From: Candidatus Sulfopaludibacter sp. SbA4
GTDB lineage: Bacteria > Acidobacteriota > Terriglobia > Bryobacterales > Bryobacteraceae
DNA length: 26,597 nucleotides
Assembly (NCBI GenBank): GCA_900290305.1
Contig: OMOG01000745.1
Coordinates: 8,882-35,478 of the forward strand
Direction of reading: 5' to 3'
Shown: positions 1 through 26,597 of the stretch, piece after piece
Layout of the letters: every line of letters starts with the position of its first letter
How positions within the stretch are numbered: the stretch's first letter is position 1
Translations under genes and position numbers: made by a program
The notes under the pieces: model-generated
What the model was told of the DNA's origin: nothing
Database searches by the model: none
The model's input: the letters and a program-made list of their open reading frames with translations, nothing else

Positions 1-7434: not shown

Positions 7435-9378
7435 ATGTGGTTGATTCTTGCCGTCGCCATCCTGATCATCCTGCTGATGTCCTTCTACAGCATCGGTCCC
7501 ACCCAGGTGGGCCTCGTGCGGAAACGCTTCGGCGCCCGCCTGCCGGGTGACAATCCGCTGGCCTTTCGCGGCGAAGCCGGATATCAGGCCGAGTTGCTGA
7601 TGCCGGGTCTGCGCTTCAAACTCTGCCTGGTCTACGCCGTGACCAAACATCCCTGGGTGCAGGTGCCCGCGGGAACCATCGGAGTGGTGATCGCGCAGGT
7701 GGGCGAAACCTGTCCGATGGGGGCGAAATCGGCGGTCTACCGGCCGGAATTCGGCAATTTCAGCGACCTGAAAACCTTCGTCGAGAAGGGCGGACAGAAG
7801 GGTGTCCAAAGGCCCGTGCTGCCGCCCGGCACGCTGGTGCCGATCCATCCCGTGGCATTCCTGATAATCACCAAGCCTGCCGTCTTCGGCGTGCCGGTGT
7901 CCAACGACCTCAGCGTGCTGGCGCGCAGCCGTATGGGGCTGAGTTACGCGGCCTTCGGACTCGAAGAGAAGCAACTGGAAGTGACCCGCATCTCGCCGCG
8001 GCCCACCGAGGGCGGGAAAGTGGTGGATATGATCGGCATCATCACGGCGCTGGAGGGCCAGCCTTTGCCGGCCGGAGACATTGCCAGCCGCCTGGGAGGC
8101 TTCGCCGACGTGGCCGCGCTGGAAGGCGCCGCGGCCGCCGACCAGACCACCGACGCACGCCTCATCGAGACCATCCTGGGCAACCAGAACAACCGCCACG
8201 GCGCGTATCAGGACTTTCAGAAGTTCCTGGATCTGGGAGGCAGCATGGGGCTGCAGCACGACCCGCTGCTTTACGGCGCTTACAATCTGAACCCGTTCCT
8301 GTTACGCGTGGAAGAGGTGCCCATGCTGGTGGTGGAACAGGGGCAGGTAGCCGTGATGAAAGCCTATGTTGGGCTGCCCACGCAGGACACTTCGGGCGCC
8401 GAATTCAAGTTCGGGAGCCTCGTCCGGCCAGGCCATCGCGGCATCTGGCAGGAGCCGTTGCGCACCGGCAAGTATCCCATCAATCCCCGCTGCTACCAGG
8501 CGGTGATCGTGCCCACGTTCATCATCACGCTGAACTGGGCCGACGTGGTTTCCCAGGCGCACAACCTGGACACGCAGTTGAAACAGATCGAGGCCAAAAG
8601 CAGCGAGGGCTTCACGTTCGCCATCGATCTGCAGGTGCAGATCCACATTCCGGACACGCAGGCGCCGTACGTCATCTCCATGGTGGGCAGCGTGCCGAAC
8701 CTGGTGAACGAGGTGCTGCAGGCGGCCGTGGGCAACCACTTTCGCAATAAGCTGCAGGGCATGCCGGCGGTGCGGTTCATCTCCACCCGCGAAGAAGTGC
8801 AGCAGGGCGCCTTCGACTACGTGAAGCAGGAGCTGGCGAAGTACCGCGTCGAAACGCGCGGCGTGTACATCCAGGCGGTGGTCCTGCCCCAGCCGCTGGT
8901 GGACGTGCTGACGCAGCGGGAAATCGCCAACCAGGAAATCGAGACGTACAAGATGCAGAGGTCGGCGCAGGACCAGCGCACCGAGACCGAGAAGGCCAAG
9001 GGAACCGCCGACATGCAGGCCGACCTGGCGAAAGCGCAGGTGGGAGTGGAGATCCAGAACAACCGCACCGCGGCGCGCAAAATGGAGGCGCAGGGCGAGG
9101 CGGCGTACATCGAGCAGACCGGCGCCGCCCAGGGCGCGCAGGTGCGGTCGGTGGGACTGGCGCGCGCCGAGGCGTACGAGCGGCAGGTCGCGGCGCTGGG
9201 GGCCAGCGCCACCGCGCTGGTCAACGCTGTGGAAGCGCTTTCGAAGAGCAGCGTGCCATTCATGCCCAACACGCTGGTGATGGGAGACGGCGGTGGCGGC
9301 CCGATGTCGGGCCTGATGGCCCTGTTGATGCGACAGGTCGACGCGGGACTGGGCAAGAAAGAACTGCCACGCGGCTAA
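7435..9378 (+). CDS. flotillin-like SPFH/band-7 domain membrane protein (start at 7435 after GGAGGAG; alternative start 7411)
   Basis: An N-terminal TM helix (MWLILAVAILIILLMSF), an SPFH core and a long C-terminal coiled coil rich in A/Q/E/K (flotillin/YqiK-like). The 731-aa ORF extension upstream is Pro-rich low complexity. Confidence 0.8.
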   Translation: MWLILAVAILIILLMSFYSIGPTQVGLVRKRFGARLPGDNPLAFRGEAGYQAELLMPGLRFKLCLVYAVTKHPWVQVPAGTIGVVIAQVGETCPMGAKSAVYRPEFGNFSDLKTFVEKGGQKGVQRPVLPPGTLVPIHPVAFLIITKPAVFGVPVSNDLSVLARSRMGLSYAAFGLEEKQLEVTRISPRPTEGGKVVDMIGIITALEGQPLPAGDIASRLGGFADVAALEGAAAADQTTDARLIETILGNQNNRHGAYQDFQKFLDLGGSMGLQHDPLLYGAYNLNPFLLRVEEVPMLVVEQGQVAVMKAYVGLPTQDTSGAEFKFGSLVRPGHRGIWQEPLRTGKYPINPRCYQAVIVPTFIITLNWADVVSQAHNLDTQLKQIEAKSSEGFTFAIDLQVQIHIPDTQAPYVISMVGSVPNLVNEVLQAAVGNHFRNKLQGMPAVRFISTREEVQQGAFDYVKQELAKYRVETRGVYIQAVVLPQPLVDVLTQREIANQEIETYKMQRSAQDQRTETEKAKGTADMQADLAKAQVGVEIQNNRTAARKMEAQGEAAYIEQTGAAQGAQVRSVGLARAEAYERQVAALGASATALVNAVEALSKSSVPFMPNTLVMGDGGGGPMSGLMALLMRQVDAGLGKKELPRG

Positions 9379-9385
9379 AAGGCCT

Positions 9386-9540
9386 GGCACTCTCTAGAAA
9401 CCTCTGGACAACCCACTGAGCTGCTTGGTACTACAACAGCCTCAAGTCTTCGCAGCCTGCGACGATTTGGTGGGGCGAGCCCCGTTGGTTGCGGCTCTGC
9501 TGCACTGTGGGGCAGGCCATCGTTTTCTGTGGCCTGCCTC
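9386..9540 (+). repeat. copy 2 of the 53-nt conserved element (9430-9483) with trailing hairpins GAGCC..GGCTC and GGCAGGCCA-N10-TGGCCTGCC
   Basis: Same orientation as copy 1. Substitutions fall in the predicted loop (CCGCCTC vs CAGCCTG). The trailing hairpins differ in sequence but keep their position. Confidence 0.5.
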
Positions 9541-9609
9541 TTGCCAGCCTCTTAGCCCGGCCAGTGAGTCATTCTCGATCGTTTTGTCGCTCATATAACT
9601 GGAGGCACA

Positions 9610-12600
9610 ATGAAGCTATTACGGAATCCCTGGATGCGGGCCGCGGTGGCCTGCTGGATTTGCCCGCTGGCATCCGCGCAAGTCATCACCACCTACGCGG
9701 GAAACGATGCGCCGTTTACGGGCGCCGGCCAGAAGGCCACCGCGGTCCAGATTGCGCGGCCCGACGGCATTGCCGTGGATAGCCAGGGCATCGTGTTCGT
9801 GGCCGCCGGCGGGCTGGCCATGATTCTCAAGATCGATACCAGCGGCGTCGTATCGGTGGTGGCCGGCAACGGGCTGGTCCGCTATTCGGGCGATGGCGGT
9901 CCGGCAACCGGCGCTTCCCTGTCGAACCCGATGGGGCTGGCGGTTGACGGCGCCGGGAACCTGTACATCGCCGACGTCGGGAACGCCGTGGTACGCCGCG
10001 TGGATCTAACGGGAACCATCACCACGGTGGCCGGCAACGGGCAGCACGGATTTGCGGGGGACGGTGGGCCCGCGGTCAGTGCCATGCTGTCAAACCCGAC
10101 CGCGGTCGCCGTGGATAAGGCCGGCAACCTCTATATCGCGGACTCGCTTGAGGAGCGCATTCGGCTGGTCAGGCCGGACGGCACCATTTCCACCCTGGCG
10201 GGCAACGGAACCGACGGTCTGACGGGGGACAACGGGCCGGCCTTACAAGCCGGGTTTGGCCGGCCGAGCGGCCTGGCGCTCGATTCGGCTGGCAATCTCT
10301 ATGTGGCCGATCAATTCAATAACGTAGTCCGGAAGATCTCGAACGGCGCCATCACCACGGTGGCCGGCAACGGCAACGGCGGCTCTTCCGGAGACAACGG
10401 GCCGGCCACCAAGGCTGCCCTGGGAATCGTGAACGGTGTGGCGTTCGACGCCGCCGGCAACCTGTACATCAGCACCATTGGGAATCAGGGCATCCGGCGG
10501 GTCGACACCTCGGGCACCATCACCACCATCGCGGGCACCGGAAAGGCCGGATTCAGCGGCGATGGAAGCACCGCTCTGTCGGCCGCATTCAGCACTCCGG
10601 GCGCCTTGGCGGTCGATCCTTCGGGCGCCGTCCTGGTAGTGGACCAGGATAACAACCGCATTCGCCGCGTGGTTCCAGGCGGCGTGGTCACGACCATTGC
10701 TGGGCAGACCCTCTCCATCGGCGATTCCGGCGCGGCCACGCTGGCGCGGCTGACCAACCCCGGAGGGACTGCCGTGGACGCGGCCGGCAATCTCTACATT
10801 GCCGACACTGGACAGAATCGAATTCGCAAGGTGACTCCTTCAGGCACCATCACCACCGTGGCCGGCACCGGCGCGACGGGAGGCGGAGGCAACGGCGGAG
10901 CGGCAACGGCGGCGACCCTCAACAGCCCCTACGCAGTTGCCGTGGACAAAGCTGGGAACCTCTTCATTGCAGACGCGGGGAGCAACGCGGTCCGGCGGGT
11001 GGACGCGGTCACCGGGGTCATCTCGGCGTTCGCCGGAACCGGAGCCTGCTGCTACGGAGGCAACGGCACCGGCGGGGACGGAGGGCCGGCCACTGCCGCG
11101 ACCCTGTACTTCCCGACCAGCATAGCTGTGGATCAAAGCGGGAACGTATACTTCACCAACGTCGTGCAACTGGCCGGCGGCATCGATCAGGGCGCCCGCG
11201 TGCGCCGGGTGACGACCGACGGAAAAATCGACGTGTACGCAGGTGGGGGCTTCGGATTCGCAGGGGATGGCGGAGCCGCTACGTCGGCGCTTTTGGGCGC
11301 GAACCTGAAGATTGCCGTGGGACCCGACGGCAGCCTGTACATCGCCGACCAGGACAACAACCGCGTGCGCCGCGTGGACCCCGCGAGTGGCATCATCACC
11401 ACGGTTGCAGGCAATGGCAAATCGACGCCCTCAGGCGACGGTGGGCAGGCCACATCGGCGGGAGTCAGCGCGTGGTCGGTTGCAGTGGACCAAGCCAACA
11501 ACCTCTATATCGGCGGCTTGGCCGCGGTTCGCAAAGTCACTCCGGCGGGCGTCATCGGCACCTACGCCGGAAACGGACAGTTCAGCTTTTCCGGGGATGG
11601 CGGCCCCGCAACATCGGCGTCGATTCCCATTGCGGGGTACCTGTCCACCGACGGCGCGGGAAACCTGTACATCACCGACGGCTCCGACGAACGCATACGC
11701 ATCGTGCAGCCGGGAAACTCGGCACTGGCAGTGTCGCCAACCTCGCTGGCGTTCACCGCAACGGGGCCCGCGAGCCAGACGGTCACGGTGACGAATAGCG
11801 GCAGCGGCACGCTGGGCTGGGCCACCGCGGTGAGCACCATTTCGGGCGGCGCATGGCTTTCGGTTTCGCCTGCCACGGGATCGAGCGCGGCCGGCCAGCC
11901 GGGCGCCACCGTGACGGTCTCGGTGAAACCCGCCGGACTCGCCAACGGCGACTACTACGGCCTGGTCCAGGTGACGTCTTCCAGCGCTTCGAACCCCGTG
12001 TCGCTGGTCACCGTGAGGCTGACCGTCGGGACCCCCGGACCCGATCCGCCCAAGGTGGCGTCGGGCGGCGTGCTCAATACCGCCAGTTACAGTCTGCAGA
12101 CACCCGTGGCGCCTGGCACCCTGGTGGCGATCTTCGGCTCCAATCTCGCGGATGCCGGACAGGTGTACACGGCGTCGTCCTTTCCATGGCCCACCCAGCT
12201 CGGCGGAACCTCGGTGTCCATCGGCGGCGAGTTGCTGCCGCTGTACGTGGTGACGCCCACGCAGATCAACGCGATCCTGCCTTTCGATCTTCCCGTGGGT
12301 ACCACCCTGCCGCTGGTGGTGACGCATGGCAACGCGCTCTCCGCGCCCGAACCGGTGAACCTCGTGGCCTCCGAGCCGGGAGTGTTTACGCTGTCGCAAA
12401 ATGGATCGGGCACGGCCATTGCGGTGATCGTGCATGCCGACGGATCGAGCGCGTTGGCGGGCCCTGGCGCCTCGGCGAAGGCCGGCGACGCATTGGTGAT
12501 TTACTGTACGGGTTTGGGGGCCGTGTCGCCGCGCGCGGTAGCCGGAACACCCATACCGTTGCAGCCCCTTTCGACCGCGATCGATCCCGTGACCGTGACC

Positions 12601-12774
12601 ATCGGGGGCGTAAACGCACCGGTCTTTTTCGCCGGCGCCACGGCCGGCCTGACGGGGCTCTACCAGGTGAATGTCACGGTGCCCTCCGGGATCGCGGCAT
12701 CCGCGCAAGCCCCGCTGATTTTGACGCAAAGCGGGAGGAGCAGCCCGGCGGGGGTGACTATTCCGGTGCAGTAG
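9610..12774 (+). CDS. secreted NHL-repeat beta-propeller protein (1054 aa) with C-terminal Ig-like / Solibacter-type beta domains
   Basis: A GGAGG SD lies 5 nt before the ATG. The signal peptide is MKLLRNPWMRAAVACWICPLASA-QV. At least 15 repeats of a GNLYIAD...N.RIRRV...G.ITTVAGNG..GFSGDGGPAT unit (NHL) follow. The C-terminal part carries BACON/Ig-like and TIG-like segments of the kind common in Solibacter proteins. Confidence 0.85.
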   Translation: MKLLRNPWMRAAVACWICPLASAQVITTYAGNDAPFTGAGQKATAVQIARPDGIAVDSQGIVFVAAGGLAMILKIDTSGVVSVVAGNGLVRYSGDGGPATGASLSNPMGLAVDGAGNLYIADVGNAVVRRVDLTGTITTVAGNGQHGFAGDGGPAVSAMLSNPTAVAVDKAGNLYIADSLEERIRLVRPDGTISTLAGNGTDGLTGDNGPALQAGFGRPSGLALDSAGNLYVADQFNNVVRKISNGAITTVAGNGNGGSSGDNGPATKAALGIVNGVAFDAAGNLYISTIGNQGIRRVDTSGTITTIAGTGKAGFSGDGSTALSAAFSTPGALAVDPSGAVLVVDQDNNRIRRVVPGGVVTTIAGQTLSIGDSGAATLARLTNPGGTAVDAAGNLYIADTGQNRIRKVTPSGTITTVAGTGATGGGGNGGAATAATLNSPYAVAVDKAGNLFIADAGSNAVRRVDAVTGVISAFAGTGACCYGGNGTGGDGGPATAATLYFPTSIAVDQSGNVYFTNVVQLAGGIDQGARVRRVTTDGKIDVYAGGGFGFAGDGGAATSALLGANLKIAVGPDGSLYIADQDNNRVRRVDPASGIITTVAGNGKSTPSGDGGQATSAGVSAWSVAVDQANNLYIGGLAAVRKVTPAGVIGTYAGNGQFSFSGDGGPATSASIPIAGYLSTDGAGNLYITDGSDERIRIVQPGNSALAVSPTSLAFTATGPASQTVTVTNSGSGTLGWATAVSTISGGAWLSVSPATGSSAAGQPGATVTVSVKPAGLANGDYYGLVQVTSSSASNPVSLVTVRLTVGTPGPDPPKVASGGVLNTASYSLQTPVAPGTLVAIFGSNLADAGQVYTASSFPWPTQLGGTSVSIGGELLPLYVVTPTQINAILPFDLPVGTTLPLVVTHGNALSAPEPVNLVASEPGVFTLSQNGSGTAIAVIVHADGSSALAGPGASAKAGDALVIYCTGLGAVSPRAVAGTPIPLQPLSTAIDPVTVTIGGVNAPVFFAGATAGLTGLYQVNVTVPSGIAASAQAPLILTQSGRSSPAGVTIPVQ

Positions 12775-13438
12775 GTTGCGCAACGGGCGGTGCGTCGATC
12801 CGGAAGTACTGCAACTGTTGCCCGCCCGCTGACTTTGCGTTCTTGACGAAGCGCATTCCGAGTTTCTCGAGCACGTGCTTGGAAGCCGTGTTTCCGGCCA
12901 TGATCACGGCCATCACGCGATCCAGCCGCGCCCCTTCGAACGCATGGCGTAACAGCCGGCCCGCGGCCTCGGTGGCAATGCCGCGTCCCCACGACGCCCG
13001 GCCGAGGACGTAGCTGAGAGCGATCTCGTCCGAAGGGCCCCACCACGGACGAAGCTTGCTGAGTTCGGTCCAGCCGTGGACCTCGCCGGAAGTCTTGTCC
13101 AGAATCGCCCAGTGGCCGAAATGGCCGCGCATGAGGTCCAGTTGAACGATGGCCTCGGCGGTGCGCCGGGCCTCCTCGGGTGTCTCCGGCTGGTCCCACA
13201 GGAATCGGTTGACTTCCGGATCGGTGAAAAGATCGGTGAGCCAATCCTCGTCCCCGGCGGCCAGCGGACGGAGAAGGAAGCGCGGGGTTTCGAGATCGAT
13301 GCGGTATTTCCGCCGCCGGGCTTCGATGTCCAAGCCTCCAGTATAGATTTCTGCGAGGTGGGGCAGGCGCCCCGGTTTGCGGGTCCGTTCCGGATTTCGC
13401 CTGCCAACCGGCTCGATCGGAGCCGCGCGCGTCAGCAA
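12758..13438 (-). CDS. GNAT-family N-acetyltransferase (RimJ/RimL-like); start uncertain (13438 is TTG)
   Basis: RFLLRPL...GHFGHWAIL...IALSYVLGRASWGRGIATEAAGRLLRHAF...RVMAVIMAGNTASKHVLEKLGMRFV matches the GNAT acetyl-CoA binding core. The 3' end overlaps the NHL gene convergently by 17 nt. Confidence 0.7.
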   Translation of the reverse strand: MLTRAAPIEPVGRRNPERTRKPGRLPHLAEIYTGGLDIEARRRKYRIDLETPRFLLRPLAAGDEDWLTDLFTDPEVNRFLWDQPETPEEARRTAEAIVQLDLMRGHFGHWAILDKTSGEVHGWTELSKLRPWWGPSDEIALSYVLGRASWGRGIATEAAGRLLRHAFEGARLDRVMAVIMAGNTASKHVLEKLGMRFVKNAKSAGGQQLQYFRIDAPPVAQPTAPE

Positions 13439-13459
13439 GCGGTCCTGCTTTGCATTACA

Positions 13460-15166
13460 CTACCCCCCGGTCTGCTCGGACGCCGCCTTGGACAGCACCG
13501 GCACCTTGCTGTCGGGCTGGAGCGGCGGACGGCGCTGGTGCCAGTCGGTGGCTTCCTGGTAAGCGTGCGCCAGCGCGAGAACCTTGCTTTCCGCGAAGCG
13601 CGGTCCGGCGATCTGCAGGCCGATGGGCAGACCGTCCTTGTTGAAGCCGCAGGGCACCGTGATGGTCGGCAGGCCGTAGCCATTGAATGGGCGGGTGTTG
13701 TCTTCGGGGTCGGTTTGCGCGCGCGCACCAGCGGCAGCGCCGCCGCCGCGTCCACCTCTGCCGCCGCCGGGAGCGCCGCCTGCGCCACTATCGGCATTCG
13801 TCCCGCCGCCGCCTCGGCCGCCTCCCGTGGGAGCCGGGGCTAGTTCCTCTTCGATCGTGGGAGGAGCGTGCCGGGCCGCCGGCGCCACCAGCACGTCGAC
13901 GGCCTGCTTTTGGAATACGTCTTCATCCACCGTGCGGCGAACCAGTTCCAGGGCGCGCCAGCCGCGTATGTAGTCCGCCGCCCTGGTGCCGTCTTGCGCC
14001 GCAGGAAACGCTCGCGAAGTGCTCGGCTCGTAGCCGCCGCCGTTGACACCGCGCAGGCTCTCGTGAAACGCGGCGGTCTCCGCGCCCACCGCGGCGTGCA
14101 GAAGCGAAGGCAGGCTCACCTCGTGCGAGCCCTTGGTGAGCTTGTTCAGCAGCGCAATGGCCTCTTCCACGGCGCGCGCCACGTCGTCGTCCAGATGGTC
14201 GTAGAACTGCACCGGGACGCCGATGCGGAATTGCGCGACGGCGGCTCCAATGCCGGCCGAAAAGTCGGGCACGGGTTTGTCGGCGCAGTCGATATCCACG
14301 GGATCGTATCCGGCGATCTGCTGCAGCACCATGGCGGCGTCTTCCACCGTTCGCGCGATGGGGCCGCAATGATCCAGCGACCAGGCCAGCGGAATGATGC
14401 CGCGCATGCTGACGCGGCCGAACGTGGGCTTGAAACCCACCACGCCGCAGTGCGACGCCGGAGTGCGGATGCCTCCGCCGGTATCCGTTCCCAGAGCGGC
14501 GAAGCAATTCGCCATGGCGACCGCCGCCGCCGATCCGCCGGACGCTCCGCCCGCGATCCGCTCCAGGTTCCACGGATTCCGCACCGGGCCCCAGTAGCTG
14601 ACCGCGGAGGTGGCGCCGGCATCGAATTCGTGCATGTTGCACTTGCCGATCAGTACGGCGCCGGCGGCTTTGAGCCTGCGCACCACCTCGGCGTCTTCGG
14701 CCGGGAAGTTGTACTCGTAGACGGCGCTGCCTGCCGTGGTGCGCACGCCGGCGATGTCGATGGAGTCCTTGATGCCGACAGGGATGCCGTGCAGGGGGCT
14801 GCGGAAATGTCCGGCCGCCTGCTCCTTTTCGAGGTCCTTCGCCTGGGCCAGCGCCTTTTCGCGCATCACCGTGATCCAGGCGTCGATCTTCGGGTTGTAA
14901 GTCTTGATGCGGTCGAGGCAGGCTTCGGTCAGCTCGACGGGCGAGACTTTTTTGGCTCGAATGCGATCGGAGGCCTGCTTCAGGGTGAGGGCCGTCAAAT
15001 CGTCCGAAGCATCCGCCATCGCGAAGCGCGCGGCAGTAACAGCGCCGAGACCGGCGGCGAGGAACCCACGCCGCGAAGACTTCAGCGGCACAGGAGGCGG
15101 CGGCCTCAACCCCCGGGGCAGGAAACGCGCCGCCGCCTCCGTTGTGCCGCGTTTTCGGGACTGCAT
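13460..15166 (-). CDS. amidase-signature family amidase with a Tat signal peptide (569 aa from the ATG at 15166)
   Basis: The amidase signature reads GGASGGSAAAVA...GTDTGGGIRTPAS with Ser-cisSer-Lys context. The Tat motif SRRGFLAAGLGAVTAARFAMA lies near the N-terminus. A Gly/Arg-rich ~48-aa insertion precedes the conserved C-terminal FNGYGLPTITVPCG block. The 760-aa ORF extension overlaps the divergent bla-like gene, so the start was chosen at MQSRKRG. Confidence 0.8.
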   Translation of the reverse strand: MQSRKRGTTEAAARFLPRGLRPPPPVPLKSSRRGFLAAGLGAVTAARFAMADASDDLTALTLKQASDRIRAKKVSPVELTEACLDRIKTYNPKIDAWITVMREKALAQAKDLEKEQAAGHFRSPLHGIPVGIKDSIDIAGVRTTAGSAVYEYNFPAEDAEVVRRLKAAGAVLIGKCNMHEFDAGATSAVSYWGPVRNPWNLERIAGGASGGSAAAVAMANCFAALGTDTGGGIRTPASHCGVVGFKPTFGRVSMRGIIPLAWSLDHCGPIARTVEDAAMVLQQIAGYDPVDIDCADKPVPDFSAGIGAAVAQFRIGVPVQFYDHLDDDVARAVEEAIALLNKLTKGSHEVSLPSLLHAAVGAETAAFHESLRGVNGGGYEPSTSRAFPAAQDGTRAADYIRGWRALELVRRTVDEDVFQKQAVDVLVAPAARHAPPTIEEELAPAPTGGGRGGGGTNADSGAGGAPGGGRGGRGGGAAAGARAQTDPEDNTRPFNGYGLPTITVPCGFNKDGLPIGLQIAGPRFAESKVLALAHAYQEATDWHQRRPPLQPDSKVPVLSKAASEQTGG

Positions 15167-15224
15167 GAATCCTTGTACCAACGTCGCCGGGCGATTGTCA
15201 ACGTTGCTGTAGAATGGCATTTCC

Positions 15225-16238
15225 ATGGGTCTCACTCGAAGGCAGTATCTGGCGATGGCGGGCGCCGGTCTCTGCCGTGCCGCGGAGAATCCGCTCACGC
15301 GGCAATGGCAGCGGATCGCCTCCGGAACCGATGGCGTAGTAGGCGCGGCGGCCTTGCATCTGAATTCGGGGCGGCACGCCAGCCTGCACGGCGGCGAACG
15401 CTTTCCCCTGGCCAGCGTCTGCAAATTGCCGATCGCGATCGCCATTCTGGCGATGGCCGGCGAAGGCAAGCTGTCGCTCGACGACCAGATTGAGATCCCA
15501 TTGCAGGACGTCGTTCCGGGCGTGAGCATTGTGGCGGAGCGATGGCCCGGGCAGAAGCGCTTCCGCCTGAATGAACTGCTGGAATGGATGGTCGCGAAGA
15601 GCGATAACAGCGCGGTCGAGACGCTGTTCCGGATGAGTGGCGGCGCGGCGGGCATGGCCGCGCGGTTCCTCCAGTGGCAAGTCGAGGGGATGCGGGTGGA
15701 TCGCAGCGAACGCGAATGCGCTCTCGATTCCGCCGGGGTCAACCCGATTCCGCCGGTTTCGCAGTGGACTCCGGGAATGTTCGAAGAGCTGACCGCGAAG
15801 ATCGCACCTCAAGATAGGCGCCGGGCGATGCGCCGGTTTATGGCCGATCCCCGCGATACGGCCACACCGGATGGCACGGTCCATCTCTTGCAGAGGGCCT
15901 TCCGGGGTGAACTGCTGTCCGCGAGCTTGACGGGCCGGCTGGTGGAGATCCTGGAGGCGGCCACCACGGGAAGCGCGCGCATCAAAGGATTGCTTCCCGC
16001 AGGCACGGTGGTTGCGCATAAGACCGGCACCACCGCGACGTTCCTGAATTTGAACGGCGGAACCAACGATGTGGGCGTGATTACTCTTCCCAAAGGCGGC
16101 CAGTTGGCGATTGCGGTCTATGTAAAGGGAAGCACTCGCGACCTGGCCACGCGGGAGAAGATCATCGCCGGCATTGCGCGGTCGGCATTTCGACGCCTGG
16201 TCTTGACACCCCGCCCCTTTTCTGTAAAAATCAGATAG
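15225..16238 (+). CDS. class A beta-lactamase-family serine hydrolase with a Tat signal
   Basis: SxxK (ASVCK), SDN (KSDNSAVE) and KTG (HKTGTT) motifs are in the right order and spacing. The Tat motif is TRRQYLAMAGAG. Confidence 0.75.
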   Translation: MGLTRRQYLAMAGAGLCRAAENPLTRQWQRIASGTDGVVGAAALHLNSGRHASLHGGERFPLASVCKLPIAIAILAMAGEGKLSLDDQIEIPLQDVVPGVSIVAERWPGQKRFRLNELLEWMVAKSDNSAVETLFRMSGGAAGMAARFLQWQVEGMRVDRSERECALDSAGVNPIPPVSQWTPGMFEELTAKIAPQDRRRAMRRFMADPRDTATPDGTVHLLQRAFRGELLSASLTGRLVEILEAATTGSARIKGLLPAGTVVAHKTGTTATFLNLNGGTNDVGVITLPKGGQLAIAVYVKGSTRDLATREKIIAGIARSAFRRLVLTPRPFSVKIR

Positions 16239-16257
16239 GCGAATAAAAGGCGAAAAC
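16203..16257 (+). promoter_or_regulatory. imuA promoter: TTGACA(16203-08)-N17-AAAAAT with TG extension, then the direct repeat GGCGAATA-N3-GGCGAAAA abutting the ATG
   Basis: Perfect -35, extended -10 CTGTAAAAAT. The block is ~75% identical to the region upstream of dnaE2 (21389-21447). Confidence 0.6.
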
Positions 16258-16923
16258 ATGGCCACTGCTGTTCTCAAGCAACAGTTCGAATCGGTGCTGG
16301 GCGGCCACCTGGACTGGCAGTCCCGGCCGGCGCCGGAGCGGGTGCGGTCGGGCATTTCGGAGGTGGATGCGGCCACCGGGGGGCTGCCGCGCGGATGCCT
16401 GACGGAGATCTTCGGCCCGGCTTCTTCGGGACGCACCAGCCTGCTGGTGTCCATCCTGGCGGAGGCCACGGGTCGCGATGAGGTCTGCGCGCTGGTGGAT
16501 GCGGAAGATGCCTTCGACCCCACGTCGGCGGCCGCGGCCGGAGTGCGTTTGGAGCGGCTGCTTTGGGTACGCGCCGCGCACAACGCCGAGCACGCGCTCA
16601 AAGCGGCCGACCTGCTGATCCAGGGCGGCGGTTTCGGAATGGTGGCCATGGATCTCGGCGACACGCGCCCCGAAACCGCGCGCCGCATTTCGCTGACTTC
16701 CTGGTTTCGCCTGCGGCGCGCGGTGGAGAACACGCCCACCGTGCTGGTGGCGGTGGCGCGGCAATCCAACGCCAAGACCTGCGCTTCCTTGATGCTGGAG
16801 TGCAGGCGCGAGCGCATCGCGTGGAGCGGGGAAAAGCGGCTGCTGCGCGCCATCGAGGTGCGGGTGGCGTCGACTCATCGGAGCAAGGTATGTTCGCCTG
16901 TCTTCACGGCCAAGGCAATCTGA
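16258..16923 (+). CDS. imuA: ImuA (RecA-fold SulA-like) component of the imuA-imuB-dnaE2 mutagenesis cassette
   Basis: GGLPRGCLTEIFGPASSGRTSLLVSILAEAT is a degenerate Walker-A-like RecA-fold core. The position is immediately upstream of imuB with a 34-nt overlap. Confidence 0.7.
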   Translation: MATAVLKQQFESVLGGHLDWQSRPAPERVRSGISEVDAATGGLPRGCLTEIFGPASSGRTSLLVSILAEATGRDEVCALVDAEDAFDPTSAAAAGVRLERLLWVRAAHNAEHALKAADLLIQGGGFGMVAMDLGDTRPETARRISLTSWFRLRRAVENTPTVLVAVARQSNAKTCASLMLECRRERIAWSGEKRLLRAIEVRVASTHRSKVCSPVFTAKAI

Positions 16924-18155
16924 CCGCGCTGGCCTTCGAGTTCTCGCCCACCGTGGAGCGGACCGCGGAGCCCTTGGCAGGGTGCCAGGAAGAAACCGTG
17001 ACGCTCGACGCCTCGGGGCTCGACCGGTTGTTCGGGCTTCCACAGGATGTGGCGGCGGCGCTGGCGCGTCGGGCCGCCGAAATCCGGGTGAAGGCCAACA
17101 TTGCGCTCGCGGCAAATCCCGATGCGGCCATCTGCGCGGCGCGCGGTTTCGCGGGCGTCAGCGTGATCCCGCAGGGCGACGAAGGCAAGTTCCTCGGCAC
17201 GCTGCCGCTCGCGGTGCTGGCCCCATCGCCCGAATTGCAGGAGACGCTGGAGCGATGGGGCATCCGCCGGTTCCAGGAGCTGGCGGGCTTGCCCCCGCTG
17301 GGGATCGCCGAGCGGCTCGGTCCCGAGGGATTGCGTCTGCGCGAGCTGGCGCGCGGCGAGGCGGAGCGCAAGCTGGTGCCGCTCGACCCGCCGCTGCGTT
17401 TCGAAGACGAGCTCGAGATGGAGTATCCGGTGGAGCTGCTGGAGCCGCTGGCGTTCGTGCTCTCACGGCTGCTGAACGGCCTGGCCACGCGCTTGGCCAC
17501 GCGCGGCCTGGCCACCGACGAACTGCGCCTGCGATTGAAGCTCGAAAACCGCGCGGCCCACGAGCGGACGCTGCGCCTGCCCGTGCCTTCGACCGATACC
17601 AAGGCATTTCTGAAGCTCTGGCAGCTCGACCTGTCGGCGAATCCTCCGCCAGCCCCCGTGGTGCACGTCTGGATGGGAGTGAACCCGGTAAAGCCGCAGG
17701 CAGCGCAGGGCGGCCTGTTCGTGCTGGCGAAGCCCGAGCCGGTGAAGCTGGAGCTGACGCTGGCGCGCATCCGGTCGATCGTGGGGGAAGGGCGAGCGGG
17801 CACTCCGGAGCTGCTCGACACCCACCGGCCGGGCGCGTTCCGGATGGCATCAGTGGCACAGGCATTCTTGCCTGTGTCTAGAAGGCCCTCTTTCCAGGTC
17901 CGCCTGTCCCTCCGCATCTTCCGTCCGCCGCGCGCCGCGCGAGTGGCCATCGCATCCGGGCAGCCCAGCTTCATCGACGCCCAAGGCATCCGCGGCAAGG
18001 TGTTAGAACTCGCCGGACCGTGGCGAACGTCCGGCGACTGGTGGACTACCGACCCGTGGTCGCGCGACGAATGGGACATCGCACTGTCGGACGGGGCGCT
18101 GTATCGGCTGTACTGCGACCCGCGCGGGTGGTTTTTGGAGGGGAGTTACGACTGA
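16890..18155 (+). CDS. imuB: ImuB, catalytically inactive Y-family polymerase-like protein (start at MFACLHGQGNL)
   Basis: An N-terminal Y-family fold (MFACLHG.. lacking the catalytic acidic triad context) and a conserved C-terminal ...GPWRTSGDWW...ALYRLYCDPRGWFLEGSYD tail. The upstream 109 codons of the ORF overlap imuA. Confidence 0.75.
   Translation: MFACLHGQGNLTALAFEFSPTVERTAEPLAGCQEETVTLDASGLDRLFGLPQDVAAALARRAAEIRVKANIALAANPDAAICAARGFAGVSVIPQGDEGKFLGTLPLAVLAPSPELQETLERWGIRRFQELAGLPPLGIAERLGPEGLRLRELARGEAERKLVPLDPPLRFEDELEMEYPVELLEPLAFVLSRLLNGLATRLATRGLATDELRLRLKLENRAAHERTLRLPVPSTDTKAFLKLWQLDLSANPPPAPVVHVWMGVNPVKPQAAQGGLFVLAKPEPVKLELTLARIRSIVGEGRAGTPELLDTHRPGAFRMASVAQAFLPVSRRPSFQVRLSLRIFRPPRAARVAIASGQPSFIDAQGIRGKVLELAGPWRTSGDWWTTDPWSRDEWDIALSDGALYRLYCDPRGWFLEGSYD
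17855..17878. repeat. inverted copy of the REP-like palindrome (GGCACAGGCATTCTTGCCTGTGTC) embedded in-frame in imuB
   Basis: A 22-nt exact match to the reverse complement of 4916-4939. It encodes VAQAFLPV within ImuB. Confidence 0.6.
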
Positions 18156-18285
18156 GGGCAATTTCAGATATGCTAAAGTCAGTTGTCTCTTAGTGGGTTG
18201 TCCAGCCGAACATGGAGTTGGTGTATCCTCTAGATCATGCGGGTGACGGCCAGGAGACGCGGGCCGCTCCAGCCTGGCGCCGCTG

Positions 18286-19071
18286 ATGCTCTTACATTTG
18301 ACGGCCGTTCAGATGCATAAAACCATGTCCTCCGGCCGAAACAAACCGGTCGTATTTGGCTGCATTGATGCCCAAGGCAACATGGCGGGCGATTACGTCG
18401 TGAAACTGTCCGGAGCGATGGAAACGCGGGCGCGGGGACCCGCCAGCGAGTTGATCGCTTCCTGCCTGGCAGGGCATTTTGGCCTGCAGTGTCCGAAGCC
18501 GGCCGTCGTCCAGTTGCATCCAGACTTGGTCAAATGGCTGGTGGCACAACGTTCTGACCTGGCGCCAATTATTCGTGCCAGTACAGGCTTCAATTTCGGT
18601 ACTGAGTTCCTGACAGACGGGGCAATCTGGCCGCCGGGCCGGCCTCTGCCGGAGACGATGTTCCTTACCGCGACCCACATATTTGCATTTGACGCCCTGA
18701 TCGACAATGACGATCGGCGGCGCGCGAATTCCAACGTCCTCGTCCGCGGCGATGATATCTTTGTCATAGACCATGAATCCGCTTTTGCATTCCTCTACCT
18801 GGTCCATACCCGCGTAGCGCCCTGGGAGGTCCGGCAGCGAACATCCCTCCGCGAGCATGTTTTCTTCTATCAACTCCGGAAGCAGCCCATCGACCTCACC
18901 ATGTTCACCGCGAGACTCGCAGGTCTCGGAGACGTTGAACTGGACCAAATGATCCAACAGATGCCAACCGAGTGGCGGCATGAAGATCTGGGCCGTGTTT
19001 CCGCACACTTAATGGCTGTGCGAGACCACGCGGCCGAATTTGAAAGGCAAGTTTTGGAGATATTGGCATGA
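18286..19071 (+). CDS. HipA-like (PI3/4-kinase-fold) putative Ser/Thr kinase, 261 aa
   Basis: FDALIDNDDRRRANSNVLV...DDIFVIDHESAF parallels the HipA catalytic and Mg-binding motifs (FNxLIGNxDDHxKNxSxL...LAPAYD). It is a small stand-alone kinase in a lower-GC islet. Confidence 0.5.
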   Translation: MLLHLTAVQMHKTMSSGRNKPVVFGCIDAQGNMAGDYVVKLSGAMETRARGPASELIASCLAGHFGLQCPKPAVVQLHPDLVKWLVAQRSDLAPIIRASTGFNFGTEFLTDGAIWPPGRPLPETMFLTATHIFAFDALIDNDDRRRANSNVLVRGDDIFVIDHESAFAFLYLVHTRVAPWEVRQRTSLREHVFFYQLRKQPIDLTMFTARLAGLGDVELDQMIQQMPTEWRHEDLGRVSAHLMAVRDHAAEFERQVLEILA

Positions 19072-19937
19072 TCCCATATAGCTTCAGTGTGCTTCGGTAT
19101 ATTCACGATGGCGTGACGGCGGAGTTCGTCAATGTCGGCGTGGCCGTATATGCAGGTGACCCGCCCTACCTGAAGGCAAAATGCACGATCCAATATGGCC
19201 GGATCACCCGCCTGTTCGATCGGATTGACGGCGATCGATTCAAGCAACTGGTCCGGTACATCGAGGAGGAGGTCACAAACCTCGGAGAAAAGCTCCGTCA
19301 ACGGACTCTCCCGTTTGCCGAGCGCGGCGCCACGATCCACGCGTTGCTCAAGGAGGTGTTGCCGCCTGACGACAGTGCGATTCAGTTTTCTCCAGCGGGA
19401 TTGGGTGTGACCGCGGACCTGGATGCAACCTTAGCCGAGTTGTACGAGCGGTATGTCGAGCGGTATTCCGGGGAGCAGGAGGTGCCGAGCCGCAGCAATG
19501 ATGAAGTCTGGCGTGTCTTCCGGCGGCCCCTGGAACGCCGCAACGTCATGGCGCACCTTACGCCGAAGAAAATTGTCGCTCCGGACTATGAATATGAGTT
19601 CCGTGCCGCGTGGAAGAATGAGGACTGGCATGTGTTTGAGCCCGTGTCATTCGACCTGGTAGAGCCGAACTCCATGCTGGAAAAGGCCAACCGATGGGTG
19701 GGGCGTTCGGCCAGCCTCGTCGAAAGCCCAGAGCAATTTCGCATTCATTTGCTCATCGGGGCGCCTCAGGACCCGCGCTTGTCGGGCGCCTTTACAAAGA
19801 CTCAACATATTCTGGGCAAGATGAGTGGTAACCCTGAGATAGTTTTGGAAAACCAGGCTGAAGAATTCGCGGCGGAACTCGAACGCCAAATCGGTGTCCA
19901 TGGCGGAGACGCACACGATCTGTTCGATCTGCGCTGA
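19068..19937 (+). CDS. DUF3037-like domain protein (289 aa), translationally coupled to the HipA-like kinase
   Basis: The N-terminus MIPYSFSVLRYIHDGVTAEFVNVGVAVYAGD matches the characteristic DUF3037 opening (..Y..LRY.P....EFVNIGV.L). There is an ATGA overlap with the upstream gene and a GGAGA SD. Confidence 0.6.
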   Translation: MIPYSFSVLRYIHDGVTAEFVNVGVAVYAGDPPYLKAKCTIQYGRITRLFDRIDGDRFKQLVRYIEEEVTNLGEKLRQRTLPFAERGATIHALLKEVLPPDDSAIQFSPAGLGVTADLDATLAELYERYVERYSGEQEVPSRSNDEVWRVFRRPLERRNVMAHLTPKKIVAPDYEYEFRAAWKNEDWHVFEPVSFDLVEPNSMLEKANRWVGRSASLVESPEQFRIHLLIGAPQDPRLSGAFTKTQHILGKMSGNPEIVLENQAEEFAAELERQIGVHGGDAHDLFDLR

Positions 19938-19963
19938 CAAGTCCTGGGCGCTTCGGTCACTGC

Positions 19964-19999
19964 TTGACGACGCTGTCGATACGTATCATAATACGTATC
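19964..19999 (+). promoter_or_regulatory. prlF-yhaV promoter/operator: TTGACG-N17-CATAAT overlapped by the palindrome GATACGTAT-cata-ATACGTATC (19978-19999)
   Basis: 9-bp perfect arms with a 4-nt spacer over the -10. This is the typical autoregulatory operator geometry for AbrB-fold antitoxins. Confidence 0.55.
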
Positions 20000-20012
20000 A
20001 GAGAGCAAGCCC

Positions 20013-20360
20013 ATGCCGACATTCTCCGGCTCCATCACGACAACGGGAAAATCGGAGGCCATCCGCCTGGACAAAGCTCTTTTCAGGCTTCATCCGGAGT
20101 TCCGTCAAAAGGCCAAGGTGCGTGCTCAAGTGATCGCTCCCGGTCACGCCCTGATTTCCGTGATGGAGGAAGGCGCCCCGGAAGTCCAGGAAGAGGATCC
20201 CGTAGTCACCGCATTTCTCGCATTCCTCGAAAAGGACATGAAAGCGCACCCCAAACGCATGGCCGCACTTTCGAAGCGATCCATCGCTCGCGCCACCCGG
20301 TTGACCAGGCGGGTGAAGGTGACGGACGACGAACGTCTTCCGGATGACATTTCGTTCTAG
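20013..20360 (+). CDS. prlF: type II antitoxin PrlF (SohA) family, swapped-hairpin AbrB-like
   Basis: The N-terminal beta-hairpin reads TTTGKSEAIRLDKAL. The C-terminal segment EEDPVVTAFLAFLEKDMKAHPKR parallels E. coli PrlF HPDPVLGAFLDFLAADIQNNPQ. An acidic tail follows. Confidence 0.75.
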   Translation: MPTFSGSITTTGKSEAIRLDKALFRLHPEFRQKAKVRAQVIAPGHALISVMEEGAPEVQEEDPVVTAFLAFLEKDMKAHPKRMAALSKRSIARATRLTRRVKVTDDERLPDDISF

Positions 20361-20368
20361 TTCTCACC

Positions 20369-20848
20369 ATGCGCCCGGCGCCCTTAACAGTGCGGAACGG
20401 GTGGAAGCTGTATGCCCACCCGGCCTTCAGCCAAAGATTGGAAGTCCTGATCGGGACCGCGGAGGCGCTCGAAAAGCGACGGCCCCAAAGCTATCGCGAT
20501 CACCCCAGCGCCAAACTGCTCAAACGCACCCTGGACCTGATTCTGGTTGAAATTCCACGGGATCCGAACGCGGCGGAATTCCAGCTTGGCAATACGCTGG
20601 GACCGGCGTATCGCCATTGGCGGCGCGCGAAGTTTCTCGGTCGATTTCGACTCTTCTTCCGGTTCAGCAGCACTCACAAGGCCATTGTGTACGCCTGGGT
20701 GAATGACGAAACCACGCTTCGGAAGGAAGGGTCACAGAGCGATCCTTACGCAGTTTTTATCAGGCGTCTTCAAACAGGCAACCCACCGGACCATTGGGAT
20801 GTCTTACTTCGGGAAGCGGATGCCGCCGACTTCAACGACGGAGACTAA
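20369..20848 (+). CDS. yhaV: type II toxin YhaV (ribosome-dependent RNase) family
   Basis: NGWKLYAHPAF ... HWRRAKFLGRFRLFFRFSSTHKAIVYAWVNDETTLR aligns almost motif-for-motif with E. coli YhaV (NGWALYAHPCF ... HWSRAKFFNGRYRLFFRYSSRHKTIVYAWVNDENTLR). Confidence 0.8.
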   Translation: MRPAPLTVRNGWKLYAHPAFSQRLEVLIGTAEALEKRRPQSYRDHPSAKLLKRTLDLILVEIPRDPNAAEFQLGNTLGPAYRHWRRAKFLGRFRLFFRFSSTHKAIVYAWVNDETTLRKEGSQSDPYAVFIRRLQTGNPPDHWDVLLREADAADFNDGD

Positions 20849-20849
20849 C

Positions 20850-21152
20850 TTACGGCAGATCTAGCGCCAGTTTGATGGCCTGTTCAATCTTCTCAAGAGC
20901 GGCGTGGCTCAGCGCGCCCAGCGGTGGATAGACAGCCTTGGACTTTTCGATCGTCGTCACCTGGTCGCACTTGACCCACGAATCGCGATCCAGGCCGCCT
21001 TCGCCTACTAGAAGATTCGGGCGCAGACGGAAGGCTTTGTGCTCTGCGGTGGAGATCGGCACCACGCAAACATCCAGGGAGTGGCGGTTCAGCGCGTCGG
21101 ACGAGATGACCAGGGCCTGCGGGGCGGGAGCGCCAACTCTCTTCACCGGCAT
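20850..21152 (-). CDS. MazF/PemK-family toxin-like protein, apparently lacking the usual N-terminal beta-strand
   Basis: PQALVISSDALNRHSLDVCVVPISTAEHKAFRLRPNLLVGEGGLDRDSWVKCDQVTTIEKSKA parallels the PemK/MazF core (RPVLIV...VVPITS...DSVVLCDQIRTID). An in-frame stop lies 12 codons upstream of the ATG, so the GEIWLVDFDP strand is absent. Confidence 0.6.
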   Translation of the reverse strand: MPVKRVGAPAPQALVISSDALNRHSLDVCVVPISTAEHKAFRLRPNLLVGEGGLDRDSWVKCDQVTTIEKSKAVYPPLGALSHAALEKIEQAIKLALDLP

Positions 21153-21337
21153 GACCCGCGCGTCCAGGACTCTCGGGCCGCGGACTCAAAAGCGCGGCGC
21201 TCCGCACGATCCTCGTGGTTGGCGGCAAAGAAGCCGGCAATTTCCCGCTCCAGGGGCGCTCGCTTTTCCTGATCCAAGGCAAAACGCAGCAGCCGGTTCA
21301 CCCGCTCGCTCTTCGACAAGTTTCCGTGGGGCTTCAC
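21143..21337 (-). CDS. putative antitoxin partner of the MazF-like gene (64 aa from a GTG; start uncertain)
   Basis: A small ORF overlapping the toxin start by 10 nt (ATGCCGGTGA arrangement), at the usual antitoxin position. It has no confident family motif. Confidence 0.35.
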   Translation of the reverse strand: MKPHGNLSKSERVNRLLRFALDQEKRAPLEREIAGFFAANHEDRAERRAFESAARESWTRGSCR

Positions 21338-21388
21338 TACAGCGAGAATAGCAAAGCGGGGGACCGCGAGGCCCCCATCTGGAAGCCG

Positions 21389-21447
21389 TTGACACCCCCA
21401 ACCCCATGCTGTATAAATTAAGTACAGGCGAATAAATGGCGAATATC
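21389..21447 (+). promoter_or_regulatory. dnaE2 promoter: TTGACA(21389-94)-N17-TATAAA with CTGTATAAAT, then GGCGAATA-N3-GGCGAATA abutting the ATG at 21448
   Basis: A near-duplicate of the imuA upstream block, including the direct repeat placed one helical turn apart over the RBS. It also contains the palindrome CTGTA-N9-TACAG. Confidence 0.6.
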
Positions 21448-24400
21448 ATGTTTATCGAGCTGCACGCCCGCTCCGCATTCAGCTTCCTCGAAGGCGCCTG
21501 TGTGCCCGAGGAACTGGCCGGCGCCTGCGCGGAATTCGGCATGCCTGCCATGGCCATCATGGACCGCAACGGCGTCTACGGCGCGCCGCGTTTCCACATG
21601 GCTGCCAGGAAGGCCGGCATCCGCGCGCACATCGGATCGGAGATCACCTGCACCAACGGCGTCTGTTATCCCCTGCTGGTGGAAACGCGAGAGGGCTATC
21701 AGAACCTCTGCCGCCTGGTCACCCGCATGAAGCTGCGCGCCAAAAAAGGGGAAGGCGCGGTCACGCTGGAAGAGATCGCGGAATTCGCGCGCGGCCTCGT
21801 CTGCATCACGCGCCATCCCGATGAGCGGCTGCTCGACATGTTCGGCCGCGGCAACGTCTACGCCGAGCTGCAGCGCCACTACCATCGCGAAGAGGAGGCG
21901 CGGAACCAGGCCATCGTGGACCGCGCGCGGCGGCTCGGCATCCCGCTGGTGGCCACCAACGGCGCCGCCTACGCCACGCCCGCGCAGCGTGAGCTGCTGG
22001 ATGTCTTTACCTGCGTCCGCAATCACGTGACGCTCGCCGATGCCGGCCGGCTGCTGGAGCGCAACTCGGAGCGCCACGTCAAAACTCCCGCCGAGATGGC
22101 GCGCCTGTTCGCCGATCTTCCCGAAGCCATCGCCAACACGCGAGAGATCTCCTCGCGGCTCCAGTTCACGCTGGCCGACCTGGGCTACGAGTTCCCGCGC
22201 TATCCCGTCCCCGAGGGCCACACGCAGATGTCCTTCCTGCGTCAGCTCGTGGACGAGGGAGCGCGTTTCCGCTACCAGCCGTATCACGAACGCGCGCGCC
22301 GGCAGATCGAGCGCGAGCTGGCGCTCATCGAGAAGCTGAACCTGCCCGGGTATTTTCTGATCGTGTGGGACATCGTGCGCTTCTGCCGCGAGAACGACAT
22401 CCTGTCGCAGGGCCGCGGCTCGGCCGCCAACAGCGCGGTGTGCTACGCGCTGCGCATCACCGCCGTCGACCCCGTGGGCATGGACCTGCTCTTCGAACGC
22501 TTCCTTTCCGAGGAGCGCGGCGAGTGGCCCGACATCGATATCGACCTGCCCAGCGGCGACAAACGCGAGCGCGCCATCCAGTACGTCTACCAGCGCTTCG
22601 GTAAGCTGGGCGCGGCCATGACCGCCAACGTCATCACCTACCGCGGCCGTTCCGCGGCGCGCGAGGTGGGCAAGGCGCTGGGCTTCGAGATCACCACGCT
22701 CGAGCGGCTTTCGAGCCTGGTGCGGACGTGGGAATGGAAGGACCCCAAGGACACCAACGAACGCCAGTTCCGCGAGGCTGGCTTCGACCTGAGCCATCCG
22801 CGCGTGCGCAAATTTTTCGAGCTGTACCGCATGGCGCAGGATCTGCCGCGCCACCTCGGACAGCACTCGGGCGGCATGGTGATCTGCCAGGGGGCGCTCG
22901 ATTCGGTGGTGCCGCTCGAACCGGCCACCATGCCCGGCCGCGTGGTGGTGCAGTGGGACAAGGAAGACTGCGCCGATATGGGGATCATCAAGGTGGACCT
23001 GCTGGGGCTGGGGATGATGGCGGTGATCGAGGACACCCTCAAGCTGATTCCCCAGACATACGGAGAAGAGGTGGACCTGGCGCACCTGCCGCCCGACGAC
23101 CCCGCGGTATTCCAGGCGCTGCAGAAGGCCGACACCATTGGCATGTTCCAGGTGGAGAGCCGCGCGCAGATGTCGTCGCTGCCGCGCATGCGGCCGCAGC
23201 GGTTCTACGACATCGTGGTGCAGGTAGCGATCATCCGGCCGGGGCCGATCGTGGGCAAGATGGTGCATCCTTATTTGAACCGGCGGCAGGGGCGGGAAGC
23301 GCCGGACTGCCTGCACCCCTCGCTCGAGCCGGTGCTCCGGCGGACGCTGGGAGTGCCGCTGTTCCAGGAGCAGTTGCTGCGCATGGCGATGATCGCGGCG
23401 GGATTCACGGGCGGGCAGGCCGAGGAGCTGCGCCGCGCCATGGGCTTCAAGCGCTCGGAAAAACGCATGGCCGAGATCGAAGTGAAGCTGCGCGAGGGCA
23501 TGGATCGCAACGGCATTCGGGGCAAGGCGCAGGAGGATATCGTGCGCTCCATCACCGCGTTCGCGCTGTACGGATTTCCCGAGTCGCACGCCGCGAGCTT
23601 CGCGCTGCTGGCGTATGCCAGCGCGTATCTGAAGTGCCATTACCTGGCGGCGTTCACCTGCGCCCTGCTGAACAACCAGCCGATGGGTTTTTATGCGCCG
23701 GCCATTCTGATCAAGGACGCGCAGCGGCACGGCCTGCGCGTGCTGCCGGTGGATGTGGCGCGCTCGGAGTGGGAGTGCACGGTGGAGGGGGATTACTCGA
23801 CGCGGAGCCGCAGAGGGCGCGGAGAAAAGCGCGGAGAAGAACACGAGAGAACGGAGGGGGCAGAGAGCGCGGAGGATCCTTCCACGTTGCGCCTTAGGCT
23901 CGGGCTGCAGTATGCCAGGGGGCTGCGGGAGGAAGCGGGGCGCGCGATCGTGCGGGCGCGGCCGTTCAGCAGCGTGGACGACCTGGCCTTGCGCGTGCCG
24001 GAACTGCGCAAGGACGAAATCAACCGGCTGGCGGAAATCGGCGCGCTCAATTCCCTGGAGGCCCATCGCCGCGATGCCCTCTGGCAGGCGCAGCGCGCGA
24101 TCCTGCCGGTGGGCCCGCTGCTCGAGCCGCTGGAAGAAACGGGCCAGCCGTCGCCGCTCTCTCCCATGACCACGGACGAGCGGCTATCGGCCGATTACCG
24201 CGGCACCGGCCTGACCATCGGCAAGCACCCCATGGCCTATCGCCGAGCCGAAATGAACGCGCTCAAAGTGACTCGCGCCATCGACCTGGAACGGGTTCCG
24301 GACGGCCGCCTGGTGCGTATCGCGGGGTCGGTAATCGTGCGGCAGCGTCCCGGCACGGCCAACGGATTCGTCTTCCTGAGCATGGAGGACGAGACCGGCA

Positions 24401-24588
24401 TCATGAACGCGATCGTCACGCCGGCCACCTTCGACCGCTACAAGTTCCAGGTATTGGGCGAGCGGTTTTTGTTGATTGATGGCGTGCTGCAAAATCTGGA
24501 TGGCGTGATCTCGGTGAAGGCCGGGCGGATCGAAGGCCTGCGCGCGGGGGCAGTGGCGGCGTCGTATTGTACAAATTATCTGTTGTAG
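21448..24588 (+). CDS. dnaE2: error-prone DNA polymerase DnaE2 (ImuC); an alternative ATG lies 12 nt upstream at 21436
   Basis: The PHP domain opening MFIELHARSAFSFLEGACVPEEL parallels M.YAELHC.SNFSFLRGAS. The pol III alpha catalytic core (GRGSAANSAVCYALRITAVDP, PDIDIDL) and an OB-fold C-terminus are present. The start was chosen by alignment of the promoter/RBS block with imuA. Confidence 0.9.
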   Translation: MFIELHARSAFSFLEGACVPEELAGACAEFGMPAMAIMDRNGVYGAPRFHMAARKAGIRAHIGSEITCTNGVCYPLLVETREGYQNLCRLVTRMKLRAKKGEGAVTLEEIAEFARGLVCITRHPDERLLDMFGRGNVYAELQRHYHREEEARNQAIVDRARRLGIPLVATNGAAYATPAQRELLDVFTCVRNHVTLADAGRLLERNSERHVKTPAEMARLFADLPEAIANTREISSRLQFTLADLGYEFPRYPVPEGHTQMSFLRQLVDEGARFRYQPYHERARRQIERELALIEKLNLPGYFLIVWDIVRFCRENDILSQGRGSAANSAVCYALRITAVDPVGMDLLFERFLSEERGEWPDIDIDLPSGDKRERAIQYVYQRFGKLGAAMTANVITYRGRSAAREVGKALGFEITTLERLSSLVRTWEWKDPKDTNERQFREAGFDLSHPRVRKFFELYRMAQDLPRHLGQHSGGMVICQGALDSVVPLEPATMPGRVVVQWDKEDCADMGIIKVDLLGLGMMAVIEDTLKLIPQTYGEEVDLAHLPPDDPAVFQALQKADTIGMFQVESRAQMSSLPRMRPQRFYDIVVQVAIIRPGPIVGKMVHPYLNRRQGREAPDCLHPSLEPVLRRTLGVPLFQEQLLRMAMIAAGFTGGQAEELRRAMGFKRSEKRMAEIEVKLREGMDRNGIRGKAQEDIVRSITAFALYGFPESHAASFALLAYASAYLKCHYLAAFTCALLNNQPMGFYAPAILIKDAQRHGLRVLPVDVARSEWECTVEGDYSTRSRRGRGEKRGEEHERTEGAESAEDPSTLRLRLGLQYARGLREEAGRAIVRARPFSSVDDLALRVPELRKDEINRLAEIGALNSLEAHRRDALWQAQRAILPVGPLLEPLEETGQPSPLSPMTTDERLSADYRGTGLTIGKHPMAYRRAEMNALKVTRAIDLERVPDGRLVRIAGSVIVRQRPGTANGFVFLSMEDETGIMNAIVTPATFDRYKFQVLGERFLLIDGVLQNLDGVISVKAGRIEGLRAGAVAASYCTNYLL

Positions 24589-24597
24589 GAGCGCTAC

Positions 24598-25776
24598 ATG
24601 CGGAACGTCACGGCAGCCCTCGCTGAAGGCCCCGATTTCTTCGATCGAATCAAGGAGATGAACAATTTTTGGCGCGACCTCGAAACCGACAACCTCCTAC
24701 TGCTCGCTCCCCGGCGAGTCGGAAAGACCGCTCTCATGCACAAAATGGCCGCTAACGCGGGGGCTTACGGCTTCAACATAATTTTCGTCGATGTTAGCGA
24801 TTGCTCCAGCGAGATGCACTTCATGCAACGGCTCTACGAGGCGATCTGCGATGCCGATGTCGACGATAACCTCTGGAATGACCTCAAGGATAGCTGGTTA
24901 GGGAAGACCGTGAAGCGGGTCCGGAAGATTGGCGGCGCTGGTTTCAGCCTGGAGTTCGATGCGGATGGCGCCGCCCGGACCCGCTTGAGCGAAGAACTGG
25001 CCGACACTCTCTCCAGACTGGAAGGCGCTTGGCTGATCCAGGTAGACGAACTTCCGGTATTCGTCCTCAAGCTCCTGAATCAAGACGCTTCGGCCGGCCG
25101 CGCCCGAGTTCGCGAATTCCTCTACTGGATGCGCCGTCTGCGCCTCCAATACACCGGCGTCCGCTGGATGTTGGCCGGCTCCATCGGACTCGATACCGTG
25201 GCTGCCCGGTTGAACATCGCCGATGCCATCAACGATCTGCACATCGTGACTCTGGGCGCTTTCGACGAGCCGACTACGGACGCACTGCTTCAGGCCCTCG
25301 CTACCGAGCACCGTGTTGATCTCAAGGGGATCGTCCGGCGGCACATTGTATCCCGTATTGGGTGGACTGCTCCTTACTACGTGCAGTTGGTTTTCCACGA
25401 ACTCCGGAGCATCGAGGGCGCTGTTACCGAAGCCGATGTTGACCGCGCCATCGAAGACTTATTGAGCCCCTATCACCGCAATGCCTTCGATTACTGGCGC
25501 CAGCGCCTGCCCGACGAACTCGGGCAAACCCACGCGGACAACGCGGTAATTCTTCTGGACCAGTGCTGCCGTGCTCCGGAAGGCGCCATGCGTTTCACCC
25601 TTAACCTTGCGCTGGCTAGAACGATCGGAGACGCTAGAATACGCGCGGAAGAGACGCGTTACCTCCTGGCTGTTCTTCAGAACGACGGCTATATAGTACA
25701 CGAAGGTGATCGTCTGCTCTTCCGGTCTCCGCTCCTGCGCGAGTACTGGCTCAGAACGGTCGCGCCCCAAGAATAA
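24598..25776 (+). CDS. P-loop ATPase of the ATPase_2/AAA (STAND-like) type, 392 aa
   Basis: AGGAG SD. Walker A reads LLLLAPRRVGKTALM and Walker B reads WLIQVDELPVF. It begins 10 nt after the dnaE2 stop. Confidence 0.7.
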   Translation: MRNVTAALAEGPDFFDRIKEMNNFWRDLETDNLLLLAPRRVGKTALMHKMAANAGAYGFNIIFVDVSDCSSEMHFMQRLYEAICDADVDDNLWNDLKDSWLGKTVKRVRKIGGAGFSLEFDADGAARTRLSEELADTLSRLEGAWLIQVDELPVFVLKLLNQDASAGRARVREFLYWMRRLRLQYTGVRWMLAGSIGLDTVAARLNIADAINDLHIVTLGAFDEPTTDALLQALATEHRVDLKGIVRRHIVSRIGWTAPYYVQLVFHELRSIEGAVTEADVDRAIEDLLSPYHRNAFDYWRQRLPDELGQTHADNAVILLDQCCRAPEGAMRFTLNLALARTIGDARIRAEETRYLLAVLQNDGYIVHEGDRLLFRSPLLREYWLRTVAPQE

Positions 25777-25781
25777 GACAA

Positions 25782-26597
25782 ATGACTCCGCCGAAAAATC
25801 CACCCCTTGCCTTCGCGCTCCACAACCCTGCGCTGCTCAAGAAAGAGGACCTGATCCGCGGGTTTGTTGCGCGCCAACGTTTGCTCGACCGGCTGCTCGA
25901 AGATCTGCGCCGCGAAGAGCCAGGCAGCACACCAGGGCATCACCTCATTATCGGCCAGAGGGGTCTCGGCAAAACCACTCTCCTGCTGCGGCTGGCCTTC
26001 GCCGTGGAAGACGACCCACGGTTGAAAGCCGCCTGGATACCGATTGTCTTCCCAGAAGAACAATACAACGTAGCCGGTTTAGCCGACTTCTGGCAAAATT
26101 GCGTGTACGCCTTGAGCGATGCGATGGACCGAGAGGGCTTCCCTGAGGCCTCACAGGCTTTGGACGCCCGCATCAAAAAGTTTCCGCCATCCGGCGCGGA
26201 CCGTTCCAGCATGGCCTTGAATCTCCTGCTCGAAGAATCCGCGCGGCAGGAGCGCCGGATTCTCCTGCTCGTCGACAACTTCGATCTCGTCCTCGATCGT
26301 TTGAAGAAAGAGGAGGAGTGGGAGTTCCGGCGCGTGATTTCGCAGGAACGCGGGCTCCATTTCATGGGAGCCTCCACCCGGGTGCTGGAAGCACTTTACG
26401 AATACAGCCGCGCCTTCTACGACTTCTTTTGCGTCCACGAGTTGAAGAGACTCGACGAAGAGGAGGCGATTTCCACGATCTTGAAACTCGCCGAACAGTC
26501 CGGTGATGTGCGCGTGGCTCAACTGGTCCGGAACCAAACCAGCCGTATCAAAGGCTTGCATATGCTCGCCGGCGGCAACCCGCGGACGCTCGTGCTC
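25782..26597 (+). CDS. second P-loop ATPase (AAA_16/STAND-like), 3'-partial at the window end
   Basis: Frame 0 is open from the ATG at 25782 to the window end (not in the ORF track because there is no stop). Walker A reads LIIGQRGLGKTTLLL and Walker B reads RRILLLVDNFD. It starts 5 nt after the upstream ATPase stop. Confidence 0.65.
   Translation, partial: MTPPKNPPLAFALHNPALLKKEDLIRGFVARQRLLDRLLEDLRREEPGSTPGHHLIIGQRGLGKTTLLLRLAFAVEDDPRLKAAWIPIVFPEEQYNVAGLADFWQNCVYALSDAMDREGFPEASQALDARIKKFPPSGADRSSMALNLLLEESARQERRILLLVDNFDLVLDRLKKEEEWEFRRVISQERGLHFMGASTRVLEALYEYSRAFYDFFCVHELKRLDEEEAISTILKLAEQSGDVRVAQLVRNQTSRIKGLHMLAGGNPRTLVL

What the first reader, a model, noticed from the sequence alone, without database searches (positions are those of the whole stretch)
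16203..16257. Duplicated ~58-bp promoter/RBS block with a GGCGAAWA-N3-GGCGAAWA direct repeat upstream of both imuA and dnaE2
Seen: 16203-16260 (TTGACACCCCGCCCC..CTGTAAAAAT..AGGCGAATAAAAGGCGAAAACATG) and 21389-21450 (TTGACACCCCCAACCCC..CTGTATAAAT..AGGCGAATAAATGGCGAATATCATG) share the -35, the extended -10, and a tandem GGCGAAWA direct repeat spaced 11 nt (one helical turn) that overlaps the ribosome-binding region and ends at the start codon. No canonical LexA box (CTGT-N8-ACAG, GAAC-N4-GTTC, GTTC-N7-GTTC) is present at either site. The dnaE2 copy does contain CTGTA-N9-TACAG. Inference: the two halves of the split mutasome are co-regulated by the same, possibly non-LexA, factor or by a cis-acting RNA element in the very short leader. 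The duplication also supports the 21448 start for dnaE2.
Basis: seen in the sequence. Interest (0 to 1): 0.6.

Follow-up and report, generated by a model that had tools for sequence, protein, structure and literature searches.

The report
LexA SOS operators before imuA, dnaE2
The repeated GGCGAA motif in front of both halves of this soil bacterium's error-prone DNA-repair genes is almost certainly the binding site of the ordinary DNA-damage repressor LexA, in the direct-repeat form used across the Acidobacteria, so it is a normal SOS control element rather than a new regulator or an RNA switch.

Summary
Two blocks (16203-16257 and 21389-21447) each carry TTGACA, a TG-extended -10 and GGCGAATAAA[A/T]GGCGAA. 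These are the only two sites in the window that score with a matrix built from relatives.

The interpretation needs correcting: the repeat is a DNA operator, most likely for LexA.
- The box is almost invariant before imuA in 78 of 79 related metagenome contigs. It sits at a fixed distance after the -10 but a variable distance from the ATG.
- Among 120 exact genome hits (about 8 of them chance hits outside the phylum), it lies in the promoters of lexA (7), recA, Pol IV, splB-like radical-SAM, DinB-family, helicase, imuA and dnaE2 genes.
- At many of these genes it forms the 17-nt -35/-10 spacer, in either orientation.
- All five lexA loci chosen by protein similarity alone also carry it.
- Read on the other strand (nTTCGCyTTTTATTCGCC) it is a variant of the GTTC-N7-GTTC direct-repeat LexA box of Alphaproteobacteria and Acidobacterium.

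The ancestral imuA-imuB-dnaE2 operon was split here by about 3.3 kb of toxin-antitoxin genes. A relic of the old dnaE2 start survives at 18148-18159, and dnaE2 has its own LexA-controlled promoter. That promoter is not a recent copy of the local imuA promoter. This is an ordinary SOS operator and a new member of a known kind.

The parts
16203..16208 (+). -35 hexamer TTGACA of the imuA-imuB promoter
   Evidence: Consensus scan. TTGACA is conserved at this position in related imuA promoters.
16223..16231 (+). TG-extended -10 (TGTAAAAAT) of the imuA-imuB promoter
   Evidence: One search gives a 17-nt spacer with TG before the hexamer. Columns -18 to -10 are conserved in 72 distinct related sites.
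16238..16254 (+). LexA operator (SOS box) GGCGAATAAAAGGCGAA, covering roughly +1 to +17 of the predicted transcript
   Evidence: Exact pattern hit and 38.0 bits with the relatives' matrix. The same box is found at 78 of 79 related imuA loci and in lexA and other SOS promoters.
16258..16923 (+). imuA (RecA-fold accessory protein, 221 aa)
   Evidence: Pfam RecA domain. NCBIfam ImuA_translesion and ImuA' match below their cut-offs. Synteny with imuB-dnaE2 in relatives.
16890..18155 (+). imuB (Y-family-like, 421 aa), overlapping the end of imuA
   Evidence: Gene call in identical contigs. Weak Pol IV-family similarity below cut-off, as expected for ImuB.
18148..18159 (+). Relic of the ancestral dnaE2 start (ACGACTGAGGGC; relatives have ATGACTGA(A/G)GGC overlapping the imuB stop). 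This is the left breakpoint of the operon split.
   Evidence: Sister contigs L007 and L050 diverge from the window at the same base.
18160..21388 (.). Intervening DNA with three toxin-antitoxin-like pairs: HipA_2 + DUF3037 (18286-19937), PrlF + YhaV (20013-20848), and a PemK-like gene plus a 58-aa partner on the - strand (20850-21319)
   Evidence: Pfam, precomputed Pfam on the identical contig L001. Absent from relatives with a contiguous operon.
21389..21394 (+). -35 hexamer TTGACA of the dnaE2 promoter
   Evidence: Read directly in the sequence and aligned with the imuA block.
21410..21418 (+). TG-extended -10 (TGTATAAAT) of the dnaE2 promoter
   Evidence: This stretch is identical to the -10 region of the L060 imuA promoter.
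21427..21443 (+). LexA operator (SOS box) GGCGAATAAATGGCGAA
   Evidence: Exact pattern hit and 36.9 bits. Other lineages also have a box before dnaE2: L030 and L117.
21448..24588 (+). dnaE2 (error-prone DNA polymerase, 1046 aa)
   Evidence: NCBIfam NF004225 'error-prone DNA polymerase', 1202 bits against a cut-off of 939. Pfam PHP, DNA_pol3_alpha, finger, HHH_6 and OB domains. The N-terminus aligns with relatives from residue 1-2.

Best explanation
Each block is a sigma-70-type promoter (TTGACA, 17-18 nt spacer, TG-extended -10) followed by a 17-bp LexA operator made of two direct GCGAA repeats 11 bp apart. On the other strand the operator reads TTCGC-N6-TTCGC.

**Proposed mechanism**
- In undamaged cells a LexA dimer sits on the box, which covers the transcription start. 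This blocks RNA polymerase at both imuA-imuB and dnaE2.
- After DNA damage, RecA-stimulated self-cleavage of LexA frees both promoters. The three mutasome components are then made together.

**History of the locus**
- The ancestral arrangement was one imuA-imuB-dnaE2 operon with a single box.
- In this lineage dnaE2 was cut off after its fourth codon, and toxin-antitoxin genes now lie in between.
- dnaE2 is driven by its own promoter and operator of the same family type.

**What is shown and what is inferred**
- Shown: the sequence anatomy, the conservation, the set of genes that carry the box, and its presence in lexA promoters.
- Inferred: that LexA is the protein that binds, the transcription start points, and damage induction.
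For: **Conservation at imuA**
- AGGCGAAtAAAArGCGAA is exact at 78 of the 79 related metagenome loci that retain imuA upstream sequence (80 loci fetched; ImuA 73-97% identical). The 79th has one mismatch.
- The box begins 6-9 nt after the -10 and lies 0-10 nt from the ATG. The upstream flanks are unrelated.

**Specificity**
- In 520 kb of those contigs, GCGAA-N6-GCGAA occurs 88 times. Every occurrence is in front of imuA or dnaE2.

**Genes carrying the box in genomes**
- 120 exact hits in genome assemblies are almost all Acidobacteriota: Bryobacterales, Terriglobales, Vicinamibacterales, Pyrinomonadaceae, Holophagaceae and Acidiferrales.
- The hits lie next to imuA (30), splB-like radical-SAM genes (16), lexA (7), Pol IV (6), a RecA-like 234-aa gene (5), DinB-superfamily genes (5), a DEAD/HRQ1 helicase (3), dnaE2 (1) and recA (1). 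Sources.

**DNA-level geometry**
- At lexA, Pol IV, DinB-family and many splB-like genes, the 17-mer is exactly the spacer between TTGACA and TAnAAT, in either orientation.

**Unbiased test on lexA**
- Five lexA loci were chosen only by protein similarity. All five carry TTCGC-N6-TTCGC in the -35/-10 spacer, one of them with a single mismatch.

**The repressor is a normal LexA**
- These proteins have LexA_DNA_bind and Peptidase_S24 domains, with invariant Ala-Gly, Ser and Lys.

**The window's own order**
- MAGs labelled Bryobacterales or Bryobacteraceae carry the box at imuA, splB-like, DinB-family and recA genes.

**Resemblance to a proven LexA box**
- Caulobacter LexA boxes such as GTTCGCATTATGTTC and GTTCCACTTTTGTTC (imuA) share the 11-bp period, the TTC cores and the T-rich 3' spacer.

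**Operon split**
- In relatives dnaE2 overlaps the imuB stop (ATGACTGA) and has no box of its own.
- The window keeps the relic ACGACTGAGGGC.
Against: - No binding or expression data exist for this organism or for any close relative.
- I could not obtain a lexA gene from a genome explicitly labelled Bryobacterales. The link between LexA and the box in the window's own order therefore rests on other Acidobacteriota orders, plus the SOS-type gene set that carries the box in Bryobacterales.
- The exact GTTC tetranucleotide of the published direct-repeat LexA box is not conserved. The 5' G is present in only about 8% of second half-sites.
- The near-invariance of 15-16 of the 18 positions at imuA is stricter than many operators show. 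It could hide a second constraint.
Confidence: 0.88

Rival explanations
1. The box is the operator of a different, non-LexA damage-response repressor (for example an XRE/ImmA-type or WYL-type regulator) that also controls lexA.
For: - The exact canonical LexA strings are absent.
- LexA-independent damage regulons that include dnaE2 and imuA exist in other phyla: DdiA in Myxococcus (PMC12288472) and PafBC in mycobacteria (PMC8682763), both found.
- No binding data exist for this box.
Against: - The box is in the core promoter of all 12 lexA genes examined. This is the signature of LexA autoregulation.
- It has the architecture (direct repeat, 11-bp period, TTC cores, T-rich spacer) of the proven alphaproteobacterial LexA box.
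- No candidate regulator gene is conserved next to imuA. The upstream neighbours differ between loci.
Confidence: 0.07
2. The repeat acts at the RNA level, as a leader or ribosome-binding element (or a protein- or sRNA-binding site) of the very short 5' UTR.
For: - At imuA and dnaE2 the box is always on the coding strand and is predicted to be the first about 17 nt of the mRNA.
- It is purine- and A-rich, and AAAGG partly matches a Shine-Dalgarno sequence.
- Its near-invariance is unusual for an operator.
Against: - The same 17-mer lies in untranscribed -35/-10 spacers and on the non-coding strand at lexA, Pol IV, RecA-like and DinB-family genes.
- The distance to the ATG varies from 0 to about 60 nt while the distance to the -10 is fixed.
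- 43% of related sites have AGCGAA rather than GGCGAA in the second unit, which weakens any Shine-Dalgarno match.
- Folding z-scores are +0.23 and +1.52, and there is no Rfam match.
- A secondary effect on translation of imuA or dnaE2 is not excluded.
Confidence: 0.03
3. The two blocks are simply a recent tandem or dispersed duplication, or a mobile-element remnant, with no regulatory meaning beyond providing a promoter.
For: - The two blocks are about 80% identical over about 58 nt.
- The dnaE2 copy sits at the edge of inserted toxin-antitoxin DNA.
Against: - The dnaE2 block is no closer to the local imuA block (78%) than to the median foreign imuA block (78%).
- The conserved part is exactly the promoter hexamers plus the box. 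That box recurs at SOS genes across a phylum.
Confidence: 0.02

Closest known systems
Direct-repeat LexA box of Alphaproteobacteria (GTTC-N7-GTTC / GAAC-N7-GAAC), e.g. Caulobacter crescentus imuA GTTCCACTTTTGTTC
   Same: - Two direct, not inverted, repeats with an 11-bp period.
- A TTC core in each repeat and a T-rich 3' part of the spacer.
- Located in or just after the core promoter.
- The regulon includes lexA, recA, imuA-imuB-dnaE2 and a radical-SAM (splB-like) gene (PMC12700426 supplement; PMC4951493).
   Different: - Here the base 5' of TTC is not conserved: A in 81% of second half-sites, G in about 8%.
- The two or three bases 3' of TTC (GC, GCC) are invariant here. In Caulobacter the 5' G is invariant and GC follows TTC only sometimes.
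- The spacer here is almost fixed (yTTTTA).
Acidobacterium capsulatum LexA box (Mazon et al. 2006, Microbiology 152:1109)
   Same: - Same phylum.
- As I recall the abstract, LexA of A. capsulatum binds the direct repeat GTTCN7GTTC in vitro. The title and citation were confirmed.
   Different: - I could not read the paper, so a base-by-base comparison is not possible.
- The consensus found here across several classes is TTCGC-N6-TTCGC(C), not GTTC-N7-GTTC.
- That work reported no LexA control of recA (PMC4951493). A Bryobacterales MAG here has a perfect box at recA (L192).
LexA-regulated imuA-imuB-dnaE2 mutagenesis cassette (Erill et al. 2006, NAR 34:66; core SOS regulon per PMC4951493)
   Same: The same three genes, LexA-box controlled, are part of the minimal SOS core together with lexA and recA.
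   Different: - In the window the cassette is split by about 3.3 kb of toxin-antitoxin genes, and dnaE2 has its own LexA-controlled promoter.
- Most relatives keep the single operon.
Balneolaeota direct-repeat LexA motif (TTACACATATTTTWTACATA; PMC7739468)
   Same: Another LexA that reads a direct repeat. Its regulon also includes translesion polymerases, a helicase and a radical-SAM protein.
   Different: The half-site sequence is unrelated and the motif is longer.

Membership tests
LexA operator (SOS box) | Present in the promoter of lexA itself (autoregulation) | tested here: met
   - Seven lexA loci came from the pattern scan: L115, L132, L147, L158, L166, L167 and L181.
- Five more lexA loci were picked by protein similarity only: L207, L208, L209/210, L211-213 and L214/215.
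- All twelve have TTCGC-N6-TTCGC as the -35/-10 spacer; one has one mismatch.
- None of these genomes is labelled Bryobacterales.
LexA operator (SOS box) | Recurs at promoters of several DNA-repair or translesion genes (a regulon), not at random genes | tested here: met
   - 76 of 120 exact genome hits lie next to imuA, splB-like, lexA, Pol IV, RecA-like, DinB-family, helicase, dnaE2, recA or STAS-domain genes. All but the two STAS hits are DNA-repair or translesion families.
- In 520 kb of related contigs all 88 occurrences are at imuA or dnaE2.
LexA operator (SOS box) | Overlaps core promoter elements or the transcription start, so that bound repressor blocks RNA polymerase | tested here: met
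   - At imuA and dnaE2 the box starts 6-8 nt after the predicted -10.
- Elsewhere it fills the -35/-10 spacer.
- The promoters are predicted from sequence, not mapped.
LexA operator (SOS box) | A LexA protein with an N-terminal winged-helix DNA-binding domain and an S24 self-cleavage domain (Ala-Gly site, Ser/Lys dyad) is encoded in the same genomes | tested here: met
   - Pfam PF01726 plus PF00717.
- Invariant A110-G111, S144 and K182 in alignment A2.
LexA operator (SOS box) | Bound by LexA and derepressed after RecA-dependent LexA cleavage | not testable with these tools
   Needs EMSA, ChIP and expression after DNA damage.
GTTC-N7-GTTC direct-repeat LexA box (Alphaproteobacteria / A. capsulatum) | Two direct repeats with an 11-bp period | tested here: met
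   GCGAA-N6-GCGAA is the same as TTCGC-N6-TTCGC. The period of 11 is invariant in all sites.
GTTC-N7-GTTC direct-repeat LexA box (Alphaproteobacteria / A. capsulatum) | Half-site tetranucleotide GTTC | tested here: not met
   - TTC is invariant, but the 5' base is A 81%, C 11% and G 8% at one half-site and variable at the other.
- Instead GC(C) 3' of TTC is invariant.
- The window sites read TTTC-N7-ATTC and ATTC-N7-ATTC.
- It therefore works like this family but is a variant, not an exact member.
imuA-imuB-dnaE2 mutagenesis cassette | DnaE2-type error-prone polymerase, Y-family-like ImuB and RecA-fold ImuA | tested here: met
   - DnaE2 scores above the NCBIfam cut-off (NF004225, 1202 bits against 939).
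- ImuA and ImuB match their families only below cut-off, but they have the expected folds and synteny.
imuA-imuB-dnaE2 mutagenesis cassette | The three genes are transcribed as one operon | tested here: not met
   - In the window, dnaE2 lies 3.3 kb downstream of imuB, behind three toxin-antitoxin pairs (one on the opposite strand), and has its own promoter.
- Relatives have overlapping imuB and dnaE2.
cis-regulatory RNA leader | Conserved secondary structure, or a match to a described RNA family, on the transcribed strand only | tested here: not met
   - No Rfam hit.
- Folding z-scores are +0.23 and +1.52.
- The motif occurs on both strands and in untranscribed spacers.

The most novel reading that the evidence does not exclude
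TTCGC-N6-TTCGC(C) is the native LexA box of the whole phylum Acidobacteriota: Terriglobia including Bryobacterales, Vicinamibacteria, Blastocatellia and Holophagae, with some instances in Eremiobacterota MAGs.

If so, the direct-repeat mode of LexA binding is old in this phylum. It would not be a one-off lateral import of an alphaproteobacterial lexA into Acidobacterium capsulatum, and recA would belong to the regulon in at least some orders. The unusually strict conservation at imuA might also reflect a second role of the box as the first 17 nt of the mRNA.
Probability: 0.45. Interest if true: 0.45.

Novelty: new member of a known kind. Interest (0 to 1): 0.3.

Why it matters
- It shows that the apparently LexA-box-free mutagenesis genes of this uncultured peat-soil acidobacterium are under ordinary SOS control.
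- It shows how that control was kept when the operon was broken: the detached polymerase gene has its own copy of the promoter-operator type.
- The consensus GGCGAAtAAAArGCGAA gives a practical, very specific probe for annotating SOS regulons in Acidobacteriota genomes and metagenomes. For that phylum the only LexA-box study I found is the 2006 work on one species.
- It does not reveal a new regulator or mechanism.

Tried and rejected
- **Rfam.** Searched the whole window and, permissively, the imuA leader. Only a tRNA and a chance-level sRNA hit came back.
- **RNA folding of both leaders.** No structure beyond shuffled sequence.
- **E. coli LexA tblastn** against the first 86 loci. No lexA gene lies near imuA.
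- **CTGTA-N9-TACAG as a second, palindromic operator.** Rejected. The left arm is the TG-extended -10, and the right arm is present in only about a third of related promoters.
- **GGCGAA as a Shine-Dalgarno sequence.** Rejected because of the variable spacing to the ATG and the frequent AGCGAA.
- **Recent local duplication.** Rejected by the identity comparison.
- **Attempts to get a lexA promoter from a genome labelled Bryobacterales.** Two protein searches and a cluster look-up returned only LexA proteins labelled Terriglobia, Acidobacteria or similar, or unlabelled.
- **Papers not held.** Mazon et al. 2006 and Erill et al. 2006 could not be read. What I say about their content beyond titles rests on memory and on citing papers.
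Full report
**1. The observation**

The window (63.6% G+C) carries two look-alike blocks.
- Before the RecA-fold gene at 16258: TTGACA (16203-16208), TGTAAAAAT (16223-16231) and GGCGAATAAAAGGCGAA (16238-16254).
- Before the polymerase gene at 21448: TTGACA (21389-21394), TGTATAAAT (21410-21418) and GGCGAATAAATGGCGAA (21427-21443). Sources.

The exact repeat pattern occurs nowhere else in the window. A weight matrix made from relatives scores these two sites at 38.0 and 36.9 bits, and nothing else exceeds 8 bits on either strand.

**2. The genes**

| Coordinates | Gene | Evidence |
|---|---|---|
| 16258-16923 | RecA-fold ImuA | |
| 16890-18155 | Y-family-like ImuB | |
| 21448-24588 | DnaE2, NCBIfam 'error-prone DNA polymerase', 1202 bits against a cut-off of 939 | |
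| 18286-19937 | HipA_2 + DUF3037 | |
| 20013-20848 | PrlF + YhaV | |
| 20850-21319 (- strand) | PemK-like gene + 58-aa partner | |

Identical contigs come from peatland metagenomes. The nearest named ImuA homologues are from Bryobacteraceae MAGs, phylum Acidobacteriota.

**3. Conservation at imuA**

Eighty metagenome loci encoding ImuA relatives (73-97% identity) were fetched.
- Of the 79 that retain upstream sequence, 78 have GCGAA-N6-GCGAA exactly and one has a single mismatch.
- Consensus: TTGACA, a C-rich spacer, cTGTAAAAAT, aTAGTnnA, then GGCGAAtAAAArGCGAA.
- Beyond the bases fixed by the search, G(-1) and AAA(+6 to +8) are invariant.
- The box begins 6-9 nt after the -10, so it should cover roughly +1 to +17. 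It lies 0-10 nt from the ATG.
- In the 520 kb fetched, all 88 occurrences of the core are in front of imuA or dnaE2. About one occurrence is expected by chance.

A fixed distance to the promoter and a variable distance to the start codon point to a promoter-anchored element, not a ribosome-binding one.

**4. The box is a multi-gene DNA operator**

A scan of one genome per species for GGCGAATAAAARGCGAA stopped at 120 hits (titles). About eight hits are scattered chance matches in unrelated phyla. Nearly all the rest are Acidobacteriota of several classes, plus a few Eremiobacterota MAGs.

| Gene next to the box | Hits |
|---|---|
| imuA | 30 |
| splB-like radical-SAM | 16 |
| lexA | 7 |
| Pol IV (IMS domains) | 6 |
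| RecA/Rad51-like, 234 aa | 5 |
| DinB-superfamily | 5 |
| DEAD/HRQ1 helicase | 3 |
| STAS-domain | 2 |
| dnaE2 alone | 1 |
| recA | 1 |

Sources.

At lexA, Pol IV, the RecA-like gene, the DinB-family genes and many splB-like genes, the 17-mer is exactly the spacer between a TTGACA-like -35 and a TAnAAT -10. An example is gTTGACA-TTCGCCTTTTATTCGCC-aatact at a lexA gene. The box appears in one orientation at some gene families and the opposite orientation at others. An element that works in untranscribed spacers and on either strand acts on DNA.

**5. The factor is most likely LexA**

The seven lexA hits were found through the box itself, so I ran an unbiased test. LexA proteins were collected by sequence similarity, and five of them were traced to their contigs. 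All five promoters carry TTCGC-N6-TTCGC as the -35/-10 spacer, one with a single mismatch.

The proteins are standard LexA. They have LexA_DNA_bind plus Peptidase_S24 domains and invariant Ala-Gly, Ser and Lys.

Autoregulation of lexA, together with a regulon of recA, translesion polymerases, a radical-SAM splB-like gene and a helicase, is the composition described for SOS networks in other phyla (PMC4951493; PMC7739468).

MAGs labelled Bryobacterales or Bryobacteraceae carry the box at four gene types:
- imuA: L119, L121, L179, L184
- splB-like: L112, L137, L160, L169, L197 by similarity search; L193 read by eye from the start of its coding sequence
- DinB-family: L187
- recA: L192

I did not obtain a lexA promoter from a genome labelled Bryobacterales. 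That is the main remaining gap.

**6. Relation to known boxes**

Read on the other strand, the consensus is nTTCGCyTTTTATTCGCC. Caulobacter LexA boxes listed in PMC12700426 include GTTCCACTTTTGTTC (imuA), GTTCGCAAGATGTTC (recA) and GTTCGCATTATGTTC.
- Shared: the direct-repeat layout, the 11-bp period, the TTC cores and a T-rich 3' spacer.
- Different: the invariant 5' G of the alphaproteobacterial half-site is not conserved here, while GC(C) 3' of TTC is invariant here.

A direct-repeat LexA box has been reported for Acidobacterium capsulatum (Mazon et al. 2006). The citation was confirmed. The motif GTTCN7GTTC is from my memory of the abstract.

But the repeat itself is a variant of the direct-repeat LexA box.

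**7. The split operon**

In most relatives dnaE2 starts at an ATG that overlaps the imuB stop (ATGACTGA..., MTEGYVELH), or follows after a short gap without a box.

The window retains ACGACTGAGGGC at 18148-18159. The ATG is lost through a change that is synonymous in imuB, and unrelated DNA follows. Sister contigs L007 and L050 (90% identical over imuA-imuB) keep ATGACTGAGGGC. They diverge at the same base into different DNA, with no dnaE2 in the next 4.7 kb. dnaE2 was therefore detached after codon 4 in the common ancestor of this small clade.

Homology to other DnaE2 proteins resumes at F-I-E-L-H, directly after the ATG at 21448. This supports that start rather than the ATG at 21436 inside the operator.

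The dnaE2 block is 78% identical to the window's imuA block. That is the same as its median identity to imuA blocks of other lineages, and it is 89% identical to that of L060. The resemblance therefore reflects a shared promoter-operator type, an old copy or a foreign one, not a recent local duplication.

A separate box before dnaE2 has arisen elsewhere too:
- L030, in a 95-nt imuB-dnaE2 spacer.
- L117, a Vicinamibacteria dnaE2 standing alone.

**8. Rivals**

- A non-LexA repressor cannot be excluded without binding data. It is disfavoured by the box in every lexA promoter examined and by the likeness to a proven LexA box.
- An RNA or RBS role as the primary function is contradicted by orientation, position, spacing, lack of structure and the absence of an Rfam match. 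A secondary effect of the A-rich, unstructured leader on translation remains possible.

**9. Verdict**

These are two ordinary SOS operators in front of a split imuAB / dnaE2 mutagenesis cassette, so this is a new member of a known kind. The useful by-product is a sharp, phylum-wide consensus for the Acidobacteriota LexA box. There is also a hint that recA is LexA-controlled in Bryobacterales, contrary to what is reported for A. capsulatum (PMC4951493).

Noticed in passing
window 18148-18159 (and L007 4283-4294): Relic of the ancestral dnaE2 start codon that overlapped the imuB stop. The window has ACGACTGAGGGC where relatives have ATGACTGA(A/G)GGC. Sister contigs L007 and L050 break at the same base but continue into different DNA, so the operon split predates them.
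   Followed up: yes
window 18286-21319: Three toxin-antitoxin-like gene pairs are packed between imuB and dnaE2: HipA_2 + DUF3037, PrlF + YhaV, and a PemK-like gene with a 58-aa partner on the opposite strand.
   Followed up: partly
L192 (Bryobacterales MAG CBDEGI010000004.1, locus chunk 352001-360000): recA has a perfect box (TTCGCTTTTTATTCGCC) ending 5 nt upstream of a TACAAT -10. Loss of LexA control of recA has been reported for Acidobacteria (PMC4951493, citing Mazon 2006).
   Followed up: partly
L030 3111-3127; L117 (Vicinamibacteria): Other lineages also have a separate LexA box directly before dnaE2. In L030 it lies in a 95-nt imuB-dnaE2 spacer. In L117 it precedes a dnaE2 that stands alone.
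   Followed up: partly
L089, L124, L142 (splB-like promoters): Some splB-like radical-SAM promoters carry two boxes: one in the -35/-10 spacer and a second, less perfect copy about 20-30 nt upstream of the -35. L142 comes from an Eremiobacterota ('Candidatus Cybelea') MAG.
   Followed up: no
window 15225-16238: The class-A beta-lactamase-like ORF reads through the whole imuA promoter. Its stop codon (TAG, 16236-16238) overlaps the first G of the LexA box. In contig L002 a 1-nt deletion makes the ORF end 52 nt before imuA instead.
   Followed up: no
window 5867-5920 and 9430-9483: A 54-nt sequence (ACTACAACAG..TCAAGTCTTCGC.GCCT.CGACGATTTGGTGGGGCG) occurs twice at 89% identity. The second copy is intergenic, upstream of the NHL-repeat gene on the + strand. 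The first lies inside the listed 270-aa DksA-like ORF (5245-6057, - strand) and is intergenic only if that ORF really starts further downstream, which I did not check. Function unknown.
   Followed up: no
window 4877-4942: Two tandem 32-nt units, each holding the palindrome ACAGGCAAGAATGCCTGT, overlap the 5' end of the hfq ORF as listed (4442-4927, - strand) and extend upstream of it. The Hfq domain begins at residue 68, so the real start may lie further in.
   Followed up: no
window 2724-2797 (-): A tRNA gene (Rfam RF00005, 64.8 bits).
   Followed up: no

What the first reader, a model, noticed from the sequence alone, without database searches (positions are those of the whole stretch)
17855..17878. 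REP-like 22-nt palindrome inserted in-frame inside the imuB coding sequence
Seen: GCACAGGCATTCTTGCCTGTGT (17856-17877) is an exact 22-nt reverse-complement match to the intergenic palindromes at 4881-4942. A 22-mer match by chance in 26.6 kb is negligible. Here it lies inside imuB, in frame, encoding ...[14 protein letters not shown]..., in the poorly conserved linker before the conserved C-terminal WFLEGSYD region. Inference: a miniature palindromic element has colonised a tolerant disordered linker of ImuB. Alternatively the stem-loop is a functional mRNA structure (pause or processing site) within the SOS operon.
Basis: partly seen in the sequence, partly recalled or inferred. Interest (0 to 1): 0.55.

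Follow-up and report, generated by a model that had tools for sequence, protein, structure and literature searches.

The report
REP palindrome translated inside ImuB linker
A copy of a short, widely dispersed bacterial palindromic repeat (a REP element) sits in frame in a flexible linker of the SOS mutagenesis protein ImuB; this kind of passenger is already known, but related bacteria carry other such repeats at the same spot.

Summary
GCACAGGCATTCTTGCCTGTGT at 17856-17877 matches 4918-4939 exactly on the opposite strand and 4884-4905 with one mismatch; none is expected by chance.

With its 5' GTGG it is a canonical GT[AG]G-headed REP: an 8-bp perfect stem and a 4-nt loop. The exact 22-mer occurs in at least 112 stretches of public genomes, mostly Bryobacteraceae, always behind GT[AG].

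In imuB it is read in frame as VAQAFLPV. It lies in the hypervariable linker between the RecA-NT-like helix and the conserved ImuB-C domain.

It is not a clean 8-residue insertion. Close relatives without a hairpin carry FGRAKPQ-type residues, and the linker is only 2 residues shorter. Other orthologues carry different REPs in the same linker:
- the same 25-mer as a tandem dimer;
- the same family in the opposite orientation;
- a compensatory stem variant at the same codon;
- unrelated GTAG palindromes.

Perfect hairpins are about 13-fold denser in the linker than in the rest of imuB.

In-frame REPs in DNA-repair genes, including dnaE2, were described in 2013, so this is a new member of a known kind. 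A locus-specific RNA function is not supported. The cognate RAYT transposase was not found. The same core also occurs in several other phyla.

The parts
17853..17877 (+). REP copy inside imuB. It consists of a GTGG head (17853-17856), stem CACAGGCA (17857-17864), loop TTCT (17865-17868), stem TGCCTGTG (17869-17876) and a trailing T. It is translated in frame as V-A-Q-A-F-L-P-V.
   Evidence: (I6/I7). As RNA the hairpin folds at -19 kcal/mol on the sense strand and -14.5 on the antisense strand.
16890..18155 (+). imuB coding sequence (421 aa from MFACLHG; the mechanical ORF starts at 16563). By comparison with the mycobacterial map it has a QGGLF clamp-motif-like pentapeptide, a RecA-NT-like helix (PEPVKLELTLARIRSIVG), the variable linker, and ImuB-C from LRIFRPP to the end.
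   Evidence: The domain order is taken from PMC11791113; the mapping onto this protein is my inference from the alignment.
17829..17918 (+). Hypervariable ImuB linker between the conserved DTHR and FRPP anchors. It hosts the REP.
   Evidence: The stretch including both anchors is 24-63 aa long across 120 homologues. Perfect hairpins run at 2.21 per kb here and 0.17 per kb in the rest of imuB.
4918..4942 (-). REP copy with a GTAG head (GTAGCACAGGCATTCTTGCCTGTGT on the - strand). It begins directly after the TAG stop of ORF 5338-4943 and is the first unit of a head-to-tail dimer.
   Evidence: (D17, I7).
4884..4908 (-). REP copy with a GTGG head and one stem mismatch (GTGGCACAGGCATTCTTGCCGGTGT on the - strand). 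It is the second unit of the dimer, after a 9-nt spacer, and lies upstream of hfq.
   Evidence: (D17, I6).
16258..16923 (+). imuA-like RecA-fold gene, overlapping the start of imuB (context).
   Evidence: RecA domain; ImuA_translesion, below cut-off.
21436..24588 (+). dnaE2 / imuC error-prone polymerase (context). It is separated from imuB by about 3.3 kb of other genes.
   Evidence: NF004225, 1203.8 bits, cut-off 939.

Best explanation
The 25-nt sequence at 17853-17877 is one copy of a dispersed REP family (repetitive extragenic palindrome). The family has a GT[AG]G head, an 8-bp perfect stem CACAGGCA/TGCCTGTG and a TTCT loop. The copy became embedded in the imuB coding sequence of a Bryobacteraceae (Acidobacteriota) genome. 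It sits in the length- and sequence-variable linker that joins the RecA-NT-like helix to the C-terminal ImuB-C domain. It keeps the reading frame and is translated as the octapeptide VAQAFLPV, so a full-length ImuB is still encoded. It persists because that linker tolerates almost any sequence. The REP core has no stop codon in any of its six frames, so frame-preserving insertions in either orientation remain readable. Shown here: family membership by sequence and architecture; in-frame position; variability of the site; independent REPs in the same linker in orthologues; in-frame copies of the same 22-mer in linkers of other proteins. Inferred: the copy arrived by the REP dissemination route. 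That route is single-stranded hairpin DNA cut and rejoined by a RAYT/TnpA(REP) HUH-Y1 enzyme, or gene conversion from another REP copy. The copy probably has no function specific to imuB. The recurrence in the linker most likely reflects a selection filter, this being the stretch of imuB where insertions survive. An existing REP may also attract replacement or duplication by other REPs.
For: Family and architecture:
Every copy is preceded by GT[AG].
- It occurs as singles, head-to-tail dimers and tail-to-tail inverted dimers.
- About 80 of the 111 copies in high-GC loci are intergenic.
- Related subfamilies (GGCAGGCG, GACAGGCG and GACAGACG stems with a CTTT loop) flank Y1_Tnp/RayT genes as REPtrons in Bryobacteraceae contigs. 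One lies directly downstream of an imuB orthologue.
- These features match the published definition of GTAG REPs, including GTGG heads and G.T pairs (PMC3733652). They also resemble group-3 REPs that are perfect 8-bp palindromes (PMC8266576).

Site tolerance:
- The linker is the only badly aligned stretch among 38 orthologues that are 76-94% identical.
- Including both anchors it varies from 24 to 63 aa over 120 homologues.

Recurrence at the site:
- L115 has the exact 25-mer plus a second unit, while its flanks are only 85-90% identical.
- L118 and L153 have a 24/25 match in the opposite orientation, nearer the C-terminal side of the linker.
- L193 has GTGG-GACAGGCC-TCCC-GGCCTGTC at the same codon. 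It is 19/25 identical while the flanks are 88-91% identical, and two of the stem changes are compensatory.
- L117, L113 and L119 carry other palindromes.
- Perfect hairpins are 13-fold enriched in the linker.

Same 22-mer in frame elsewhere:
- Between the Pyr_redox_2 and DHODB Fe-S domains (L022).
- Between the AMIN and Amidase_3 domains (L056, two copies).
- In a C-terminal tail (L095).

Precedent: in-frame REPs in replication and repair genes, including dnaE2 (PMC3733652 and its supplement).
Against: - The RAYT cognate to the CACAGGCA-TTCT subfamily was not found in the window, in 112 REP loci (about 0.8 Mb) or among the RAYT loci sampled.
- REP transposition has never been shown in vivo, so the route of arrival is inferred.
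- The allele is not a simple insertion relative to hairpin-free orthologues. The net change is +2 aa and about 10 codons are replaced, so insertion boundaries cannot be defined.
- Disorder of the linker was not shown structurally. The AlphaFold run was uninformative, with mean pLDDT 36.7.
- All three window copies are in the sense orientation.
- Family copies within 40 nt of a stop codon are biased to sense (24 against 7). Some RNA-level role of the family as a whole cannot be excluded.
Confidence: 0.85

Rival explanations
1. The stem-loop is a selected, locus-specific mRNA element within imuB. It could be a translational pause, an RNase barrier or processing site, or an attenuator that uncouples expression of the ImuB-C domain or downstream genes in the SOS operon.
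For: Strong hairpins recur in the same part of imuB in several orthologues, and window versus L193 differ by compensatory stem changes. The sense-strand RNA hairpin is more stable than the antisense one (-19 against -14.5 kcal/mol; z = -3.3). Family copies just downstream of stop codons favour the sense orientation, 24 to 7.
Against: 24 of 30 distinct linkers have no perfect hairpin of 8 bp or more. These include orthologues 89-91% identical to the window (L191, L116). L118 and L153 carry the element in the opposite orientation at another position in the linker. The sequence is identical to more than 100 copies elsewhere, which a locus-specific structure would not require. No Rfam family matches even at E of 10 or less. 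No T-run follows the hairpin.
Confidence: 0.07
2. The REP-encoded peptide was co-opted. The hydrophobic octapeptide VAQAFLPV, or simply the altered linker, changes how ImuB interacts with ImuA, DnaE2 or the clamp, and is maintained by selection on the protein.
For: The REP head replaces the [FW]G dipeptide of a moderately conserved F[RH][MIV]xx[FW]G motif with V-A or V-G in several alleles. Linker length stays near 36-40 aa despite turnover. Di Nocera et al. note many REPs in repair genes.
Against: Peptides at the site are extremely diverse and depend on which palindrome, frame and orientation is present: [40 protein letters not shown] and others. The same DNA element gives unrelated peptides in other proteins. 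No test of function was possible.
Confidence: 0.05
3. The match is coincidental or convergent coding sequence and not a repeat element.
For: None beyond the fact that the element is short.
Against: Zero matches were expected in shuffles. The 25-nt identity includes the GT[AG]G head. There are hundreds of copies in related genomes. Orthologues without the element encode different residues.
Confidence: 0.01

Closest known systems
GTAG-tagged REPs located inside genes ('REP-decorated' proteins), Di Nocera, De Gregorio & Rocco 2013 (PMC3733652). Examples are the Opitutus terrae dnaE2 (Oter_4053) and uvrA genes and the Sphingomonas wittichii dnaE2 gene.
   Same: Both are short palindromes with a GTAG or GTGG head, a 6-9 bp stem, a short loop and G.T pairs. 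Both are mostly intergenic, with a minority in frame within ORFs as singles or dimers. Both are often in DNA replication and repair genes, including the mutasome polymerase, and both are argued to sit in flexible linkers.
   Different: The stem-loop sequence (CACAGGCA-TTCT) and host clade (Bryobacteraceae) differ, and none of the encoded peptides I searched for appears in the paper's supplementary files. The host gene is imuB, which that paper does not list. Here the same linker is shown to carry different REPs in different orthologues.
Group-3 REPtrons, for example the Stenotrophomonas maltophilia REP and its TnpA(REP) (PMC8266576).
   Same: Both have a perfect 8-bp palindrome, a 3-4 nt loop and a 5' GTAG-type tetranucleotide on one strand. 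Sister subfamilies here flank a Y1_Tnp/RayT gene in inverted orientation.
   Different: The head is mostly GTGG here. No biochemical data exist. The RAYT cognate to the window's subfamily was not identified.
REPINs of Pseudomonas and Enterobacteria (Bertels & Rainey; PMC3116915, PMC3337134).
   Same: The family forms inverted tail-to-tail doublets with a spacer in many genomes.
   Different: The imuB copy is a singlet and the window's intergenic pair is a direct head-to-tail dimer. REPIN-RAYT systems are described as vertically inherited within lineages, whereas this core is identical across several phyla.
Rickettsia palindromic elements (RPE) inserted in frame in protein genes. This comparison rests on my own knowledge and on mentions in PMC3733652.
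   Same: Both are palindromic repeats that survive inside ORFs as extra in-frame peptide segments.
   Different: RPE-1 elements are much longer (about 100-150 nt) and are specific to Rickettsia. This comparison was not tested here.

Membership tests
GTAG-type REP (repetitive extragenic palindrome) | Short (20-40 nt) palindrome with a 6-9 bp stem and a short loop | tested here: met
   8-bp perfect stem and 4-nt loop at 17857-17876 and 4919-4938. It folds at -19 kcal/mol as RNA.
GTAG-type REP (repetitive extragenic palindrome) | Conserved GTAG tetranucleotide (or GTRG/GTGG variant) adjoining the stem on one strand only | tested here: met
   The three window copies have GTGG, GTAG and GTGG. All of about 125 copies in public loci are preceded by GT[AG]. 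The definition comes from PMC3733652 and PMC8266576.
GTAG-type REP (repetitive extragenic palindrome) | High copy number, dispersed, predominantly intergenic | tested here: met
   At least 112 stretches hold the exact 22-mer, with dozens of contigs per Bryobacteraceae MAG. About 80 of 111 copies are intergenic by a crude gene caller. Copy number in the window's own genome could not be counted; there are 3 copies in 26.6 kb.
GTAG-type REP (repetitive extragenic palindrome) | Occurs as singletons and as head-to-tail, head-to-head or tail-to-tail dimers | tested here: met
   Head-to-tail dimers at 4884-4942 and in L115. Tail-to-tail inverted dimers in L044, L105, L010, L032, L024 and others.
GTAG-type REP (repetitive extragenic palindrome) | A cognate RAYT/TnpA(REP) gene flanked by the same REPs (REPtron) | tested here: inconclusive
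   REPtrons were found for sister subfamilies. In L141 the ORF scores 32.3 bits for PF01797 (cut-off 23) and is flanked by GTGG-GACAGGCG-CTTT REPs. L196-L202 are flanked by GGCAGGCG or GACAGACG REPs. None is flanked by CACAGGCA-TTCT. No RAYT was found in the window or in L001-L112.
GTAG-type REP (repetitive extragenic palindrome) | Cleavage and strand transfer of the single-stranded REP by its RAYT | not testable with these tools
   This needs biochemistry, for example the CST assay of PMC8266576.
REPIN | Two REPs in inverted orientation separated by a short spacer form the mobile unit | tested here: not met
   The imuB copy is a single REP with no inverted partner within the linker. The family does form such doublets at other loci.
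Intragenic in-frame REP ('REP-decorated protein') | The element lies wholly inside an ORF of a known protein and keeps the frame, so that conserved downstream domains are still encoded | tested here: met
   The frame is continuous from MFACLHG to GWFLEGSYD*. The C-terminal 80 aa align with all orthologues.
MITE | Terminal inverted repeats bounding an internal segment, plus a target-site duplication | tested here: not met
   The element is a bare hairpin. No direct repeat flanks 17853-17877 (sequence).
Intrinsic terminator | GC-rich hairpin followed by a T-run | tested here: not met
   The hairpin is followed by CTAGAAGGCCC, with no T-run.
Any Rfam RNA family | Covariance-model match | tested here: not met
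   At the gathering threshold only a tRNA at 2724-2797 matched. E-value scans of 17750-17980 and 4700-5000 gave only noise at E > 1.

The most novel reading that the evidence does not exclude
The ImuB linker between RecA-NT and ImuB-C may be a preferred landing pad for REP elements, not merely a permissive one. REPs there turn over in place (same codon, different stems, dimerisation, inversion). REPs and even a RAYT REPtron cluster immediately around imuB in relatives. This would point to a mechanistic link between REP/RAYT activity on single-stranded DNA and the SOS mutasome locus. Separately, the REP core is invariant over 22-25 nt in genomes from at least five phyla with GC content of 31-69%. 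That would imply an unusually constrained or horizontally spreading REP-RAYT recognition module, contrary to the prevailing picture of lineage-restricted, vertically inherited REP families.
Probability: 0.12. Interest if true: 0.6.

Novelty: new member of a known kind. Interest (0 to 1): 0.33.

Why it matters
On its own this is an ordinary example of a known phenomenon: a REP tolerated in frame in a flexible protein linker of a DNA-repair gene. It is useful in three modest ways.

1. It marks the segment between RecA-NT and ImuB-C as functionally unconstrained in sequence across a whole clade. That is relevant to people dissecting the ImuA-ImuB-DnaE2 mutasome.
2. The set of orthologues with different REPs in the same linker is a natural series for studying how REPs are gained, replaced and decay inside genes.
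3. REP-derived peptides and REP-induced contig breaks are an annotation and assembly hazard in Acidobacteriota metagenomes. One contig 97% identical to the window ends exactly at the REP site.

The cross-phylum identity of the REP core is the one observation that could matter more widely, if it is confirmed with complete genomes and a cognate RAYT.

Tried and rejected
1. Clamp-motif idea. I first thought the conserved F[RH][MIV]xx[FW]G motif replaced by the REP head might be the beta-clamp-binding motif. I rejected this after reading the mycobacterial domain map (PMC11791113). The clamp motif precedes RecA-NT, and here a QGGLF pentapeptide about 45 residues upstream fits that position. The REP therefore lies in the linker downstream of RecA-NT.
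2. AlphaFold2 on the 38-sequence ImuB alignment, to show disorder of the linker. Mean pLDDT was 36.7 because the alignment is too shallow, so the result is uninformative.
3. Search for a RAYT next to the CACAGGCA REP. A regex for the Y..NP motif and tblastn with E. coli RayT and with the L141 RAYT, run against all loci, found only L141. A weak hit in L045 proved false on translation. REP-derived peptides were sought in the ends of 120 RAYT homologues and none was found. Three RAYT loci that were fetched are flanked by other REP subfamilies.
4. Full-text search for the sequence strings in 8 million papers gave no hits.
5. Rfam at the gathering threshold and at permissive E-values gave nothing relevant.
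6. An exact insertion boundary or empty-site reconstruction against hairpin-free alleles was not possible. The about 30-36 nt in question are too diverged to align.
7. The neighbour-joining tree of 120 homologues suggests several independent gains within the clade that is at least 87% identical. Resolution is too weak to count events, so I rely on orientation, position and family differences instead.
8. The orientation statistics use a home-made GC3 gene caller that over-extends starts. Treat them as indicative only.
Full report
**Observation.** The 22-mer GCACAGGCATTCTTGCCTGTGT is present at 17856-17877 on the + strand. Its reverse complement occurs exactly at 4918-4939 and with one mismatch at 4884-4905. 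None of 100 dinucleotide-preserving shuffles gave any match. The similarity extends to 25 nt when the preceding GTG is included (pairs I6/I7). The core is a perfect 8-bp stem (CACAGGCA/TGCCTGTG) with a 4-nt loop.

The sequence lies in the frame of a 421-aa ORF (16890-18155) and reads ...[20 protein letters not shown].... That ORF is imuB on four grounds:
- It overlaps the end of a RecA-fold imuA-like gene.
- A dnaE2 gene follows further downstream (NCBIfam 'error-prone DNA polymerase', 1203.8 bits, cut-off 939).
- It has sub-threshold Y-family polymerase similarity.
- Its homologues, up to 100% identical, are named 'protein ImuB' by JGI.

The closest named relative is a Candidatus Sulfopaludibacter protein (90% identity), and most named hits are Bryobacteraceae.

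**What the element is.** Most are in Bryobacteraceae and Bryobacterales MAGs, with dozens of contigs per MAG. In all of about 125 copies the 22-mer is preceded by GTG or GTA, so the unit is GT[AG]G + CACAGGCA + TTCT + TGCCTGTG. Each genome adds its own longer flanks. Copies occur as singles, as head-to-tail dimers (as at 4884-4942) and as tail-to-tail inverted dimers with the heads outward.

This is the published architecture of GTAG-tagged REPs. Those have stems of 6-9 bp, short loops, G.T pairs, heads that can degenerate to GTGG, and singletons plus HH/TT/HT dimers (Di Nocera et al. 2013, PMC3733652). It also resembles the perfect-palindrome group-3 REPs recognised as single-stranded hairpins by TnpA(REP) (PMC8266576).

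Sister subfamilies are present in the same loci: GGCAGGCG, GACAGGCG or GACAGACG stems with a CTTT loop, and GACAGGCC with a TCCY loop. Several of these flank Y1_Tnp genes in inverted orientation, the classical REPtron:
- In L141 the ORF scores 32.3 bits for PF01797 (cut-off 23) and matches E. coli RayT at 2e-8. It sits immediately downstream of an imuB orthologue between GTGG-GACAGGCG-CTTT-CGCCTGTC copies.
- Its homologues are widely annotated 'REP element-mobilizing transposase RayT'. Three further loci show the same bracket.

I did not find a RAYT flanked by the window's own CACAGGCA-TTCT subfamily.

**Where it sits in ImuB.** Aligning 38 orthologues (76-94% identical to the window protein) shows near-invariance everywhere except one stretch between ...ELLDTHRP and LRIFRPP. 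I compared this with the mycobacterial ImuB map: clamp motif, then RecA-NT, then a linker, then ImuB-C (PMC11791113). On that basis the conserved QGGLF and PEPVKLELTLARIRSIVG segments upstream correspond to the clamp-motif and RecA-NT positions, and the conserved C-terminal 80 residues correspond to ImuB-C. The REP is therefore in the linker between RecA-NT and ImuB-C. This mapping is inference from the alignment. A structure prediction meant to show disorder failed for lack of alignment depth (pLDDT 36.7).

Across 120 homologues the stretch from DTHR to FRPP, anchors included, is 24-63 aa long and its sequence is extremely heterogeneous.

**Is it an insertion?** Only in part. About a quarter of the homologues, including ones 89-91% identical to the window and also distant ones, share an FRMxxFGRA[KR]PQ...VRL linker of 36 aa with no hairpin (L191, L116). 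This looks ancestral. The window allele is 38 aa. About 10 codons are replaced, not 8 added, and the boundaries cannot be aligned. Nor is the refuting outcome (same residues, no indel): orthologues without the element encode different residues.

**Recurrence at the site.** DNA of 30 distinct orthologous linkers from metagenome contigs shows other REPs in the same linker:
- L115 has the exact 25-mer preceded by a second, overlapping unit (peptide [17 protein letters not shown]). Its flanks are only 85-90% identical to the window.
- L118 and L153 carry a 24/25 match in the opposite orientation, closer to the ImuB-C side (peptide QARTQAGMPVPR). This must be an independent event.
- L193 has GTGG-GACAGGCC-TCCC-GGCCTGTC at exactly the same codon as the window's REP. 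It is 19/25 identical while the flanks are 88-91% identical, and two of the stem changes are compensatory. That variant is itself a dispersed subfamily, found in L036 and directly after the imuB stop in L125 and L146. Replacement by another family member is therefore more likely than slow compensatory drift.
- L192 holds a loop-deleted relic.
- L117, L113 and L119 carry unrelated GTAG- or GTGG-headed palindromes. Further homologues encode peptides typical of translated palindromes or tandem repeats.

Perfect hairpins with stems of 8 bp or more occur at 2.21 per kb in the linkers and 0.17 per kb in the rest of imuB (6 in 2.7 kb against 7 in 41.8 kb). A contig 97% identical to the window ends exactly at ...FRM, as expected if assemblies break at the repeat.

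**Same element inside other genes.** Among the public copies, most apparent intragenic cases are artefacts of over-extended start codons. Several are genuine:
- An inverted dimer between the Pyr_redox_2 and DHODB Fe-S domains of a GltD-like protein (L022).
- Two tandem copies in the Pro-rich linker between the AMIN and Amidase_3 domains (L056).
- A copy within an FGE-sulfatase domain (L091).
- A copy in a C-terminal tail (L095).
- A copy that supplies the hydrophobic core of a putative signal peptide (L020).

The 25-mer has no stop codon in any of its six frames, which helps explain its survival in either orientation.

**Mechanism and rivals.** The best-supported reading is a passively tolerated REP copy in a linker that accepts almost any sequence. 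It probably arrived by the REP dissemination route, either RAYT action on single-stranded hairpins or conversion from other copies. That last step is inferred and not shown.

The main rival, a locus-specific mRNA structure, has three points in its favour:
- Hairpins recur in the linker.
- The sense-strand RNA hairpin is more stable (-19 against -14.5 kcal/mol).
- Family copies within 40 nt downstream of stop codons prefer the sense orientation (24 against 7, p = 0.003, crude gene calls).

That bias concerns 3'-end copies, however, and fits the general idea in the literature that many REPs act as 3' RNA hairpins. Within imuB most orthologues have no hairpin, the orientation can flip, and nothing in Rfam matches. 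Co-option of the peptide is unsupported because the encoded peptides are so diverse. Chance is excluded.

**Comparison with what is known, and novelty.** In-frame REPs in ORFs, their enrichment in replication and repair genes, and specifically REP dimers inside dnaE2 of Opitutus terrae and Sphingomonas wittichii were reported in 2013. That report also argued that flexible linkers tolerate them (PMC3733652 and its supplement). imuB is not in that list, and none of the encoded peptides I searched for appears in the supplement. The finding is therefore a new member of a known kind. The repeated, heterogeneous occupation of one linker across orthologues is a modest extension.

**An unexpected side observation.** The identical GT[AG]G plus 22-mer, usually as inverted dimers, also occurs in MAGs assigned to other phyla. 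These are Ignavibacteria and Kapaibacterium (locus GC 0.47-0.53), Aquificaceae (0.43-0.45), several Planctomycetota, an Opitutaceae and a GC 0.31 bacterium, plus two IMG/VR contigs. Several copies per MAG, lineage-specific flanks and very different GC content argue against simple bin contamination. Taxonomy rests on the record titles only, and no cognate RAYT was identified.

Noticed in passing
L004, L009, L034 (Aquificaceae); L008, L024, L038, L045 (Ignavibacteria); L026, L073, L110, L111, L098, L099 (Kapaibacterium); L010, L032, L040, L084, L090, L104, L029 (Planctomycetota); L035 (Opitutaceae); L071 (GC 0.31): The exact GT[AG]G + 22-mer REP core of the window occurs in MAGs assigned to several phyla other than Acidobacteriota. 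It is usually a tail-to-tail inverted dimer whose partner is a CACAGACA or CACAGGCA variant, with lineage-specific spacers and flanks. Cross-phylum identity of a REP core is unexpected if REP-RAYT systems are lineage-restricted.
   Followed up: partly
L141 3753-4433 (imuB ends at 3733): A RayT-like Y1 transposase gene bracketed by GTGG-GACAGGCG-CTTT REPs (a REPtron) lies immediately downstream of, and convergent with, an imuB orthologue. In L125 and L146, GACAGGCC REPs directly follow the imuB stop codon.
   Followed up: partly
window 18286-21400; L191 2117-2980: imuB and dnaE2 are not adjacent in the window. About 3.3 kb between them holds a HipA_2-like kinase gene (18286-19071), a DUF3037 gene (19068-19937) and further small ORFs. 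In a relative 91% identical in ImuB, a PrlF/YhaV toxin-antitoxin pair follows imuB. The space downstream of imuB seems to collect accessory modules.
   Followed up: no
public REP loci L001-L112 (high-GC subset): REP copies lying within 40 nt downstream of a stop codon are biased towards the orientation in which the GT[AG]G head strand is the mRNA sense strand (24 against 7, p = 0.003). Copies 41-150 nt away lean the other way (13 against 22). Gene calls came from a crude GC3-based caller.
   Followed up: partly
window 17853-17877 and all copies: The 25-nt REP (GTGG-head form) contains no stop codon in any of its six reading frames. It gives [16 protein letters not shown] and GTGILAC on one strand and [16 protein letters not shown] and TGKNACA on the other. 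Four of these peptides ([31 protein letters not shown]) were seen in predicted proteins.
   Followed up: partly
L020 about 1600-1650 (- strand): In one Bryobacterales contig the REP appears to encode the hydrophobic core of an N-terminal signal-peptide-like segment ([20 protein letters not shown]...). The start codon was not verified.
   Followed up: no
L130 (end of contig); L148 (end of contig): A metagenome contig 97% identical to the window's imuB ends exactly at ...TTCCGGATG (FRM), the position where the REP begins, consistent with an assembly break at the repeat. Another contig ends in Illumina adapter sequence (AGATCGGAAGAGCACACGTCTGAA) fused to imuB.
   Followed up: no
window 5867-5920 and 9430-9483: There is a 54-nt direct repeat, 89% identical (ACTACAACAG..TCAAGTCTTCGC.GCCT.CGACGATTTGGTGGGGCG..CCCC), at two sites 3.5 kb apart. 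The second copy is about 130 nt upstream of the NHL-repeat protein gene. No Rfam match. Unexplained.
   Followed up: no
L188 1-45, L189 1-45, L178 300-340, L182 1-75: More distant ImuB orthologues carry other repeat types in the same linker. These are tandem heptamers (CCGAACT)n, (GGGAGTC)n runs and a CACAGAGACACGGAG-type palindrome, so the linker accepts tandem repeats as well as REPs.
   Followed up: no
window 9610-12774: This large ORF has about 168-nt periodic internal repeats (families D1-D6). It was not examined further.
   Followed up: no

Follow-up and report, generated by a model that had tools for sequence, protein, structure and literature searches.

A coupled gene pair between imuB and dnaE2

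The locus lies in a 26,597-nucleotide stretch of the Candidatus Sulfopaludibacter sp. SbA4 genome (contig OMOG01000745.1), termed the window. Two open reading frames on the + strand, read directly from the window sequence, encode a kinase of 261 aa (18286..19071) and a partner protein of 289 aa (19068..19937). Residues 133-151 of the kinase are FDALIDNDDRRRANSNVLV and residues 158-167 are IFVIDHESAF, and the N-terminus of the partner is MIPYSFSVLRYIHDGVTAEFVNVGVAVYAGD. The ATG of the partner gene (19068-19070) overlaps the TGA of the kinase gene (19069-19071) as ATGA, and a GGAG Shine-Dalgarno sequence at 19056-19059 resides inside the 3′ end of the kinase gene. An initial annotation of this region had described the two reading frames, their motifs and the ATGA coupling, all of which are present where it placed them. 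The features of the locus and its flanks are as follows.

18220..18229, + strand: tentative candidate −10 element GGTGTATCCT for the kinase/DUF3037 operon, from comparison with the closest relatives
18286..19071, + strand: atypical Ser/Thr-type kinase of the HipA_2 family, 261 aa, predicted to act as toxin/effector (PDC-M66A, also DS-6A or HipA of HipAD)
19056..19071, + strand: translational coupling junction (GGAG Shine-Dalgarno, then ATGA), read from the sequence
19068..19472, + strand: N-terminal DUF3037 domain of the partner, residues 1-135, predicted antitoxin part (Pfam, signature residues, structural model)
19485..19937, + strand: partner residues ~140-280, a C-terminal domain that adopts a restriction-endonuclease-like (PD-(D/E)xK) fold and is apparently non-catalytic, followed by a short variable tail
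20013..20848, + strand: context, PrlF antitoxin (20013..20360; Pfam PrlF_antitoxin, E 3.6e-11) and YhaV toxin (20369..20848; Pfam Toxin_YhaV, E 1.4e-51)
20850..21337, − strand: context, MazF/PemK toxin (20850..21152; Pfam PemK_toxin, E 9.7e-16) overlapped by a small ORF upstream of it (21143..21337), presumed antitoxin

The start of the kinase is placed at 18286 rather than at Met10, the start in an alternative gene call (252 aa), because residues 1-9 are conserved among homologues and are modelled within the first beta-strand (pLDDT 94). Neither a promoter nor an operator of the pair was firmly identified. The candidate −10 element corresponds to TTGGT(G)TAT(A/T/C)(A/C)T, which the closest relatives carry approximately 46-52 nt upstream of the kinase start. 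A generic sigma-70 scan of 18156-18285 revealed no promoter, leaving room for read-through from imuAB. Searches upstream of the kinase found no inverted-repeat operator, either at this locus or in most relatives, and a k-mer search of 114 upstream regions yielded no family-wide motif.

The pair had also been assigned to a toxin-antitoxin islet, and the PrlF/YhaV and MazF/PemK genes downstream bear this out. PrlF/YhaV possesses its own promoter-like site and a palindromic operator at 19964-19999 (palindrome GATACGTAT-N4-ATACGTATC), while the small ORF beside the MazF gene has no Pfam match. The gene upstream of the kinase is imuB-like. In Candidatus Sulfopaludibacter, the pair and the PrlF/YhaV and MazF modules are located between imuB and dnaE2, a siting that the present analysis adds to what was known of the family. 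The pair in the window sits within a chromosomal repair cassette and not in a defence island or prophage. There are no phage or defence-island genes in the window, PADLOC detects nothing there beyond the pair, and no reverse transcriptase or retron is found near it. The islet resembles an insertion between two transcription units, because dnaE2 carries its own copy of the imuA promoter region.

An identical gene set was called on metagenome contigs L081-L083. We rejected the notion that the pair is a decayed remnant: both ORFs are intact, the catalytic residues are all present, and the amino-acid sequence of the partner is identical on six independent metagenome contigs. Also rejected was a conserved link to imuA, imuB or dnaE2, given that such a gene occurs within 6 kb in only 2 of 80 related loci.

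The kinase and its DUF3037 partner

The kinase is matched by the Pfam model HipA_2 (PF20613; E 4e-19, score 69.3 bits, cut-off 27) and, over its full length, by the PADLOC model PDC-M66A (E 4.5e-65, model positions 10-269 of 270). The partner likewise matches PDC-M66B over its full length (E 4.8e-76, model positions 1-278 of 281), and its residues 6-130 match Pfam DUF3037 (PF11236; E 4.4e-18, score 66 bits, cut-off 22.6), as expected from the DUF3037 signature noted earlier in this protein. As judged by these profile scores, the similarities of both proteins to the Pfam and PADLOC models are far above chance level. The earlier assignment of the first protein to the HipA-family kinases stands with respect to HipA_2, but the Pfam scan gave no match at E <= 1 to HipA_C (PF07804) of canonical HipA, and the same scan revealed no HipA N-terminal domain. 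NCBIfam contains no model that matches either protein, and the family is absent there.

The catalytic set of the kinase reads as complete in the family alignment, where K40, E55, R144, N150, D162 and H163 are conserved alongside D143. Across the kinase family D143-R144 is invariant and R145 nearly so, producing a PI3/4-kinase-like DRxxxN loop. The His-to-Arg change at the DxH position, initially viewed as a local divergence, is thus a family-wide trait. The kinase has a PI3/4-kinase/HipA/CtkA-like fold, and structure comparison places it at least as near to PI4KII-alpha, CtkA and actin-fragmin kinase as to HipA. Its best structural match is a lipid kinase, and it may act on something other than a protein. 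In the PDB, sequence profile searches recovered no solved relative of the kinase or the partner, and a Foldseek search of BFVD (viral structures) was uninformative, its single full-length match being an unnamed phage protein (E 5e-10).

Nearly all matches to the partner family in a family-wide search are 275-290 aa long. The DUF3037 signature R10-Y11 ... E19-F20-x-N22-x-G24, R45 and F50 is kept in relatives, including the E. coli protein DS-6B (see below), and the domain is modelled with moderate confidence (pLDDT 60-80) as three long beta-strands and a long helix. The C-terminal half of the partner contains the restriction-endonuclease core fold, which is a further addition of the present analysis. 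This domain is only 6-12% identical to BstEII, PspGI, BsoBI, NgoMIV and the nuclease domain of Can2, and unlike such PD-(D/E)xK proteins it is fused to DUF3037 and paired with a kinase. The canonical catalytic D...(D/E)xK residues are not conserved. D173, the Asp expected ahead of beta-2, varies among D, N and S; beta-3 reads E191-P-V and has no Lys; and E191 is conserved in fewer than 95% of the wider set, with Lys at this position in DS-6B. The domain apparently lacks the canonical residues and would accordingly be non-catalytic, although D196, K206 and E261 may form a non-canonical site. A Pfam scan of all 38 aligned partners at E <= 10 gave no match in the C-terminal half, DUF1829 included, and there is no HTH or HipS match in the partner.

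Linkage, coupling and decay among related loci

Co-occurrence of the two families, proposed earlier as a check on the kinase/DUF3037 module, is strict: the genes are essentially always adjacent in 160 related loci. In the set seeded with DUF3037 (80 genomic loci, 78 with room upstream), a same-strand kinase sequence lies immediately upstream in 75 of the 78. In the set seeded with the kinase (80 metagenome loci), DUF3037 follows immediately wherever at least 100 nt of downstream sequence is available. The two proteins also co-evolve, with pairwise identities of kinase and partner correlating at r = 0.89 over 106 pairs. Among the phyla with related pairs are Nitrospirota, Verrucomicrobiota and Desulfobacterota. 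The DUF3037 profile collects about 2,200 clusters at 50% identity, and kinase plus DUF3037 sequence is found on six IMG/VR viral contigs, intact in five.

The 4-nt overlap recurs in 65 of 74 related genomic loci from several phyla, usually with AGGAGG or GAGG ahead of it, and in E. coli DS-6. The kinase-first order, at first regarded as reversed, is therefore the norm of the family.

Decay of the pair is asymmetric. A disrupted or missing kinase accompanies an intact DUF3037 gene at 19 loci, whereas an intact kinase with a partner that is merely truncated at the C terminus occurs at only 2, counts that are biased in ascertainment by the seeding gene and may include frameshifts that are assembly errors in long-read MAGs. 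As read from these genomes, frequent kinase disruption with an intact partner is the pattern expected of a toxin and its antitoxin. Linkage, conserved translational coupling and asymmetric decay provide comparative support for a toxin-antitoxin model that is independent of experiments.

Tested homologues and the proposed function

The initial annotation had proposed an uncharacterised kinase-based toxin-antitoxin or antiphage module with a DUF3037 partner. This call appears to be right when judged by tested homologues, but the pair is not new. PADLOC-DB v2 (2023) already contains it as the candidate system PDC-M66, and the homologous system was tested in E. coli in 2025–2026, both as DS-6/HipAD (DefensePredictor, Science 2026; PMC13092281) and as part of the Retron-Sda1 operon (PLoS Biol 2025; PMC12548924). 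The E. coli-validated kinase defence system would thereby extend to soil and peat Acidobacteriota, and annotation of the pair as PDC-M66/HipAD-like would be preferable to the label hypothetical.

DS-6 consists of DS-6A (WP_000389051.1) and DS-6B (WP_000210934.1), encoded at 2415..3164 and 1591..2418 on the minus strand, and its other name, HipAD, is credited in that report to Brenes & Laub 2025 (PMC13092281). As in the present pair, the kinase comes first and the partner gene overlaps it by 4 nt. Profile alignment (hhalign) with the DS-6 sequences, taken from the supplement of the same report, gave 98.4% probability for the kinase and DS-6A (E 8e-15, 201 columns) and 96.6% for the partner and DS-6B (E 7e-10, 230 columns, both domains), at the low identities of about 27% and 23%, respectively, over aligned columns. 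Brenes and Laub reportedly dealt with E. coli prophage systems, going by their title. Both systems combine a HipA_2-type kinase of ~250-260 aa that has the same catalytic residues (D139 of DS-6A equals D143 here) with a partner of ~275-290 aa that has an N-terminal DUF3037 and a homologous C-terminal domain of ~150 aa. DS-6B differs at D14, D101-D102, N184, W187, S194, D196, K206 and E261, which are conserved in the present subfamily. Its C-terminal domain has been labelled DUF1829 from an HHpred hit of just 78% probability (PMC13092281), whereas Pfam DUF1829 has no match in the domain described here. DS-6 is a system from E. coli, whereas the present pair is an acidobacterial chromosomal copy known from sequence.

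DS-6 defends E. coli, mutation of one predicted catalytic residue of DS-6A (D139A in the strain list) abolishes defence, and AlphaFold3 predicts interaction of the two proteins with ipTM 0.76-0.79 (PMC13092281). In the Retron-Sda1 operon, defence against phage Bas51 is lost when the HipA-like gene is deleted, deletion of the DUF3037 gene is toxic, and the HipA-like/DUF3037 pair functions alone, without the retron parts (PMC12548924). The latter pair belongs to the same two families and is recognised by PADLOC as PDC-M66; the reverse transcriptase and ncRNA of a type III-A1 retron accompany it, whereas the neighbours here are imuB, PrlF/YhaV, MazF and dnaE2. Because loss of the DUF3037 gene is toxic and loss of the kinase only abolishes defence in that operon, the kinase is predicted to be the toxic component. 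By analogy with these homologues, the acidobacterial kinase should be needed for defence, its catalytic Asp should be essential, and loss of its DUF3037 partner should be toxic.

In canonical HipBA and HipBST, the kinase is of the HipA_C type and is paired with either the HTH antitoxin HipB or HipS; HipA phosphorylates GltX and HipT phosphorylates TrpS. In contrast, the present kinase has neither HipA_C nor the HipA N-terminal domain and is ~180 aa shorter than HipA, and the predicted antitoxin is encoded downstream, is large, is unrelated to HipB or HipS and has no HTH.

The pair is most likely an abortive-infection system of the PDC-M66/DS-6/HipAD kind, built from two genes and resembling type II toxin-antitoxin modules. 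It is an intact, distant acidobacterial member of this known system, real and, judging by its sequence, probably functional. The first gene would produce a compact atypical HipA_2 protein kinase that serves as toxin and effector, and the second would be translated by coupling to the first via the internal Shine-Dalgarno sequence and the ATGA overlap. The two-domain partner, DUF3037 plus a degenerate restriction-endonuclease-like domain, would bind the kinase directly and hold it inactive. Phage infection would relieve this inhibition, whereupon the kinase may phosphorylate an essential host or phage factor such that growth and phage production stop. By analogy, such a factor might be an aminoacyl-tRNA synthetase or a different translation factor.

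It is unlikely, though conceivable, that the pair serves purely for addiction or stabilisation, persisting selfishly or stabilising the imuB-dnaE2 islet, and has no phage-defence role in its host. Next to it are two further classical type II modules (PrlF/YhaV and MazF), the surrounding region is otherwise housekeeping chromosome in which neither phage or defence-island genes nor further PADLOC systems occur, and many related loci have housekeeping neighbours as well. However, two independent homologues give phage protection in tests, and restriction-modification genes are the commonest neighbour families of related pairs, some of which begin 4 nt after an HsdS-like gene or lie embedded immediately after hsdS or methylase genes. 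Addiction and defence are, moreover, compatible in toxin-antitoxin modules. HipA and PDC-M66 go unmentioned in the 2024 preprint of Payne et al., which deals with embedded defence systems.

Doubtful to a similar degree are partly reversed or shared roles, in which the restriction-endonuclease-like C-terminal domain of the partner is an active nuclease effector, or a nucleic-acid sensor that sets off the response, and is regulated by the kinase. Against this stand the absent or variable canonical catalytic residues, the loss in DS-6B of the subfamily-conserved D196 and E261, the opposite outcomes of the two deletions in the homologue, and the persistence of partners while kinases decay. It is very improbable that the kinase acts on lipids or small molecules, or as a housekeeping regulator, and is co-expressed with imuA-imuB-dnaE2 to serve in the DNA-damage response and not as a toxin, since the imuA/dnaE2 link is missing from 78 of 80 related loci, the islet looks inserted, the −10-like element upstream of the kinase is common to close relatives, and the homologue phenotypes are toxicity and defence.

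Within the abortive-infection model, the fold of the partner suggests a possible route of infection sensing and a testable lead. There is a small chance that the partner is itself the infection sensor, with phage DNA or a DNA-bound phage factor acting on its C-terminal domain to release the kinase, and that in this lineage read-through from the damage-inducible promoter of imuAB couples kinase dosage to SOS. The published work found on the family addresses neither a C-terminal sensor nor SOS coupling. If such coupling holds, abortive infection would be linked to prophage induction or DNA damage.

The kinase-DUF3037 gene pair and its tested homologues

The pair consists of two overlapping genes:

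18286..19071, + strand: kinase gene, 261 aa, with motifs FDALIDNDDRRRANSNVLV and IFVIDHESAF
19068..19937, + strand: partner gene, 289 aa, with N-terminus MIPYSFSVLRYIHDGVTAEFVNVGVAVYAGD

Both open reading frames, their motifs and their coupling are exactly as the initial annotation described them. The kinase TGA and the partner ATG overlap as ATGA (19068-19071), and a GGAG Shine-Dalgarno sequence lies within the kinase gene, 8 nt 5′ of the partner ATG. The families that it named are also borne out, as Pfam assigns the kinase to HipA_2 (PF20613, E = 4e-19) and partner residues 6-130 to DUF3037 (PF11236, E = 4.4e-18). HipA_C, another profile that it proposed to search, has no Pfam match in the kinase, nor does the HipA N-terminal domain. 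NCBIfam has a model for neither protein, and no relative of either among solved structures is detectable by sequence. In the PADLOC library, the kinase and partner match, over almost their full lengths, the two proteins of candidate defence system PDC-M66 (PDC-M66A, E = 4.5e-65; PDC-M66B, E = 4.8e-76).

A literature search on DUF3037 and PDC-M66 yielded two experimental studies. The Retron-Sda1 operon contains an embedded HipA-like/DUF3037 pair, identified by the authors as PDC-M66, that defends against phage Bas51 without requiring the retron (PLoS Biol 2025, PMC12548924). Deletion of the kinase from this operon abolishes defence, and deletion of the DUF3037 gene is toxic (PMC12548924). Likewise, the E. 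coli pair DS-6, comprising kinase DS-6A and partner DS-6B, protects against phage (DefensePredictor study, Science 2026, PMC13092281); according to that paper, DS-6 was renamed HipAD by Brenes & Laub (2025). Mutation of a predicted catalytic residue (D139A in the strain list) abolishes DS-6 defence, an A-B complex is predicted by AlphaFold3, and the DUF1829 label on DS-6B is an HHpred match of 78% probability (PMC13092281).

We compared profiles of the window proteins with the DS-6 sequences from the supplement of PMC13092281. The kinase profile matches DS-6A with 98.4% probability (E = 8e-15, 201 columns, ~27% identity over aligned columns), and the partner profile matches DS-6B with 96.6% probability (E = 7e-10, 230 columns covering both halves, ~23% identity). 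The tested D139 of DS-6A corresponds to kinase D143, and the DS-6 gene coordinates (PMC13092281) reveal the same kinase-first order and 4-nt overlap. By its PDC-M66 and DS-6A/DS-6B profile matches, the window pair belongs, as a distant member, to a system that is already known and has support from experiments. The proposal of a toxin-antitoxin or antiphage module was therefore correct, given the PDC-M66 match and the DS-6 and Retron-Sda1 homologues. However, the system is not uncharacterised, having been described and validated in 2023-2026 (PADLOC PDC-M66; PMC12548924; PMC13092281), and the kinase-first order that had seemed odd is the family norm.

By analogy with these homologues, from which toxicity, neutralisation and defence are drawn, the window pair is probably a type II toxin-antitoxin-like abortive-infection system whose kinase toxin is held inactive by the DUF3037 partner. 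The kinase would serve as the toxin, and the partner, co-produced by translational coupling, would keep it inactive. Once infection lifted this inhibition, the kinase would phosphorylate an essential target and so stop growth. A purely selfish addiction module is a less likely rival, given the phage defence reported for both homologues.

Architecture of the kinase and its partner

In an alignment of 27 kinase homologues and a wider set of 106, the residues G17, P21, K40, E55, D136, N141, D143, R144, N150, D162 and H163 are invariant or nearly so, and DS-6A has equivalents of them all. These are the residues of a catalytically competent kinase. The family's catalytic loop, DR(R)xxNxN, resembles the DRHxxN loop of PI3/4-kinases; a ‘His-to-Arg’ change once read as a divergence of this locus is, in both alignments, a property of the whole family. 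Structural comparison gave scores of 14.3 for PI4KII-alpha, 13.8 for CtkA, 13.5 for actin-fragmin kinase, 12.8 for CotH, 12.7 and 12.3 for HipA, and 11.3 for HipT. The kinase is HipA-like in fold and chemistry, yet it is not a canonical HipA.

Conservation among partner homologues spans all 289 residues. A profile search covering 1.84 billion cluster representatives returned 2,173 matches at E ≤ 1e-3, of which 575 reached E ≤ 1e-30. Almost all of them are 275-290 aa long and align over their full length; therefore, a two-domain architecture is the rule. The partner model (pLDDT 79.9 overall, about 84-96 for residues 141-280) builds the N-terminal domain from three long strands plus one long helix, followed by an alpha-beta-beta-beta-alpha-beta-alpha-beta domain. 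No Pfam family, including DUF1829, matches this C-terminal half. It has a restriction-endonuclease-like fold, a modest addition of this work; in a less likely rival reading, the partner is an active nuclease or the sensor. Against a nuclease, it lacks the canonical D...(D/E)xK residues: D173, the position before beta-2, is variable among homologues, beta-3 reads E191-P-V, and DS-6B does not conserve E191, D196 or E261. We read the modelled C-terminal half as a degenerate nuclease fold for binding or sensing, although it may alternatively hold a non-canonical active site.

Linkage and decay across genomes

Taking one genome for each GTDB species, a DUF3037-seeded scan gave 80 loci, drawn from Acidobacteriota, Nitrospirota, Verrucomicrobiota, Desulfobacterota, Latescibacterota, Fibrobacterota and others, a spread over soil phyla that adds modestly to what was known.

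State of the pair in DUF3037-seeded loci
Kinase intact, partner intact: 59
Kinase disrupted, partner intact: 12
Kinase absent, partner intact: 3
Kinase intact, partner C-terminally truncated: 1
Kinase disrupted, partner disrupted: 1
Cut by, or out of range at, contig end: 4

A reverse, kinase-seeded scan of metagenome contigs also gave 80 loci, and DUF3037 lies directly 3′ of the kinase in every one whose downstream sequence reaches 100 nt or more. The co-occurrence that the initial annotation proposed to check is found in both scans, and kinase and partner pairwise identities correlate (r = 0.89, 106 distinct pairs). The ATGA overlap is no oddity: of 74 loci, 65 have it, and AGGAGG or GAGG usually stands before it. 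Five of six IMG/VR viral contigs with kinase and DUF3037 sequence carry the pair intact.

Over both scans, the partner is intact beside a lost or broken kinase in 19 loci, whereas the kinase is intact beside an impaired partner in two, both mere C-terminal truncations; the way in which each search was seeded biases this comparison, and assembly errors may account for some of the frameshifts. The kinase-seeded scan supplied four of the disrupted kinases and one truncated partner. Such an asymmetry is expected if the first gene encodes a toxin and the second its antidote, and this comparative evidence for the two roles is another modest addition.

Among nearest neighbours at 29 loci, restriction-modification families are commonest (ResIII, N6_Mtase, HsdM/S/R, Eco57I), and housekeeping genes are likewise common. 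On peat metagenome contigs L099 and L101 (pair start ~4001), the kinase starts 4 nt past the stop codon of an HsdS-like (type I) gene, and at locus L009 it directly follows a DNA methylase gene; therefore, the pair can be embedded in restriction-modification operons.

Several individual loci depart from the usual arrangement. In a Bryobacterales MAG (L067:1978-6001), the partner is 72% identical to the window partner, its gene is frameshifted, and a ~3.1-kb insertion interrupts the kinase gene, bringing with it an ISL3 transposase fragment, an HTH regulator, an AHSA1-like protein and an alpha/beta hydrolase. A Sulfopaludibacter SbA3 contig (L030:2132-6167) has a second, divergent HipA_2-DUF3037 pair (2132..2929 and 2975..3772) directly after a DNA methylase gene, with a 45-nt gap and no overlap, and an orphan DUF3037 gene (5319..6167) after a PIN-like gene identified by eye. 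On a Verrucomicrobiae chromosome (L078:3912-9992), a kinase-less DUF3037 gene lies directly 3′ of a DarT-DarG (macro domain) pair and upstream of a long ORF resembling, by eye, type I restriction HsdR, clearly a defence-island context.

Local setting and candidate control elements

The window partner is identical to a protein from Candidatus Sulfopaludibacter sp. SbA4, and peat metagenome contigs repeat the gene order of the window pair's surroundings. Together with PrlF/YhaV and MazF with a small ORF, the pair forms a three-module toxin-antitoxin islet flanked by:

16258..16923: imuA-like gene, 5′ flank
ends 18155: imuB-like gene, after the imuA-like gene, 5′ flank
21436..24588: dnaE2, 3′ flank (NCBIfam error-prone DNA polymerase, 1203.8 bits)

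This unusual site within an imuAB-dnaE2 cassette, a further modest addition, is not conserved in relatives, which weighs against the unlikely alternative of a DNA-damage-linked, non-toxin kinase. A copy of the imuA promoter region precedes dnaE2 itself, so the islet has the appearance of an insertion that separates two units of the mutagenesis cassette. Immediately 5′ of the imuA-like gene, a Beta-lactamase2 (class A-type beta-lactamase-family) gene (15225-16238, E = 5e-41) and an amidase gene (13460-15100, E = 2.6e-111) are ordinary chromosomal neighbours.

A search for sigma-70-type promoters found none in the 130 nt 5′ of the kinase. However, a TTGGT(G)TAT(A/T/C)(A/C)T element ~50 nt upstream of it (18220-18229 in the window) is common to the closest relatives. 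The sequences before the imuA-like gene (16203-16254) and dnaE2 (21389-21443) are ~80% identical over ~60 nt, and the three toxin-antitoxin modules lie between these units. Both regions contain TTGACA-N17-TAAAAT/TATAAAT followed by AGGCGAATAAA[A/T]GGCGAA, an 18-mer found only at these two window sites (two matches in 0 of 100 shuffles). The repeat is a candidate shared operator of the split imuAB/dnaE2 cassette, possibly of SOS/LexA type. Before prlF (19964-19999), a promoter-like TTGACG-17-CATAAT overlaps the perfect palindrome GATACGTAT-N4-ATACGTATC, probably the PrlF/YhaV autoregulatory operator. Since the dnaE2 ORF has its first ATG within the repeated GGCGAA motif (21436-21450) and metagenome gene calls start 3 codons later (1047 aa vs 1050 aa), the true dnaE2 start may be further downstream, for example the Met of MFIELHA...
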